Source: a virus
Taxonomy: Duplodnaviria; Caudoviricetes
Strand: one strand, 5' to 3'
DNA: 38,903 nt
IMG/VR virus record: IMGVR_UViG_3300027205_000004
Location: 1-38,903 of that record
The notes under the pieces: generated by a model
What the model was told of the DNA's origin: nothing
Databases searched by the model: none
The model's input: only the letters and a program-made list of their open reading frames with translations
Translations under genes and position numbers: made by a program
In this document: piece after piece, positions 1 to 38,903 of the stretch
How the letters are laid out: each line of letters starts with the position of its first letter
How positions within the stretch are numbered: the first letter of the stretch is position 1

Positions 1-13
1 GGTAATTTCGAAC
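1..13. repeat. Left copy of 13-nt terminal direct repeat (candidate cohesive end or circular overlap)
   Basis: GGTAATTTCGAAC at 1-13 is identical to 38891-38903. Confidence 0.9.
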
Positions 14-171
14 CCCTTTCTACAGCTAGCGGTAGGGATATGCGTGTCGCAGCATTCCCACATGAGACGCACTTAAGACGCCAAAACGCAAAAGTTGACC
101 ATTATATGCGCCAGAATCGTTACGCGGCACTATTTCGCTTAAAACGGCGCTGTTGGCCTTAAATTGCTCGT

Positions 172-654
172 ATGCAGGTCTGCAACACCAAGGAACTGGC
201 TGAGGAGCTGGGCATCACGCAAGCCCGGATCAGTCAGATGAAGAGCCAAGGGCGGTTTGACGGCTGCTTCGCGGTGAACAGGAACAAGATCGAGTGGGAC
301 AAGGAAGCAGCGGTCAAGGCGTACAGGGAAGGCAACCCGTTGGCCAGCGTGAGTCCCACGCGTCGCAAATCAGAAGACCTTGAGATTCCGACATTCAATG
401 AAAGCCGTGCGAAGTCAGAGCATTTTCGTGCGGAGCTGGCTCGCTTGGATCTGGAGGTCAAAGAAGATCAACTCGTGGAAGTTGCTCGTGTACAGCGGGA
501 GGCTTTCACTGCTGCTCGTGCTGTACGGGATGCTTTGGGTAATATTCCTGATCGCGTCAGCAACCAGTTGGCTGCAGAGTCAGATCCTGTTGTCATTCAC
601 CAGACGTTGACCGAGGAGATCCGCAAGGCGTTGGAGACCTTGACCGATGCGTGA
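172..654 (+). CDS. terS: Terminase small subunit (Nu1-like)
   Basis: N-terminal HTH (TKELAEELGITQARISQM), coiled-coil C-terminus, overlaps large terminase. Confidence 0.85.
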   Translation: MQVCNTKELAEELGITQARISQMKSQGRFDGCFAVNRNKIEWDKEAAVKAYREGNPLASVSPTRRKSEDLEIPTFNESRAKSEHFRAELARLDLEVKEDQLVEVARVQREAFTAARAVRDALGNIPDRVSNQLAAESDPVVIHQTLTEEIRKALETLTDA

Positions 655-2560
655 CGGAGCATTGCTGTATCGGCAGGCATTTCGCGACGGCCTCCGTCCT
701 GACCCTGATTTGTCCGTAAGTCAGTGGGCGGATCTGTACCGGATGTTGTCCAACAAAGCCAGCGCCGAGCCGGGACCGTGGCGGACGGAAAGGACTCCTT
801 ACCTCAAGGAGATTATGGACTGCATGTCTGCCAACTCCGCCGTTCAGAAGGTGGTATTCATGGCTGGTGCGCAGCTTGGCAAGACAGAAGCGATCAACAA
901 CGTGGTGGGCTACATGATCGCCCATGCGCCGGGACCAGCACTTTTCGTGCAGCCGACGATTGAGATGGCTAAAAGATTGTCAAAGCAGCGGCTTGATTCG
1001 CTGATTCATGAGACACCGTGCCTTGCCGACAAGGTCGCTCCTGCTCGAAGCCGCGATTCAGGCAACACGATGTTTTCAAAGGAGTTCCCCGGCGGGATCC
1101 TGTTACTCACGGGTGCCAACAGTGCTACGGGCTTACGGTCTGCTCCTTGTCGCTGGGTGCTTCTTGATGAGGTTGATGCTTTTCCGAGTGATGTGGACGG
1201 TGAAGGCGACCCTTGTGCATTGGCTGAGCGTCGTGCGTCAACCTTTTCTCGTCGGAAGATCATCCTTACGTCCACGCCAACGGTAAAGGATACGAGCCGG
1301 ATTGAGACGGAGTATCTGGCGTCGGATCAACGTCGATATTTTGTTCCATGCGTTCATTGCGATCACATGCAGTGGTTGCAGTGGAAGAACCTGCAGTGGC
1401 GTGACGGTGATCCAAAGACTGCTGCGTATGTCTGCGAGGCTTGCGGGGCGCACATACCAGAGCATTACAAGAGTGAAATGCTGCGCAAAGGTGAGTGGCG
1501 TGCGACGGCCACAAGCCAAGATGCAAGGACGGTTGGATTCCATTTGTCCTCCTTGTACTCTCCACTTGGGTGGAAGAGCTGGGAAGAAATTGTTGGCGAA
1601 TTTTTACGTGCGAAGAACGACGCTCCGTTGTTGAAGACGTTCGTTAATACCATTTTGGGCGAAACTTGGGAGGAAGAAACTGGGGCAAAACTTGGTGCCG
1701 ATAGCCTTTCTGAGCGAGCCGAGTTCTATCCCGCCGGTGAAATCCCGAAAGGTGCTTCGATACTGACTGCTGGCGTTGACGTGCAGGACAACAGGGTCGC
1801 TGTTGGGCTTTATGCGTGGGGTGCTGGTGAGGAGAGCTGGCTGATCAGTCACACAGAGATTTACGGCGATCCAGCCGGACAAAAGTTGTGGGAACAAGTT
1901 GATGACCTCTTGCTAAGGGATTACCCGCATGCCGATGGCGGAAGACTGAAAGTTTCGGCAATTGGTGTTGACTCCGGCGGTCACTTCACAAGCGAAGTGT
2001 ATGCGTACGCCAGAGCCAGAAAGGGAAAGGGTGTGTTTGCTTTGAAAGGGCAATCGGTGCGGAACAAACCGCCTATTGGGAAGCCTTCCAAGGTGGATAT
2101 TAACTACAAAGGGCAAGTTTTGAAAAATTCGGCCGAGGTGTTCCCTGTCGGTTCTGACACGATCAAGTCAACGTTGTTCGGCAGATTGAAGCACAACGAG
2201 CATGGCGCTGGTTACATCCACTTCCACGCCGAGGCCGGTCAGGAGTACTTCAAGCAAATCACGTCGGAGCGTCAGGTTGTCCGCTACGTCAAGGGTTTTG
2301 CGATTCGAGAGTGGAAAAAGCGACCGGGTGATCGCAACGAGGCATTGGACTGTTTTGTGTACAGCTATGCGGCGCTGCACTTTCTGTACATGCGCTTCAA
2401 CAGGAACACGATTTTTGAGCAGTTTGAGCGGAGTATTGGCAAGGCTGCAAAAAAAGCAGATACAAGTGACGTATTGCCTGACAAGCCGATAGACTCAACA
2501 TATCGGCCACCGCAAAGGCGGGTACGGCGCAGCAATCCTTCATTCGTGACGAGCTGGTGA
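647..2560 (+). CDS. terL: Terminase large subunit, lambda GpA family
   Basis: GPWRTERTPY, Walker A AQLGKTE, Walker B LLDEVD, STPT, GVDVQ nuclease motif, RNEALDC. Confidence 0.97.
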   Translation: MRDGALLYRQAFRDGLRPDPDLSVSQWADLYRMLSNKASAEPGPWRTERTPYLKEIMDCMSANSAVQKVVFMAGAQLGKTEAINNVVGYMIAHAPGPALFVQPTIEMAKRLSKQRLDSLIHETPCLADKVAPARSRDSGNTMFSKEFPGGILLLTGANSATGLRSAPCRWVLLDEVDAFPSDVDGEGDPCALAERRASTFSRRKIILTSTPTVKDTSRIETEYLASDQRRYFVPCVHCDHMQWLQWKNLQWRDGDPKTAAYVCEACGAHIPEHYKSEMLRKGEWRATATSQDARTVGFHLSSLYSPLGWKSWEEIVGEFLRAKNDAPLLKTFVNTILGETWEEETGAKLGADSLSERAEFYPAGEIPKGASILTAGVDVQDNRVAVGLYAWGAGEESWLISHTEIYGDPAGQKLWEQVDDLLLRDYPHADGGRLKVSAIGVDSGGHFTSEVYAYARARKGKGVFALKGQSVRNKPPIGKPSKVDINYKGQVLKNSAEVFPVGSDTIKSTLFGRLKHNEHGAGYIHFHAEAGQEYFKQITSERQVVRYVKGFAIREWKKRPGDRNEALDCFVYSYAALHFLYMRFNRNTIFEQFERSIGKAAKKADTSDVLPDKPIDSTYRPPQRRVRRSNPSFVTSW

Positions 2561-3135
2561 GCATCCTTGTCCCGAACCTGATTTACGCGGGTGACACCGT
2601 CATTTTTGACGTACCTGCGTTCAAGGACGCTATTGGCACGAACATCGACAGCGGCACCTACACGCTCACGTGGTACGCACGGACGAATACTGCAAGTGAA
2701 GGCACGACTGTTGTTGGCACTGCTGAAGGCACTGGTTGGCGGGTGACGGTGCCTGCATCGACCACCACTGGCTTTGACGCTGGCCTGTGGACTTGGCAGG
2801 CGATTGCCACCTACAGCACGCTGCAGTACACCGCTGGTCGCGGTCAGTTCACCGTCAAGGCCACTGCTAAATACGCTGGCTCGCCCGGTGCGTTTGATGA
2901 TCGGTCTCGTGCTGAGATTGACCTGTCTTACGTTGAGGCAGCCATCCGTACGCTCGCTCAAGGCGGGATGGTGCAGGAATATCAGATTGGCGGACGTAGC
3001 CTGAAGCGGTACAAGATGGCCGAGCTTCTTCAATTGCAAGATAGTTTGAAAGCTGAAATTGCAATGGAGCGGAAAGCTGAGAAAATCCGTCAGGGTCTCG
3101 GCAATCCCGGTCTCGCCAAAGTGAGGTTCCGTTAA
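2557..3135 (+). CDS. Head-tail adaptor (gpW-like C-terminal domain plus N-terminal beta domain)
   Basis: VQEYQIGGRSLKRY..ELLQL motif; sits between terminase and portal. Confidence 0.7.
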   Translation: MSILVPNLIYAGDTVIFDVPAFKDAIGTNIDSGTYTLTWYARTNTASEGTTVVGTAEGTGWRVTVPASTTTGFDAGLWTWQAIATYSTLQYTAGRGQFTVKATAKYAGSPGAFDDRSRAEIDLSYVEAAIRTLAQGGMVQEYQIGGRSLKRYKMAELLQLQDSLKAEIAMERKAEKIRQGLGNPGLAKVRFR

Positions 3136-4694
3136 TGGCGATCTTCGGTATCGGTCGCACCGGCGCGTTGCAGAAGCAACTGGCTGAAGCGCAGCAGAAG
3201 AATGGTTACCTGAAGCGTGCGTATGCCGCCGCTCAGAACAACCGCCTCACGTCTGACTGGATCAGTCAAGCCACATCGGCTGACAGCGAGATCCGAGGCA
3301 GCATCAGGATGCTTCGCAATCGCGCCCGTCAACTGGTGCGTGATTCCGACTTTGCCAAGTCTGCGCTGCGAGCCGTTCGCAACAACGTCGTTGGCACCGG
3401 CATCAGGATGCAGGCTCAGGTGCGCATGCAACGTGGTGGGCGCCTTGCTGATGAGATCAATCGCCGCATCGAAGAGGAATTTGACCGCTGGACTTCAGCC
3501 AAGCGTTGTCACGCCGGCGGCAAACTGAGCTGGTATGACATCCAACGCCTCAGCATCACCTCTGTTCTTGAATCCGGTGAAGTCTTCATCCGTCTTGTCA
3601 AGCAACCCTTCGGTGGCAGCAAAGTGCCGCTCGGGCTTGAACTCATCGAGTCGGATCTTCTTGATGATGATTACAGCGGCATCGAAAAGAACGGCAATGA
3701 AGTACGAATGGGCGTGGAGATTGACAAGTGGGGCAGACCGGTTGCCTATCACTTCTTTGATTACCACCCTGGCGATTACCAATTTGCTTACGCCGCAAAG
3801 GCAATGAAGCGCCGCGTGCGCATTCCTGCTGAAGACATCATTCACCTCTACCTCATTGAACGCCCCGGCCAGACGCGTGGTGTTAGCGCGTTTGCTACGG
3901 CGATCATGCGCCTGCGCAATTTGTCTGGCTACGAAGAAGCTGAGATTGTCGCGGCTCGCGCCAGCAGCAGCATGATGGCGTTCGTGAAGACACCGGATCA
4001 GGAGCTGTTTGAAGATGGCACGTTTGATCAGGAGTCTGTCCTCGACTTCTCACCCGGCAGCATCCGCCGATTGGCTCCCGGTGAAGAGATGCAGTTCTTC
4101 ACGCCCAATCGCCCTGATGATGCATTCACTCCTTTTGTGCAGCAAATGCTGCGAGCTGTGGCTGCTGGGATTGGCTGTTCTTACACGCAAGTCAGCTCAG
4201 ATTTCTCTCAGAGCAACTACAGCTCTTCACGACTGGAACTGCTTGAAACAAGAACGCATTACAAAACACTCCAGCAATACTTGATCGAATCGCTGTGCGA
4301 AGAGGTCTACGAGAAATGGATTGAAATGGCAGTGTTGGCCGGCGTTCTGGATCTGCCAAATTACGACAGCAACCCTGAGCGTTACGAAGAAGCCAAGTGG
4401 ATTGCACCCGCTGCTCAGTTCGTTGATCCGCAGAAAGAAGCTGCTGCTTACAAGGAACTAATCCGCTCAGGCATCATGACGCTCTCGCAGGTGATCGCCC
4501 TGCATGGTGGTGACTTTGAAGATCAAATGCGTCAACGCCAGCATGAACTTGCTGTTGCTGATGAGTACGGCATTGTCCTTGATACCGACCCGTCGCAGGT
4601 TTCTAACAACGGTGTTTCTCAACCTGTTCCTGTTGCTTCAACTGAACATCCGATGGAACATGAGGAAGAACCTGAACTTGAGGACATCGACTGA
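3135..4694 (+). CDS. Portal protein, lambda family
   Basis: LRNRARQLVRD, RPGQTRGVS, DFSQSNYSSSR, VDPQKE motifs. Confidence 0.95.
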   Translation: MAIFGIGRTGALQKQLAEAQQKNGYLKRAYAAAQNNRLTSDWISQATSADSEIRGSIRMLRNRARQLVRDSDFAKSALRAVRNNVVGTGIRMQAQVRMQRGGRLADEINRRIEEEFDRWTSAKRCHAGGKLSWYDIQRLSITSVLESGEVFIRLVKQPFGGSKVPLGLELIESDLLDDDYSGIEKNGNEVRMGVEIDKWGRPVAYHFFDYHPGDYQFAYAAKAMKRRVRIPAEDIIHLYLIERPGQTRGVSAFATAIMRLRNLSGYEEAEIVAARASSSMMAFVKTPDQELFEDGTFDQESVLDFSPGSIRRLAPGEEMQFFTPNRPDDAFTPFVQQMLRAVAAGIGCSYTQVSSDFSQSNYSSSRLELLETRTHYKTLQQYLIESLCEEVYEKWIEMAVLAGVLDLPNYDSNPERYEEAKWIAPAAQFVDPQKEAAAYKELIRSGIMTLSQVIALHGGDFEDQMRQRQHELAVADEYGIVLDTDPSQVSNNGVSQPVPVASTEHPMEHEEEPELEDID

Positions 4695-7357
4695 TGGCAA
4701 AGGTTGGTGATAAAACAATCGACCTGATGCCAACAGAAGGCATGAAGGCCGAAGCGCGTCGTTATCGCGCATGGAAGAAAGACGGTCGCCCCGGTGGCAC
4801 TGATGTTGCCGCTACGCGTGCCGGCCAGATCCTTTCCGGCGATGAACTGAGTCCTGAGACTGTCATCACGATGGCCGCATGGTTTGCTCGCCATGAGGTT
4901 GACAAGCAGGGCAAAGGCTTCCGTCCTGGTGGTGAAGACTATCCTTCGCCGGGTCGCGTAGCATGGGCGGCATGGGGCGGTGATTCAGGTCAAACCTGGA
5001 GCAACATGAAATCCAAAGCCATCAAAAAAGCACAGGAGCGTGCCATGGAAATCAACGAAGAGATCGTCGATGGTCGCCCCTATCCAAATGAGCATGCTGC
5101 TCGCCTGACTGATCCTGATCAGTACGACAGCATCCGCCGCGTCAATGATGAATTCGGCGCTGGCATTGATGCTATTTATGGGATCAACGAAGGCACCTCT
5201 GAGTTGCAGGCCATCCGCTTTGATGCTGACCGTTTTACGCCTGCCGAGGCTCGCGAATGGCTGAGCGATCACGACTTTGACCCGATGATGTTTGAAGAAG
5301 CCACCGATGAACGCGAAGAGGAGCGTGCTGCCCCTGACGCCGTCAAGGTTGGTGATTTTGTAGAGTGGGATTCAAGTGGTGGCACCGCACGCGGAAAAGT
5401 TGAACACGTGATGCGTGAAGGTGTACTTGGTGTTCCTGATTCTTCGTTTAGCATTAACGCATCTGAAGAAGATCCCGCTGCGTTGATTCGCGTGTACCGC
5501 AAAGACAGCGAAGGTAGTTACAAAGAGACCGAGACTTTGGTCGGTCATAAGTTCTCTGAACTTCGCAAGATTGCTGCGCTGCGTTTCTTTGAAGGCGAGA
5601 CGCTCAAGCGTTCACTGAGTACTGAATTCCGCTCCGACTCCGAAGATCGCACGCTTGAGTTCCCCTTTGCCAGCGAAGCGCCTGTTGAGCGTTACTACGG
5701 CATGGAAGTGTTGAGCATGGATGCCAAGTCCATGGATCTCACCCGTCTCAATGATGGTGCGCCTCTGTTGTACCAACACGATGCAGACAAGATCGTCGGC
5801 GTTGTACAGAAGGCTTACATCAAAAACAAGCGTGCCTATGCACGCGTAAAACTCGCGAACAACGAACTGGGTCGCGAGATGCAAGAGTTGATCAAGGATG
5901 GAATCATCCGCAATGTCAGCTTCGGCTACAAGATCAACTCCATGGAAGCCGATGAGTCCACATCACCTGTGACTTATCGCGCTACCAGTTTCCAACCGTT
6001 TGAAATAAGCCTGGTCACCGTGCCGGCTGATAATTCGGTTGGAATCGGACGTTCTTTCTCCCATAATGAGAACGTCGATACGGCCTCAGCCGTTCACAGT
6101 CAACCCAACGGAGTTACAACCGTGGATCAAAACCTCAATGTTGAGGCTATCCGCGCTGAGGCCGCTCAGGCCAAGGCTAAGGAAATGGCCGACATGATTG
6201 CTCTTGGTCAACGCACCAAGAACATTGAAATGGCTCAGGAGTTCATTGCTAACTCCCGCAGCCTCGATGAGCTTCGCTCTGCCCTTCTGGAAAAGATGGG
6301 TGTGGAAGAGAAGCCCCTGAACCCCAAGGATGCCGAGATCGGCATGTCGGACAAAGAGAAGCGTGACTTCTCCTTCATCCGCGCCATCAACGCTCTGGCT
6401 CACCCCAACAGCCAAGAAGCTCAGCGTGCTGCTGCTTTCGAAATGGAAGTCAGCCGTGCTGCTCAGCAGAAGTCTGGCAAGGAAGCCCGTGGCATCCTGA
6501 TCCCCGCTGATGTGCTGGGTTATGGCCGCCGTGACCTGACCGTGGGTTCTGCCTCCGGTGGTGGTGATTTGGTTGCCACCGATCTGATGAGCGACAGCTT
6601 CATCGATCTGCTCCGCAAGGCTCTTGTGCTGCAGACCGCTGGCGCGACTGTGATGACCGGCCTCCAAGGCATGGTTGCTCTGCCCCGTCAGTCTGGTGGT
6701 GCCACTGTGTACCACGTTGCTGAGTCCGGCTCGATCACCGAAGGTCAACTGACCGTCGACCAGGTGACGATGCAGCCCCGCACGATTGGTGCGCTGACTG
6801 ATTACTCGCGTCGTCTGCTGCTTCAGTCCAGCATCGACATCGAGAACCTGGTGCGTCGCGATCTGGCTCAACAGATTGCTATCGAAGTTGAGAACCAAGC
6901 CATCAACGGTATTGGCGCTGCTTCGTATCCGCTGGGCTTCCTGAACGTGACCGGTATCAACACCGAGTCCGGTTACACCACGTTCCTGGATTACGTGAAT
7001 GCTGAGGCCGCTCTCAGCACCGACAACGCCCTGCTGGGCAGCCTCGGTTACATGATGAATTCCGCTCTGCGCGGGACTCTGAAGACCACCGAGAAGTCGG
7101 CCACCGGCACCAACGCCAACTTCATCTACGAAGCCGATAACACCATCAATGGTTACCCGGCTTATGTGTCCAACTCCATGCCGAACAACACTGCGGTGTT
7201 CGCTAACTTCAGCGACATCCTGATCGGCTTCTGGAGCGGTCTGGACATCATGGTTGATCCTTACACCGGTTCCGCTTCCGGCACCGTGCGTGTGGTGGCC
7301 ATGCAGGACTATGACGTGGCCATCCGTCACCCTGAGTCCATCTGCAAGCTGTCCTGA
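4694..7357 (+). CDS. Fused accessory domains + HK97-type prohead protease + major capsid protein
   Basis: Protease motifs LLYQHD, NVSFGY, EISLVTVPAD; HK97-fold capsid in the C-terminal ~410 aa. Confidence 0.92.
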   Translation: MAKVGDKTIDLMPTEGMKAEARRYRAWKKDGRPGGTDVAATRAGQILSGDELSPETVITMAAWFARHEVDKQGKGFRPGGEDYPSPGRVAWAAWGGDSGQTWSNMKSKAIKKAQERAMEINEEIVDGRPYPNEHAARLTDPDQYDSIRRVNDEFGAGIDAIYGINEGTSELQAIRFDADRFTPAEAREWLSDHDFDPMMFEEATDEREEERAAPDAVKVGDFVEWDSSGGTARGKVEHVMREGVLGVPDSSFSINASEEDPAALIRVYRKDSEGSYKETETLVGHKFSELRKIAALRFFEGETLKRSLSTEFRSDSEDRTLEFPFASEAPVERYYGMEVLSMDAKSMDLTRLNDGAPLLYQHDADKIVGVVQKAYIKNKRAYARVKLANNELGREMQELIKDGIIRNVSFGYKINSMEADESTSPVTYRATSFQPFEISLVTVPADNSVGIGRSFSHNENVDTASAVHSQPNGVTTVDQNLNVEAIRAEAAQAKAKEMADMIALGQRTKNIEMAQEFIANSRSLDELRSALLEKMGVEEKPLNPKDAEIGMSDKEKRDFSFIRAINALAHPNSQEAQRAAAFEMEVSRAAQQKSGKEARGILIPADVLGYGRRDLTVGSASGGGDLVATDLMSDSFIDLLRKALVLQTAGATVMTGLQGMVALPRQSGGATVYHVAESGSITEGQLTVDQVTMQPRTIGALTDYSRRLLLQSSIDIENLVRRDLAQQIAIEVENQAINGIGAASYPLGFLNVTGINTESGYTTFLDYVNAEAALSTDNALLGSLGYMMNSALRGTLKTTEKSATGTNANFIYEADNTINGYPAYVSNSMPNNTAVFANFSDILIGFWSGLDIMVDPYTGSASGTVRVVAMQDYDVAIRHPESICKLS

Positions 7358-7605
7358 TGATTACGGAGCGGGTAATGCGCATTCAGATGCTGCGTGACAC
7401 CATCGTTGACCTCAAGCAGGTGAAAGTTGGTGATTTCGTAGAAACCGATAAAAAATCAGCTCTGCTGTTGATCGGTATTCAGAAGGCCATTCCCGCTCCA
7501 CTTTCTCAGGAAGTTGTTGTTACGGCTGACGAGCAGCCGGATCCTGTTCAAAGCAAACCCGCTCCCAAACGGAGAAAGACCAATGATCCACAACCTGGGG
7601 TCTAA
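7357..7605 (+). CDS. Small capsid-associated protein
   Basis: Directly follows capsid gene; basic C-terminal tail. Confidence 0.6.
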   Translation: MITERVMRIQMLRDTIVDLKQVKVGDFVETDKKSALLLIGIQKAIPAPLSQEVVVTADEQPDPVQSKPAPKRRKTNDPQPGV

Positions 7606-7972
7606 GACCTACATCGCCAGCCTCCTTCCGGCTGACTCCCGCACCGCTACTGCCACCGGCACCGGTTTCGATCTGCAAGGCTCGAACGATGCTGAAGGCG
7701 AAGCCATCGTGGTTCTCGACTGCGAAGCTGGTAGTGGCACCACCCCTACCCTGAACGTCAAGCTTCAGGATTCTGCTGACAACTCTGCTTGGGCAGACAT
7801 CACCGGTAAAACCTTCACCGAGGTGACCGGCGCTGCTGCTGCTTTCGAGAAGATCAGCATCAACACCAACGATGTGCGCCGTTATGTGCGTGCTGTCGGT
7901 ACTCAAGCTGGCACCACTCCTGTGTTCGTGTACGGCGTCTCGCTGGTTTACAGCAAGAAGTACGGCAACTGA
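7583..7972 (+). CDS. Putative capsid decoration/cement protein
   Basis: GGAG RBS before ATG 7583; beta-rich, KLQDSADN..W and RYVR motifs. Confidence 0.65.
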   Translation: MIHNLGSKTYIASLLPADSRTATATGTGFDLQGSNDAEGEAIVVLDCEAGSGTTPTLNVKLQDSADNSAWADITGKTFTEVTGAAAAFEKISINTNDVRRYVRAVGTQAGTTPVFVYGVSLVYSKKYGN

Positions 7973-7977
7973 TCCTG

Positions 7978-8259
7978 ATGGCGTTTCCAGAACTGCCAGA
8001 TGCTTTCCTGAACGAGTTTGGCGTCACCTGCCAAATCGGTGCTGGTACTGCGTTTCTTGGCATTCTGGATTCGCCTATGGATGTGATCGCGGGCGGTATG
8101 GCGTTGTCTCGGGAGTACTTGCTTACGGCAAAGACTTCTGATGTCAGCACTGCCGCTCGCGGCACTTCTATTACGGTTGATTCAGCGTCTTACACCGTGC
8201 GTGAGAATCGCCCTGTTGATGACGGTGTTTTTTCAGAACTACTATTGAGCAAAGTCTGA
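7978..8259 (+). CDS. Head-tail joining protein (gpFII-like)
   Basis: Size, position, YTVRENRPVDDG motif. Confidence 0.7.
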   Translation: MAFPELPDAFLNEFGVTCQIGAGTAFLGILDSPMDVIAGGMALSREYLLTAKTSDVSTAARGTSITVDSASYTVRENRPVDDGVFSELLLSKV

Positions 8260-8269
8260 CTTTGAGGTC

Positions 8270-8908
8270 ATGAGCAGCGTCTTCAAAGTCAACAGCAGAG
8301 CGAATTGGGCGGCACTGAATCCTGTGTTGCTTCCGGGTGAAGCCGCCATTGAGACACAGACAAATAATCTCAAGATTGGAGATGGTGTTTCAACTTGGAG
8401 CCGGCTTCCGTATTTTTCGTCTTCCGGTTACTGGGGTTCGTTTTGGGATGAAACCTCGCAAACCGCAACTGCCAATACGCCAACCGAGATTTATCTGAGA
8501 CAGCGTGATACCGGAAGCCGAGGCGTTCGAATTGTTTCAAATTCGCGCATTACTTTTTATCACGCTGGAATTTATAGCCTTACTCTTTCAATTCAATTCA
8601 GCAACACGGACAGCAGTATTCACGACGTGAATGTTTGGTTCCGCAAAAACAACAGTGGCGCCGCTGGCGATGTACCTGCTAGCGACAGCAAGTTCAGTGT
8701 TATTGCAAGCCATGGTGGCACTCCTGGCAACGTAATTGGCACTGTCAATTTTGTATTGCCGCTGGTTGCCAACGATTATTTGGAATTGATGTGGGCAACG
8801 TCAAATGCGCAAGCTTACATTCGTGCTGAGGCTGCAGAAACCAGTCCATTCGCTCATCCGAGCATTCCGGGCATCATCTGCACCGTTGTTCAAGTCGCCT
8901 CTGCCTGA
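8270..8908 (+). CDS. Fibre-like virion protein with Mtd/hyaluronidase-type N-terminal domain
   Basis: NWAALNPVLLPGE..ET.T..LKIGDG..W..LPY; C1q/BclA-like beta C-terminus. Confidence 0.65.
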   Translation: MSSVFKVNSRANWAALNPVLLPGEAAIETQTNNLKIGDGVSTWSRLPYFSSSGYWGSFWDETSQTATANTPTEIYLRQRDTGSRGVRIVSNSRITFYHAGIYSLTLSIQFSNTDSSIHDVNVWFRKNNSGAAGDVPASDSKFSVIASHGGTPGNVIGTVNFVLPLVANDYLELMWATSNAQAYIRAEAAETSPFAHPSIPGIICTVVQVASA

Positions 8909-8910
8909 TC

Positions 8911-9336
8911 ATGGCTGACACACGTCGCGAACTGATCCTTGCTCGGATCAAAAGCAATCTGGACAGCATCACCGGTGCAACGGTCTACCGCAGCCGTGTG
9001 GAGCCTTTGGCGCGTGGAGAGGTGCCTGCCGTCATTGTGGAGCCGGTCAACGATCAACCGATTGACACCAACTTTTACGACAAGTTGGACTGGACGATGC
9101 GGGTCAGGATTACCACCCTTGTTCGCGCTGCTATCCCTGACGACACTTCAGACACCTACACACAGCAGGTGCATCAAAAATTGATGGCTGATCAAACCGT
9201 AAATGGTTATGCACTTGACTTGACACCTGACCGTACTGACTTCAGCCTTTATGAAGCTGATGTGCCTTTGGGTATCATTAGCCAAGACTTCCTTGTGCGG
9301 TATCGCACGAGCAGGACTTCATTAACTAGCGCCTAA
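8911..9336 (+). CDS. Tail terminator / completion protein
   Basis: RRELILARI..VYRSR..P pattern; position before tail tube gene. Confidence 0.7.
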   Translation: MADTRRELILARIKSNLDSITGATVYRSRVEPLARGEVPAVIVEPVNDQPIDTNFYDKLDWTMRVRITTLVRAAIPDDTSDTYTQQVHQKLMADQTVNGYALDLTPDRTDFSLYEADVPLGIISQDFLVRYRTSRTSLTSA

Positions 9337-9340
9337 CATC

Positions 9341-9493
9341 ATGGCTAAGATTGAAAGGGAAGTTCCCAATCCCGGAGTGGGCGGCAGCTATTTGTTTGAC
9401 CCTAAGTCTGGGAAGCTTACACTGATCACAGAAACCGCCGCTCCTACCACCGATGGCACTGACTCGGAAGAAGTTTCTGATCGCGAAGATTGA
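9341..9493 (+). CDS. 50-aa small protein (MAKIEREVPNPGVGGSYLFDPKSGKLTL...), not in ORF track
   Basis: Manually translated; GGSY..DP..G motif typical of small genes preceding tail tube genes. Confidence 0.6.
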   Translation: MAKIEREVPNPGVGGSYLFDPKSGKLTLITETAAPTTDGTDSEEVSDRED

Positions 9494-10394
9494 GTCAACC
9501 TATGGGACTGACCCTAGTCCTGTCGGCGGTTCTGACGCGGTTCAAGTTACCAACCTTGAAGTAACTCCGATTGAATCGGACAACGTTCAAGCGGCTTCTT
9601 ATCAAGGCTTCCTTGGTAACAGCACCCGTGGCACTCTGGTTGCCAACAAGCGCGTCAGCGTGACCTTTGATGTTGAGCTGTCTGGTTCTGGCACTGCTGG
9701 TACTGCTCCTGCCTTCGGTCCGCTGCTGAAGTCCTGTGGCCTGAGCGAGACCACTTCCGCTGGCGTCTCGGTGACTTACGCCCCGGTAAGCAGCAGCTTC
9801 AGTTCCGCCACGATCTACTGCTTCTACGACGGCACCCGCCACAAGATCACCGGCGCACGCGGCACTGTCAGCTTCAACCTAACTGCTGGTCAGTTTGCTG
9901 TTGCCAGCTTCCAGTTCATCGGCATCTACAACGCCCCTGATGACACTGCCCTGTCTGGCTCCTTCACTGTTGCCAACCAGGCTGCTGCCATTGAGGTCAA
10001 CGACACCAACGTGACCACGGCCACCTTCCACGGTGTGACCAGTTCCCGCATTGAGTCGTTCGACATGGCGCTCAACAACGAGCTGCTGTACAAGGAGACC
10101 GCTTCCAACAAAGAGGTTCTCATCACCAACCGCGCCCCTGGTGGTACGGCTGTGATCGAGGCTCCTGCTGTTGGCACCACGGACTTCTTCGCCAAGGCCG
10201 TTGCTTCTGCCACTGGTTCCACCAGCCTTGTATTGGGTGCCACCGCTGGCAACATCGTCACGCTGAACGCAGCGCAGACAGACATCACCGGTTGCAGCTA
10301 CGCTGATACTAACGGCGTAATCGCGCTGTCCATGCCGTACCTGGCTCTGGCCACCACGGCTGGCAACAACGAAGCTTCGCTGGTGTTCACCTGA
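9453..10394 (+). CDS. Major tail tube protein
   Basis: AKIESTYGTD, GPLLKSCG, GARG motifs; strong codon bias. Confidence 0.88.
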   Translation: MALTRKKFLIAKIESTYGTDPSPVGGSDAVQVTNLEVTPIESDNVQAASYQGFLGNSTRGTLVANKRVSVTFDVELSGSGTAGTAPAFGPLLKSCGLSETTSAGVSVTYAPVSSSFSSATIYCFYDGTRHKITGARGTVSFNLTAGQFAVASFQFIGIYNAPDDTALSGSFTVANQAAAIEVNDTNVTTATFHGVTSSRIESFDMALNNELLYKETASNKEVLITNRAPGGTAVIEAPAVGTTDFFAKAVASATGSTSLVLGATAGNIVTLNAAQTDITGCSYADTNGVIALSMPYLALATTAGNNEASLVFT

Positions 10395-10403
10395 TCTCTG
10401 TTC

Positions 10404-10730
10404 ATGGCTTTCGTCCTCAAGAAGACTGCCTCCTACAAGTGGGAAGTCAAAGTTGAGATCCCGGTTGACGGGAATCGCTTCGAGTCTCAAACGTTCGAGG
10501 CAGTCTTCAAGAAGATCAGTCGTTCGGCCTTCAATGCTCTTGTCGAGAAGGGTGATGATGCCCTGCTTGATGGGATCCTTGAAGGCTGGGATGGCATCAA
10601 TGACGAATCCGGCAAGCCAGTTCCTTTTACTGAAAAGAACAAGAAGGAGCTGTGTGACGACCCCTACGTCATCAAGGCTTTGATTCAGGCGTATGCAGAT
10701 AGCGTCACTTGGGCGCCGGCAAAAAACTAA
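10404..10730 (+). CDS. Tail assembly chaperone (G-like)
   Basis: Between tube and tape measure genes; ends in slippery A AAA AAC TAA. Confidence 0.85.
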   Translation: MAFVLKKTASYKWEVKVEIPVDGNRFESQTFEAVFKKISRSAFNALVEKGDDALLDGILEGWDGINDESGKPVPFTEKNKKELCDDPYVIKALIQAYADSVTWAPAKN

Positions 10731-11068
10731 AAGACGCCGCTGAGTACTGGGCGAAAGGCGGCGTTGTAGACGAACGTGAGGCCGACCTGAAGGCTCTTGG
10801 CGCAAGCGAGGAGCAGATCGCCGCTGCCCGTCTGCAGGCTGCACAACAGGATTGTGAGATCTGGGAGGAGAACTGGGACGTTGTGTTGATGTTCATCCGC
10901 ATGTCGACGCAATGGCACACGAGCATGGCCGGATTGACCGGACTGATCTACCCGAGTTTGGAATGGCTATGTAAGCTGTATTCAGTCAAGGATCCTGTTG
11001 CCATCTTCGAAGGCGTGCAGGTGATGGAAATGGCTGCCCTAGCCGTTCTGAACAGCAAACGCAAATGA
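10721..11068 (+). CDS. Tail assembly chaperone -1 frameshift extension (GT-like, DUF1799-like)
   Basis: Open -1 frame with no good start; EIWEENW..TQW..GL.Y motifs. Confidence 0.8.
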   Translation, partial: KKLKDAAEYWAKGGVVDEREADLKALGASEEQIAAARLQAAQQDCEIWEENWDVVLMFIRMSTQWHTSMAGLTGLIYPSLEWLCKLYSVKDPVAIFEGVQVMEMAALAVLNSKRK

Positions 11069-13635
11069 GCCAAACCACTGAGCTGCTGCTGAGGATCAAG
11101 CAACAGGGCGGTGAGCAGCTCACGAGGTTGTCTGGCAGCTTCAAGAATCTGGGGCAACAAGCTGCGGCTGCCAATGTCAATTTCAAAGAAGTATCTGATG
11201 AACTGAGAAAGATTCAACAGACTTCTGCGAACAGCATCAATAATCTCAAAGGCTATGCAAATGCATGGCGCGAGATTGCAAATAGCGTTGAACTTGGCAG
11301 CAGAGAATTCAGGCAGGCAAACGCCGAGGCCGCAAAACTTGAAGCGCAACTGAGAAAGGTTCAACCTGGCGGGCGCGGGCGTCTTGCTGCTGGCGCACAA
11401 ATTGCAGGGACGATTGCTGGTGCTGGCGTGTTTGGCGGCCTTGAAGGGGCTGCTGGCGCTGGTATTGGCGCGATTGTGGGCGGTGTTCCCGGTGCAATTA
11501 CCGGCGGTGCAATTGGCGCTCAGGTCGGGATGTTCCGCCAAGGGCTTGGTGATGTTGCCACTTATGCGGCTGAACTGAGCAAACAACGCCAAGCATTGCG
11601 GCTGGTCACAAAGGATTCGTTTGAGTACCAACGGGCGCTTTCGTTTATCAGCCAAACCAGCCGTGATTTGGCAATTCCGCAAGAAATTATTACCCGCCAG
11701 TTCACTCAACTGACAGCCTCAGTTAAAGGCGCTGGCGGCAATGTTCGCGATGCAGAAAAAGCATTTATTGGTGTTGCCTCTGGTATTCGAGGCACTGGCG
11801 GAAGCCTTGAGCAGCTTGATTCGGCTCTGACCGCAACTTCTCAGGTCTTCAGCAAGGGCAAGGTTTCCGCTGAAGAATTGCGGCAGCAGATCGGTGAGCG
11901 TTTGCCCGGTGCATTCAGCCTGTTTGCCAAAGCTCTTGACATGACGCCCCAAGAGCTTGATAAGGCGCTTGAAAAAGGTCAGGTCAGCCTGCAGGACTTC
12001 CAGTTATTTGCAGAAAAATTATTCCTTGAATACGGCGAAAGCGCAAAGATTTTGGCTGATGGTCCAGATGCTGCTGGTGATCGCCTGAAGACTCAATTAG
12101 CGGAACTTAAAGGCGAAATTGGTCCGATCCTCAAGGACATGGGCGCATCGTTCCAAAACTTTGCCAGTGAGGCCATTAAGTCGTTTTTGAGCTTGGGCAA
12201 AGAACTTGAGCGTTTTGGGCGCTTAATGGAAGAGAAATTTGGAGGAAAGTTGCTTGATAATGCAATTAGAAATGTAAAAGCGCAAGACGCAATTATTAAA
12301 CAACTTGAAGCTGAACAATTGGTTCGCGTTGGTGGATTATCAAAAGAGGAAAAAAGCCAGCTTTCTCTGGCAAGGGCTTTACGTGCTGGCTCGATGCAAA
12401 TCATTCAAGGCGCAAAAGCTGGACCAGCAGCGCCAGCAGCAGAGCAGCCATCAAACTTGCCAGGCATTGATACCACTGGCGGTGGCGACTCTAAATCAAT
12501 TTTGAGAAAGTTACAGTCTGACTTTTCGCGTTCTATCGCTGTACTTGGCCGTCAGTTCAACAATCAAACGCGCAAGCAACTGCTCAATGATGTCTTGGTT
12601 ATTGAGCAAAAAATTACAGCAGCATTGAAAAAGGGAAATCTGGATGAAGCCGAAAGATTGAGAATTGTTCAGCGGCGTCAAGCCCTAGAGATTACTCGCG
12701 ATGTTTTAATTAATGAAGAAACAGCTCTAGAAAATAAAATTCTAGAAGGCAAGCGCAAAGGGGTTGATGTAACAGATGCTCAAATTCGTCTAGACGGAAT
12801 CAGGCTTGAGCGTGAACAGGCCGTGGCCGATATCAGAAAACTTGACAATGATGAACTGGCAAAAACAGTTGCATTCTTGAATCAAATTAAAGAAAAACTG
12901 CCCACCTACAAAGGTGGTGAGGTTGAGCAGATAACTGTTTTTGGAAAAATGAAGGAAGAGATTGATGCGCTAAAGCAGTCTTTCGAAGATCTTCAGCCGC
13001 GCTTGACTGATCTTGCGGGCGGTTTGTCGACCAGCCTTGGCACTGCATTTAGCAACCTTGTGTTCTCGGCGCAATCAGCGCGTGAGGCGCTTGGCACCTT
13101 GTTCCAAGACATTGCCAAATCATTCCAGAACATGGTGATTCAAATGATCACCGATTACCTGAAGTTGCAAATTATGACCTTCTTCAGGAACATCTTCGCC
13201 CCTGCGCCCGTCAGTGTTGCTGGTAATTATTTCGGCGGTGGTGCGCCGAGCATGTTCACCAACCCTTCGTTTGGTGTCGGCACTGGAAGCTTTGGCGGTT
13301 CGTTGCTGCCCAGCTTTGCAATGGGTGGAATCATGACCGCCAACGGTCCGCTCAAGCTCAAACGTTACGCAGCCGGCGGCATTGCAACCGGTCCACAACT
13401 CGCCATGTACGGCGAAGGAAGCCGCCCTGAAGCCTATGTGCCTCTGCCTGATGGCCGCAGCATTCCTGTGACGATGAATGGCGGTGGTGTCGGTAATGTT
13501 GTTGTGAATGTCGATGCCAATGGCAGCAACGTTGAAGGCAACGGTCAACAGGCCAATGCACTTGGCAAAGCAATCGGCATCGCCGTTCAGCAAGAGCTGA
13601 TCAAGCAGAAACGTCCTGGAGGCTTGCTCTCGTAA
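11065..13635 (+). CDS. Tape measure protein
   Basis: 856 aa helical; SQVFSKGKVSAEELRQQIGERLPGA; C-terminal FAMGG..GE..PE. Confidence 0.95.
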   Translation: MSQTTELLLRIKQQGGEQLTRLSGSFKNLGQQAAAANVNFKEVSDELRKIQQTSANSINNLKGYANAWREIANSVELGSREFRQANAEAAKLEAQLRKVQPGGRGRLAAGAQIAGTIAGAGVFGGLEGAAGAGIGAIVGGVPGAITGGAIGAQVGMFRQGLGDVATYAAELSKQRQALRLVTKDSFEYQRALSFISQTSRDLAIPQEIITRQFTQLTASVKGAGGNVRDAEKAFIGVASGIRGTGGSLEQLDSALTATSQVFSKGKVSAEELRQQIGERLPGAFSLFAKALDMTPQELDKALEKGQVSLQDFQLFAEKLFLEYGESAKILADGPDAAGDRLKTQLAELKGEIGPILKDMGASFQNFASEAIKSFLSLGKELERFGRLMEEKFGGKLLDNAIRNVKAQDAIIKQLEAEQLVRVGGLSKEEKSQLSLARALRAGSMQIIQGAKAGPAAPAAEQPSNLPGIDTTGGGDSKSILRKLQSDFSRSIAVLGRQFNNQTRKQLLNDVLVIEQKITAALKKGNLDEAERLRIVQRRQALEITRDVLINEETALENKILEGKRKGVDVTDAQIRLDGIRLEREQAVADIRKLDNDELAKTVAFLNQIKEKLPTYKGGEVEQITVFGKMKEEIDALKQSFEDLQPRLTDLAGGLSTSLGTAFSNLVFSAQSAREALGTLFQDIAKSFQNMVIQMITDYLKLQIMTFFRNIFAPAPVSVAGNYFGGGAPSMFTNPSFGVGTGSFGGSLLPSFAMGGIMTANGPLKLKRYAAGGIATGPQLAMYGEGSRPEAYVPLPDGRSIPVTMNGGGVGNVVVNVDANGSNVEGNGQQANALGKAIGIAVQQELIKQKRPGGLLS

Positions 13636-14006
13636 TGGCCACTTTCAACGACGCCACTGTTGGCACCAGCACGGGCGGCACCACGCCTGATTTCGGTGCG
13701 TCACGCAAAAGCCAGCCAAATGTACGAAAAGTGCAGTTTGGTGATGGCTACGAGCAACGTCTGACCTATGGGTTAAATCAAAACCCACGCGTTTGGGATC
13801 TGACTTGGACAGCTAAGGACAGCACGGATGCCGATGCCATTGAGGCGTTTTTTGATGCACGCGCTGCTGACAACGCCAGCTTTGATTGGACGCCATTGGA
13901 TGAAGCAACGGCCTACAAATGGGTTGTAGAGAGTTGGTCGCGTGACCTGCGTTACGCCAACGTGAATACGATTACAGCCACCTTCCGTCAAGTATTTGAA
14001 CCCTGA
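13635..14006 (+). CDS. Minor tail protein, lambda gpM-like
   Basis: FGDGYEQR..GLN, FDWTP, ATFRQVFEP. Confidence 0.92.
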   Translation: MATFNDATVGTSTGGTTPDFGASRKSQPNVRKVQFGDGYEQRLTYGLNQNPRVWDLTWTAKDSTDADAIEAFFDARAADNASFDWTPLDEATAYKWVVESWSRDLRYANVNTITATFRQVFEP

Positions 14007-14899
14007 TGGCGTACTCGGCTTGGGCTAGTTCAACTGCCTACAGCGTTGGCAATATTGTCCGCGCCAGCAGTTTGCAGGCATCCGGCCTCGTCTTCCAATG
14101 CACCACGGCTGGCACCAGTTCCAGCACCCAACCCGCGTGGCCAACTGACATCGGCAGCACCATCACGGATGGCACGGTTGTCTGGACGGCGATTAGCAGC
14201 GTCTACGAGGAGCTGGCCGCACTGGCACCAAGCGCCATCATTGAACTGTTCGAAATGACGCTGGACACCACCCTGCACGGCAGCAGTGACACCTACCGCT
14301 GGCACAACGGCTGCAACGCCAATGTCACCGGCAACATCACATGGAACGGCAACGCCTATACCCGTCTACCCGTCAAGGCCGAAGGCTTTGAATACACCAA
14401 CACAGGCACCCTGCCGCGCCCCACGCTGACCATCAGCAACCTAGATGGCACCATGACCACGCTGCTGTTGCTGGTCAACGCCACCACACCCGGTAACGAC
14501 CTCGGTGGCGCCACGGTCAAGAGGATCCGCACCCTGAAAAAATACCTTGACGGCGAAACCGCCGCAGACCCACATGCCAAGTTCCCCGATGAGATTTGGT
14601 ACGTGGACCGCAAGTCAAGCGAAAACCGCGATTCGGTGAGCTTCGAACTAGCCAGCAAATTCGACCTCGCTGGCGTGATGATTCCCAAGCGCCAAATTAT
14701 TGCCAACATCTGCCAGTGGAAATACCGCAGCACCGAGTGCGGCTACACCGGCAGCAATTATTACGACACCAATGACAATGCTGTTGGAACATTGGCAGAA
14801 GATAAATGCGGTAAGCGGATTGGCTCGTGCAAATTGCGGTTTGGCGAAAACTCTGAGTTGCCCTTCGGCTCATTCCCAAGTGCGGGTTTAATTCAATGA
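14006..14899 (+). CDS. Minor tail protein, lambda gpL-like, with extra N-terminal domain
   Basis: RPTLTISN, RIRT..KYLD, CQW.YR..ECGY, DKCGK...C.LRFG, FG.FP. Confidence 0.92.
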   Translation: MAYSAWASSTAYSVGNIVRASSLQASGLVFQCTTAGTSSSTQPAWPTDIGSTITDGTVVWTAISSVYEELAALAPSAIIELFEMTLDTTLHGSSDTYRWHNGCNANVTGNITWNGNAYTRLPVKAEGFEYTNTGTLPRPTLTISNLDGTMTTLLLLVNATTPGNDLGGATVKRIRTLKKYLDGETAADPHAKFPDEIWYVDRKSSENRDSVSFELASKFDLAGVMIPKRQIIANICQWKYRSTECGYTGSNYYDTNDNAVGTLAEDKCGKRIGSCKLRFGENSELPFGSFPSAGLIQ

Positions 14900-15609
14900 A
14901 TCTCACCGACGCCATTAAGGAAGCTGCACTGGAACACGCCAAGGCGGAATTTCCAAGGGAATCCTGCGGACTGGTTGCTGTGGTCAAAGGCCGCAAGCGG
15001 TATTTCCCGTGCCGCAACATGGCCGAAACCCCAGACGAACATTTCGTGCTGGATCCGGCTGATTACGTTGCCGCCGAAGACCAAGGCGAAATTGTGGCGG
15101 TGGTGCATAGCCACCCCAAGACAAACCCAGCGCCGTCTCAAGCCGACCGCGTTGCCTGCGAAAAATCCGGCCTGCCGTGGCACATCGTCAACCCGCAAAC
15201 CGAACAGTGGGGTTATTGCGAGCCAGAAGGCTTCGAACTTCCCTACGTGGGACGTGAGTTTGTTTTTGGAATTGTGGACTGCTACACGCTGTGCCGCGAC
15301 TGGTACAACCGCGAGTTTGGGCTGCATCTCAGCCACTACGACCGCCGTGACCAGTTCTGGCTGCGGGGTGAGAATTTATACCTAGATAACTTTGCCAACG
15401 AAGGCTTCTACCCCATCCCGCTGGAGGAGCTGCAGTACGGCGACGCAATCCTGATGCAGCTTGCATCATCGCTACCCAACCACGCTGCCGTCTACCTTGG
15501 CGACCAACTGATCCTGCACCACATCCAAGGCCGCCTCAGTAGCCGCGACATCTATGGCGGCTATTATCTAAAAAGCACCGCCCGAGTCCTGCGGCATGAA
15601 AGTCGTTAA
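14896..15609 (+). CDS. Tail tip assembly protein, lambda gpK-like (JAB + NlpC/P60)
   Basis: PRESCG, HSHP...PS..D, DCY, NHAAVYLG..ILHH. Confidence 0.93.
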   Translation: MNLTDAIKEAALEHAKAEFPRESCGLVAVVKGRKRYFPCRNMAETPDEHFVLDPADYVAAEDQGEIVAVVHSHPKTNPAPSQADRVACEKSGLPWHIVNPQTEQWGYCEPEGFELPYVGREFVFGIVDCYTLCRDWYNREFGLHLSHYDRRDQFWLRGENLYLDNFANEGFYPIPLEELQYGDAILMQLASSLPNHAAVYLGDQLILHHIQGRLSSRDIYGGYYLKSTARVLRHESR

Positions 15610-16273
15610 GGTCTACGGCGCACTCCGCAAAAAGCTGGGTCAGTGCCGCTTCCAATTTGAAGCCGACACGCCAGCGCAGGCGCTCAAGGCACTTTGCGTC
15701 AATTTTCCCGGTCTTGAAAAGTGGCTGATTGATAGCGAACAGGACGGTGTTGGCTATCGTGTAACAATCGGAAAAGAAAAGGTCACCGAACAAAACGCCG
15801 TGTTGATTGCGGCTCCATTTAGTGAGCGGGAAGTTTTTAGTATTACGCCTGTAATTGCTGGTGCTGGCGATGGCGCGGGACAGATTTTGGCGGGTGTTGG
15901 CCTGATCGCCTTGGCCATTGTTACCGGAGGCATTGCATCTGCTGGTGTGGCCTTGGGAGGTTTTATGGGAATCGGAACAATCGGAACGGCTGTTGTTGGT
16001 ATAGGCGCCAGCCTTGTCCTTGGCGGCATTGCACAAGCTCTTTCGCCTGCACCGGTTAATTCGACTTCAACTTTTGAGCGCGGACGTGAGGCGGCAAAGC
16101 TGGAATCATTTAGCTTTAGCGGCATTGTGAACACGTCCAAACAGGGATTGCCCGTACCGATTGCCTACGGTCGATTGTTTGTGGGTTCCGCTGTAATTTC
16201 TAGCGGCCTTGATGTGGAGTTCAGCGGCAATGCTGGTAAATCCACTGGCGAAGTATTTGCGAGCAAGGGTTGA
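15596..16273 (+). CDS. Tail assembly protein, lambda gpI-like
   Basis: Ubiquitin-like N-terminus, Gly-rich hydrophobic segment, NT..QG.PVP..YG. Confidence 0.9.
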   Translation: MKVVKVYGALRKKLGQCRFQFEADTPAQALKALCVNFPGLEKWLIDSEQDGVGYRVTIGKEKVTEQNAVLIAAPFSEREVFSITPVIAGAGDGAGQILAGVGLIALAIVTGGIASAGVALGGFMGIGTIGTAVVGIGASLVLGGIAQALSPAPVNSTSTFERGREAAKLESFSFSGIVNTSKQGLPVPIAYGRLFVGSAVISSGLDVEFSGNAGKSTGEVFASKG

Positions 16274-19200
16274 TGACAAAAAGAACAGCTCTACTCCAAG
16301 GTTCTGGTGGCGGCGGCGGTGGAGGCTGCTTCCTTGGCCATACGCTCGTCGCGGTTCCAAACGGCCAACGCCGAATTGATGAACTGCAATCGGGCGATCT
16401 GGTTCTGAGCTTTGACCATACCGGCGAAGTCCACGAAGCCAAAATCCTCAAAGTCCACGAACACGAAGGCGAGCGCGTTATCCGCTACACGCTCTGGGGC
16501 GGACAGCATCTTGATGCCACCCCTAACCACTGGGTTCTAAACCAGTTCAACGCCTTCGTCGAAATTGACACGTTTGGCGCTGATGATTGCCTTGTTGACG
16601 CCAACGGCCACCTCCGTCCCGTCGTCGGCAAGACCGAATTCTGCACTGGCACGGTCTACAACCTGACCGTCGAAGGCCACCACACCTTCATCGCCGGCGG
16701 AATCCGCGTCCACAATGCCGGTCTTGGCCTTGGTATTGCTGGTGCTGGTGGCGGTGGTGGCGGTGGCGGCAAGGGCGGTGGTGGCGGCAGAAGGACGCCT
16801 TATGAGGCAGATGATTCGCTGCAGTCCACCCAATATGCAAGTGTTCTAGATCTTATTTGCGAAGGTGAAATCCAAGGTCTAGATAACGGCGCCAAAAGTA
16901 TCTATTTAGATGATACCCCGATTGAAGATGCGGCAGGAAATAAAAACTTTCGCGGCTATCAAGTTGTTACCAGAAATGGCACGCAAAATCAAACTATTAT
17001 CGGTGCTGATCTAAATGCAACAGAATCTGAAAATGGCGTCAGCGTCCAGCTTTTTGCATCCACACCTGTAACTCGTCAAATCACGAATACAGCAGTAGAT
17101 CGAGTCCGCGTGACGGTTAACGTTCCAGCACTGCAAATTTTGCAAGACGATGGCGACATTGTTGGCCACAGCGTATCGCTAAAAATTGAAACCCAATACA
17201 ATTCCGGCGGTTACACAGAAGTCATTAGCGACACAATTAGCGGTAAAACAGGCAATTTATATCAGCGCGATTACATGCTGGCGCTGAATGGCGCATTTCC
17301 AGTTGACATCCGAGTTACAAGAACAAGTGGCGATGAAAGCTCCGCTAAGCGCCAAAATGACATCTACTGGTCTAGCTACACAGAAATTATTGACGAAAAG
17401 TTGCGTTATCCAAACAGCGCCCTTGTTGGCCTGCGGTTTGATTCGCGCAACTTCAATAATATCCCCAAGCGTAAATATCTAATCCGTGGAGCAAAAATAC
17501 AGTTGCCCAGCAACGCAACCGTTGATACCACTACACACCTAGGGCGCGTAACCTACGCCGGCGTCTGGGACGGCACTTTTGGCGCTGCGACTTGGTGCAA
17601 CGACCCCGCCTGGTGCCTGTGGGATTTATTGATCAGCACTCGTTACGGCGCCGGAATACCAGCCAGTAACTTAGATCGTTATGACTTTTATGCGATTAGT
17701 CAGTATTGCAACGAGTTGGTCGAAAACGGCAAAGGTGGCTTGGAGCCTCGCTTCTCATGCAACCTGCTGATTAACAGCCGCGACGAGGTTTACAACGTCA
17801 TCCAAGAAATGACCAGCCTGTTCCGTGGCATCGCCTATTACGGCGCCGGTTCGCTGGTACTGCAGCAGGACAAGCCAACTGATTCGCAATATCTGCTGGG
17901 ACCAAGCAACGTTGTTGATGGCGTTTTTAATTACAGCGGATCATCTCAAAAGGCTAGACACAGCGTCGCCACTGTTGCCTGGCAGTCCTACGACACCTTG
18001 GGCGAAGTTGAATACGAATACGTTGAAGATGCGGAAGCTGTAGCCAAATACGGCATCATTAATAAAGACATCAAGGCGCTGGGTTGTTACAGCCAAGGCC
18101 AAGCACATCGGGCTGGTAAATGGGCGCTACTGAGCGAACAGAATCTGACCGAAACTATCACCTTTTCGGTCTCAATCGACAGCGGCATCATCCTGCGCCC
18201 CGGCATGGTGATCGACATTGCCGATCCGCTTAAAGCCGGATCACGCCGCAGCGGTCGCGTTAGTTCTGCCACCACAACCGCCATCACTGTTGACAGCAGC
18301 ACCAATCTCACCGTCAACCTGTCGAACAGCCCGACAATTTCGGTGTTGATGCCAACCGGCTTGGTGGAAACCAAAACCATCAGCAGCATTTCTGGCACAA
18401 CCATCAACGTCAGCAGCGCGTTCAGCGAAGCACCCAACGCTAACGCTATCTGGCTAATCCAAACCAGCGACATCGAAGCCCAGCAATACCGCGTGTTGAA
18501 TGTCGCAGAATCCGAAGATGGTATTTACGGCGTAACTGCGCTGCAGTACAACAGCACGATTTACGACGCGATTGAAAGCAATAACAAATTACTGCGCCGA
18601 GACATTAGTAACCTGTCTGCCAAGCCCGATACAGTTGGCAACATTTCTGGATCGGAATACATTTATCAAGATGGGCAAAATGTATTTTCCGGTTTTGATT
18701 TAAGTTGGATCAGCCCTAGACAACGTGTTAGCGAATTTCGGGTTGACTATCGAATTGATAATGATAACTGGAAGCAGGTTGTCAGCACCTCTCCTTCGGT
18801 GCAAATTAAACAAACACGCCCCGGCATTTTATATATTCAAATAACGGCGGCAAACTACCTCAATAAAATTAGCGACATTGCATCAGCCCAATTCACGCTT
18901 GTTGGTAAAACTGCTGTTCCCGGCAATGTTCAAAATCTGACGTTTGAAGCCATCAACAACAACTCCGGTCGCCTGCGCTGGGACGAAACCGTTGATCTTG
19001 ACGTAAAAGTTGGCGGCAAAATTCATATTCGCCACAGCAGCTTGACCGACGGCACGGCTACTTGGAGCAACAGCGTTGACCTAATCCCCGCCAAATCCGG
19101 CAGCTCAACAGAGGCAATCATTCCGCTTGTAGAAGGCGAAGTGCTGGTGAAATTTGAAGATGACGGTGGGCGGCAATCAGCCAGCGAAACCAGCGTCATT

Positions 19201-20037
19201 ATCGACCTGCCCGACACTATCGCGCCGCTAACAATTCAAACCCGCCGCGAAGATCAGGACGTTCCGTCTTTCCAAGGCACAAAGTCAGACACCTTCTACA
19301 GCGAAGAGTTCGACGCGCTCACGCTGGATGGCACGACCTTAATTGATTCGGTTGTTGATTTTGACCTGATCCCAACGCTGGATGTACTTGGACCCGTGGC
19401 TAGCTCTGGCACTTACACATTCGCCAGCACATTGGATCTGGGCAACACCTTTTCTGTGGATCTTCGCCGGTATTTCGTCACCCGTGGTTATTACCCATCC
19501 GACCTGATCGACTCCCGCGCCAACACCGTGGATGATTGGTCCGACTGGGACGGCGCCATTACAGACAAGGTGAACGCCAAGCTGATGTTGCGCTCCACCA
19601 ATGATAATCCCAGCGCCACACCAACTTGGACCGCATGGCAGGAATTCGTCAACGGCGCCTTCCGTGGTCGCGGCTTCCAATTCCGCGCCGATCTCAGCAG
19701 CAGCGCCATCGACCAAAACATCTTGGTGGACGAACTGGGCTACGACGCCACCTTCCAGCGCCGCACGGAAAACAGCGATGGAGCGGTCAGCAGCGGAGCC
19801 GGCGCCAAGGCGATCACGTTTACCAACGCCTTCTGGACTGGAACAACAAGCCTCGGTGGGGTTAACGCCTACCTTCCCAGCATCGGCATCACCGCTCAAA
19901 ACATGGCAACCGGCGATTTCTTTGAAGTCACCAGCGTCAGCGGCACTGGCTTCACGGTCACCTTCAAAAACTCGGCTGGAACTGCAGTTAGTCGTAATTT
20001 CAACTGGAGTGCGGTTGGCTATGGCCGAGGCGGCTAA
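16273..20037 (+). CDS. Tail tip / host specificity protein, lambda gpJ-like, with N-terminal Hint domain
   Basis: DLICEGEI.GL, YPNSAL, W..DPAW.LWD, LRPG motifs; ATG overlaps gpI stop. Confidence 0.93.
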   Translation: MTKRTALLQGSGGGGGGGCFLGHTLVAVPNGQRRIDELQSGDLVLSFDHTGEVHEAKILKVHEHEGERVIRYTLWGGQHLDATPNHWVLNQFNAFVEIDTFGADDCLVDANGHLRPVVGKTEFCTGTVYNLTVEGHHTFIAGGIRVHNAGLGLGIAGAGGGGGGGGKGGGGGRRTPYEADDSLQSTQYASVLDLICEGEIQGLDNGAKSIYLDDTPIEDAAGNKNFRGYQVVTRNGTQNQTIIGADLNATESENGVSVQLFASTPVTRQITNTAVDRVRVTVNVPALQILQDDGDIVGHSVSLKIETQYNSGGYTEVISDTISGKTGNLYQRDYMLALNGAFPVDIRVTRTSGDESSAKRQNDIYWSSYTEIIDEKLRYPNSALVGLRFDSRNFNNIPKRKYLIRGAKIQLPSNATVDTTTHLGRVTYAGVWDGTFGAATWCNDPAWCLWDLLISTRYGAGIPASNLDRYDFYAISQYCNELVENGKGGLEPRFSCNLLINSRDEVYNVIQEMTSLFRGIAYYGAGSLVLQQDKPTDSQYLLGPSNVVDGVFNYSGSSQKARHSVATVAWQSYDTLGEVEYEYVEDAEAVAKYGIINKDIKALGCYSQGQAHRAGKWALLSEQNLTETITFSVSIDSGIILRPGMVIDIADPLKAGSRRSGRVSSATTTAITVDSSTNLTVNLSNSPTISVLMPTGLVETKTISSISGTTINVSSAFSEAPNANAIWLIQTSDIEAQQYRVLNVAESEDGIYGVTALQYNSTIYDAIESNNKLLRRDISNLSAKPDTVGNISGSEYIYQDGQNVFSGFDLSWISPRQRVSEFRVDYRIDNDNWKQVVSTSPSVQIKQTRPGILYIQITAANYLNKISDIASAQFTLVGKTAVPGNVQNLTFEAINNNSGRLRWDETVDLDVKVGGKIHIRHSSLTDGTATWSNSVDLIPAKSGSSTEAIIPLVEGEVLVKFEDDGGRQSASETSVIIDLPDTIAPLTIQTRREDQDVPSFQGTKSDTFYSEEFDALTLDGTTLIDSVVDFDLIPTLDVLGPVASSGTYTFASTLDLGNTFSVDLRRYFVTRGYYPSDLIDSRANTVDDWSDWDGAITDKVNAKLMLRSTNDNPSATPTWTAWQEFVNGAFRGRGFQFRADLSSSAIDQNILVDELGYDATFQRRTENSDGAVSSGAGAKAITFTNAFWTGTTSLGGVNAYLPSIGITAQNMATGDFFEVTSVSGTGFTVTFKNSAGTAVSRNFNWSAVGYGRGG
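16327..16716 (+). other. 130-aa Hint (intein-like) domain inside gpJ
   Basis: Block A CFLGHTLV, block B ATPNH, block F/G VYNLTVEGHHTF...VHN; next residue is Ala. Confidence 0.9.
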
Positions 20038-20071
20038 AGTTGGACAAATACTGTCCTTATAAGGACTCGGC

Positions 20072-21877
20072 ATGGCTCAACACGATTATGTGATTGCTAA
20101 CGGCACCGGCGCCGCCGTCCGTTCCGATCTCAACAACGGCCTTTCCGCAATCGTCACCCAGAACAGCGGAGCGACCGAGCCGGCAACCACTTACGCCTTC
20201 ATGCGCTGGGCGGATACGACCGCTGGCGTGATGAAAATGCGGAACAGCGCCAACAACGCTTGGATCACGCTGTACCAGTTGGATGGCGAGTGGACCAACA
20301 TTGCCTTTGAAAACGGCACCGCTGCTGCCCCGTCGATCTACTTCAAGGACAGTGGCACCGACACAGGCTTCTATTCGCCCGGCGCCAACCAAGTCGGAAT
20401 TTCAACGGGCGGCACGGCTCGCCTGACCATCGACTCCAACGGCAACGTCGATATTGACAGCAACACGCTCTACGTTGATGCCACCAATAACAGGGTAGGT
20501 CTGGGGGTTAGTGACCCTGGGCAAAAGTTAGTTATTGGTGGCGGCACAAATGGACGTACCCGAATCAAAGTTGATTCAGGTTCTGGTAACTTTGGCAAGT
20601 TCGAGTTTTCGACTGATTCAGCTTTAACTACAAGTGCCGTTCAGGTAGCGGAGATTACGGCCAACATTACCGGGACAGGTCCGCTTACTTCAAGCCTGCA
20701 GTTTGCGACCAATAGCGGCAACTCGCTTAATACCGCAATGACGATAGATTCGTCACAGCGAGTAGGGATTGGCACTACTAGTCCTGCAAGACAGCTTGAT
20801 GTTAATAGTACTGCGATTTTTGACAGCAATGGCAACGGGTCCACTACTAGCCCGTCTATTGCGATTGGTTCTACAGGTACAGGTCTTTCTTACATTGGGA
20901 GTCAACAACTTGCTTTCCTTACAAACTCTGCCGAACGCGCCCGCATCGACAGCTCGGGACGCCTGTTAGTTGGCACGTCTACTGGTCGTAATGGTGGATA
21001 TGCGGATCCCGCTCAAGTACAAATTGAAGGGTTGAGTTACAATAGTGCCGCTCAAAGTATCATTATTGATTCCAATGATGGAAATGGTCCAAGTCTAAAT
21101 TTTGGCAAATCTCGTGGTACAAGTTTAAACTCCAATACCGTTGTTCAAAGCGGCGACAGGCTTGGTGTAATTGACTTTGCCGGAGCAGACGGAACTTCTC
21201 TAAAAAGAGGGGCAGTAATTGAAGCCTATGTAGACGGCACCCCCGGCGCCAGCGACATGCCTGGCCGCCTAGTGTTCTCCACTACCGCCGATGGAGCGAG
21301 CAGCCCGACGGAACGGATGAGGATAAATAACGGTGGTGGCGTGATGATAGGAACAACAAACGCCCAGACAGGAATCGGTGATCTAACGACAGTTACAGGT
21401 GTAGCTTTTAGCCCTGACGGCTGGGTTGGAGGATGCAGATCAAGCGAAGCCGCTGGCTATTTCACGCGAACAGGTACGGATGGCAGGGTAATCAACTTTT
21501 ACAAAGGAAGCACAGGTGTTGGCGGCATTTCTGTCACAACAACCGCAACCGCTTTTAATACTTCATCGGATTATCGCTTAAAAGAAAACATTATCAGCAT
21601 CTCAAATGCAATCGAAAGAGTTAAACAGCTAAATCCCTGCCGTTTTAATTTTATTGCTAACCCCGAGCAAACTGTCGATGGCTTTATTGCTCACGAAGCA
21701 CAGCAGGTCGTGCCTGAGGCAGTTGAAGGCACCAAAGATGAAGTCGATGAAAACGGCAAACCTATTTACCAAGGCATCGACCAGTCCAAACTGGTGCCGT
21801 TGCTGACCGCTGCGCTGCAGGAAGCGTTGGCTGAGATTGAGTCCCTGAAGGCTCGTGTTACCGCGCTAGAGCCATAA
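20072..21877 (+). CDS. Modular tail fibre with C-terminal intramolecular chaperone (peptidase S74)
   Basis: Repeated RVGIGT / ERARIDSSG / ERMRI linkers; TSSDYRLKENI, GFIAHE, IDQSKLVPLL. Confidence 0.92.
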   Translation: MAQHDYVIANGTGAAVRSDLNNGLSAIVTQNSGATEPATTYAFMRWADTTAGVMKMRNSANNAWITLYQLDGEWTNIAFENGTAAAPSIYFKDSGTDTGFYSPGANQVGISTGGTARLTIDSNGNVDIDSNTLYVDATNNRVGLGVSDPGQKLVIGGGTNGRTRIKVDSGSGNFGKFEFSTDSALTTSAVQVAEITANITGTGPLTSSLQFATNSGNSLNTAMTIDSSQRVGIGTTSPARQLDVNSTAIFDSNGNGSTTSPSIAIGSTGTGLSYIGSQQLAFLTNSAERARIDSSGRLLVGTSTGRNGGYADPAQVQIEGLSYNSAAQSIIIDSNDGNGPSLNFGKSRGTSLNSNTVVQSGDRLGVIDFAGADGTSLKRGAVIEAYVDGTPGASDMPGRLVFSTTADGASSPTERMRINNGGGVMIGTTNAQTGIGDLTTVTGVAFSPDGWVGGCRSSEAAGYFTRTGTDGRVINFYKGSTGVGGISVTTTATAFNTSSDYRLKENIISISNAIERVKQLNPCRFNFIANPEQTVDGFIAHEAQQVVPEAVEGTKDEVDENGKPIYQGIDQSKLVPLLTAALQEALAEIESLKARVTALEP

Positions 21878-21892
21878 GTCCTACTCGTTACT

Positions 21893-22036
21893 GTGCCTGA
21901 CGAAATCACACCGGAGGAAAACGAGCGGCGCTTCAGAGAATGTCTTCGCCTGATCAACAACGTCACCTACGAGCGACTGGTGGAGTTGATGGGCGAGGAG
22001 TTCCTTGAAGAGTATCGCCGTGTTGCTCGGCATTAA
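21893..22036 (+). CDS. 47-aa cassette protein (VPDEITPEENERRFRECL...), not in ORF track
   Basis: GTG starts 3 nt after the 21876 site; manual translation. Confidence 0.6.
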   Translation: MPDEITPEENERRFRECLRLINNVTYERLVELMGEEFLEEYRRVARH

Positions 22037-22113
22037 AAAGGGGCAGGATGTCACCCCTGCCCCTGTGCAACGGAATATCACAACCGTTGCGGTGCCTTGT
22101 CAGCCGAAGCACT
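22035..22113 (-). ncRNA. Putative three-hairpin small RNA ending in an intrinsic terminator
   Basis: -10-like TACCAT (22121-22126, minus strand); three adjacent stems; last stem followed by TTTTT. Confidence 0.5.
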
Positions 22114-22124
22114 GTAGCACATGG

Positions 22125-22193
22125 TATGGTGGTGGAGCGGCGCAGTGCTACCTGCCCGCCCCATGACCGCCGATTGGAGGATCGACGATGACC
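22125..22193 (+). promoter_or_regulatory. Promoter + two-hairpin structured leader, copy 1
   Basis: Aligns without gaps to 23236-23304, with compensatory stem changes. Confidence 0.7.
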
Positions 22194-22574
22194 CAAGATT
22201 ACAAGCACCCGATCACCTCACCGCTGGAATTAAGCGACGAGCAAGTGGGCGAATGGCTGATCGACGACGGCTACCCGTGGGACCCCTCGGAGCAAGCTGT
22301 CATCACCATTACCACCAACCGACTCAAGAATGTTGCCCGCCAAGCATTCCAAGCTGGTGCCGACCAAGAGCTGGAGGCGTGCCTCAGGCTGGTTGAAATC
22401 AATGCTGGTGAGGACGCTTATGACTTTGCTCGCTACATCCGCTCCGCCCGCCGCCCCAAGCCGCCAAGCTTGAAGGAGCAGGCGCTGGAAGCGCATAATC
22501 GGATGATGGCCGGAGAAGAAACGCAAGATGATTGGTCGATTGTCCGCCGCGCACTGGAGCAACTCGATGACTGA
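22188..22574 (+). CDS. Hypothetical phage protein
   Basis: GGAGG upstream; GADQELEAC and RRPKPPSLKEQAL motifs recalled from cyanophage small proteins. Confidence 0.75.
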   Translation: MTQDYKHPITSPLELSDEQVGEWLIDDGYPWDPSEQAVITITTNRLKNVARQAFQAGADQELEACLRLVEINAGEDAYDFARYIRSARRPKPPSLKEQALEAHNRMMAGEETQDDWSIVRRALEQLDD

Positions 22575-23031
22575 CTTCCGAGCGCTGTGCGCTGAGCTGC
22601 TGGCCGCACTGGAGAACGAAGGCTACGCCCACTGGTCTACCGCTCCAGACGAAGATGAGCTATGCCTACGCGCCCGCGCCGCCTTGGCCCAGCCCGAGCC
22701 GAAAGAGCCGACGGACGAGGAACTGCAAAAACTAGCTGGCATGTTCTTTACTTCCACTGAGTTCGGCTTTGTGGACTTTGCTCGCGCTGTCCTAGTCATT
22801 CCCGCTACTATGTCTGAACTTTCACCCCAAGCGCAAGCTGTCTGGGACGCCTACGGCACTTTGGCCGATCTTTATAACTGCGAAGTCACAGAGGCTGAAA
22901 TGCTTGCCGCCGCTCTTCGTACTGTGGCAGAACAATTTTATTTTGATTGGAACGGTATGTGCTGCGCTGAACACCTCAAAGAAATTGCCAGAGAACTCGA
23001 CGCCAGTGAGCCTGTAACCGAAGCCCAGTAG
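22567..23031 (+). CDS. Chimeric hypothetical protein (MTDFRALCAEL.. fused in frame to MSELSPQAQAV.. at 22810)
   Basis: Reads through the 22793 site; second ATG lies 3 nt after the site. Confidence 0.65.
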   Translation: MTDFRALCAELLAALENEGYAHWSTAPDEDELCLRARAALAQPEPKEPTDEELQKLAGMFFTSTEFGFVDFARAVLVIPATMSELSPQAQAVWDAYGTLADLYNCEVTEAEMLAAALRTVAEQFYFDWNGMCCAEHLKEIARELDASEPVTEAQ

Positions 23032-23046
23032 TCACCTTCCCTACCC

Positions 23047-23205
23047 ATGACGCGCTCCTTCTCGGAACTCACCAAAGATTTTGCCCCAGAGCGCCGGGAG
23101 CGCATTGAACAGCGCAAGGCGGAGATCCAAGAAGATCTTGTTGAATGTCCAGAGTGTTTCGCCTTGATTTACCCGAGCTGGCTTGAGATGGACGAGGACG
23201 AGTAG
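23047..23205 (+). CDS. 52-aa cassette protein (MTRSFSELTKDFAPERRERIEQRK...CPEC), not in ORF track
   Basis: Bounded exactly by the 23029 and 23203 sites; manual translation. Confidence 0.65.
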   Translation: MTRSFSELTKDFAPERRERIEQRKAEIQEDLVECPECFALIYPSWLEMDEDE

Positions 23206-23235
23206 TCATCCTCTGATCGAGGTCTGGCTCTGGTA

Positions 23236-23304
23236 TAAGATTGTGAGGTAGCGCAGCGCCAACTGCCTACCCCATGACCGCTCCACTGCTCTGGAACGAT
23301 GACC
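23236..23304 (+). promoter_or_regulatory. Promoter + two-hairpin structured leader, copy 2 (recombinase leader)
   Basis: -10-like TAAGAT; stems GGTAG/CTACC, GCAG/CTGC, TCCA/TGGA. Confidence 0.7.
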
Positions 23305-24159
23305 ACATCCTATTCGGTGTCCCAGCTTTGGGATGCCTTTGTCGCTGAGCGATCCATCTCGCTTTGCCCCACCAGCCTCACCTCCGACTACAGGCAGGTG
23401 ACCAAGTGGTTAAAGCGATGCCCGATCCAAGATCTGCAACAAGCACGCCAGGTGATGATCTGGGTGCTGGGGCAGAAACCTGTGCTGTCTTCACGTCGCG
23501 TCGCGATGTACACGAAAACGATGTATAAGTGGGCAGCGCAGGAAGACGTTGGTTACCTGAACCGCAATCCGCTTGCGAGCTTCAAGATGCCAAAGGCGCC
23601 TCAACGCGATGAAGAAATCATCGTGATTCCGCGCAATGAAATCGGCTTGGTGCTGGCCGCTTTGGAGGCAAAACTGACCTATCGCACGGTCAACTGGTCG
23701 GCCTACACCGAGTTCATGCTTCAGACCGCGATGCGCACCGGCGAGGTTCGTGCTGCTCGCTGGGATGATATCAAGGACGGGAAGATCCTTGTTCATCAGA
23801 ACTGGACTTTGACCCATGGATTGAAGGACAGCACCAAGACGAACAAAAAACGGTGGGTGCCGTTGAACGGCAAGTGCCAAGCGATCCTTGGGTCTCTACC
23901 GAAGGATTCCGAATTTATCTTCCCGTGGGATCGACTTGCGTTTCAGAGTTACTTCCGCAAGAAGCTTCAGCCGCTACATCAGGTTGGACTGATCTCTCAC
24001 CTTTACCGACCTTACGACTGCAGGCACACCGCAATCAGCCATTGGATTGAGGCTGGCATCCCAGTACCTCAGGTGGCGGCTTGGGCAGGCAACACCAGCG
24101 AGGTGATCTTCAAACATTATTGCAATACCACAAAGGAGTACGAAATGCCGGAGATTTGA
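23299..24159 (+). CDS. Tyrosine recombinase (286 aa, no arm-binding domain)
   Basis: MRTGE (R), TKT (K), YDCRHT (HxxR variant), AGNT, KHY (catalytic Y). Confidence 0.92.
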   Translation: MTTSYSVSQLWDAFVAERSISLCPTSLTSDYRQVTKWLKRCPIQDLQQARQVMIWVLGQKPVLSSRRVAMYTKTMYKWAAQEDVGYLNRNPLASFKMPKAPQRDEEIIVIPRNEIGLVLAALEAKLTYRTVNWSAYTEFMLQTAMRTGEVRAARWDDIKDGKILVHQNWTLTHGLKDSTKTNKKRWVPLNGKCQAILGSLPKDSEFIFPWDRLAFQSYFRKKLQPLHQVGLISHLYRPYDCRHTAISHWIEAGIPVPQVAAWAGNTSEVIFKHYCNTTKEYEMPEI

Positions 24160-24186
24160 TAGATTGACGCCACGGCACAGAAATCC

Positions 24187-24507
24187 ATGCCCAGCGCTAC
24201 CCCTAGCACCACCTTCACCTGGCGGATCGCCAACCTCGAAAGAGAGACCGCCGATGGATTCGTTCTGACGGCACACTGGACGCTCTCGGCTGAAGATGGC
24301 ACCTACGCCAGCTCGGCCTATGGGTCCGTCGGCTTTGAGCGCCCCGACAAACTCATTCCGTACAACCAGTTAACGGAAGAACAGGTGGTGCAATGGGTGA
24401 AGGACAACTTCGGCGCTGAGAAGGTGACCGAGATCGAAGGCGCCCTGCAGCATCAACTTGATGAACAGCGGCATCCGACGCAGGCTGCAGGTGTGCCGTG
24501 GCAGTAA
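24187..24507 (+). CDS. Tail fibre-associated small protein
   Basis: TW.I..LER...DG.V..AHW, IPY..LTEE.V..WV, GVPW; family usually found directly after fibre genes. Confidence 0.7.
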   Translation: MPSATPSTTFTWRIANLERETADGFVLTAHWTLSAEDGTYASSAYGSVGFERPDKLIPYNQLTEEQVVQWVKDNFGAEKVTEIEGALQHQLDEQRHPTQAAGVPWQ

Positions 24508-24632
24508 AAAGCAAGGTTGGCGTCAAAGCCATTCAATTTGTTCCACGCCCACCTAAGAAAACACGGCAGGGAAATGGAAAACATTCCTTGCCTAACCACG
24601 GTCGCAAATTGACCCGTGGGCAGGGACGGTAA
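24498..24632 (+). CDS. 44-aa highly basic protein (KKTRQGNGKHS...RGQGR), not in ORF track
   Basis: Manual translation; motif recalled from cyanophage small basic proteins. Confidence 0.65.
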   Translation: MAVKSKVGVKAIQFVPRPPKKTRQGNGKHSLPNHGRKLTRGQGR

Positions 24633-24658
24633 GATCTAAAAGTAGTTGCAGACGTGCG

Positions 24659-24889
24659 ATGTCTGAGAATGGTTTTTGGCGTGGAGTCAAGCAAGAAACC
24701 GTTGCGGGCATTGGCGTTGCAGCAACTGTGGCTTTAGCCTCGGGCATCTTTTACTTGGTGTACACGGTGCCGACCAAACTTGATGATGTACTTCAAAATC
24801 AAATCAAATTTGAAGAAAAGATTGGAAAGATGGATGATCGTATCCTTGATCACGAGCAACGGTTGATCAAGTTGGAGATCAAGCCATAA
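24659..24889 (+). CDS. Single-TM membrane protein with coiled coil (lysis module)
   Basis: Hydrophobic segment then DHEQRLIKLE. Confidence 0.65.
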   Translation: MSENGFWRGVKQETVAGIGVAATVALASGIFYLVYTVPTKLDDVLQNQIKFEEKIGKMDDRILDHEQRLIKLEIKP

Positions 24890-24913
24890 GCTGGTAGCAG
24901 ACGCTATTTCGTC

Positions 24914-25051
24914 ATGGATCCCACGACTGCTGCTGCCATTGCGATTGTGATCGCTGCCGGCTCTGAAATCATTGCCCTGCTGCCCATTAAAGAAAACTCT
25001 TGGGTACAACTCATTGTGAAGGCTCTGAAGATTATTTTCCCAAAGCGCTGA
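24914..25051 (+). CDS. 45-aa holin-like membrane protein (MDPTTAAAIAIVIAAGSEIIALLPIKENSWVQL...), not in ORF track
   Basis: Hydrophobic; SE...P.K.NS..QL motif; upstream of endolysin. Confidence 0.7.
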   Translation: MDPTTAAAIAIVIAAGSEIIALLPIKENSWVQLIVKALKIIFPKR

Positions 25052-25344
25052 ACGCTGACGTTGTGTGGTTGTGGCGTTACGACAAGCGTGACTGGCGGCA
25101 TCACCTACTGCGTGCTGCACAACAAGCCAAGTTTCATGCAACTCTGACGCCACGACTAGATCGTGAAATTGAAAAGGTCAATCAGGTGATTGATCTTGAA
25201 ATGGAGCGAAACAAACGTCAGCCTGTGATTAAACACGAAGAGCCTACGCCTGAGCAAACTGGAGACAGCCGCCTTCTGGGTGGTCCAATGTCCATCTCAT
25301 CTCCTTGGAACGATGACGACCCAGAACCGCCTGCGGCTAGTTGA
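25045..25344 (+). CDS. Lysis-module ORF, probable -1 frameshift extension of the holin-like gene
   Basis: Open -1 frame after C CCA AAG; no convincing own ATG/RBS. Confidence 0.55.
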   Translation, partial: ALNADVVWLWRYDKRDWRHHLLRAAQQAKFHATLTPRLDREIEKVNQVIDLEMERNKRQPVIKHEEPTPEQTGDSRLLGGPMSISSPWNDDDPEPPAAS

Positions 25345-26329
25345 TTTGTTCAAGTATTACAAGGAGCTGCCGCATCAAACGGCGGCCATATTTGAACTGG
25401 AATCTGCGTTATTAAAGGTATCGCCTGGTATCTTGAATCGCGATCAGCAATGGTTCAAGACGTGGAGTCAGGCTGGTAAACAAGACAGGTTTGATAACAA
25501 TTGGGATGGTGTTTGCGCTGCTGCCAAGAAGGCTGGCGCGAAGTTCCCTGAACTTGTTGCTGCGCAGTGGGCGTTGGAATCTGGCTATGGCAAGCACGTA
25601 TCAGGTGAAAACAATTTTTTTGGCCTGAAGGGTACTGGTACAACGCGAAACACAAAGGAGTACGTCAACGGACGTTGGATCACAATTCAGGATACGTTCC
25701 TTGATTTTCCTGATCTTGAAACTTGCGTGTTCTACTTGGTAGAGCGGTGGTACAAGGACTATCACGTCTACAAGGGTTGCAACAATGCGGCTGATCGTGA
25801 AGACGCTGCACGTTGGCTGGTAAATGACGGCTATGCCACTGATCCCACCTACGCCGACAAATTGATCAAACTAATGAACCAGCATGTGCAGGGCAAGCCC
25901 GCGAACGACAAGTTCACGCCTGACAAGCCGTTCAACTTCAAGGTGACACCAAATATCACCTACGGCGAACTGGCATTGTTTGACGAGAAGCGCCGGTTTC
26001 AGGTGCAAGCACAGTGCGACACGGCTCTGGAGATGTGCAAGTACTTGGAGAAGGTGCGCAGCCATTTTGGCGGCAAGTCGATCATTATTACTTCTGGCTA
26101 TCGCCCACCAGCCATTAACAAGCAAGTGGGCGGTGCCAGCAACAGCGAGCATCTGTACAACATGACAGGCGTTGGCGCGATTGACTTTTACGTCAAGGAC
26201 GTGGACATCTACGAGGTGCAAGAGTACTGTGATCAGACCTGGCCGTACTCCTTGGGATACGGTGCAACCAAGGGGTTTGTGCATCTAGGCATGCGGCTGG
26301 GTCGTCCACGTATTCGTTGGGATTACTGA
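25313..26329 (+). CDS. Endolysin: GH73 glucosaminidase + peptidase M15
   Basis: AQWALESGYG, NNFFGLKG, GYATDP.Y; ITSGYR..N..VGGA..SEH, A.D, FVHL. Confidence 0.9.
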   Translation: MTTQNRLRLVDLFKYYKELPHQTAAIFELESALLKVSPGILNRDQQWFKTWSQAGKQDRFDNNWDGVCAAAKKAGAKFPELVAAQWALESGYGKHVSGENNFFGLKGTGTTRNTKEYVNGRWITIQDTFLDFPDLETCVFYLVERWYKDYHVYKGCNNAADREDAARWLVNDGYATDPTYADKLIKLMNQHVQGKPANDKFTPDKPFNFKVTPNITYGELALFDEKRRFQVQAQCDTALEMCKYLEKVRSHFGGKSIIITSGYRPPAINKQVGGASNSEHLYNMTGVGAIDFYVKDVDIYEVQEYCDQTWPYSLGYGATKGFVHLGMRLGRPRIRWDY

Positions 26330-26854
26330 GTGTCTGTTCTTTGCGACTGGCAGATCCGCTCTCTGTGTGAAGGCGGCGGCATGATCGTGCCGTTCGATCT
26401 GGAGCTACTTAACCCCGCATCAATTGACGTGCTGCTGGGCGACAACCTGATGATCGAGTCGCCGGTCGATATGACGATGCAGTTGCTCAGCCTGCAGGGC
26501 TACACCGCACAGGATCCTTACTGGCTGCGGCCTGGTGAGTTTGTGCTGGCCGAAACCCGCGAGACGTTTGACATTCCCGAACACATCAGCGGACAGTTTG
26601 CGCTGAAGAGCAGCAGGGCAAGGGAAGGTTATTCCCACATGCTGGCCGGCTGGATCGATCCGGGTTGGCACGGTTCAAAGCTGACACTGGAGCTGCAAAA
26701 TGCACGCAAAATGCATTCACTACCGTTGTATCCGGGACTCAAAATTGGACAGATAATTTTCTTTGAAATGAGTGAAAAACCACTCAAAAGCTATGCCGAA
26801 GTTGGGCATTACAACAACGACACTAAAGTGTCAGCTTCTAAGGTAAATCCCTGA
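26330..26854 (+). CDS. dcd: dCTP deaminase
   Basis: NPASIDV.LG, KSSRAREG, AGWIDPGW.G..LTLEL, IGQI.F. Confidence 0.93.
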   Translation: MSVLCDWQIRSLCEGGGMIVPFDLELLNPASIDVLLGDNLMIESPVDMTMQLLSLQGYTAQDPYWLRPGEFVLAETRETFDIPEHISGQFALKSSRAREGYSHMLAGWIDPGWHGSKLTLELQNARKMHSLPLYPGLKIGQIIFFEMSEKPLKSYAEVGHYNNDTKVSASKVNP

Positions 26855-27152
26855 ACTGGTACATCCAATACCAGATTGCAATTTCATTATCTTGTGTATA
26901 AAAATCTTGCTCTCTATACCAAAGTGTCCATTCTGTTGATCCTTTGGATCCATTGCAGCGCAGGCATGCTGGCACTAGGTTCTCTATCACAGTTTGCCCG
27001 CCGCGATGACGTGGGATGATGTGATCTAGCGATTGCGCTGGCTCATCGCAATAGGCACATTTACCGCAAAAAGCATCAAAGATTTTTAATCTGAATCGCG
27101 CCCTTGTTTCTCTCTTTGGAATCAGACTGGTCTCGTCGATCCAAGAGTGCAT
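26838..27152 (-). CDS. HNH endonuclease
   Basis: CAYC, DHIIPRHRGG, NLVPAC..CN..KG. Confidence 0.9.
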   Translation of the reverse strand: MHSWIDETSLIPKRETRARFRLKIFDAFCGKCAYCDEPAQSLDHIIPRHRGGQTVIENLVPACLRCNGSKGSTEWTLWYREQDFYTQDNEIAIWYWMYQFRDLP

Positions 27153-27186
27153 GACGCGGCTCCGTTTGCACAAATCGTAGGGACGA

Positions 27187-27396
27187 TTGCAGTCGAAAGG
27201 AAGAAGAAAACAGGTGACTCCTCCAGCTTTTTCGCGTGATGGCCATGGTGCCGTCTGGGTACGCTTTGGCGTCAGTGGATATTGGCGTGCGTGGTTTCTA
27301 AAGCAAAGTACGGTGTTCTACCTGCATACCTGCTTTGATACTGAGAGTATGGCAGTATCTGCTGCTCAGACCGCTTATGGAATGGCATCCGATTGA
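27187..27396 (+). CDS. Hypothetical protein (start uncertain)
   Basis: ORF overlapping the next gene; FDTESMAV.AA resembles the end of an AP2-like domain. Confidence 0.4.
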   Translation: MQSKGRRKQVTPPAFSRDGHGAVWVRFGVSGYWRAWFLKQSTVFYLHTCFDTESMAVSAAQTAYGMASD

Positions 27397-27625
27397 ACGC
27401 ACTCAGGAGAGTCAGTTCTCTGAGATCGCTACGGCCAAGATGCTTGAGGAATGGCTGAAGCATGGAGATATCAAAGGGATATACAACGCGGCACTGCTGT
27501 TGAACACCATGCTGCATCAGCAACGGACAATCACGAAATGGCTGGCTGGTGAAGCTGCTCGTAACCTTGGACGGCCTGACCTTGAGGATGACATCCTTCA
27601 AAAATCAATTATTCAGTCGGAGTAG
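27377..27625 (+). CDS. Hypothetical protein
   Basis: ATG 27377; KWLAGEAARNL motif. Confidence 0.6.
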   Translation: MEWHPIERTQESQFSEIATAKMLEEWLKHGDIKGIYNAALLLNTMLHQQRTITKWLAGEAARNLGRPDLEDDILQKSIIQSE

Positions 27626-27776
27626 GCACCATCTGTGCAAGCAGGTGTTCGATGTACATCTCAGCCTGCCACAGGTCATCCGAGTAGCGACACAAGCCAC
27701 CGGCGCAGCTTCTGTAAAGGATGTACGGACCGTCTTCCAGCACGTCGATAAAGGCTCCATTCCGCTTCGAGATCAC
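27609..27776 (-). CDS. Hypothetical protein (YRSCAGGLCRYSDDLWQA)
   Basis: GTG start; protein-like motif; overlaps upstream gene. Confidence 0.5.
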   Translation of the reverse strand: MISKRNGAFIDVLEDGPYILYRSCAGGLCRYSDDLWQAEMYIEHLLAQMVPTPTE

Positions 27777-28116
27777 CTGCGAAACGTGCCAGTTCCGGTG
27801 AATACTCATCGTCGTCCTCATCTTCATCTTCGTACTCTTCATCATCGGGAGTTGCCTCGACAATTTCAAGTAGACGCAATGCCCAACATTTGAGGTCTGC
27901 GATACCTTCGCGGCAGCGCATCAAGTTATCAGACGGCATCTCACCGTTCTGCATAATCTTTGCGCAGGCGTTATCAACCCATTCCTGATGTGAGTCACAC
28001 ATCCACAGCAGAATCCTGATGTGGCCTTCCGTGAACTCGAAGTCAGCGTTTGGGGCGGCCATGACGGGAACCCATCTCCCATGACGGTAGCGAGGCGGAT
28101 GATTGAACGCCTTCAT
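27676..28116 (-). CDS. Hypothetical protein with acidic tract
   Basis: Start overlaps stop of upstream gene. Confidence 0.65.
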   Translation of the reverse strand: MKAFNHPPRYRHGRWVPVMAAPNADFEFTEGHIRILLWMCDSHQEWVDNACAKIMQNGEMPSDNLMRCREGIADLKCWALRLLEIVEATPDDEEYEDEDEDDDEYSPELARFAGDLEAEWSLYRRAGRRSVHPLQKLRRWLVSLLG

Positions 28117-28325
28117 CAGCCCTTGAAGTACTTGGTGAACAGGCCGGTGTAAAGACCACGCATCTTGTGATTCGGCTTATGCCGGCCGTCGATCATGTAC
28201 AACGCGTCAAGGATGTGCTGGCGATTGTCCATCACAAAAAAGTCCTCAGCGCCGTAAAGATCAGGCGTTGTTTTGAGCAGATGAGCAGACACCAATGCTG
28301 CTTGTTTTGCGCTGATCTTTTTCAT
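28116..28325 (-). CDS. Hypothetical protein
   Basis: LY..DGR....H...GLYTGL motif; translationally coupled. Confidence 0.7.
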   Translation of the reverse strand: MKKISAKQAALVSAHLLKTTPDLYGAEDFFVMDNRQHILDALYMIDGRHKPNHKMRGLYTGLFTKYFKG

Positions 28326-28483
28326 CCCAAATCATCCAAATCAATTGAAAGGTGAGCGTAATAACGCTTGCGGGCATAGTCGGCCATCAACTGCCTGTCG
28401 ATCTCAGGATCTTTGTGAACAGGTGGTGGCGGTGGCATCAACGGTTTGAACTTGTCTGGCACATATGCCTTGTTGTTCAGCAT
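28322..28483 (-). CDS. 53-aa hypothetical protein, not in ORF track
   Basis: Manual translation MLNNKAYVPDKF...; fills the operon gap. Confidence 0.55.
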   Translation of the reverse strand: MLNNKAYVPDKFKPLMPPPPPVHKDPEIDRQLMADYARKRYYAHLSIDLDDLG

Positions 28484-28486
28484 GGA

Positions 28487-28738
28487 TCAAGTCTTCGGAG
28501 GAGCAGAAATGATTTTGCGGCCTTCTCCGATGTCAATTTTGGTGGCACCCGGATGCCGATTTTGCAGGATCCGCTCTGCGTCCTTTTTGTTGATAGCACG
28601 CAAGCAACCGCGCAACCGACGCTCGCCAGGCATAACCAGTTCATAGTCGAACATACGTGCATTAGGTGCAACGCAATAGGAGATGCCCGGTCCGCGATTC
28701 GGCTCGACATGCTCAGGAAATAGAGCAGTGAAGTCCAT
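28487..28738 (-). CDS. Hypothetical protein
   Basis: Coupled ORF in the leftward operon. Confidence 0.65.
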   Translation of the reverse strand: MDFTALFPEHVEPNRGPGISYCVAPNARMFDYELVMPGERRLRGCLRAINKKDAERILQNRHPGATKIDIGEGRKIISAPPKT

Positions 28739-29034
28739 CAGAACACTGGAAGGTCGTTCACTCCAGCTTCAGGCTTCTTCGCCCAGACGGTGCCACTGGT
28801 GTATTCGGTGCCGGTGGTGGAACAGCGATCCCAAGCCGAAATGGCCAGCTTGATCACGGTCTTGCCGCCGTAACCTTCTTCACCCGGATGGGCGGTGAGG
28901 TACTCGGCCAGCTTCATGGCCTCTGACAGTTCCAGCTCGATGGTGCCGGTCTTGTCAGGAGCTTTGTCGCTCTTTTTTTGTTTCACCTGGAACAGTGAAA
29001 ACTTGGCGTCAAACGCCGATTCAAAGTTGCTCAT
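28738..29034 (-). CDS. Putative ssDNA-binding protein
   Basis: KKSDKAPD..G, acidic/aromatic C-terminus DLPVF, near annealase gene. Confidence 0.6.
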   Translation of the reverse strand: MSNFESAFDAKFSLFQVKQKKSDKAPDKTGTIELELSEAMKLAEYLTAHPGEEGYGGKTVIKLAISAWDRCSTTGTEYTSGTVWAKKPEAGVNDLPVF

Positions 29035-29209
29035 CTTGAGACTCAAGGATTGCGTAGTGAGATTTGATGATCTCGTTGGCGAGAGAAGAAACAGTGACCC
29101 GTGAAGCACTGTTGTAACGCAGCGCGACTTCACGCTCCATCAGTTGCAATGCTTCAGGGTCAAGGAGTACTTGCACCCGCATTTTGTTTCCTGCGGGAGT
29201 AGCCATCAC
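29021..29209 (-). CDS. Small ribbon-helix-helix-like protein
   Basis: RVQVLLD beta strand, VSSLANEII helix. Confidence 0.55.
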   Translation of the reverse strand: MMATPAGNKMRVQVLLDPEALQLMEREVALRYNSASRVTVSSLANEIIKSHYAILESQDEQL

Positions 29210-29958
29210 TGCTTCAGGTCGGGTTTGCTGCCCAGGTCATCAATGCAGCTTTGGAGCTGATCGACGGACATTTGCGCAAGCTTACTGCCGCTTTCATCAA
29301 GGTCCCACTTGGTGGCTTTGTCCGCGATCCAGGCAATTTGCTGGGTGCGGTCAAGTTTGCGTTGGATCAGATCGACGCAGTTGTCAATGAGACCTTGCTT
29401 GATGTTGGCTTCGCTGTCGGCTGACGGCGCTGATGCATTTGCATCATTTGCAGGCTTGGCGATGCGTTTGCCCGCTGGCTTGGGTGCAGGCTTCTGCGCA
29501 TCCTGTTGCAGTTGAATCTCAGGTTGAGTCTCAACTGATTCACCTGATGCAGTCACCTCTTCCCTTGCCCACAACTCAAACGCCAAGGAGAAGAACGCAG
29601 CAGCGGCAGAACAGATGCCTCGGCGGTGAGAATCTGTGAAATTGCGTGCGCTGATCTTGTCGTAGGGGATGGCGTTGTTGCGTGGATCGGTGATCGGGAA
29701 CGGCCAGATCGGGGTGCTGCAGTTGCCATTGACAAACTGAATGCACAGGTAGCCGGTGCCATCAGGCGCACGATGGACGAAGCAGGAGTCGTCAGCAGCG
29801 ATCAGTTCAGGCAACCAGCCATTGGCGTGCTGATTGATCAACTGCATCACCTTTGCCCAGGCAACGTAGTCGGCGGCGTAGGAGCCAGTCCCTTTCTGTT
29901 TTACGTCAGAAAGAGTGATGACTCCCGCCAGTTGGGGATAGACGGGAGTGCTGGTCAT
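29206..29958 (-). CDS. Single-strand annealing protein, Sak3/DUF1071-like
   Basis: DVKQKG....YVAWA, P.TD.RNNAI, D..RR motifs. Confidence 0.7.
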   Translation of the reverse strand: MTSTPVYPQLAGVITLSDVKQKGTGSYAADYVAWAKVMQLINQHANGWLPELIAADDSCFVHRAPDGTGYLCIQFVNGNCSTPIWPFPITDPRNNAIPYDKISARNFTDSHRRGICSAAAAFFSLAFELWAREEVTASGESVETQPEIQLQQDAQKPAPKPAGKRIAKPANDANASAPSADSEANIKQGLIDNCVDLIQRKLDRTQQIAWIADKATKWDLDESGSKLAQMSVDQLQSCIDDLGSKPDLKQ

Positions 29959-30131
29959 CAGGCGTTGGCCTCGACCTCTTCAATGCCCTGCTCAAGGATC
30001 TGACGCATGGCGACAGCGGCGGGCAGGTTGTGCTGCTTGGCAGCGGCCTTGATGCGTGCATACAGATCAGGCTCGATCTGGAGCATCACGGTCTTCAGGG
30101 TGGAAGCTTTGGCGGTCAGTTGGATGGCCAT
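29958..30131 (-). CDS. 57-aa Arc/CopG-like RHH regulator, not in ORF track
   Basis: KTVMLQIEPDLYARIKAAAKQH....AMRQILEQG; first gene of the leftward operon. Confidence 0.7.
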   Translation of the reverse strand: MAIQLTAKASTLKTVMLQIEPDLYARIKAAAKQHNLPAAVAMRQILEQGIEEVEANA

Positions 30132-30222
30132 GGGAAATGGCGTGAGTACCTGAACACCATACCCACATTCTGGCGTTCGGGGCGAGTCTCAAATAAATTC
30201 CTTGAGACGCACCTGAGGTTAC

Positions 30223-30251
30223 TTGACGGGACTCGGGAATCCCCATAACCT
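30223..30251 (+). promoter_or_regulatory. Sigma70-type promoter in divergent control region
   Basis: TTGACG-17 nt-TAACCT; GTCTCAA/TTGAGAC inverted repeat just upstream. Confidence 0.6.
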
Positions 30252-30272
30252 CAAGTCGCTTTGACGCACTTC

Positions 30273-30902
30273 ATGGAACCCGAAGAAACCACAGGTTCAG
30301 ACGCTTCAATGGTCATCAAGTTGACTTTGGACGCCTTCACCGCCGAAAAACTGCTGCTCAAAAAACCCAGATCCCTTCCCACGGCTACGTTTTGCGCCCT
30401 TTTGATCGAGCAGGTGCTTGACACGCCCGTTACGCTGGCGGAGCGAGCAAAAGCGAGCGAAGCCTCTTCTTCTTATTCTTCTTCTTCTATTAAAGAAGAA
30501 TTACTTTCTAATAATATAGATAGTACGGTCGAATTTCAAAATCCTAAAAAGCCAAAAAGTTCAAAGCGATACACTAAAACGGAGTATTCCGAAGAGTTCG
30601 AAACCTTCTGGAGGCTGTACCAGTCAGCGCCTGATCGGGTGTCCTCCCAAACCAAGCCAAAGGCGTATGACGAGTGGAAGGCCATCACGAAGGAGGATGG
30701 CGCTGAGAGGCTTCTAGAAGCCGCCAGAAGGGCGATTGAGGAGCAGAAGCGCAAGAAGGCCGCTGACGAGTTCGTGGGGAGCCTTCCTGACCTGTTTCGC
30801 TGGCTTCGTGACGGCAAGTACGAGGTGTACCTGGAGGAACACAAACCGCAGCGTGCTGGCCGGTGGTGGGACGAAGGCAACCGCTGCTGGGTTGAGGACT
30901 GA
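30273..30902 (+). CDS. Putative replication initiator
   Basis: YSEEFETFW..Y, K.KAY.EW, RWLRDG.YE typical of replisome organiser C-terminal domains. Confidence 0.65.
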   Translation: MEPEETTGSDASMVIKLTLDAFTAEKLLLKKPRSLPTATFCALLIEQVLDTPVTLAERAKASEASSSYSSSSIKEELLSNNIDSTVEFQNPKKPKSSKRYTKTEYSEEFETFWRLYQSAPDRVSSQTKPKAYDEWKAITKEDGAERLLEAARRAIEEQKRKKAADEFVGSLPDLFRWLRDGKYEVYLEEHKPQRAGRWWDEGNRCWVED

Positions 30903-30934
30903 TTCTTGTTCACCTATCTCACCTGAGTCTCACG

Positions 30935-31255
30935 ATGAAACTGTTCGCACCTGAGCATGCCGGCAAGCACGTCTGGCAGGTCGCTGATGCCAAGACCCGC
31001 TCTGTCAGCTACACGGCCAACAACAGCACCTCGCCACCGCCTGATGCCGTTCATGGTCATCCCCTAGGTCGCTACGACGGTGATGGCCTGTACTGGACGT
31101 TTGTCCCGATGTCCGGCGAGGAAGATCCCAGATCACCGCGTTCTGGCCGCTACAGCAAGCACCCGCTAGCGCAGGAGGAGCAACGCAGGGCAGTCAAGGA
31201 AAAGGTCTGGGGCAGGCTCGATTCTTTTGGTTCTTACAAGGAGACGGAGTTTTGA
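30935..31255 (+). CDS. Hypothetical protein
   Basis: ORF in operon with typical codon usage. Confidence 0.65.
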   Translation: MKLFAPEHAGKHVWQVADAKTRSVSYTANNSTSPPPDAVHGHPLGRYDGDGLYWTFVPMSGEEDPRSPRSGRYSKHPLAQEEQRRAVKEKVWGRLDSFGSYKETEF

Positions 31256-31839
31256 AGAAGCCAACCGTTGTCCTTGACAAACACGAACTTCAACTTTGTG
31301 CAAATGCGGCAAAAACACGACATAGCAATGGCCGCAAAAATAAGCGCAAGGATGTCTCGAGTTCTGCTCATTCATCGTTCATGATTGACTTGATCGGCGT
31401 TTGCGGTGAGGTCGCGCTAATTAAATACTTCGATATGGAGATTGACTGGAATGACATCTTGACTGCTTTTGGCACCACAGATGTCGGCGATTGCTGGGAA
31501 GTTAGAAGTGTCAGCCAGCAGCACTACCACCTCTGTATGTGGACTGGTGGTGGGGCAGATGAGACAAAAATTAAAAAGAAATTGATGGCCGGATGGTCAA
31601 AAGTGGTAGTTAATATCGTCGCTTATCAAAAGGCAACCTGCACGCTTGACGGTTGGGCGTTTGGATACGACATGCGTGACTTTGGGTATCAAACATCCGA
31701 ATCAAATAATCCTTTCAACGCCAACCGAATACAGCGTCCATCTTTGATCTTTGATAATAGTTATTTGCGGCAACACGTTTCACCTGAAAAAGACATGAAT
31801 ATCTTGCGCTACCTCCGTCAAGCATTCACAAACAAGTAA
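31252..31839 (+). CDS. Hypothetical protein, possible PD-(D/E)XK fold; AT-richer than neighbours
   Basis: G..GE.A, DVG...EVRS pattern. Confidence 0.55.
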   Translation: MKKPTVVLDKHELQLCANAAKTRHSNGRKNKRKDVSSSAHSSFMIDLIGVCGEVALIKYFDMEIDWNDILTAFGTTDVGDCWEVRSVSQQHYHLCMWTGGGADETKIKKKLMAGWSKVVVNIVAYQKATCTLDGWAFGYDMRDFGYQTSESNNPFNANRIQRPSLIFDNSYLRQHVSPEKDMNILRYLRQAFTNK

Positions 31840-31851
31840 ACCGTTTTCATC

Positions 31852-32094
31852 ATGTCCCGCCTCAAAAGCTTCACTGAAACTGATGCCATCAAGGCGCTGC
31901 GCCAAGGCGTCGAATCTGGCCGTTGGACGCTGGAAGACCTTGATAAGGCTCCTCCAGGTACTGCCATGAACCTCGCTGAGTTCCGCCGTCATCCAATGGC
32001 TGCAAACTTCAAAGGTGAATTTCCTGCGTACAGAAACCTGTTACGCGAAGCTAGTGATTCCGAAGACATTCCTGAGGATGATTTCATCCTGTGA
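31852..32094 (+). CDS. Hypothetical protein
   Basis: L..G...G.WTLEDLD..PPG motif. Confidence 0.65.
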   Translation: MSRLKSFTETDAIKALRQGVESGRWTLEDLDKAPPGTAMNLAEFRRHPMAANFKGEFPAYRNLLREASDSEDIPEDDFIL

Positions 32095-32822
32095 TCTTCG
32101 TTACCATCCCTGAAAGCAGTAGCGACTTCGTGCCTCTGCAGCGTCTGCCACTGATACAGCGCAATCCTGTAGGGCAGCCTCGCTACTACTGGAACGAACG
32201 TCGTCCTGATCTGCGTTACAGCAGCATCACCTCGATCCTGTCTGCTACGCAATCAGAAGCCACAAAGATGGCACTGCGCCGCTGGAAGGCAAAGATTATT
32301 GCGGAAGGTGGTGATCCTGATGAGACCCGAGATCAAGCCGCCAAACGTGGCTCACAGATTCACGACTGGTTTGAACAATTCTTAAATCGAGAATCACCTG
32401 AGATTCCTGAACACATTGCTCCTTGGTGCGAGAACATCATTAAGGCTCCGCTCTGGAAGCACCTCGATCACGTCGTCTGCACCGAGCATCAGGTCTGCAG
32501 TGATGAAGGGCTGGTTCCTTTTGCCGGCACCTTGGACGCCCTTGTCAAGTTGAACGGTGAGTTCTGCCTGCTTGACCTCAAGACCAAGGCACCGGGCAAG
32601 GCCAAGCCAACCAAGCAGATCAGCGATGAGGCCATGACCCAGATGCAGGCGTATCGTCTCTGTCTGGCCGAGAACTACGGCATTCAGGTGCAACGGTTCA
32701 TCGCCTTGTACGCCTTCCCTGATCAGCCTGCTTTCCCTGTCGCCGCTGCTGGCGCAGACCTTTCTCGCCATGAGACGCATTGGACTCAAAGAATTACCGC
32801 TTTCAGCATGCTCAACCCTTGA
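32091..32822 (+). CDS. PD-(D/E)XK exonuclease
   Basis: SITSIL, RGS.IH, AGTLD, LDLKT, QMQAY. Confidence 0.85.
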   Translation: MIFVTIPESSSDFVPLQRLPLIQRNPVGQPRYYWNERRPDLRYSSITSILSATQSEATKMALRRWKAKIIAEGGDPDETRDQAAKRGSQIHDWFEQFLNRESPEIPEHIAPWCENIIKAPLWKHLDHVVCTEHQVCSDEGLVPFAGTLDALVKLNGEFCLLDLKTKAPGKAKPTKQISDEAMTQMQAYRLCLAENYGIQVQRFIALYAFPDQPAFPVAAAGADLSRHETHWTQRITAFSMLNP

Positions 32823-33033
32823 CGCCTACGGGCAGTCGTGTACAGTATGCAAGTGCCAGAGACGGCTTCCCAATCGTCGCCTCTCTCAACGGCACTCCAA
32901 TCGCCAAGATCACTCAGGACTTCGGTGGCTACGCCCTGTGGCTGGCTGACCGTGAACTGCCGTTCATGGCTAATTACAAACGCACCTTCTCGTCAGTTTC
33001 TGACGCCAAATCATTCCTTGAAATCAGCCTCCT

Positions 33034-33240
33034 ATGAACACCAAAAAGTTTTACTTCGAGATCCGAGGTCACAACGTTATTGATTACGTCGACGCGTACA
33101 GCTTCGTCGATGCCAAGGCGCGTGTATTCAACGAATACAGCCAGTTCTGGAATCAGATCATCTGGCACGACACCACAGATCCAGAACCGACTGAGGACAC
33201 CACGGAACTGCAAGAACGATGCGCCCGTTTGTTTTTCTAA
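33034..33240 (+). CDS. Hypothetical protein
   Basis: ORF downstream of the promoter at 32819. Confidence 0.6.
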   Translation: MNTKKFYFEIRGHNVIDYVDAYSFVDAKARVFNEYSQFWNQIIWHDTTDPEPTEDTTELQERCARLFF

Positions 33241-33291
33241 GTTTTGCTCTTGTCTTCTCTGCTTTCCTGCAACTTCACCAATCGACTACAG

Positions 33292-33633
33292 ATGGACAGT
33301 TATCAACGCAATGCCGAAACGTTGTTGAACGAGTTAGCCCAACTCAAGTACGAACAGCGTGCTATTGAACTCCGCATCAAAGATGTCCAAGCCAAACTCA
33401 CCGTTCATGTCGCTGCTGGTGATATGGAGCATTTGGCGGGCGAGTCTGAAAACAGCTACAAGCACGACAACATCAACTACGTCTTCTCAAACGGACGAGT
33501 CACCTACGACTTCAGCGATTGTGAAGATGTAACCGCTGCAGCCGACAACCTGAAAGAACTGCAATCAACAGCAGTTGCATTGGGTCGTGCTGTGCAAAAG
33601 GTTGGCACTCCTTTCTGGACGGTGCGGGCATGA
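33292..33633 (+). CDS. Hypothetical coiled-coil protein
   Basis: ATG 33292; coupled to next gene. Confidence 0.65.
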   Translation: MDSYQRNAETLLNELAQLKYEQRAIELRIKDVQAKLTVHVAAGDMEHLAGESENSYKHDNINYVFSNGRVTYDFSDCEDVTAAADNLKELQSTAVALGRAVQKVGTPFWTVRA

Positions 33634-33707
33634 CAACAACAATCACACTCGCACTCTGCATCCTGATCGCTGCACTGATCGGCGCTCTTTACATCTCAAG
33701 GTTATGA
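33630..33707 (+). CDS. 25-aa hydrophobic peptide, not in ORF track
   Basis: MTTTITLALCILIAALIGALYISRL; ATGA overlaps on both sides. Confidence 0.5.
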   Translation: MTTTITLALCILIAALIGALYISRL

Positions 33708-33931
33708 CTGAACTCAACGTCATTGACCTCGTCGCAGAAGCCATTCAAGGCCAACACACATGGGATCCCAAGGAACGCTTTCGCCTGCAAGCCAGAGCCG
33801 CCATGGACAAGCTTGCAGACATCCTAGAAGCAGCCATGCTCAACCCTGATGATCCCTTCGTTCCTGACGGCGCCACTGTCGTCAATGCCATTCGCCTCAT
33901 CGCTCGTACACCTTCTGAATACCTGTTCTGA
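33704..33931 (+). CDS. Hypothetical protein
   Basis: ATGA-coupled ORF. Confidence 0.6.
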   Translation: MTELNVIDLVAEAIQGQHTWDPKERFRLQARAAMDKLADILEAAMLNPDDPFVPDGATVVNAIRLIARTPSEYLF

Positions 33932-33934
33932 CCA

Positions 33935-34681
33935 TTGGCTCCCGGCAAGAAAAACACTCGCTCCTGCATCATCTGTGGCACCTCATTCACGCCACAAATC
34001 ATCAGCAAAGATCGACTCTCCAACCGTCGTACCTGCTCGATGGAATGCCGTGGTATCTACTACGGGCGTGTCCGTAAATCTTGGACAGACGATGAGATTG
34101 CACTCCTGCATGAATTTGCAGAATCAATGCCATCTGATCAGTTCATTCGGGTCTTCAATGCACAAAACACCAGCAATGGCAGACCCAAGCGTTCACCAGT
34201 TTCAATTCGTCTCAAAATCCATGAACTGAACCTTTCCCTAGAACCCAAATATCGATACCTCACCGCCAGTGGCTTCGCACGCTTTCTCGGCATCTCCAAT
34301 GATGCTGTCCGCTACTGGTTGCAAATCGGTTTGAAAGGCACCAGAAACCGTGATGTGCCGCGTTCACCCGTTTACATCAAAACTGAAGACCTCTGCGAGT
34401 TTGCTCGCGCCAATCCACGCTTCTTCGGTGGCATCCCACGCACTCAACTGTTCCTTGCAATTGAAGATGCCGATCTTGCTGATTACATCGTCAAGACCTT
34501 TCCCAATCGCAACACCTGCATCAGAAAGCCGATGAAGGTGCGCTGCATTGAAACTGGGAAAATCTACGAGTCACAATCAGCCGCTGCAAAAGCGATGTTC
34601 GTCAACCGCAGCATCATCTCCCGCTCCGTGCGCCGTGGTCACACTGCCAATGGCTATCACTTCGAAAAGATCAACCTATGA
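33935..34681 (+). CDS. Multi-domain DNA-binding protein (Zn finger, HTH, NUMOD1-like)
   Basis: C..CG..F, CS.EC, WT.DE..LL, V.CIETG.IY.S...AA. Confidence 0.7.
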   Translation: MAPGKKNTRSCIICGTSFTPQIISKDRLSNRRTCSMECRGIYYGRVRKSWTDDEIALLHEFAESMPSDQFIRVFNAQNTSNGRPKRSPVSIRLKIHELNLSLEPKYRYLTASGFARFLGISNDAVRYWLQIGLKGTRNRDVPRSPVYIKTEDLCEFARANPRFFGGIPRTQLFLAIEDADLADYIVKTFPNRNTCIRKPMKVRCIETGKIYESQSAAAKAMFVNRSIISRSVRRGHTANGYHFEKINL

Positions 34682-34875
34682 ACACCAAATGCCCTGAATG
34701 CTCCGGCGATAACTTCAAAGTTATCAAGACCTACCCCTGTGAAGATCACACCCTGCGGCACCTCAAATGCCGTTCATGCGGCACGAACGTCTTCACGCAT
34801 GAATACATTATGAAACAGGAGGAATACAGTTGGCAGCGCGTCAACAACACCTACAAGCTTCGGCTCAAGGCATGA
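34678..34875 (+). CDS. Zinc-ribbon protein (NrdR-N/Ogr-like)
   Basis: CPEC...V..T....R...C..CG..F.T.E. Confidence 0.7.
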   Translation: MNTKCPECSGDNFKVIKTYPCEDHTLRHLKCRSCGTNVFTHEYIMKQEEYSWQRVNNTYKLRLKA

Positions 34876-35318
34876 ACCAGTGTTATTCCTGGAAGACCAT
34901 CGGCATCCCAGCGCCACAGGGCAGCAAACGTCATGTCGGCATGGGACGCATGATCGAGTCCTGCAAGGCACTGAAACCTTGGCGTGAAATGATCATCGCT
35001 GACGCCAAGAAGCTGGGCATCGAAACGCCGCTCGACACACCCGTGGGTGTCTCCTTGGTGTTCTGCTTTCCAAGACCTAAAAAGCATTTCAATAACAAGG
35101 GTGAACTGCTCGGCAAAGCACCGAAGCACAAGATGACCCGACCTGACCTCGACAAGCTCACCAGAGCAGTGCTAGATAGCCTCGTGTACGGCGGTGTGAT
35201 CAAGGACGATTCGCTGGTCTACAACATCTCTGCGCACAAGCGGTTCTGTGTCGGCAAGGAGGAGCCAGGCGTTCTGATCACGGTTATGGACAGCAGTGAC
35301 CTCCCGTTCCGACCTTGA
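34872..35318 (+). CDS. rusA: Holliday junction resolvase
   Basis: PAPQGSKR, F.FPRPK.H, PDLDKL.RAVLD.L, DDS.V. Confidence 0.92.
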   Translation: MNQCYSWKTIGIPAPQGSKRHVGMGRMIESCKALKPWREMIIADAKKLGIETPLDTPVGVSLVFCFPRPKKHFNNKGELLGKAPKHKMTRPDLDKLTRAVLDSLVYGGVIKDDSLVYNISAHKRFCVGKEEPGVLITVMDSSDLPFRP

Positions 35319-35343
35319 CGTGCTATGATTTGCCTGCGATTGG

Positions 35344-35387
35344 ATCGCCCTGAGCTGAGGCAGTGGCTTCACCGGGGCGATTTTTTT
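35344..35387 (+). terminator. Intrinsic terminator shortly after an extended -10 promoter
   Basis: ATCGCCCTG/CGGGGCGAT stem + T7; TG-C-TATGAT at 35321-35329. Confidence 0.6.
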
Positions 35388-35412
35388 ATGCTGTGATCAC
35401 ACAGGAGGCAGC

Positions 35413-36216
35413 ATGATCGAGATCGTATTCAAGCCTGAAGAGATTATCGGCAAGATCACTGAGCTGCAGAAGGTGCAGATCCCACGCGCCAGTGCAATTG
35501 CCCTAAATCAAGCCGTCTACGCCGCATCACAGGAGCTGAAGTCGCAAGCCAAAACAATCTTCAACAACCCTGTCCCTTTCACCGTCAATTCGTTTCTCTA
35601 CAAAAAGCCTCAACAAGTCGGCGACAGCATCGAAGCCAAGATTTTTATTCGTGATCAGGCTCCCAAGGGCAATGCACCTGCTGAATACCTGTTGCCTCAG
35701 ATTTATGGTGGCAGGCATTTCCCAACGCGCTTCCAAGGCGCTTTGCTGAACACTGTTGTTCAAAACGCAACGGGCAGAAATGTGCAGGTTGGCCAGCGCG
35801 GCAAAATCATGATCCCAAATCTGCGTAGTCCTAAAACACGCGTCAACCAATACGGAAATATGTCACCAGGACAGTTCACGCAGATCCTGTCTGCTCTGAA
35901 AGGCAACATCAGCTCAGCAGACATCTACGGCGTCAGGCAGCGTGGTGAAGTACCAGTCAACGATCAGGCGCTCAGCAAGTACATCTACCTCGATGAAGAA
36001 AGCCTGTACGAACCGTATTTCCGTCGTCGCTTTACCAATTCACCCAAGCCTGGTATTTACTTCGTCGACAGACGCACCGCTGGCACGCGTTACTACCGCG
36101 TCATGACGGAAAGCAAAATACCAACCTACACCGGCAAATTTCCCTTCAGAGATATTGCAGAGAATGCTGCAAGACAACGCTTCAATGAAGTTTTTTCGTC
36201 AATCATTTTGCGTTGA
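35413..36216 (+). CDS. Putative neck/tail completion protein (gpZ-like)
   Basis: AGGAGG RBS; A.ALN, F.NP.PFT.NS, YL.PQI.GG.R, N.YGN motifs. Confidence 0.6.
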   Translation: MIEIVFKPEEIIGKITELQKVQIPRASAIALNQAVYAASQELKSQAKTIFNNPVPFTVNSFLYKKPQQVGDSIEAKIFIRDQAPKGNAPAEYLLPQIYGGRHFPTRFQGALLNTVVQNATGRNVQVGQRGKIMIPNLRSPKTRVNQYGNMSPGQFTQILSALKGNISSADIYGVRQRGEVPVNDQALSKYIYLDEESLYEPYFRRRFTNSPKPGIYFVDRRTAGTRYYRVMTESKIPTYTGKFPFRDIAENAARQRFNEVFSSIILR

Positions 36217-36337
36217 AGTTCTTGCGGTAGGTCGGTTTAAAGGGCGAAGTTCTTGCGAGATGTCGGTTTAAAAGGCCAAGTTCTTGCGGGAGGTCGGTTT
36301 AAAGGGCTATGTACCGGATCGGGGTCGGTTTAGGGTG
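36215..36337. repeat. 31-bp tandem repeat, 3 good copies + 1 degenerate
   Basis: AAGTTCTTGCGnnnnGTCGGTTTAAArGGC; units start at 36215, 36246, 36277, 36308. Confidence 0.9.
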
Positions 36338-36341
36338 AAAA

Positions 36342-36531
36342 TGAGAATCGCTCTCAAAGGGTACGTTTGTACTACTGATAATGAGAATCATTCTCAAAAT
36401 GCGGCAAGGCGCATAGAATGCGTGATAATGAGAATCATTCTCAGCAGCCAAGCGGCCACCTAGCCTCCTTGCAATTGCGAATCATTCGCAACAACAGAAG
36501 GCGCACCCGTCCTAGGTGAGAATCGCCGCGA
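36342..36531. promoter_or_regulatory. Cluster of TGAGAATnATTCTCA palindromes (Fur-box-like)
   Basis: Copies at 36342, 36382, 36429, 36476, 36517. Confidence 0.7.
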
Positions 36532-36781
36532 GACCGAGAGCGGCTTTCCTTGTATATGGGTCGCAATGGTGCGACCGTTTGCCTAGGTTCAGCCCATACC
36601 GTCGCCCGGCGCTGCTGTGCCAGGCAATGCGCCAAACCAGCAAACCGGCGCATGGTGCCGCATGCTGTGACAATTGGCGAACCGTCCTAATTTTCAGCAC
36701 AGCCATCTTGCCGCCTACCGGTAGGCGCTATCATTCACGCATCGCCCGGATTCCAATCGCTCACCGGGCGACCCTGAAACC

Positions 36782-36970
36782 GTGACCCTTACCGCTCTGC
36801 TGTGGCTGCTGCTGCCCTTGCTGGCTGTGGTTGCCCTGATTGATCTCGCGACAATGTCGACCGAACGCCGCGTTCGCTTGCTGCGCAATGCCGGCCTATC
36901 GCAATCGGCCATTGCTGCCCGGCTTGGCTGCAGCCGTTACCGCGTCCGTCTTGCCCTTGCCGTCGCATGA
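36782..36970 (+). CDS. Small membrane-anchored HTH protein
   Basis: Hydrophobic N-terminus + GLSQSAIAARLGCSRYRVR. Confidence 0.7.
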   Translation: MTLTALLWLLLPLLAVVALIDLATMSTERRVRLLRNAGLSQSAIAARLGCSRYRVRLALAVA

Positions 36971-37049
36971 TCGGTCCCATCCTTCCCGGTGAATGCATCG
37001 CCGCTATCCGTTCCATCCCTTCACCCGTTACCACCGCCACCGCCCTGCC

Positions 37050-37274
37050 ATGTCTCTCACCGAATTGCAAGCGGCCGCCCTTGCTGCTGAAGTCGCAAAG
37101 TGTGACCGCCTGCTAGCCAAACTGTGGGCAGATGATGCCCGGCAAACCGTGATGATGCGTCGCCGCTCGCTGTTGCGATTGCTTCATGACGTGCCGCTGG
37201 CCGTGCAATTGCCTATTGATTGGCAACCGCCAGCTCACCCGCAAGTTGCCAACCTGCCGCCTGAGTTTCAATGA
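37050..37274 (+). CDS. Hypothetical protein
   Basis: ATG 37050; coupled to next gene. Confidence 0.5.
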   Translation: MSLTELQAAALAAEVAKCDRLLAKLWADDARQTVMMRRRSLLRLLHDVPLAVQLPIDWQPPAHPQVANLPPEFQ

Positions 37275-37414
37275 ATGCCCGACTCTGGCCATCGGCCGCC
37301 GATGAATTTCAAGAACAGGCCGCCGACTTTATGGCCGATCACCCTGAGCTGCCCGATGGCTGGCTGCCAGACCCCGAGGATCTCGAAACGTGGTGGCTGT
37401 CGGGTCCAGACTGA
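37271..37414 (+). CDS. 47-aa acidic Trp-rich protein, not in ORF track
   Basis: Manual translation MNARLWPSAADEFQEQ... Confidence 0.5.
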   Translation: MNARLWPSAADEFQEQAADFMADHPELPDGWLPDPEDLETWWLSGPD

Positions 37415-37505
37415 GAACCGGCCTATCACCTAGCACGCCTACCCATAGGCGCGATATCTTAATTGCAGGGCAGCATCCTGCCCGATCCAATCGCAACCCT
37501 GAATC

Positions 37506-37919
37506 ATGGCCACACGCTCAGCTCTGGCGGTTCAATCCGGCCAGACAATCCGCGCCATTTACTGCCATTGGGATGGCTACCCTTCCCATCAATTGCCCAT
37601 CCTGCAGCGCCGATACAACACCCTGGCGGCTGCCCTTGCCTTGATCACGCCGGGTGATCTTTCAGCACTTGAGACTGAAACCGGATGGGACCGCCAACCG
37701 CTGCAACAATCCCGCCCGCTCTACTACCACGAACGCGGCGACGCCAATATCTCACCGCGCAGCTTTGCAAGCCGTGATGATCTCATCGCGTGGGCTGATG
37801 GCTGCGACTGTGAACACGTCTACATCTATCAGCCACGCAAGGGATGGCACCATGCGCCAATCGCCCGCCAACCTATCGGCGCTGGAATCATGCCCGGCGT
37901 TGATCCTGCCCAGTGGTAA
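37506..37919 (+). CDS. Conserved phage protein (YCHWDGYP family)
   Basis: MATRS.....IYCHWDGYP, GDLS.L, YYH.RG, E..Y motifs. Confidence 0.75.
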   Translation: MATRSALAVQSGQTIRAIYCHWDGYPSHQLPILQRRYNTLAAALALITPGDLSALETETGWDRQPLQQSRPLYYHERGDANISPRSFASRDDLIAWADGCDCEHVYIYQPRKGWHHAPIARQPIGAGIMPGVDPAQW

Positions 37920-37925
37920 TCCATC

Positions 37926-37948
37926 GCCCGCCATTGCGCGGGCTTTTT
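37926..37948 (+). terminator. Intrinsic terminator
   Basis: GCCCGC/GCGGGC stem + T5. Confidence 0.6.
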
Positions 37949-37971
37949 ATCTTCAATCGCAACCGCTCACC

Positions 37972-38667
37972 ATGGCCAAACTCTCAGACCTTAGGTTCCA
38001 CCTAACCCGCGTCAGTTCAAACGTAAAAACCGGACCGATACCGGTTAGCACTTCATCCCGCGCCACCTGTCCAGCGTCTTGCCCATTTGCCGGGAATGGT
38101 TGCTATGCGGAATCGGGACCGCTTGCCCTGCATTGGCAAAAAGTCACAGCAGCCGAACGCGGCGAACCGTTGCCCCGCTTCCTTGCCGCAATCGCTGCCC
38201 TGCCCGTTGGCCAGATCTGGCGACACAATCAAGCGGGCGACCTGCCCCACACTGCGGGCAGAATCAGTCGCCGCTTTATTCGGGCGATCATCGCCGCAAA
38301 CCGTGGCCGCAATGGGTACACGTACACGCATCACAGCCTGGCCATTGGCGAGAATGCGTCGCTCATCCGTTCGGCCAATCGCAACGGCTTCACGGTTAAC
38401 GTTTCGACCGAATCGGAATCAGCAGCCGATCACGCTATCGCCGCCGGTTTGCCTGCCGTGCTGGCTGTGCCATCCGATGAAACCCGCGTCACATGGCAAA
38501 CAGCCGCAGGCAATCGCGTTCTAGTCTGCCCTGCGCAGCGCAGCGATACTAAAACCTGCGCAGACTGCAAGCTATGCCATAAACGCGGCCGCCGCGTGAT
38601 CATTGCATTCCTTGCCCATGGAATCGGCAGGCGCAAGGTAAACGCCGCAATCGCAGCCGCCACCTAA
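37972..38667 (+). CDS. Cys-rich putative Fe-S / radical-SAM-like phage protein
   Basis: SN.KTG, TCPASCPF...GCYA, R.N.AGD, YTYTH, CPAQ....TCADCKLC, F.AHG. Confidence 0.7.
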   Translation: MAKLSDLRFHLTRVSSNVKTGPIPVSTSSRATCPASCPFAGNGCYAESGPLALHWQKVTAAERGEPLPRFLAAIAALPVGQIWRHNQAGDLPHTAGRISRRFIRAIIAANRGRNGYTYTHHSLAIGENASLIRSANRNGFTVNVSTESESAADHAIAAGLPAVLAVPSDETRVTWQTAAGNRVLVCPAQRSDTKTCADCKLCHKRGRRVIIAFLAHGIGRRKVNAAIAAAT

Positions 38668-38692
38668 CGCCGCCACACAATCCGCCACCATC

Positions 38693-38719
38693 GCCCGGCC
38701 ATTCGGTCGGGTCTTTTTT
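38693..38719 (+). terminator. Intrinsic terminator
   Basis: GCCCGGCC/GGTCGGGT stem + T6. Confidence 0.7.
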
Positions 38720-38733
38720 GTGCCTGCCCTTAC

Positions 38734-38859
38734 TGAGAATGCGTCGCAATTGCAGCGACCCTAGGGGCAGCCGTGGCGGGTGAGAATGAGAATCAGTCGC
38801 AGGAATTGGCGAGAATGAGAACCGTTCTCACGGTGAGACAGAAATGAGAATGATTTTCA
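38734..38859. promoter_or_regulatory. Second cluster of TGAGAATnATTCTCA-like palindromes
   Basis: Copies at 38734, 38787, 38816, 38845. Confidence 0.65.
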
Positions 38860-38864
38860 ATTGC

Positions 38865-38903
38865 GGGTCCTTCCTGCACCCTGCGGCGTAGGTAATTTCG
38901 AAC
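38865..38903 (+). other. cos region: cosQ-like GGGTCCT plus right copy of terminal repeat
   Basis: GGGTCCT at 38865-38871 equals lambda cosQ; repeat at 38891-38903; terS follows on the circle. Confidence 0.65.

Follow-up and report, generated by a model that had tools for sequence, protein, structure and literature searches.

Rapid in-frame shuffling of receptor-binding domains in phages is usually ascribed to homologous or illegitimate recombination. The 38,903 nucleotide stretch of Caudoviricetes DNA analysed here (IMG/VR record IMGVR_UViG_3300027205_000004; hereafter the window) includes a tail fibre gene that contains an array of short inverted-repeat sites and is followed by a tyrosine recombinase gene, raising the question of whether fibre modules are exchanged at these sites and by which enzyme. 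The fibre gene (20072..21877, on the plus strand, as are all window features described below) encodes a 601 aa protein with a C-terminal Peptidase_S74 chaperone, as judged by matches to Pfam PF13884 and to PHROG tail-fibre entries. It consists of a constant N-terminus to aa ~142 followed by four variable modules. A low-confidence structure model (pLDDT 65), too weak for defining domains, resembles the T5 L-shaped fibre and Bdellovibrio fibres.

The four in-gene sites named in the original prediction, at 20496, 20763, 20967 and 21270, were confirmed to lie inside the fibre ORF in one shared phase. Site 1 (20488..20518) has the spacer TCTGGGG (20500-20506) and falls in the linker RVGLG, site 2 (20755..20785) has GATTGGC (20767-20773) in RVGIGT, site 3 (20959..20989) has TGGCACG (20971-20977) in RLLVGT, and site 4 (21262..21292) has GTTCTCC (21274-21280) in RLVFST. 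The arms are not 4 bp long, as had been proposed. Each site is an imperfect palindrome of ~31 bp, in which arms of about 12 bp surround an asymmetric 7-bp spacer. The arm codons are rare, as claimed, with GTA making up 39 of 376 Val codons, and TTA and CTA 23 and 33 of 477 Leu codons, in 11 window genes. The impression that the segments are AT-richer than the linkers was partly true, as the modules have 47-50% GC and the site neighbourhoods 48, 48, 57 and 69%.

The motif TAG-N9-YTA occurs nine times on the plus strand of the window, with six of the nine copies within 20496-23029. At least four copies in the fibre gene arose once when the gene was recoded 5000 times by genome codon usage, and 10 times in 5000 within-gene synonymous shuffles, which bears out the predicted enrichment. 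Synonymous constraint was likewise found in relatives, where it is sharply bounded to the site core. In protein-defined linkers, the freezing is confined to site positions 1-13 (0.82-0.99, four classes), whereas majority codons in control linkers with the same peptide (n = 354) reach 34-59%. Third-base conservation at site 3 is 0.93-0.99 at positions 1-13 versus 0.38-0.54 immediately upstream (107 contexts); site 2 is represented by 193 unique contexts. The frozen core measures 7 bp, and even non-synonymous changes (Val/Glu, Thr/Ser/Ala, Ala/Val/Asp) occur at positions 3 and 11. The linkage of these two positions to their own flanks has the right direction and is weak (27 vs 10 of 82; 14 vs 10 of 53).

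Such a motif could arise incidentally from protein linkers, TAG stops or small hairpins, given that the in-gene sites lie on conserved peptides and that some left arms are stop codons. However, S-CBP1 uses other codons for the same peptides at 6/6 linkers, TA is retained while the residue switches among Val, Leu and Ile, and non-coding slots also conserve the right arm. A hairpin model was also rejected, as the eight sites of the window fold no better than shuffles (z -1.42 to 1.07). This explanation is largely refuted and retains hardly any credibility.

Downstream of the in-gene sites, the array continues into non-coding DNA. Site 5 (21868..21898; spacer CCTACTC, 21880-21886) overlaps the fibre stop codon. 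Its left arm, predicted at 21876, is degenerate (AAGT), yet it is a real slot, with the same spacer in 75 contexts; blocks stop at 21886 in three loci and begin at 21877-21881, and contigs start at 21877 in three runs. Full motif matches, as predicted, were found at 22793 and 23029, which correspond to site 6 (22785..22815; CATTCCC, 22797-22803) and site 7 (23021..23051; CACCTTC, 23033-23039). Block 22793-23039 is common, from site to site, to the window and relative L024 (99%), and also to contigs in runs X13 and X7. Site 8 (23195..23225; CATCCTC), which precedes the recombinase leader and had been placed at 23203, has a strong left arm (score 12.4) and a weak right arm (-3.7), and its spacer was seen once; this site has probably decayed. 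Blocks in relatives start here, at 23201-23203. Among 29 window ORFs checked, only two end in TAG, and these two stops form the left arms of site 7 and site 8. Small accessory genes are carried between the non-coding slots (21893-22036, 22188-22574, 22528-23031 and 23047-23205), and none has a Pfam match. The variable region is closed by a DUF7936 gene (24187..24507), ahead of which the recombinase is either present or absent.

The proposal that each spacer marks a slot was upheld, and the slots are ordered, with 1808 of 1892 pairs in the expected sequence. In-gene modules are in frame in 351 of 354 cases. Turnover is rapid: each slot has 91-130 alleles, and 168 arrays yield 167 combinations. 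Phages whose backbones are at least 97% identical have 0/30 modules in common, and one pair lacking the enzyme likewise differs in all four modules. Breakpoints coincided with strict sites for 64/141 right ends (null mean 13.4, maximum 24) and 32/111 left ends (null mean 7.3, maximum 14); the remaining 77 right and 79 left ends lie elsewhere. Among right block ends relative to the window, 13/22 fall on the final spacer base, at three sites. At site 1, blocks at least 94% identical in nine relatives stop at exactly 20506, probably as the result of a single event, and in two runs contigs stop at 20506 and begin at 20496, the contig comparison covering 8 of the 20 listed runs. Module 2-3 is common to the window and relative L706, where it lies between different neighbours. 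Relatives have exchanged fibre modules at the sites, though the contexts are related by descent and the counts are therefore not independent events.

Recombination driven by homology at short conserved joints, in the style of T-even gp37/gp38, could homogenise the joints without a site-specific enzyme. Consistent with this, coding joints have median identical runs of 16-17 bases (up to 42), some shared blocks overrun the site (L706: -24, +17), sites persist without the enzyme, and breakpoints recur also at non-site repeats; recurrent block ends without a site were seen at 22135-22142, 22574-22577 and 23128. However, homology would not predict that one palindromic arm pair keeps a fixed 7-bp spacing in intergenic DNA and in three gene families, with ~20 unrelated spacers, nor that freezing ends at the site edge within longer invariant peptides. 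Moreover, unrelated non-coding sites of the same slot have a median of only 11-12 uninterrupted bases in common. Homology without an enzyme is therefore considered quite improbable.

Spacer identity, which tyrosine recombinases usually require, is not strict in the accessory slots; flank groups with more than one spacer numbered 14/58 and 17/82. Some loci have the same spacer twice within 4.5 kb (51 pairs in 223 loci), many of these pairs being in tandem fibres, and strict exclusion is therefore not claimed. Clean site-to-site deletion joints were absent among the joints listed for assembled contigs, and excision, the other outcome that had been envisaged, was not observed.

The recombinase gene (23299..24159) encodes a 286 aa protein that matches PF00589 at 47 bits (cut-off 27.1). 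It is arm-less, as described, in that it is without the ~80-residue N-terminal extension of its nearest relatives (350-400 aa); members of the family are 283-294 aa long. The canonical catalytic set of tyrosine recombinases is R-K-H-R-H/W-Y. Here, R146, K180 and N265 are present in 191/191 sequences and Y274 in 190/191, and Y239 and R242 (Y239-x-x-R242) are invariant in 9 aligned rows. Hence, two of the six canonical positions are non-standard, with Tyr and Asn in place of His/Trp, as is also the case in full-length outgroups. A likeness of the Tyr-x-x-Arg motif to XisA/XisC was not confirmed. No solved structure was matched by sequence, and NCBIfam returned two weak matches and no IntI family (XerD, 20 bits vs a cut-off of 329.6). 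The structure modelled for P0122, a member of the family, matches Tn1549 Int, the core and catalytic domains of lambda Int, XerA and Cre. For a cassette promoter of the integron kind, promoter-like matches numbered 2 versus 1.1 expected. The gene is intact and under purifying selection, with open frames in 206 of 215 cases, the other nine being cut by contig ends, and a median dN/dS of 0.034 (22 pairs). The site anatomy, inverted arms around a 7-bp spacer, would suit a tyrosine recombinase substrate.

An integrase 80% identical to the window recombinase, A12, is encoded by the cultured Synechococcus phage S-LBS1 (MG271909) directly 3' of a tail fibre gene with five matrix-scoring sites, and from its sequence S-LBS1 is a cultured carrier of the full putative system. 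A12 was read as a lysogeny integrase in PMC6157547, which does not mention the sites in the portion available. An ordinary integrase acting on a separate attP/attB pair would agree with the PF00589 fold and with nearest outgroups that are full-length integrases. However, the arm-binding extension is absent, the sites would be left unexplained, and the available portion of PMC6157547 reports no induction evidence of integration. A scan of 185,579 species genomes, in which close relatives are detectable, gave three close matches and one weak partial match with no prophage context, the three being on 2-20 kb contigs in metagenome bins of unrelated taxa. No sign of a separate attP/attB role was found, and lysogeny as the function of this enzyme is very improbable.

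The association between enzyme and sites was assessed using an arm matrix blind to the spacer, for which 153 non-coding sites of the fibre type served as the training set. Next to recombinases without this fibre, the matrix finds arrays with other spacers, and these lie on one side (38 vs 2 matches; null 1.7), with further one-sided counts of 17 vs 0 and 7 vs 0, and its matches peak at spacer length 7 (47 vs at most 11). Two unrelated virion-gene arrays beside the same recombinase family, one in a LamG/SPRY/DUF7483 virion protein and one between ~260-aa genes, have the same arms and other spacers, which is new. A matrix match is lacking at 8/19 well-flanked non-fibre-type recombinase loci, and the two further array types offered too few breakpoint events to be informative (4/30 and 0/22 at sites). 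No arm variants were found that track divergent enzyme clades, those below 55% identity having too little flank.

True tyrosine-recombinase sites might alternatively be served by a host-encoded (Xer-like) or other enzyme, as in pdif modules, with the phage gene a passenger. The recombinase lies beside the fibre in 11/68 DUF7936-anchored loci among the sampled relatives and within 3 kb in 6/41 exact-site loci, and it toggles between backbones 98-99% identical. Cultured S-CBP42 has sites and no recombinase homologue, and the recombinase was not found elsewhere in 10 records of enzyme-less genomes; the four of these that are at least 90% complete have no PF00589 gene at all, with positive controls run. 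Sites are no weaker without the enzyme in cis (median arm scores 13.5 with vs 14.4 without, p = 0.55), and contig breaks do not differ (3/11 vs 11/56). The scarcity of the gene, its toggling and the undiminished sites would suit a host enzyme. Against it, the gene borders arrays of three unrelated kinds, in six arrangements on the tree. In three of these arrangements, and likewise in a fourth in L601, the enzyme is on the strand opposite to the spacers, which is not seen with slot-borne passengers. Purifying selection also speaks against a passenger, and the idea of the recombinase as a cassette flanked on both sides was rejected, as there is no conserved site after its stop codon (clades 1, 3 and 5). 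In addition, a 7-bp overlap suits lambda-type integrases better than the 6-bp dif spacer. A host enzyme is thus unlikely, though it keeps a modest chance.

The observations are explained best, and with good probability, by a phage tyrosine recombinase that would act largely in trans and swap like-addressed modules between co-infecting genomes, as in a natural form of cassette exchange. The predicted in-frame exchange between co-infecting phages is supported; enzyme and sites are linked by comparison, most site-bearing relatives being without the enzyme in cis. Tyrosine recombinases place one monomer on each arm and swap strands across the spacer. By this chemistry, one recombinase monomer would bind each arm with strands exchanged across the 7 bp. 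A spacer match would favour like-for-like exchange, and differing co-oriented spacers would restrict deletion and inversion inside one genome. Two crossovers would replace a module, and a single one would yield a chimera within concatemers during replication. Accessory spacers of the related C...C type would likely cross-react at a lower rate, allowing gain or loss of small genes and of the recombinase.

Several known systems share parts of this arrangement. In integrons (IntI, attI, attC), as here, exchangeable units form an ordered array with a recombinase at its edge, but no folded attC-like hairpins were seen in the present array, its units are in-frame domains as well as genes, and each joint has its own address. 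The pdif modules of Acinetobacter plasmids depend on host XerC/D and have 6-bp spacers in sites of alternating orientation; heterospecific lox/FRT sites are used in engineered recombinase-mediated cassette exchange. Both resemble the present case in that DNA molecules exchange modules flanked by sites whose arms are conserved and whose spacers differ. Unlike in pdif, the spacer here is 7 bp, the sites share one orientation and lie within coding sequence, and the candidate enzyme is encoded by the phage. Conserved-motif recombination in T-even tail-fibre genes, reportedly described by Tetart et al. in 1998, also swaps adhesin segments between phages at conserved joints, but the joints here are DNA-palindromic, have frozen synonymous positions and occur also between genes. 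The Rin shufflon of Bifidobacterium prophages, as set out in the available part of PMC6109161, has an arm-less tyrosine recombinase beside a receptor-binding gene with sites in the gene and after its 3' end, but employs one repeated site and inverted silent tips for inversion within one genome. Here, unlike in Rin, Rci, Gin, Cin or Min, the spacer differs per slot, the sites are co-oriented and alleles are spread over the population; inverted silent fibre copies are absent, as stated originally, with no long inverted copy in 18500-26000. The available parts of PMC8042965 and bioRxiv 10.64898/2026.02.14.705889 concern other systems, and no published description of a spacer-addressed fibre-module system was found in the open-licence literature.

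The carriers are aquatic phages, likely of cyanobacteria. On balance, it is likely that one small recombinase family, borne by a minority of phages and serving as a shared good in co-infection, swaps protein domains and entire genes in frame via 7-bp addresses in coding sequence, and does so in several cyanophage families and in virion-gene arrays of at least three unrelated kinds. The locus offers a specific and testable alternative to the usual explanations of domain shuffling, as the enzyme is named, the sites are defined and both are present in a cultured phage, S-LBS1. If true, this would be a natural counterpart of engineered cassette exchange with ~20 naturally used spacers, and would account for metagenome assembly breaks at the arrays, as 44/80 recombinase loci stop within 2.5 kb on the upstream side and 12 on the downstream side. 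A common freshwater 'integrase' counted as a lysogeny marker would then need reinterpretation, and module exchange would diversify host recognition, such that co-infecting phages could reshuffle their host range.

The window is a 38.9 kb record of a lambda-like phage that includes genes for terminase, portal, capsid, tape measure and tip protein J. The tail fibre gene (20072-21877) is followed by small genes, the tyrosine recombinase gene (23299-24159) and, last, a DUF7936 gene. The closest cultured relative of the recombinase is from Synechococcus phage S-LBS1 (80%), and Synechococcus phages provide 50 of 124 fibre matches; hence, the host is presumably a picocyanobacterium. Elsewhere, the gpJ-like tip-attachment ORF (16270-20037) carries an N-terminal Hint/intein-like domain (~aa 18-151, Hint matches below curated cut-offs) flanked by Gly-rich stretches, and TUDOR-like, prohead protease and major capsid domains are fused in a single 887-aa ORF (4694-7357).

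The four sites originally predicted in the fibre gene are present, all in the same phase and using rare codons. TAG-N9-YTA matches the + strand of the window nine times, six of these inside 2.5 kb, and recoding nulls reached four sites in only 1/5000 and 10/5000 trials, so that the predicted enrichment was borne out. Of the sites proposed downstream, that at 21876 is degenerate, yet its slot is well populated among relatives, and that at 23203 is degenerate and probably decayed. No notable hairpin was found at any window site. In the best 80 of 117 viral loci fetched via the recombinase, not de-duplicated, motif density is up to 2.4 per kb 1-2 kb upstream of the recombinase and 0.08-0.42 downstream.

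In linkers picked by peptide alone (four classes of 107, 89, 88 and 66 contexts, whose common ancestry means that the counts overstate independence), third-base conservation was 0.82-0.99 at site positions 1, 4, 7, 10 and 13, as expected if synonymous positions at sites are invariant. It was just 0.38-0.54 in the four codons immediately upstream of the site in the SGRLLVGT class, two of the four being invariant by definition. Control linkers of the same peptide (354 in 140 loci selected for non-site spelling, and thus biased against sites by design) had majority codons at 34-59%, and all six linkers of S-CBP1 are spelled differently from the site. At positions 3 and 11 amino acids vary while synonymous spacer bases are fixed, which limits the core to 7 bp; where slots are non-coding, either arm is conserved given the other, and conservation reaches ~12 bp. 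As judged by these comparisons, the constraint at the sites acts on DNA. The S-CBP1 fibre linkers (locus L428, 2822-6331) repeat another spelling, GGC ATC GGC ACC, three times, owing either to codon bias or to a second family of sites. Linkers in the fibres of S-RIP1 (aa 191) and S-EIV1 (aa 365) keep the right arm with a spacer one base off, possibly as decayed sites.

A single spacer order held in 1808 of 1892 pairs (223 loci), and 44/58 and 65/82 flank groups had one spacer only, the exceptions being mostly related C...C accessory spacers. In 168 arrays, three in-gene slots hold 91, 130 and 120 alleles in 167 distinct combinations, and 351 of 354 in-gene module lengths are divisible by three. 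At each boundary, 4-7 alleles reappear beside different neighbours; the window and the related locus L706 have the second module alone in common. Across 286 sequences, sharp identity breaks lay near strict sites at 64/141 right ends and 32/111 left ends, as compared with null means of 13.4 and 7.3, which places part of the breakpoints at sites, as predicted; of the left ends elsewhere, many consist of TAG and a known spacer followed by a weak right arm. Among 22 right ends of relatives compared with the window, 13 coincide with the final base of a spacer; these involve three sites and probably represent three events. Seven others lie away from any site. In runs that are not flagged as the source, contigs have a start or an end at 20496, 20506, 21877, 22793 and 23039. 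Breakpoints also recur at 22135-22142, 22574-22577 and 23128, where there is no TAG site; the first falls in a 46-nt repeat (22125-22170) also present in the recombinase leader (23236-23281). Eight pairs of backbones at least 97% identical have 0 of 30 modules in common, a result that, taken by itself, whole-fibre swaps could also give. The sites and module array are a real feature, and site-specific exchange, whichever enzyme performs it, is highly probable.

Members of the recombinase family are closely alike (283-294 aa, at least 43% identity), and the N-terminal extension found in outgroups is missing from them. Frames are open in 206 of 215 de-duplicated loci, the other nine being cut by contig ends, and median dN/dS is 0.034 (22 non-saturated pairs). 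The predicted model of member P0122 (pLDDT 85.5) matches the Tn1549 and lambda integrase cores. A divergent member (54-55%; L549, 3196-4488, - strand) lies beside a serine recombinase and has no array in its vicinity that scores with the arm matrix described below.

A quick tree of 88 labelled recombinases and three outgroups (102 of 190, unlabelled, were left out) gave six arrangements relative to arrays. Distant clades of the family provided a test of the link between enzyme and sites. In clades 1, 3 and 5, 55 of the 56 informative loci have the recombinase after a window-type fibre; none of the 62 clade 0 loci has this fibre. The clade 0 enzyme is instead convergent with a LamG/SPRY/DUF7483 virion gene, which contains sites, in frame, within unrelated peptides. 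Some members of clades 2 and 4 neighbour arrays of ~260-aa genes that have the sites between them. An arm matrix blind to the spacer, for which non-coding sites of fibre-type loci were the training set, gave 38 matches downstream versus two upstream of the clade 0 recombinase (Markov null 1.7), 33 of the 38 with new spacers; other non-fibre-type groups gave 17 versus 0 and 7 versus 0. The signal stood out at 7-bp spacing only, and 11 of 19 well-flanked non-fibre-type loci had at least one match (0.12 expected per locus). Control loci totalling 457 kb gave 36 matches where the null gave 8, so that some belong to the same network. In whole-record scans of eight records, matches cluster in arrays (5/6 in the window); two in contig G013:C1 (30066 and 30243) lie far from the recombinase, possibly in a second array.

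These comparisons make the neighbouring recombinase the likely agent of exchange. Alternatively, a host-encoded enzyme might recombine the sites, with the phage gene as a passenger. However, a passenger moved by asymmetric slots would keep its cargo orientation, and the recombinase gene repeatedly does not, an argument that is comparative evidence rather than proof.

The recombinase is in cis at 11 of 68 DUF7936-anchored loci and within 3 kb in 6/41 exact-site loci versus 0/51 controls (p=0.006). None of four near-complete site-bearing records, two of which have one array in common, has a PF00589 gene, and arm scores are equal with and without the recombinase in cis. Its presence toggles between backbones 98-99% identical, so that absence is often recent and action in trans plausible. 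Two cultured podoviruses without a recombinase, S-CBP42 (L427, 3842-4906) and S-CBP1 (L428, 6329), carry the same spacers; thus, the address set spans phage families.

In its way of working the system is similar to engineered cassette exchange and to pdif modules. The defining tests of shufflons, integrons and arm-type integrases set it apart from these. Searches of the open-licence literature turned up no description; work on variable fibres of lake phages linked to recombinases may exist but did not come up there, and an earlier description is rather doubtful.

Exchange would proceed by standard tyrosine-recombinase chemistry across the 7-bp overlap, with slot specificity given by spacer match and intramolecular events limited by co-oriented, differing spacers. 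The substrate would be the genome of a second phage that co-infects the cell, and, as the cargo consists of fibres and lectin-like virion proteins, effects on host range may follow from its exchange.

What the first reader, a model, noticed from the sequence alone, without database searches (positions are those of the whole stretch)
21875..23217. Integron-like cassette array between fibre and recombinase
Seen: AAGT-CCTACTC-GTTA (21876), TAGT-CATTCCC-GCTA (22793), TAGT-CACCTTC-CCTA (23029) and TAGT-CATCCTC-tgat (23203) have similar pyrimidine-rich spacers. The left arm overlaps or supplies the stop codon of the preceding gene (fibre TAA, TAG 23029, TAG 23203). A start codon follows 3-4 nt after the right arm (GTG 21893, ATG 22810, ATG 23047). 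The array plus recombinase separates the fibre from the gene family that normally abuts it (24187). Inference: small genes are captured as site-bounded cassettes, as in an integron, but with short symmetric core sites and no attC hairpins.
Basis: partly seen in the sequence, partly recalled or inferred. Interest (0 to 1): 0.85.

Follow-up and report, generated by a model that had tools for sequence, protein, structure and literature searches.

The report
Address-coded swap sites in cyanophage fibres
The tail-fibre gene of this cyanobacterial virus and the small genes behind it are cut into interchangeable modules by a fixed, ordered series of 15-base palindromic sites, each with its own 7-base core; the neighbouring recombinase likely swaps modules between viruses at matching cores, which would give unrelated viruses a shared plug-and-socket system for host-recognition parts.

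Summary
The sites are real, but this is not an integron. They belong to an ordered series of TAG(T)-N7-ACTA sites; four more lie inside the fibre gene, written into its codons. Each 7-nt core is a fixed class. Post-fibre cores are not repeated within an array (0 of 238) and order is kept (585 vs 2). Shared DNA starts or stops at the sites, and 77 of 85 shared modules keep both addresses. The same addresses occur in T7-like and siphoviral Synechococcus phages. Same-class post-fibre sites share only 10-13 bp, below Red-beta/RecA minima. A sister recombinase clade beside an unrelated fibre family has the same arms with new cores, which ties enzyme family to site type. Likely mechanism: cointegrate-and-resolve exchange between co-infecting genomes, as proposed for pdif modules. 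Against: most site-bearing phages lack the enzyme (9 of 47 carry it), so action in trans is inferred; some breakpoints are off-site; no product or activity was seen. The scan met this motif before on other genomes: seven notes rejected the recombinase, one (e1-10206068) read it as here.

The parts
20072..21877 (+). Tail fibre gene (601 aa, C-terminal Peptidase_S74 chaperone), built of exchangeable modules
20496..20510 (+). Intragenic site f0, TAGG-TCTGGGG-GTTA (codons of VGLGVS)
   Evidence: identity to 11 related loci ends at 20506, the last core base; 104 of 108 pairs one-sided
20763..20777 (+). Intragenic site f2, TAGG-GATTGGC-ACTA (VGIGTT)
   Evidence: (18 of 21 pairs one-sided)
20967..20981 (+). 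Intragenic site f2b, TAGT-TGGCACG-TCTA (LVGTS), at the end of a ~50-nt conserved block
   Evidence: contig pieces start at 20966
21270..21284 (+). Intragenic site f3, TAGT-GTTCTCC-ACTA (LVFSTT), at the start of a ~55-nt conserved block
   Evidence: weak as a breakpoint (1 of 10 pairs)
21876..21890 (+). Site A, AAGT-CCTACTC-GTTA, at the fibre stop
   Evidence: left-flank identity ends at 21886, right-flank identity starts at 21877; 134 of 150 pairs one-sided
21893..22036 (+). 47-aa ORF, first gene of the A-B module
   Evidence: 98% identical protein in L018 behind another left flank
22039..22120 (.). Two hairpins, the first terminator-like on the - strand
   Evidence: (z -3.9)
22125..22187 (+). 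Promoter/leader-like element, 74% alike to 23236-23281; also a non-site breakpoint (22142)
   Evidence: (D2)
22188..22574 (+). 128-aa accessory gene (phrog_32006, unknown function)
22567..23031 (+). 154-aa ORF that reads through site B in the same frame as the intragenic sites
22793..22807 (+). Site B, TAGT-CATTCCC-GCTA
   Evidence: L024 shares exactly 22793-23039 at 98.8%; so does a contig of run X7
22810..23031 (+). 73-aa gene of the B-C module
   Evidence: 100% identical protein in L024, whose recombinase is 85% identical
23029..23043 (+). Site C, TAGT-CACCTTC-CCTA
   Evidence: 172 of 179 pairs one-sided
23047..23205 (+). 52-aa ORF behind site C
   Evidence: first 102 nt 99% identical in L018
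23203..23217 (+). Decayed C-like site, TAGT-CATCCTC-TGAT
   Evidence: same position as class C in L005/L006; right arm lost
23236..23298 (+). Second copy of the promoter/leader-like element, in front of the recombinase
   Evidence: D2
23299..24159 (+). Tyrosine recombinase, 286 aa, without N-terminal extension; R146, K180, Y239, R242, N265, Y274 invariant
24187..24507 (+). DUF7936 gene closing the locus

Best explanation
The fibre locus carries an ordered series of dyad sites (arms TAG[T/G/C] and ACT[A/T] around a 7-nt core that differs from site to site) at which modules have been exchanged between phage genomes, and the adjacent arm-less tyrosine recombinase likely catalyses these exchanges, likely also in trans for phages that lack it. 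Shown: the sites, their order, their place at breakpoints, their DNA-level constraint inside codons, and their co-occurrence with the recombinase family. Inferred: recombinase monomers bind the two arms; strand exchange needs matching cores, so sites within one genome (different cores) are mostly inert and the array does not delete itself; two genomes in one cell join at one matching core and resolve at a second, which swaps the module between them even if the rest of the genomes is unrelated. Rare mismatched events would explain empty arrays, re-addressed modules and tandem fibre series.
For: Architecture: 0 repeated cores among 238 post-fibre sites (shuffled mean 33, minimum 20) and order 585 vs 2; 0 of 91 and 324 vs 1 in metagenome loci. 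Breakpoints: one flank >=88% alike and the other <=62% in A 134/150, B 18/19, C 172/179, f0 104/108, f2 18/21 pairs, against 40/1168 and 108/1012 control anchors (pairs are not independent). Identity to the window stops at the last core base (20506, 21886, 23039) or starts in the left arm, also in contigs of four other runs. 77 of 85 shared modules keep both addresses (shuffled mean 7.9). Dyad: with the right arm not used for calling, it reads A.58 C.76 T.78 A.66 over 9 non-coding classes and A.86 C.97 T.97 A.74 over 9 coding classes. Codon constraint: both TA arms in 114 of 168 xGxGx motifs vs 0 of 23 in T4-like and other control phages. Little homology: median perfect match of 10-13 bp for A, B, C, D, E, H against 23-27 bp for Red-beta and 31-34 bp for RecA (PMC3945230). 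Cross-family: same cores in the same order in S-CBP4, 7B11-B, S-RIP1, S-CBP42, S-LBS1, S-H1. Enzyme link: a site within 1.5 kb upstream in 66 of 67 viral and 44 of 51 metagenome loci, in T7-like, tail-collar and lambda-like backbones. Out-of-sample: the sister clade (60-68% identity, inverted, beside unrelated phrog_19943/24898 fibres) shows the same arms with a new set of cores, 72 sites in 112 kb vs 14 in 246 kb, 1 repeat in 97 sites, order 111 vs 4, 13 of 14 vs 0 of 10 controls at the FAPVxGYS motif. Catalytic residues are invariant.
Against: Most site-bearing phages lack the enzyme: 9 of 47 carry it within 6 kb, and 0 of 22 records without it at the locus have PF00589 anywhere (0 of 10 at least 90% complete). 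Arms are no better kept with the enzyme than without (right CT 0.75 vs 0.86). A strict BLAST-end test found no excess at intragenic sites (28 of 860 vs 34.7 expected), and f3 and f1 are weak breakpoints (1 of 10, 4 of 12). f2b and f3 sit in 50-55 nt conserved blocks long enough for homologous recombination. Many breakpoints inside the A-B module are off-site (22142, 22438-22492, 22548, 22577). Intragenic classes are repeated in some long fibres (35 of 423 sites; order 807 vs 62). 8 of 85 shared modules changed address. 16 of 66 family loci have no site within 1.5 kb by the core-blind scan, among them L506/L514 beside a DNA polymerase and a serine integrase (chance rate 0.25). Fixed order is also expected from common descent. 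No cointegrate, circle or activity was observed.
Confidence: 0.68

Rival explanations
1. The sites are conserved linker or boundary sequences used by homologous recombination (the window encodes a weakly Sak-like annealase and an exonuclease); the recombinase is a passenger.
For: Sites persist in phages without the enzyme; 50-55 nt conserved blocks at f2b and f3; off-site breakpoints at shared leaders and gene junctions; precedents in E. coli phage receptor-binding genes (PMC10408124) and PeSLs (PMC2839356); Sak-like hit E 0.009.
Against: Shared blocks of 10-13 bp at six post-fibre classes are below published minima. Homology gives no reason for one dyad at one spacing across 18 coding and non-coding classes, nor for its return in an unrelated fibre motif beside the sister enzyme.
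Confidence: 0.13
2. The sites are true recombinase sites with address-coded exchange, but a host or other phage recombinase reads them, and this gene is not the main catalyst.
For: Only about one site-bearing phage in five carries the gene; site quality does not depend on it; in the pdif precedent a host enzyme does the work.
Against: The family sits at the site arrays in both main clades, often 18 nt from a site (15 of 66). No cyanobacterial chromosomal copy among 5 genome-contig hits (that search finds close relatives only).
Confidence: 0.11
3. Integron-like capture: cassettes excise as circles and insert at one attI-like site, so number and order vary.
For: Cassette number varies; all cores of the first post-fibre set begin and end with C; 7 of 26 shared post-fibre modules changed one or both addresses, and A/C hybrid junctions exist.
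Against: No repeated cores, fixed order, both addresses mostly kept; sites continue into the fibre ORF; no integron-integrase family hit; no hairpin.
Confidence: 0.04
4. An ordinary lysogeny integrase (as proposed for S-LBS1 A12), with the dyads being operators or translation signals.
For: Pfam Phage_integrase; published reading of the 80% identical S-LBS1 protein; post-fibre sites overlap stops and precede starts.
Against: No N-terminal extension, unlike its 350-410 aa relatives; no prophage found; the S-LBS1 authors found no sign of integration; present in T7-like backbones; intragenic sites have no start or stop; sites are breakpoints.
Confidence: 0.04

Closest known systems
pdif (xrs) modules of Acinetobacter plasmids, XerC/D (PMC11705084, passages read)
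   Same: Several sites with common arms and differing central regions; recombination between molecules only where central regions match; exchange proposed by cointegration then resolution.
   Different: There: host XerC/D heterodimer, FtsK control, 6-bp centre, sites often inverted, plasmids, intergenic sites. Here: phage genomes, co-oriented sites in a fixed order, 7-nt cores, sites inside a coding sequence, one phage-encoded enzyme carried by a minority.
Integrons (IntI, attI, attC; features recalled)
   Same: Tyrosine recombinase beside small site-bounded genes of varying number.
   Different: No attC hairpins, no IntI family hit, no reordering or stacking; each site has its own core.
Shufflons (Rci of R64; PMC8138268 passage; mechanism recalled)
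   Same: An arm-less enzyme derived from arm-bearing integrases that reshuffles parts of a surface-recognition protein at sites within its reading frame.
   Different: Shufflons invert segments inside one molecule at sites with a common core; here sites are direct, heterospecific, and no silent alternative modules are stored.
Conserved recombination motifs around phage receptor-binding domains (PMC10408124, passages) and PeSLs of T4-type phages (PMC2839356, abstract)
   Same: Short conserved DNA at module borders, shared across genera, driving mosaicism.
   Different: Those are 20-95 nt homology blocks or promoter/terminator repeats; here 15-nt dyads with position-specific cores and 10-13 bp of identity.
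Integrase A12 of Synechococcus phage S-LBS1 (PMC6157547, passages)
   Same: 80% identical, directly behind the tail fibre; S-LBS1 has sites f0c, f2, f3, D, H.
   Different: Read there as a lysogeny integrase with other proposed att sites; the passages seen do not mention the dyad sites.
Recombinase-mediated cassette exchange with heterospecific lox/FRT sites (engineered; recalled)
   Same: Mutually incompatible cores define slots; two crossovers swap the enclosed cassette.
   Different: This would be a natural version with at least 18 addresses in the first series and a second series.

Membership tests
Integron | Integron integrase (IntI) | tested here: not met
   NCBIfam gives only weak XerD-like hits below cut-off; Pfam gives generic PF00589
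Integron | attC sites folding into hairpins | tested here: not met
   39-41 nt windows on A, B, C fold no better than shuffles (z 0.8-1.3, RNA parameters); no attC model was run
Integron | Cassettes stack and change order | tested here: not met
Integron | Excised circular cassettes | tested here: inconclusive
   no site-to-site joint in contigs of 8 runs; contigs drop rare forms
pdif/Xer module system | XerC and XerD binding arms around a 6-bp centre | tested here: not met
   arms are TAG(T)/ACTA around 7 nt, not ATAA/TTAT
pdif/Xer module system | Several sites per replicon with differing centres; exchange between replicons at matching centres | tested here: met
   architecture and breakpoints; the reaction itself was not tested
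Shufflon | Inverted sites flanking stored alternative segments | tested here: not met
   421 sites on the gene strand vs 8 on the other; only the distant relative L383 lies between inverted fibre genes
Tyrosine recombinase (simple, no arm-binding domain) | Catalytic R-K-H-R-H/W-Y positions | tested here: met
   R146, K180, Y239, R242, N265, Y274 invariant in 16 close and 11 distant sequences; Y for H-II and N for H/W-III are shared with the longer relatives
Tyrosine recombinase (simple, no arm-binding domain) | Core-binding plus catalytic domain only | tested here: met
   283-294 aa clade; most nearest relatives have a further 75-110 N-terminal residues; the AlphaFold model was too poor to use (pLDDT 54.6)
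Tyrosine recombinase (simple, no arm-binding domain) | Binding and cleavage at these sites | not testable with these tools
   needs an assay
Lysogeny integrase with attP | Prophage in a host chromosome ending at the site | tested here: inconclusive
   5 hits in genome contigs: three close ones on 2-20 kb contigs of non-cyanobacterial MAGs, two weak fragments
Homology-linker mosaicism (boundary sequences, PeSL) | Shared block long enough for annealase or RecA pairing | tested here: not met
   median 10-13 bp for A, B, C, D, E, H; 16-18 bp for f0, f2, f2b, f3, with longer tails at f2b and f3, where it may be met

The most novel reading that the evidence does not exclude
Picocyanobacterial phages of unrelated families share a natural, address-coded cloning standard: a dedicated arm-less recombinase, carried by a minority as a common good, swaps fibre domains and accessory genes between co-infecting genomes at more than 30 mutually incompatible 7-nt addresses, some hidden in the codons of two unrelated fibre families.
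Probability: 0.55. Interest if true: 0.92.

Novelty: new variant of a known kind. Interest (0 to 1): 0.8.

Why it matters
Phage mosaicism is usually put down to homologous or illegitimate recombination. If the reading holds, fibre modules are exchanged by a dedicated enzyme at pre-set positions, in frame, across phage families. That makes the origin of fibre mosaicism directly testable with two plasmids and one gene. It re-reads the 'lysogeny integrase' of S-LBS1, and it offers a small recombinase with a natural library of orthogonal sites.

Tried and rejected
Strict BLAST-end test inside fibres: no excess at sites; the flank test did show it for f0 and f2; both are reported. First look at distant recombinases (upstream, + strand, known cores) was negative, 6 of 53; it missed that the sister clade is inverted and uses other cores. 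RNA-hairpin reading of the sites: no folding. tRNA attachment site: no tRNA in the window. AlphaFold model: pLDDT 54.6, not used, no fold search run. PDB sequence search: 0 hits with the single protein; 11 distant hits with the profile, mostly integrases and Xer proteins. Plasmid search: only distant enterobacterial integrases at about 30%. P0125 and P0126 gave no viral loci; P0123 gave one. The tree is a quick tree with long outgroup branches, used only to see clades; 90 of 252 locus proteins were kept after de-duplication. Read laying used contigs of 8 of 20 listed runs and showed no circle or site-to-site deletion, which proves nothing. NtcA operator (GTA-N8-TAC, recalled): spacing does not fit. 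Literature searches with no description of this system in listings: 0 papers; 0; the library holds open papers only, and no supplements were read (those of the S-LBS1 paper may bear on the att sites).
Full report
Setting. The window is a complete 38.9-kb virus record with lambda-like head and tail genes. Its closest cultured link is Synechococcus phage S-LBS1, whose integrase is 80% identical and also follows the fibre. The region holds a tail fibre (20072-21877), four small ORFs, a 286-aa tyrosine recombinase (23299-24159) and DUF7936.

Observation. Three are exact members of recurrent classes, named here A (CCTACTC), B (CATTCCC) and C (CACCTTC); the fourth is a decayed C. At B the upstream ORF reads through in frame. 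Four more sites lie inside the fibre ORF: 20496, 20763, 20967, 21270.

Architecture in relatives. All 80 loci fetched with the recombinase have DUF7936 behind it, and the stretch in front varies. Of 202 fibre-to-DUF7936 regions, 136 were distinct; they hold 421 sites in 343 kb on the gene strand, 8 on the other strand and 21 in 886 kb outside (classes came from the same data). None of 238 post-fibre sites repeats a core within its array (shuffled mean 33, minimum 20 of 2000), and pairs of classes keep their order 585 times against 2. Metagenome loci repeat this: 0 of 91, and 324 against 1. A set found by the f3 motif alone is less clean: 35 of 423 sites are repeats, nearly all from tandem series in long fibres, and order is 807 against 62. 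Among 962 modules from 297 arrays, 85 clusters are shared between arrays; 77 keep both addresses (shuffled mean 7.9, maximum 17), 43 have a different neighbour on at least one side, and 8 changed address. Common descent adds to these counts.

Breakpoints. Ends of near-identical blocks fall at sites in 464 of 2350 cases (136.5 expected), but inside the fibre this test shows nothing (28 of 860, 34.7 expected). A flank test is sharper: given one flank at least 88% alike, the other is at most 62% alike in A 134/150, B 18/19, C 172/179, D 12/14, f0 104/108 and f2 18/21 pairs, but in only f1 4/12 and f3 1/10; control anchors give 108/1012 in the fibre and 40/1168 behind it. For the window itself, identity stops at the last core base (20506, 21886, 23039) or starts in the left arm (21877, 22793, 23027); L024 shares exactly the B-C module at 98.8% with an 85% identical recombinase. 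Contigs of four other runs show pieces 20496-20779, 19800-20506, 22793-23039 and starts at 21877. Off-site breakpoints also exist inside the A-B module, so homologous recombination works here too.

Site or linker? Earlier notes of this scan mostly read the motif as homology linkers, because phages without the enzyme keep it. I confirmed that fact and tested the reading. First, the dyad holds across contexts: with the right arm left out of calling, it still reads ACTA over nine non-coding and nine coding classes. Second, anchored on protein motifs, both TA arms stand in 114 of 168 xGxGx motifs, against 0 of 23 in control phages with equal or higher GTA use; in all 6 regions with several VGIGT motifs each copy has its own core. 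Third, same-class sites with unrelated flanks share a median of 10-13 bp (A, B, C, D, E, H) or 16-18 bp (f0, f2, f2b, f3); published minima are 23-27 bp for Red-beta and 31-34 bp for RecA (PMC3945230, passages). f2b and f3 have longer conserved blocks and may serve both routes. Fourth, the same cores stand in the same order in T7-like S-CBP4, 7B11-B, S-RIP1 and S-CBP42 and in siphoviruses S-LBS1 and S-H1, but not as a series in the T4-like S-B05 gene.

The enzyme. It has invariant R146, K180, Y239, R242, N265 and Y274 and forms a small 283-294 aa clade among relatives mostly of 350-410 aa. Loss of the arm-binding domain has a precedent in the shufflon enzyme Rci, and most phage integrases keep that domain (PMC8138268, passages). 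A site lies within 1.5 kb upstream in 66 of 67 viral and 44 of 51 metagenome loci. A passenger of the module would show this too, so I looked at distant members. The first look was negative (6 of 53). The sister clade proved to be inverted, between an unrelated fibre family (phrog_19943/24898) and the endolysin. A core-blind scan trained on the first series found the same arms there with new cores (CGGGTAC, GAACAAG, CACGAAG, CTGAACC and others): 72 sites in 112 kb against 14 in 246 kb on the far side, often within 45 nt of the enzyme's stop, with 1 repeat in 97 sites and order 111 against 4. One new site is again written into codons, in 13 of 14 FAPVxGYS motifs against 0 of 10 control phages, whose proteins differ somewhat at the motif. 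Over the family, 50 of 66 loci with enough flank have a core-blind site within 1.5 kb (chance 0.25); 16 do not.

Mechanism. Established for tyrosine recombinases (recalled; described for Xer): two monomers bind arms around a 6-8 bp overlap, and strand exchange favours matching overlaps. Inferred here: different cores keep an array from deleting itself; matching cores on two genomes in one cell give a cointegrate that resolves at a second core and swaps the enclosed module, in frame when the sites are intragenic. About one site-bearing phage in five carries the gene (9 of 47; 0 of 22 others), so action in trans is required, and it is untested. Confidence 0.68; homology linkers 0.13; another enzyme reading the sites 0.11; integron-like 0.04; lysogeny integrase 0.04.

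Comparison. It works most like pdif module exchange in Acinetobacter (PMC11705084, passages), but it fails Xer membership. It fails the integron tests. The S-LBS1 paper reads the enzyme as a lysogeny integrase and found no sign of integration (PMC6157547, passages). Six searches listed no description of this system. I noted the address reading, before seeing that note e1-10206068 had reached it on another genome; that note is not independent support.

Verdict. Observation confirmed, integron reading only partly supported, new variant of site-specific module exchange, interest 0.8.

Noticed in passing
L383:57-1376 and 3266-5055: A distant relative of the recombinase (45% identical) lies between two inverted sets of tail-fibre and fibre-assembly genes with repeated junction motifs, like a shufflon.
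   Followed up: partly
window 22125-22170 and 23236-23281: Two 74% alike promoter/leader-like elements with a hairpin; relatives share the element and also break there.
   Followed up: partly
L004, L029 (behind site A); L043, L045, L072, L075, L242 (behind site D): Recurrent 100-150 nt modules without an obvious ORF that look like small structured RNAs; not folded or searched in Rfam.
   Followed up: no
L253, L257, L271, L289, L317: Long fibres with tandem repeats of the f0-f2-f2b-f3 site series.
   Followed up: partly
L517, L472, L469, L495, L489 and 7B11-B (L241:7140): A possible third set of cores (GTCCCCG, GGCAGTG, CAACGAC) with the same arms.
   Followed up: partly
window 16270-20037: The tip attachment protein J ORF begins with a Hint (intein-like) domain.
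   Followed up: no
L506, L514: Family members (54-55%) beside a DNA polymerase, a serine integrase and a sigma factor, with no site array.
   Followed up: partly
L245 (S-CBP1), L382 (S-CBP2): These podoviruses have the fibre motifs without the site spelling; S-CBP1 keeps site A at the fibre stop.
   Followed up: partly
L009, L017, L070, L193: Empty or hybrid arrays: A core joined to the right flank of C; A and C adjacent; C directly at the fibre stop.
   Followed up: partly

What the first reader, a model, noticed from the sequence alone, without database searches (positions are those of the whole stretch)
22125..23304. Twin structured 5' leaders with compensatory base changes, one on the recombinase
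Seen: 22125-22193 and 23236-23304 align without gaps. Each has a -10 box (TATGGT / TAAGAT) and then stem 1: GCGG-c-GCAG-tgctac-CTGC-CCGC versus GTAG-c-GCAG-cgccaa-CTGC-CTAC. An invariant CCCCATGACCGC follows, then stem 2: CGAT-tggagg-ATCG versus TCCA-ctgctc-TGGA, then ACG-ATGACC at the start codon. Both stems covary, and an out-of-frame ATG lies 25 nt before each true start. Inference: a cis-regulatory RNA that co-controls the recombinase and cassette genes, possibly through translational repression or an antisense/protein switch.
Basis: seen in the sequence. Interest (0 to 1): 0.72.

Follow-up and report, generated by a model that had tools for sequence, protein, structure and literature searches.

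The report
Portable antisense RNA brake in cyanophages
The twin leaders are two copies of an uncatalogued DNA module, found in front of many unrelated genes (often recombinases or nucleases) in cyanobacterial viruses and some cyanobacterial chromosomes, whose conserved fold fits the opposite strand, so it likely makes a small antisense RNA that would pair over the gene's start and is predicted to damp its translation.

Summary
The twins are real (44 of 69 bases identical, no gaps) and belong to a covarying family: 72 distinct copies in phage and metagenome loci, 8 more in cyanobacterial genomes. But the fold belongs to the minus strand. Non-Watson-Crick stem pairs are G·U on that strand 38:0 and 22:3. 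A minus-strand -10 box sits inside the first five codons, 5-7 nt before the first hairpin (25 of 28; background 11 of 977), and gene homologs without the module mostly lack it. Best reading: two facing promoters make an mRNA and a 60-nt or longer cis-antisense RNA covering the leader and start codon, laid out like E. coli SymR (weak two-way model hits, below Rfam's cut-off). The upstream ATG is not conserved (34 of 72, all three frames). The module is not recombinase-specific (9 of 80 recombinase loci); it also precedes HNH nucleases, resolvases, ribbon-helix-helix genes and small ORFs. Each copy pairs far better with its own mRNA than its twin's, so shared co-control is unlikely. No transcript is shown; no -35 box or fixed terminator. 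The scan had no look-alike on other DNA. New variant of a known kind.

The parts
22125..22130 (+). Copy 1 sense -10 box TATGGT with TG extension at 22122-22123; predicted mRNA start about 22137
   Evidence: Sequence. Across the family a YA...T hexamer ends 10 nt before the bulged base in 50 of 64 contexts; TG extension in 27 of 55. Start site inferred.
22133..22163 (-).
   Evidence: Folds; pair counts; bulged-G descriptor fits 71 of 72 copies.
22166..22189 (-).
   Evidence: The single-sequence fold of this copy prefers a shorter form of the hairpin.
22196..22201 (-). Copy 1 antisense -10 box TAATCT inside codons 3-5 of the downstream gene
   Evidence: 6 nt before hairpin A; same register in 25 of 28 members found without a -10 term. 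Promoter activity inferred.
22034..22189 (-). Longest predicted copy 1 antisense RNA (about 156 nt): the two-hairpin core, two more hairpins and an intrinsic terminator at 22039-22064
   Evidence: Terminator scan; fold z -4.45. Such a terminator is present in only 9 of 57 members.
22188..22574 (+). 128-aa gene of unknown function (phrog_32006), first gene behind copy 1
   Evidence: no Pfam match.
22567..23205 (+). Two further small ORFs (22567-23031, 23047-23205), likely on the copy 1 transcript
   Evidence: no PHROG or Pfam match. Co-transcription inferred from spacing.
23236..23241 (+). Copy 2 sense -10 box TAAGAT; predicted mRNA start about 23248
23244..23274 (-). Copy 2 hairpin B with bulged G and loop UUGGCG
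23277..23300 (-). Copy 2 hairpin A, 9 pairs; begins at the predicted antisense +1 (23300)
   Evidence: minimum-energy and centroid structure agree; z -4.08 for the 65-nt RNA.
23307..23312 (-). Copy 2 antisense -10 box TAGGAT inside codons 3-5 of the recombinase gene
   Evidence: recombinase homologs without the module show such a hexamer in 1 of 22 distinct starts.
23299..24159 (+). Tyrosine recombinase, 286 aa
   Evidence: PF00589 47 bits, cut-off 27.1; phrog_1; 79.9% identical to the Synechococcus phage S-LBS1 integrase.

Best explanation
Each twin is a roughly 80-bp module with two facing -10 boxes and a two-hairpin fold on the minus strand; it likely makes a small cis-antisense RNA that would pair over the 5' leader and start codon of its own downstream gene and is predicted to repress its translation. 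Shown in sequence: the fold, its strand bias, both hexamers at fixed distances, and the spread over unrelated genes. Inferred: the antisense RNA starts at the first base of hairpin A (22189, 23300), the mRNA starts inside hairpin B (22137, 23248), and the two overlap by 53 nt. The G·U pairs that stabilise the antisense RNA read as A·C mismatches in the mRNA, which would keep the start region weakly folded and open to ribosomes until the antisense RNA binds. Binding may begin at the hairpin B loops, with the bulged G helping, as described for plasmid antisense RNAs. Sequence drift between copies would make each RNA selective for its own gene.
For: Strand: G·U on the minus strand versus plus strand 38:0 over 18 distinct hairpin A arms and 22:3 over 30 distinct hairpin B outer arms; minus strand more stable in 68 of 68 (mean 9.9 kcal/mol as RNA, 2.2 as DNA). 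In 21 seed members picked with plus-strand patterns 65 of 441 cells are minus-strand G·U. RNAalifold on MAFFT alignments of the same 30 sequences: 14 pairs on the minus strand, none on the plus. Antisense -10: TA...T at spacer 5-7 in 25 of 28 members found without a -10 term, background 11 of 977; 1 of 22 in recombinases lacking the module; 4 of 28 in homologs of the 22188 gene lacking it, which mostly also lack the Asp-Tyr codons that carry the box. In a second subfamily hairpin A starts 3 nt further into the gene and the -10 box moves with the hairpin, not with the ATG. Precedent: the SymR promoter is embedded in the symE reading frame and SymR represses translation (PMC1891008, PMC4147584, passages). 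The fetched E. coli locus has a -10 box, a start 3 nt past the ATG, two hairpins and the loop UUGGCG. Rfam SymR hits member L022 on the predicted strand and span.
Against: No transcript is shown; the one RNA run laid is contigs and cannot give strand or ends. The antisense promoter has no -35 box (5 of 6 matches in 2 of 61) and no TG extension (1 of 61), and the promoter scan listed none of the four promoters. In the 8 host copies -11A and -7T are kept but -12T only once. A terminator follows within 200 nt in only 9 of 57 members, no more than on the other strand (8), so the 3' end is undefined. The near-invariant U·G, C-G and bulged G are more than plain base-pairing needs. The SymR match is weak (26.7 bits, cut-off 61), absent for the two window copies, and did not rise with the broader model (10.4 bits, E 0.45). 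Members share ancestry, so counts overstate independent events. Repression rather than stabilisation is inferred by analogy only.
Confidence: 0.62

Rival explanations
1. The antisense RNA is made, but its fold is read by a protein (phage or host) and it acts as a decoy, scaffold or shared switch; pairing with the mRNA is secondary. This would restore the reader's co-control idea on the other strand.
For: U·G at pair 2 in 29 of 30 and C-G at pair 3 in 30 of 30; wobble at pair 5 swaps U·G and G·U; bulged G in 71 of 72 while flanking stems turn over; loop sequences vary, including GCAA-, GGAA- and GAGA-containing loops.
Against: Both promoters keep a fixed geometry that always covers the start codon; no conserved partner gene accompanies the module (17 protein clusters).
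Confidence: 0.13
2. The two facing promoters act by transcriptional interference, or the duplex protects the mRNA from RNase E, so the antisense transcript is not a translational repressor.
For: Predicted starts face each other 53 nt apart. PMC5415839 (passages) names interference as a regulatory route and reports protective antisense RNAs in Prochlorococcus during phage infection.
Against: Interference needs no conserved fold, yet the fold covaries strongly. The genes served include nucleases and recombinases, where damping is the expected need (inference).
Confidence: 0.12
3. One reading: a plus-strand 5' leader whose two stems and out-of-frame ATG gate translation.
For: The mRNA would still form a short 8-pair 5' hairpin, and stem 2 lies on the ribosome-binding region; 28 of the 34 upstream ATGs are in the +1 frame.
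Against: Predicted mRNA folds are not better than shuffles (z -1.31, -0.61) while the antisense RNAs are (z -4.04, -4.08); the upstream ATG is missing in 38 of 72; it does not explain the embedded minus-strand -10 box.
Confidence: 0.08
4. A single-stranded DNA structure used as a recombination substrate, like an integron attC bottom strand with an extrahelical G, for the neighbouring recombinase.
For: One-strand hairpin with a bulged G; minus strand also more stable as DNA in 67 of 68; the module is mobile and lies in a mosaic region.
Against: The strand advantage is small in DNA (2.2 kcal/mol); 71 of 80 recombinase loci lack the module at the gene start and S-LBS1 has none; flanking sequence switches at other places, not inside the hairpins; two short hairpins, not one long one; promoter geometry unexplained.
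Confidence: 0.05

Closest known systems
SymR of the E. coli symE/symR locus (Rfam RF01809; PMC1891008)
   Same: Antisense promoter -10 inside the first codons; RNA starts at or 3 nt past the ATG; 5' hairpin with U·G wobbles over the start region; second hairpin with GUG-UUGGCG-CAC. Model R1's best hit in the 3.5-kb E. coli locus is SymR, 13.3 bits (locus chosen after the Rfam hint).
   Different: Below the Rfam cut-off; no SymE among 33 proteins scanned with Pfam; shorter core (about 60 vs 77 nt); a bulged G 3-5 pairs below the loop that SymR lacks; reused on many unrelated genes and several times per genome.
Plasmid kissing-loop antisense RNAs (CopA/CopT of R1; Inc RNA of ColIb-P9)
   Same: UUGGCG loop (named in a reference title and legend) and a bulge in the upper stem, reported as needed for fast binding of CopA (PMC3753616 passage).
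   Different: Not in front of replication genes; only 11 of 71 loops are exactly UUGGCG; no leader peptide conserved.
P22 Sar RNA and IS10 RNA-OUT
   Same: Short cis-antisense RNA that blocks translation initiation of a phage or mobile-element gene (Sar: PMC12197685 passage; RNA-OUT: recalled).
   Different: Each serves one gene; no Rfam match to either for the stretches searched.
Cyanobacterial antisense RNAs CfrI (phage S-PM2) and asRNA1 (plasmid pSYSA)
   Same: Antisense RNAs on cyanobacterial mobile DNA; CfrI lies next to a homing endonuclease gene.
   Different: About 225 and 153 nt; CfrI is at the psbA 3' end and asRNA1 starts at the stop codon; neither has this start-codon, two-hairpin layout in the passages read.

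Membership tests
SymR (RF01809) | Score at or above the Rfam gathering cut-off of 61 bits | tested here: not met
   Best 26.7 bits (L022); no hit for the window copies or 8 host loci.
SymR (RF01809) | Encoded opposite a symE toxin gene | tested here: not met
   No SymE family among 24 + 9 proteins scanned with Pfam, which include flanking genes; not every downstream protein was scanned.
SymR (RF01809) | Antisense -10 box embedded in the target reading frame, RNA covering start codon and ribosome-binding region | tested here: met
   By sequence geometry only; SymR layout.
SymR (RF01809) | Two hairpins, the 3' one with a UUGGCG-type loop | tested here: met
   loop exact in 11 of 71, one change away in most 6-nt loops.
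SymR (RF01809) | LexA control of the sense promoter | not tested
   No scan for a repressor site was run.
cis-encoded antisense RNA (class) | A stable opposite-strand transcript is made | tested here: inconclusive
   One RNA run, contigs only, no strand or ends.
cis-encoded antisense RNA (class) | Represses the overlapped gene | not testable with these tools
   Needs a reporter or toeprint assay.
CopA/Inc-type replication control RNA | Lies upstream of a plasmid replication initiator gene | tested here: not met
   Downstream genes are recombinases, HNH nucleases, ribbon-helix-helix proteins and small ORFs.
Upstream-ORF leader | Conserved upstream start codon and frame | tested here: not met
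   34 of 72; frames +1, 0, +2 in 28, 3, 3; GTG or CTG in further members.
Integron attC-like site | One long bottom-strand hairpin tied to its recombinase, marking cassette borders | tested here: not met
   Two short hairpins; 9 of 80 recombinase loci; borders fall elsewhere.

The most novel reading that the evidence does not exclude
A portable, self-tuning antisense brake: one small promoter-RNA-promoter part, possibly a distant relative of SymR, that cyanophages and their hosts plug in front of any risky gene (tyrosine and serine recombinases, HNH nucleases, small regulators, unknown phage proteins), with stems that drift in step so several copies work side by side without cross-talk, and with a fixed wobble-and-bulge signature read by a shared protein. 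It would be a natural library of orthogonal translation switches for cyanobacteria.
Probability: 0.3. Interest if true: 0.78.

Novelty: new variant of a known kind. Interest (0 to 1): 0.62.

Why it matters
Start-codon antisense RNAs are known one gene at a time (SymR, Sar, RNA-OUT). Here one design recurs on at least 17 protein clusters in phage and metagenome loci and on resolvases, an integrase, an HNH nuclease and ribbon-helix-helix genes in cyanobacterial genomes. If confirmed it gives a general way in which cyanobacterial mobile DNA restrains recombinases and nucleases, a handle on whether S-LBS1-like integrases are switched (lysogeny was not demonstrated for S-LBS1, PMC6157547 passage), an explanation for shared N-terminal Tyr or Leu codons in unrelated proteins, and ready-made orthogonal parts for cyanobacterial engineering. 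It is testable with one silent base change per copy.

Tried and rejected
Rfam: no match near cut-off for 21800-24300, either window copy, 11 member loci (only the weak SymR hit) or 8 host loci. Isolated phages: blastn of copy 1 gave only 3 chance-level rows; S-LBS1 has no copy. Of 125 model-hit rows one (L543:540-631) had no anchor and was dropped as a false hit; the rest collapse to 72 distinct cores. Host hits under 30 bits looked like noise on inspection and were not counted. Conserved peptide on the minus strand: 28 aa in copy 1, stop at codon 3 in copy 2, rejected. My first idea, an integron-like array served by the recombinase, was not pursued beyond the box count. Literature: ten full-text searches listed no paper whose title or abstract start describes this element; most listed papers were not opened. 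In PMC10690425 (10,000 candidate phage RNAs) four supplements had no match to six motif words each, but two zip files and mmc1-3 could not be searched and may hold the family.

Full report
Setting. The window is a 38.9-kb virus record. The twins lie between a tail-fibre gene (20072-21877) and a DUF7936 gene. Copy 1 precedes a 128-aa unknown gene and two more small ORFs; copy 2 precedes a tyrosine recombinase (PF00589) that is 79.9% identical to the integrase of Synechococcus phage S-LBS1. A cyanobacterial host is therefore likely, not shown.

Observation. All sequence statements check out: gap-free alignment, 44 of 69 identical, both stems, ATG 25 nt upstream.

Family. Pattern scans, a structure descriptor and a covariance model built on 21 members gave 125 hit rows, 72 distinct cores after one false hit was dropped. 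The downstream proteins fall in 17 single-linkage clusters: tyrosine recombinases, HNH/NUMOD4 nucleases (5 of 5 in that cluster match HNH_3) and small unknown proteins. Searching 151 cyanobacterial genomes gave one clear hit; 151 genomes of that hit's family gave 8 hits above 30 bits in 6 genomes, some on chromosome-length contigs, in front of two resolvases, two ribbon-helix-helix genes, an integrase, an HNH nuclease and two unknowns. A broader model added two copies in front of broken ribbon-helix-helix-like genes. The module is not part of the recombinase: 9 of 80 recombinase loci carry it at the gene start (three of these encode the window's own protein; four loci are cut within 60 nt of the start), and 91-92% identical recombinases lack it.

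Covariation is real. On 30 diverse members aligned by MAFFT, 96.2% of 504 cells pair, 13 of 17 pairs change on both sides, and slid controls pair 31-55%. The 21-member seed set gave 98.2% of 441. These counts are sequences, not independent events, and I drew the structure myself.

The fold is on the minus strand. At fixed stem positions, pairs that are G·U on the minus strand outnumber those that are G·U on the plus strand 38:0 in hairpin A (18 distinct arms) and 22:3 in the outer part of hairpin B (30 distinct arms); the minus strand is more stable in 68 of 68, by 9.9 kcal/mol as RNA and 2.2 as DNA. The model favours such pairs, but the seed set, picked with plus-strand patterns, shows the same (65 G·U cells). 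RNAalifold finds 14 pairs on the minus strand and none on the plus strand for the same 30 sequences (imperfect alignment lowers both). The predicted antisense RNAs of the twins fold at z -4.04 and -4.08, the predicted mRNA 5' ends at -1.31 and -0.61. Read on the minus strand the element is: hairpin A (8-12 pairs; U·G second pair, C-G third, a wobble usually fifth), a CA linker, hairpin B (about 12 pairs, bulged G in 71 of 72).

Two facing promoters. A TA...T hexamer lies 5-7 nt before hairpin A on the minus strand in 25 of 28 distinct members found without any -10 term, against 11 of 977 background windows. It sits in codons 3-5 and forces Tyr or Leu at about residue 5 in unrelated proteins. 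Two natural controls: recombinases without the module show it in 1 of 22 starts; homologs of the 22188 gene without the module in 4 of 28, and those with it in 7 of 10 by automatic start choice, the other three having it when the start next to hairpin A is used. In a second subfamily the hairpin begins 3 nt further into the gene and the hexamer moves with it, as expected if it sets the RNA's 5' end. On the plus strand a -10 hexamer ends 10 nt before the bulge in 50 of 64 contexts, placing the mRNA start four bases before the bulge. The outer pairs of hairpin B then lie upstream of the mRNA and can form only in the antisense RNA. Against: no -35 box or TG extension for the antisense promoter, a terminator in only 9 of 57, -12T in 1 of 8 host copies, and no expression data. 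That many cyanobacterial promoters have a -10 box alone is my own knowledge.

Upstream ATG. Present in 34 of 72, although early patterns demanded it; spacing 23-34 nt, all frames. It is mostly the complement of the linker and hairpin A base, not a leader start.

Mechanism. Shown: fold, strand, hexamers, distribution. Inferred: a 53-nt overlap from mRNA start to start codon; duplex formation blocks initiation. In copy 1 the antisense loop is the complement of the GGAGG site; copy 2 has no such site, so blocking there would rest on covering the start region. Net pairing is about -76 kcal/mol in cis and -19 or -26 between twins, which favours separate control, though some cross-pairing is possible. 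Copy 1 could run on to the terminator at 22039-22064; the 3' end of copy 2 is unknown.

Comparison. Rfam's SymR model hits member L022 on the predicted strand and span (26.7 bits, cut-off 61). The E. coli locus shows the same layout, and my first model ranks SymR best in that 3.5-kb stretch (13.3 bits), the second only at 10.4 bits, E 0.45. So it works like SymR by layout but is not a member; common descent is open. Papers: passages only of PMC1891008, PMC4147584, PMC3753616, PMC4705826, PMC5415839, PMC12197685, PMC6157547, PMC9978351 and PMC2864571; of PMC10690425 the search listing, the supplement list and word searches in four files; RNA-OUT and attC details are recalled.

Earlier scan notes. 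Nothing near this place or alike in sequence. Three notes on TAG-N9-CTA boxes judged them unlinked to the integrase, which led me to set the array idea aside. Two notes on other cyanophage antisense or twin-hairpin elements concern T4-like phages and were not checked.

Verdict. New variant of a known kind; interest 0.62.

Noticed in passing
window 20763, 20967, 21270, 22793, 23029 (also 14026, 15540); loci L001-L080: TAG-N9-CTA boxes: 7 in the window, 5 of them in 20.7-23.1 kb. In 69 distinct recombinase loci 170 in 177 kb upstream against 28 in 287 kb downstream; other spacers 8-58 upstream. They sit inside the tail-fibre gene and also at gene ends, where upstream sequence switches between relatives; contigs in run X1 leave the window near 21877 and 23021. 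Link to the recombinase untested.
   Followed up: partly
window 22034-22125, minus strand: Two more hairpins and an intrinsic terminator directly after copy 1; a similar terminator lies at the same distance in L018, L024 and L049. A sigma-70-like promoter is predicted at 22103-22074, so a second tiny RNA is possible.
   Followed up: partly
L008-L031 and L078, recombinase start: Many recombinases 85-93% identical to the window's have no promoter or leader: the gene starts within a few bases of a junction box, while others carry full TTGACA-17-TANNNT promoters. The expression signals of this gene are swapped freely.
   Followed up: no
window 36216-36490 and 38781-38830: Three 31-bp-spaced repeats followed by six copies of a 21-bp near-palindrome (TGATAATGAGAATCATTCTCA); origin- or operator-like.
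   Followed up: no
window 16270-16730: The N-terminal part of the 1255-aa tail protein carries what looks by eye like an intein/Hint segment between glycine runs (CFLG...VHN). Not scanned.
   Followed up: no
L594, L678, L692, L702 (host genomes): The module precedes small ribbon-helix-helix (RHH_5) genes, two of them broken; L678 lies about 400 nt from a tRNA gene, suggesting an integrated element.
   Followed up: partly
L592 (G001:51394-51481): A divergent second copy 11 kb from the first, in front of an endonuclease VII-like gene, with a different hairpin A.
   Followed up: partly
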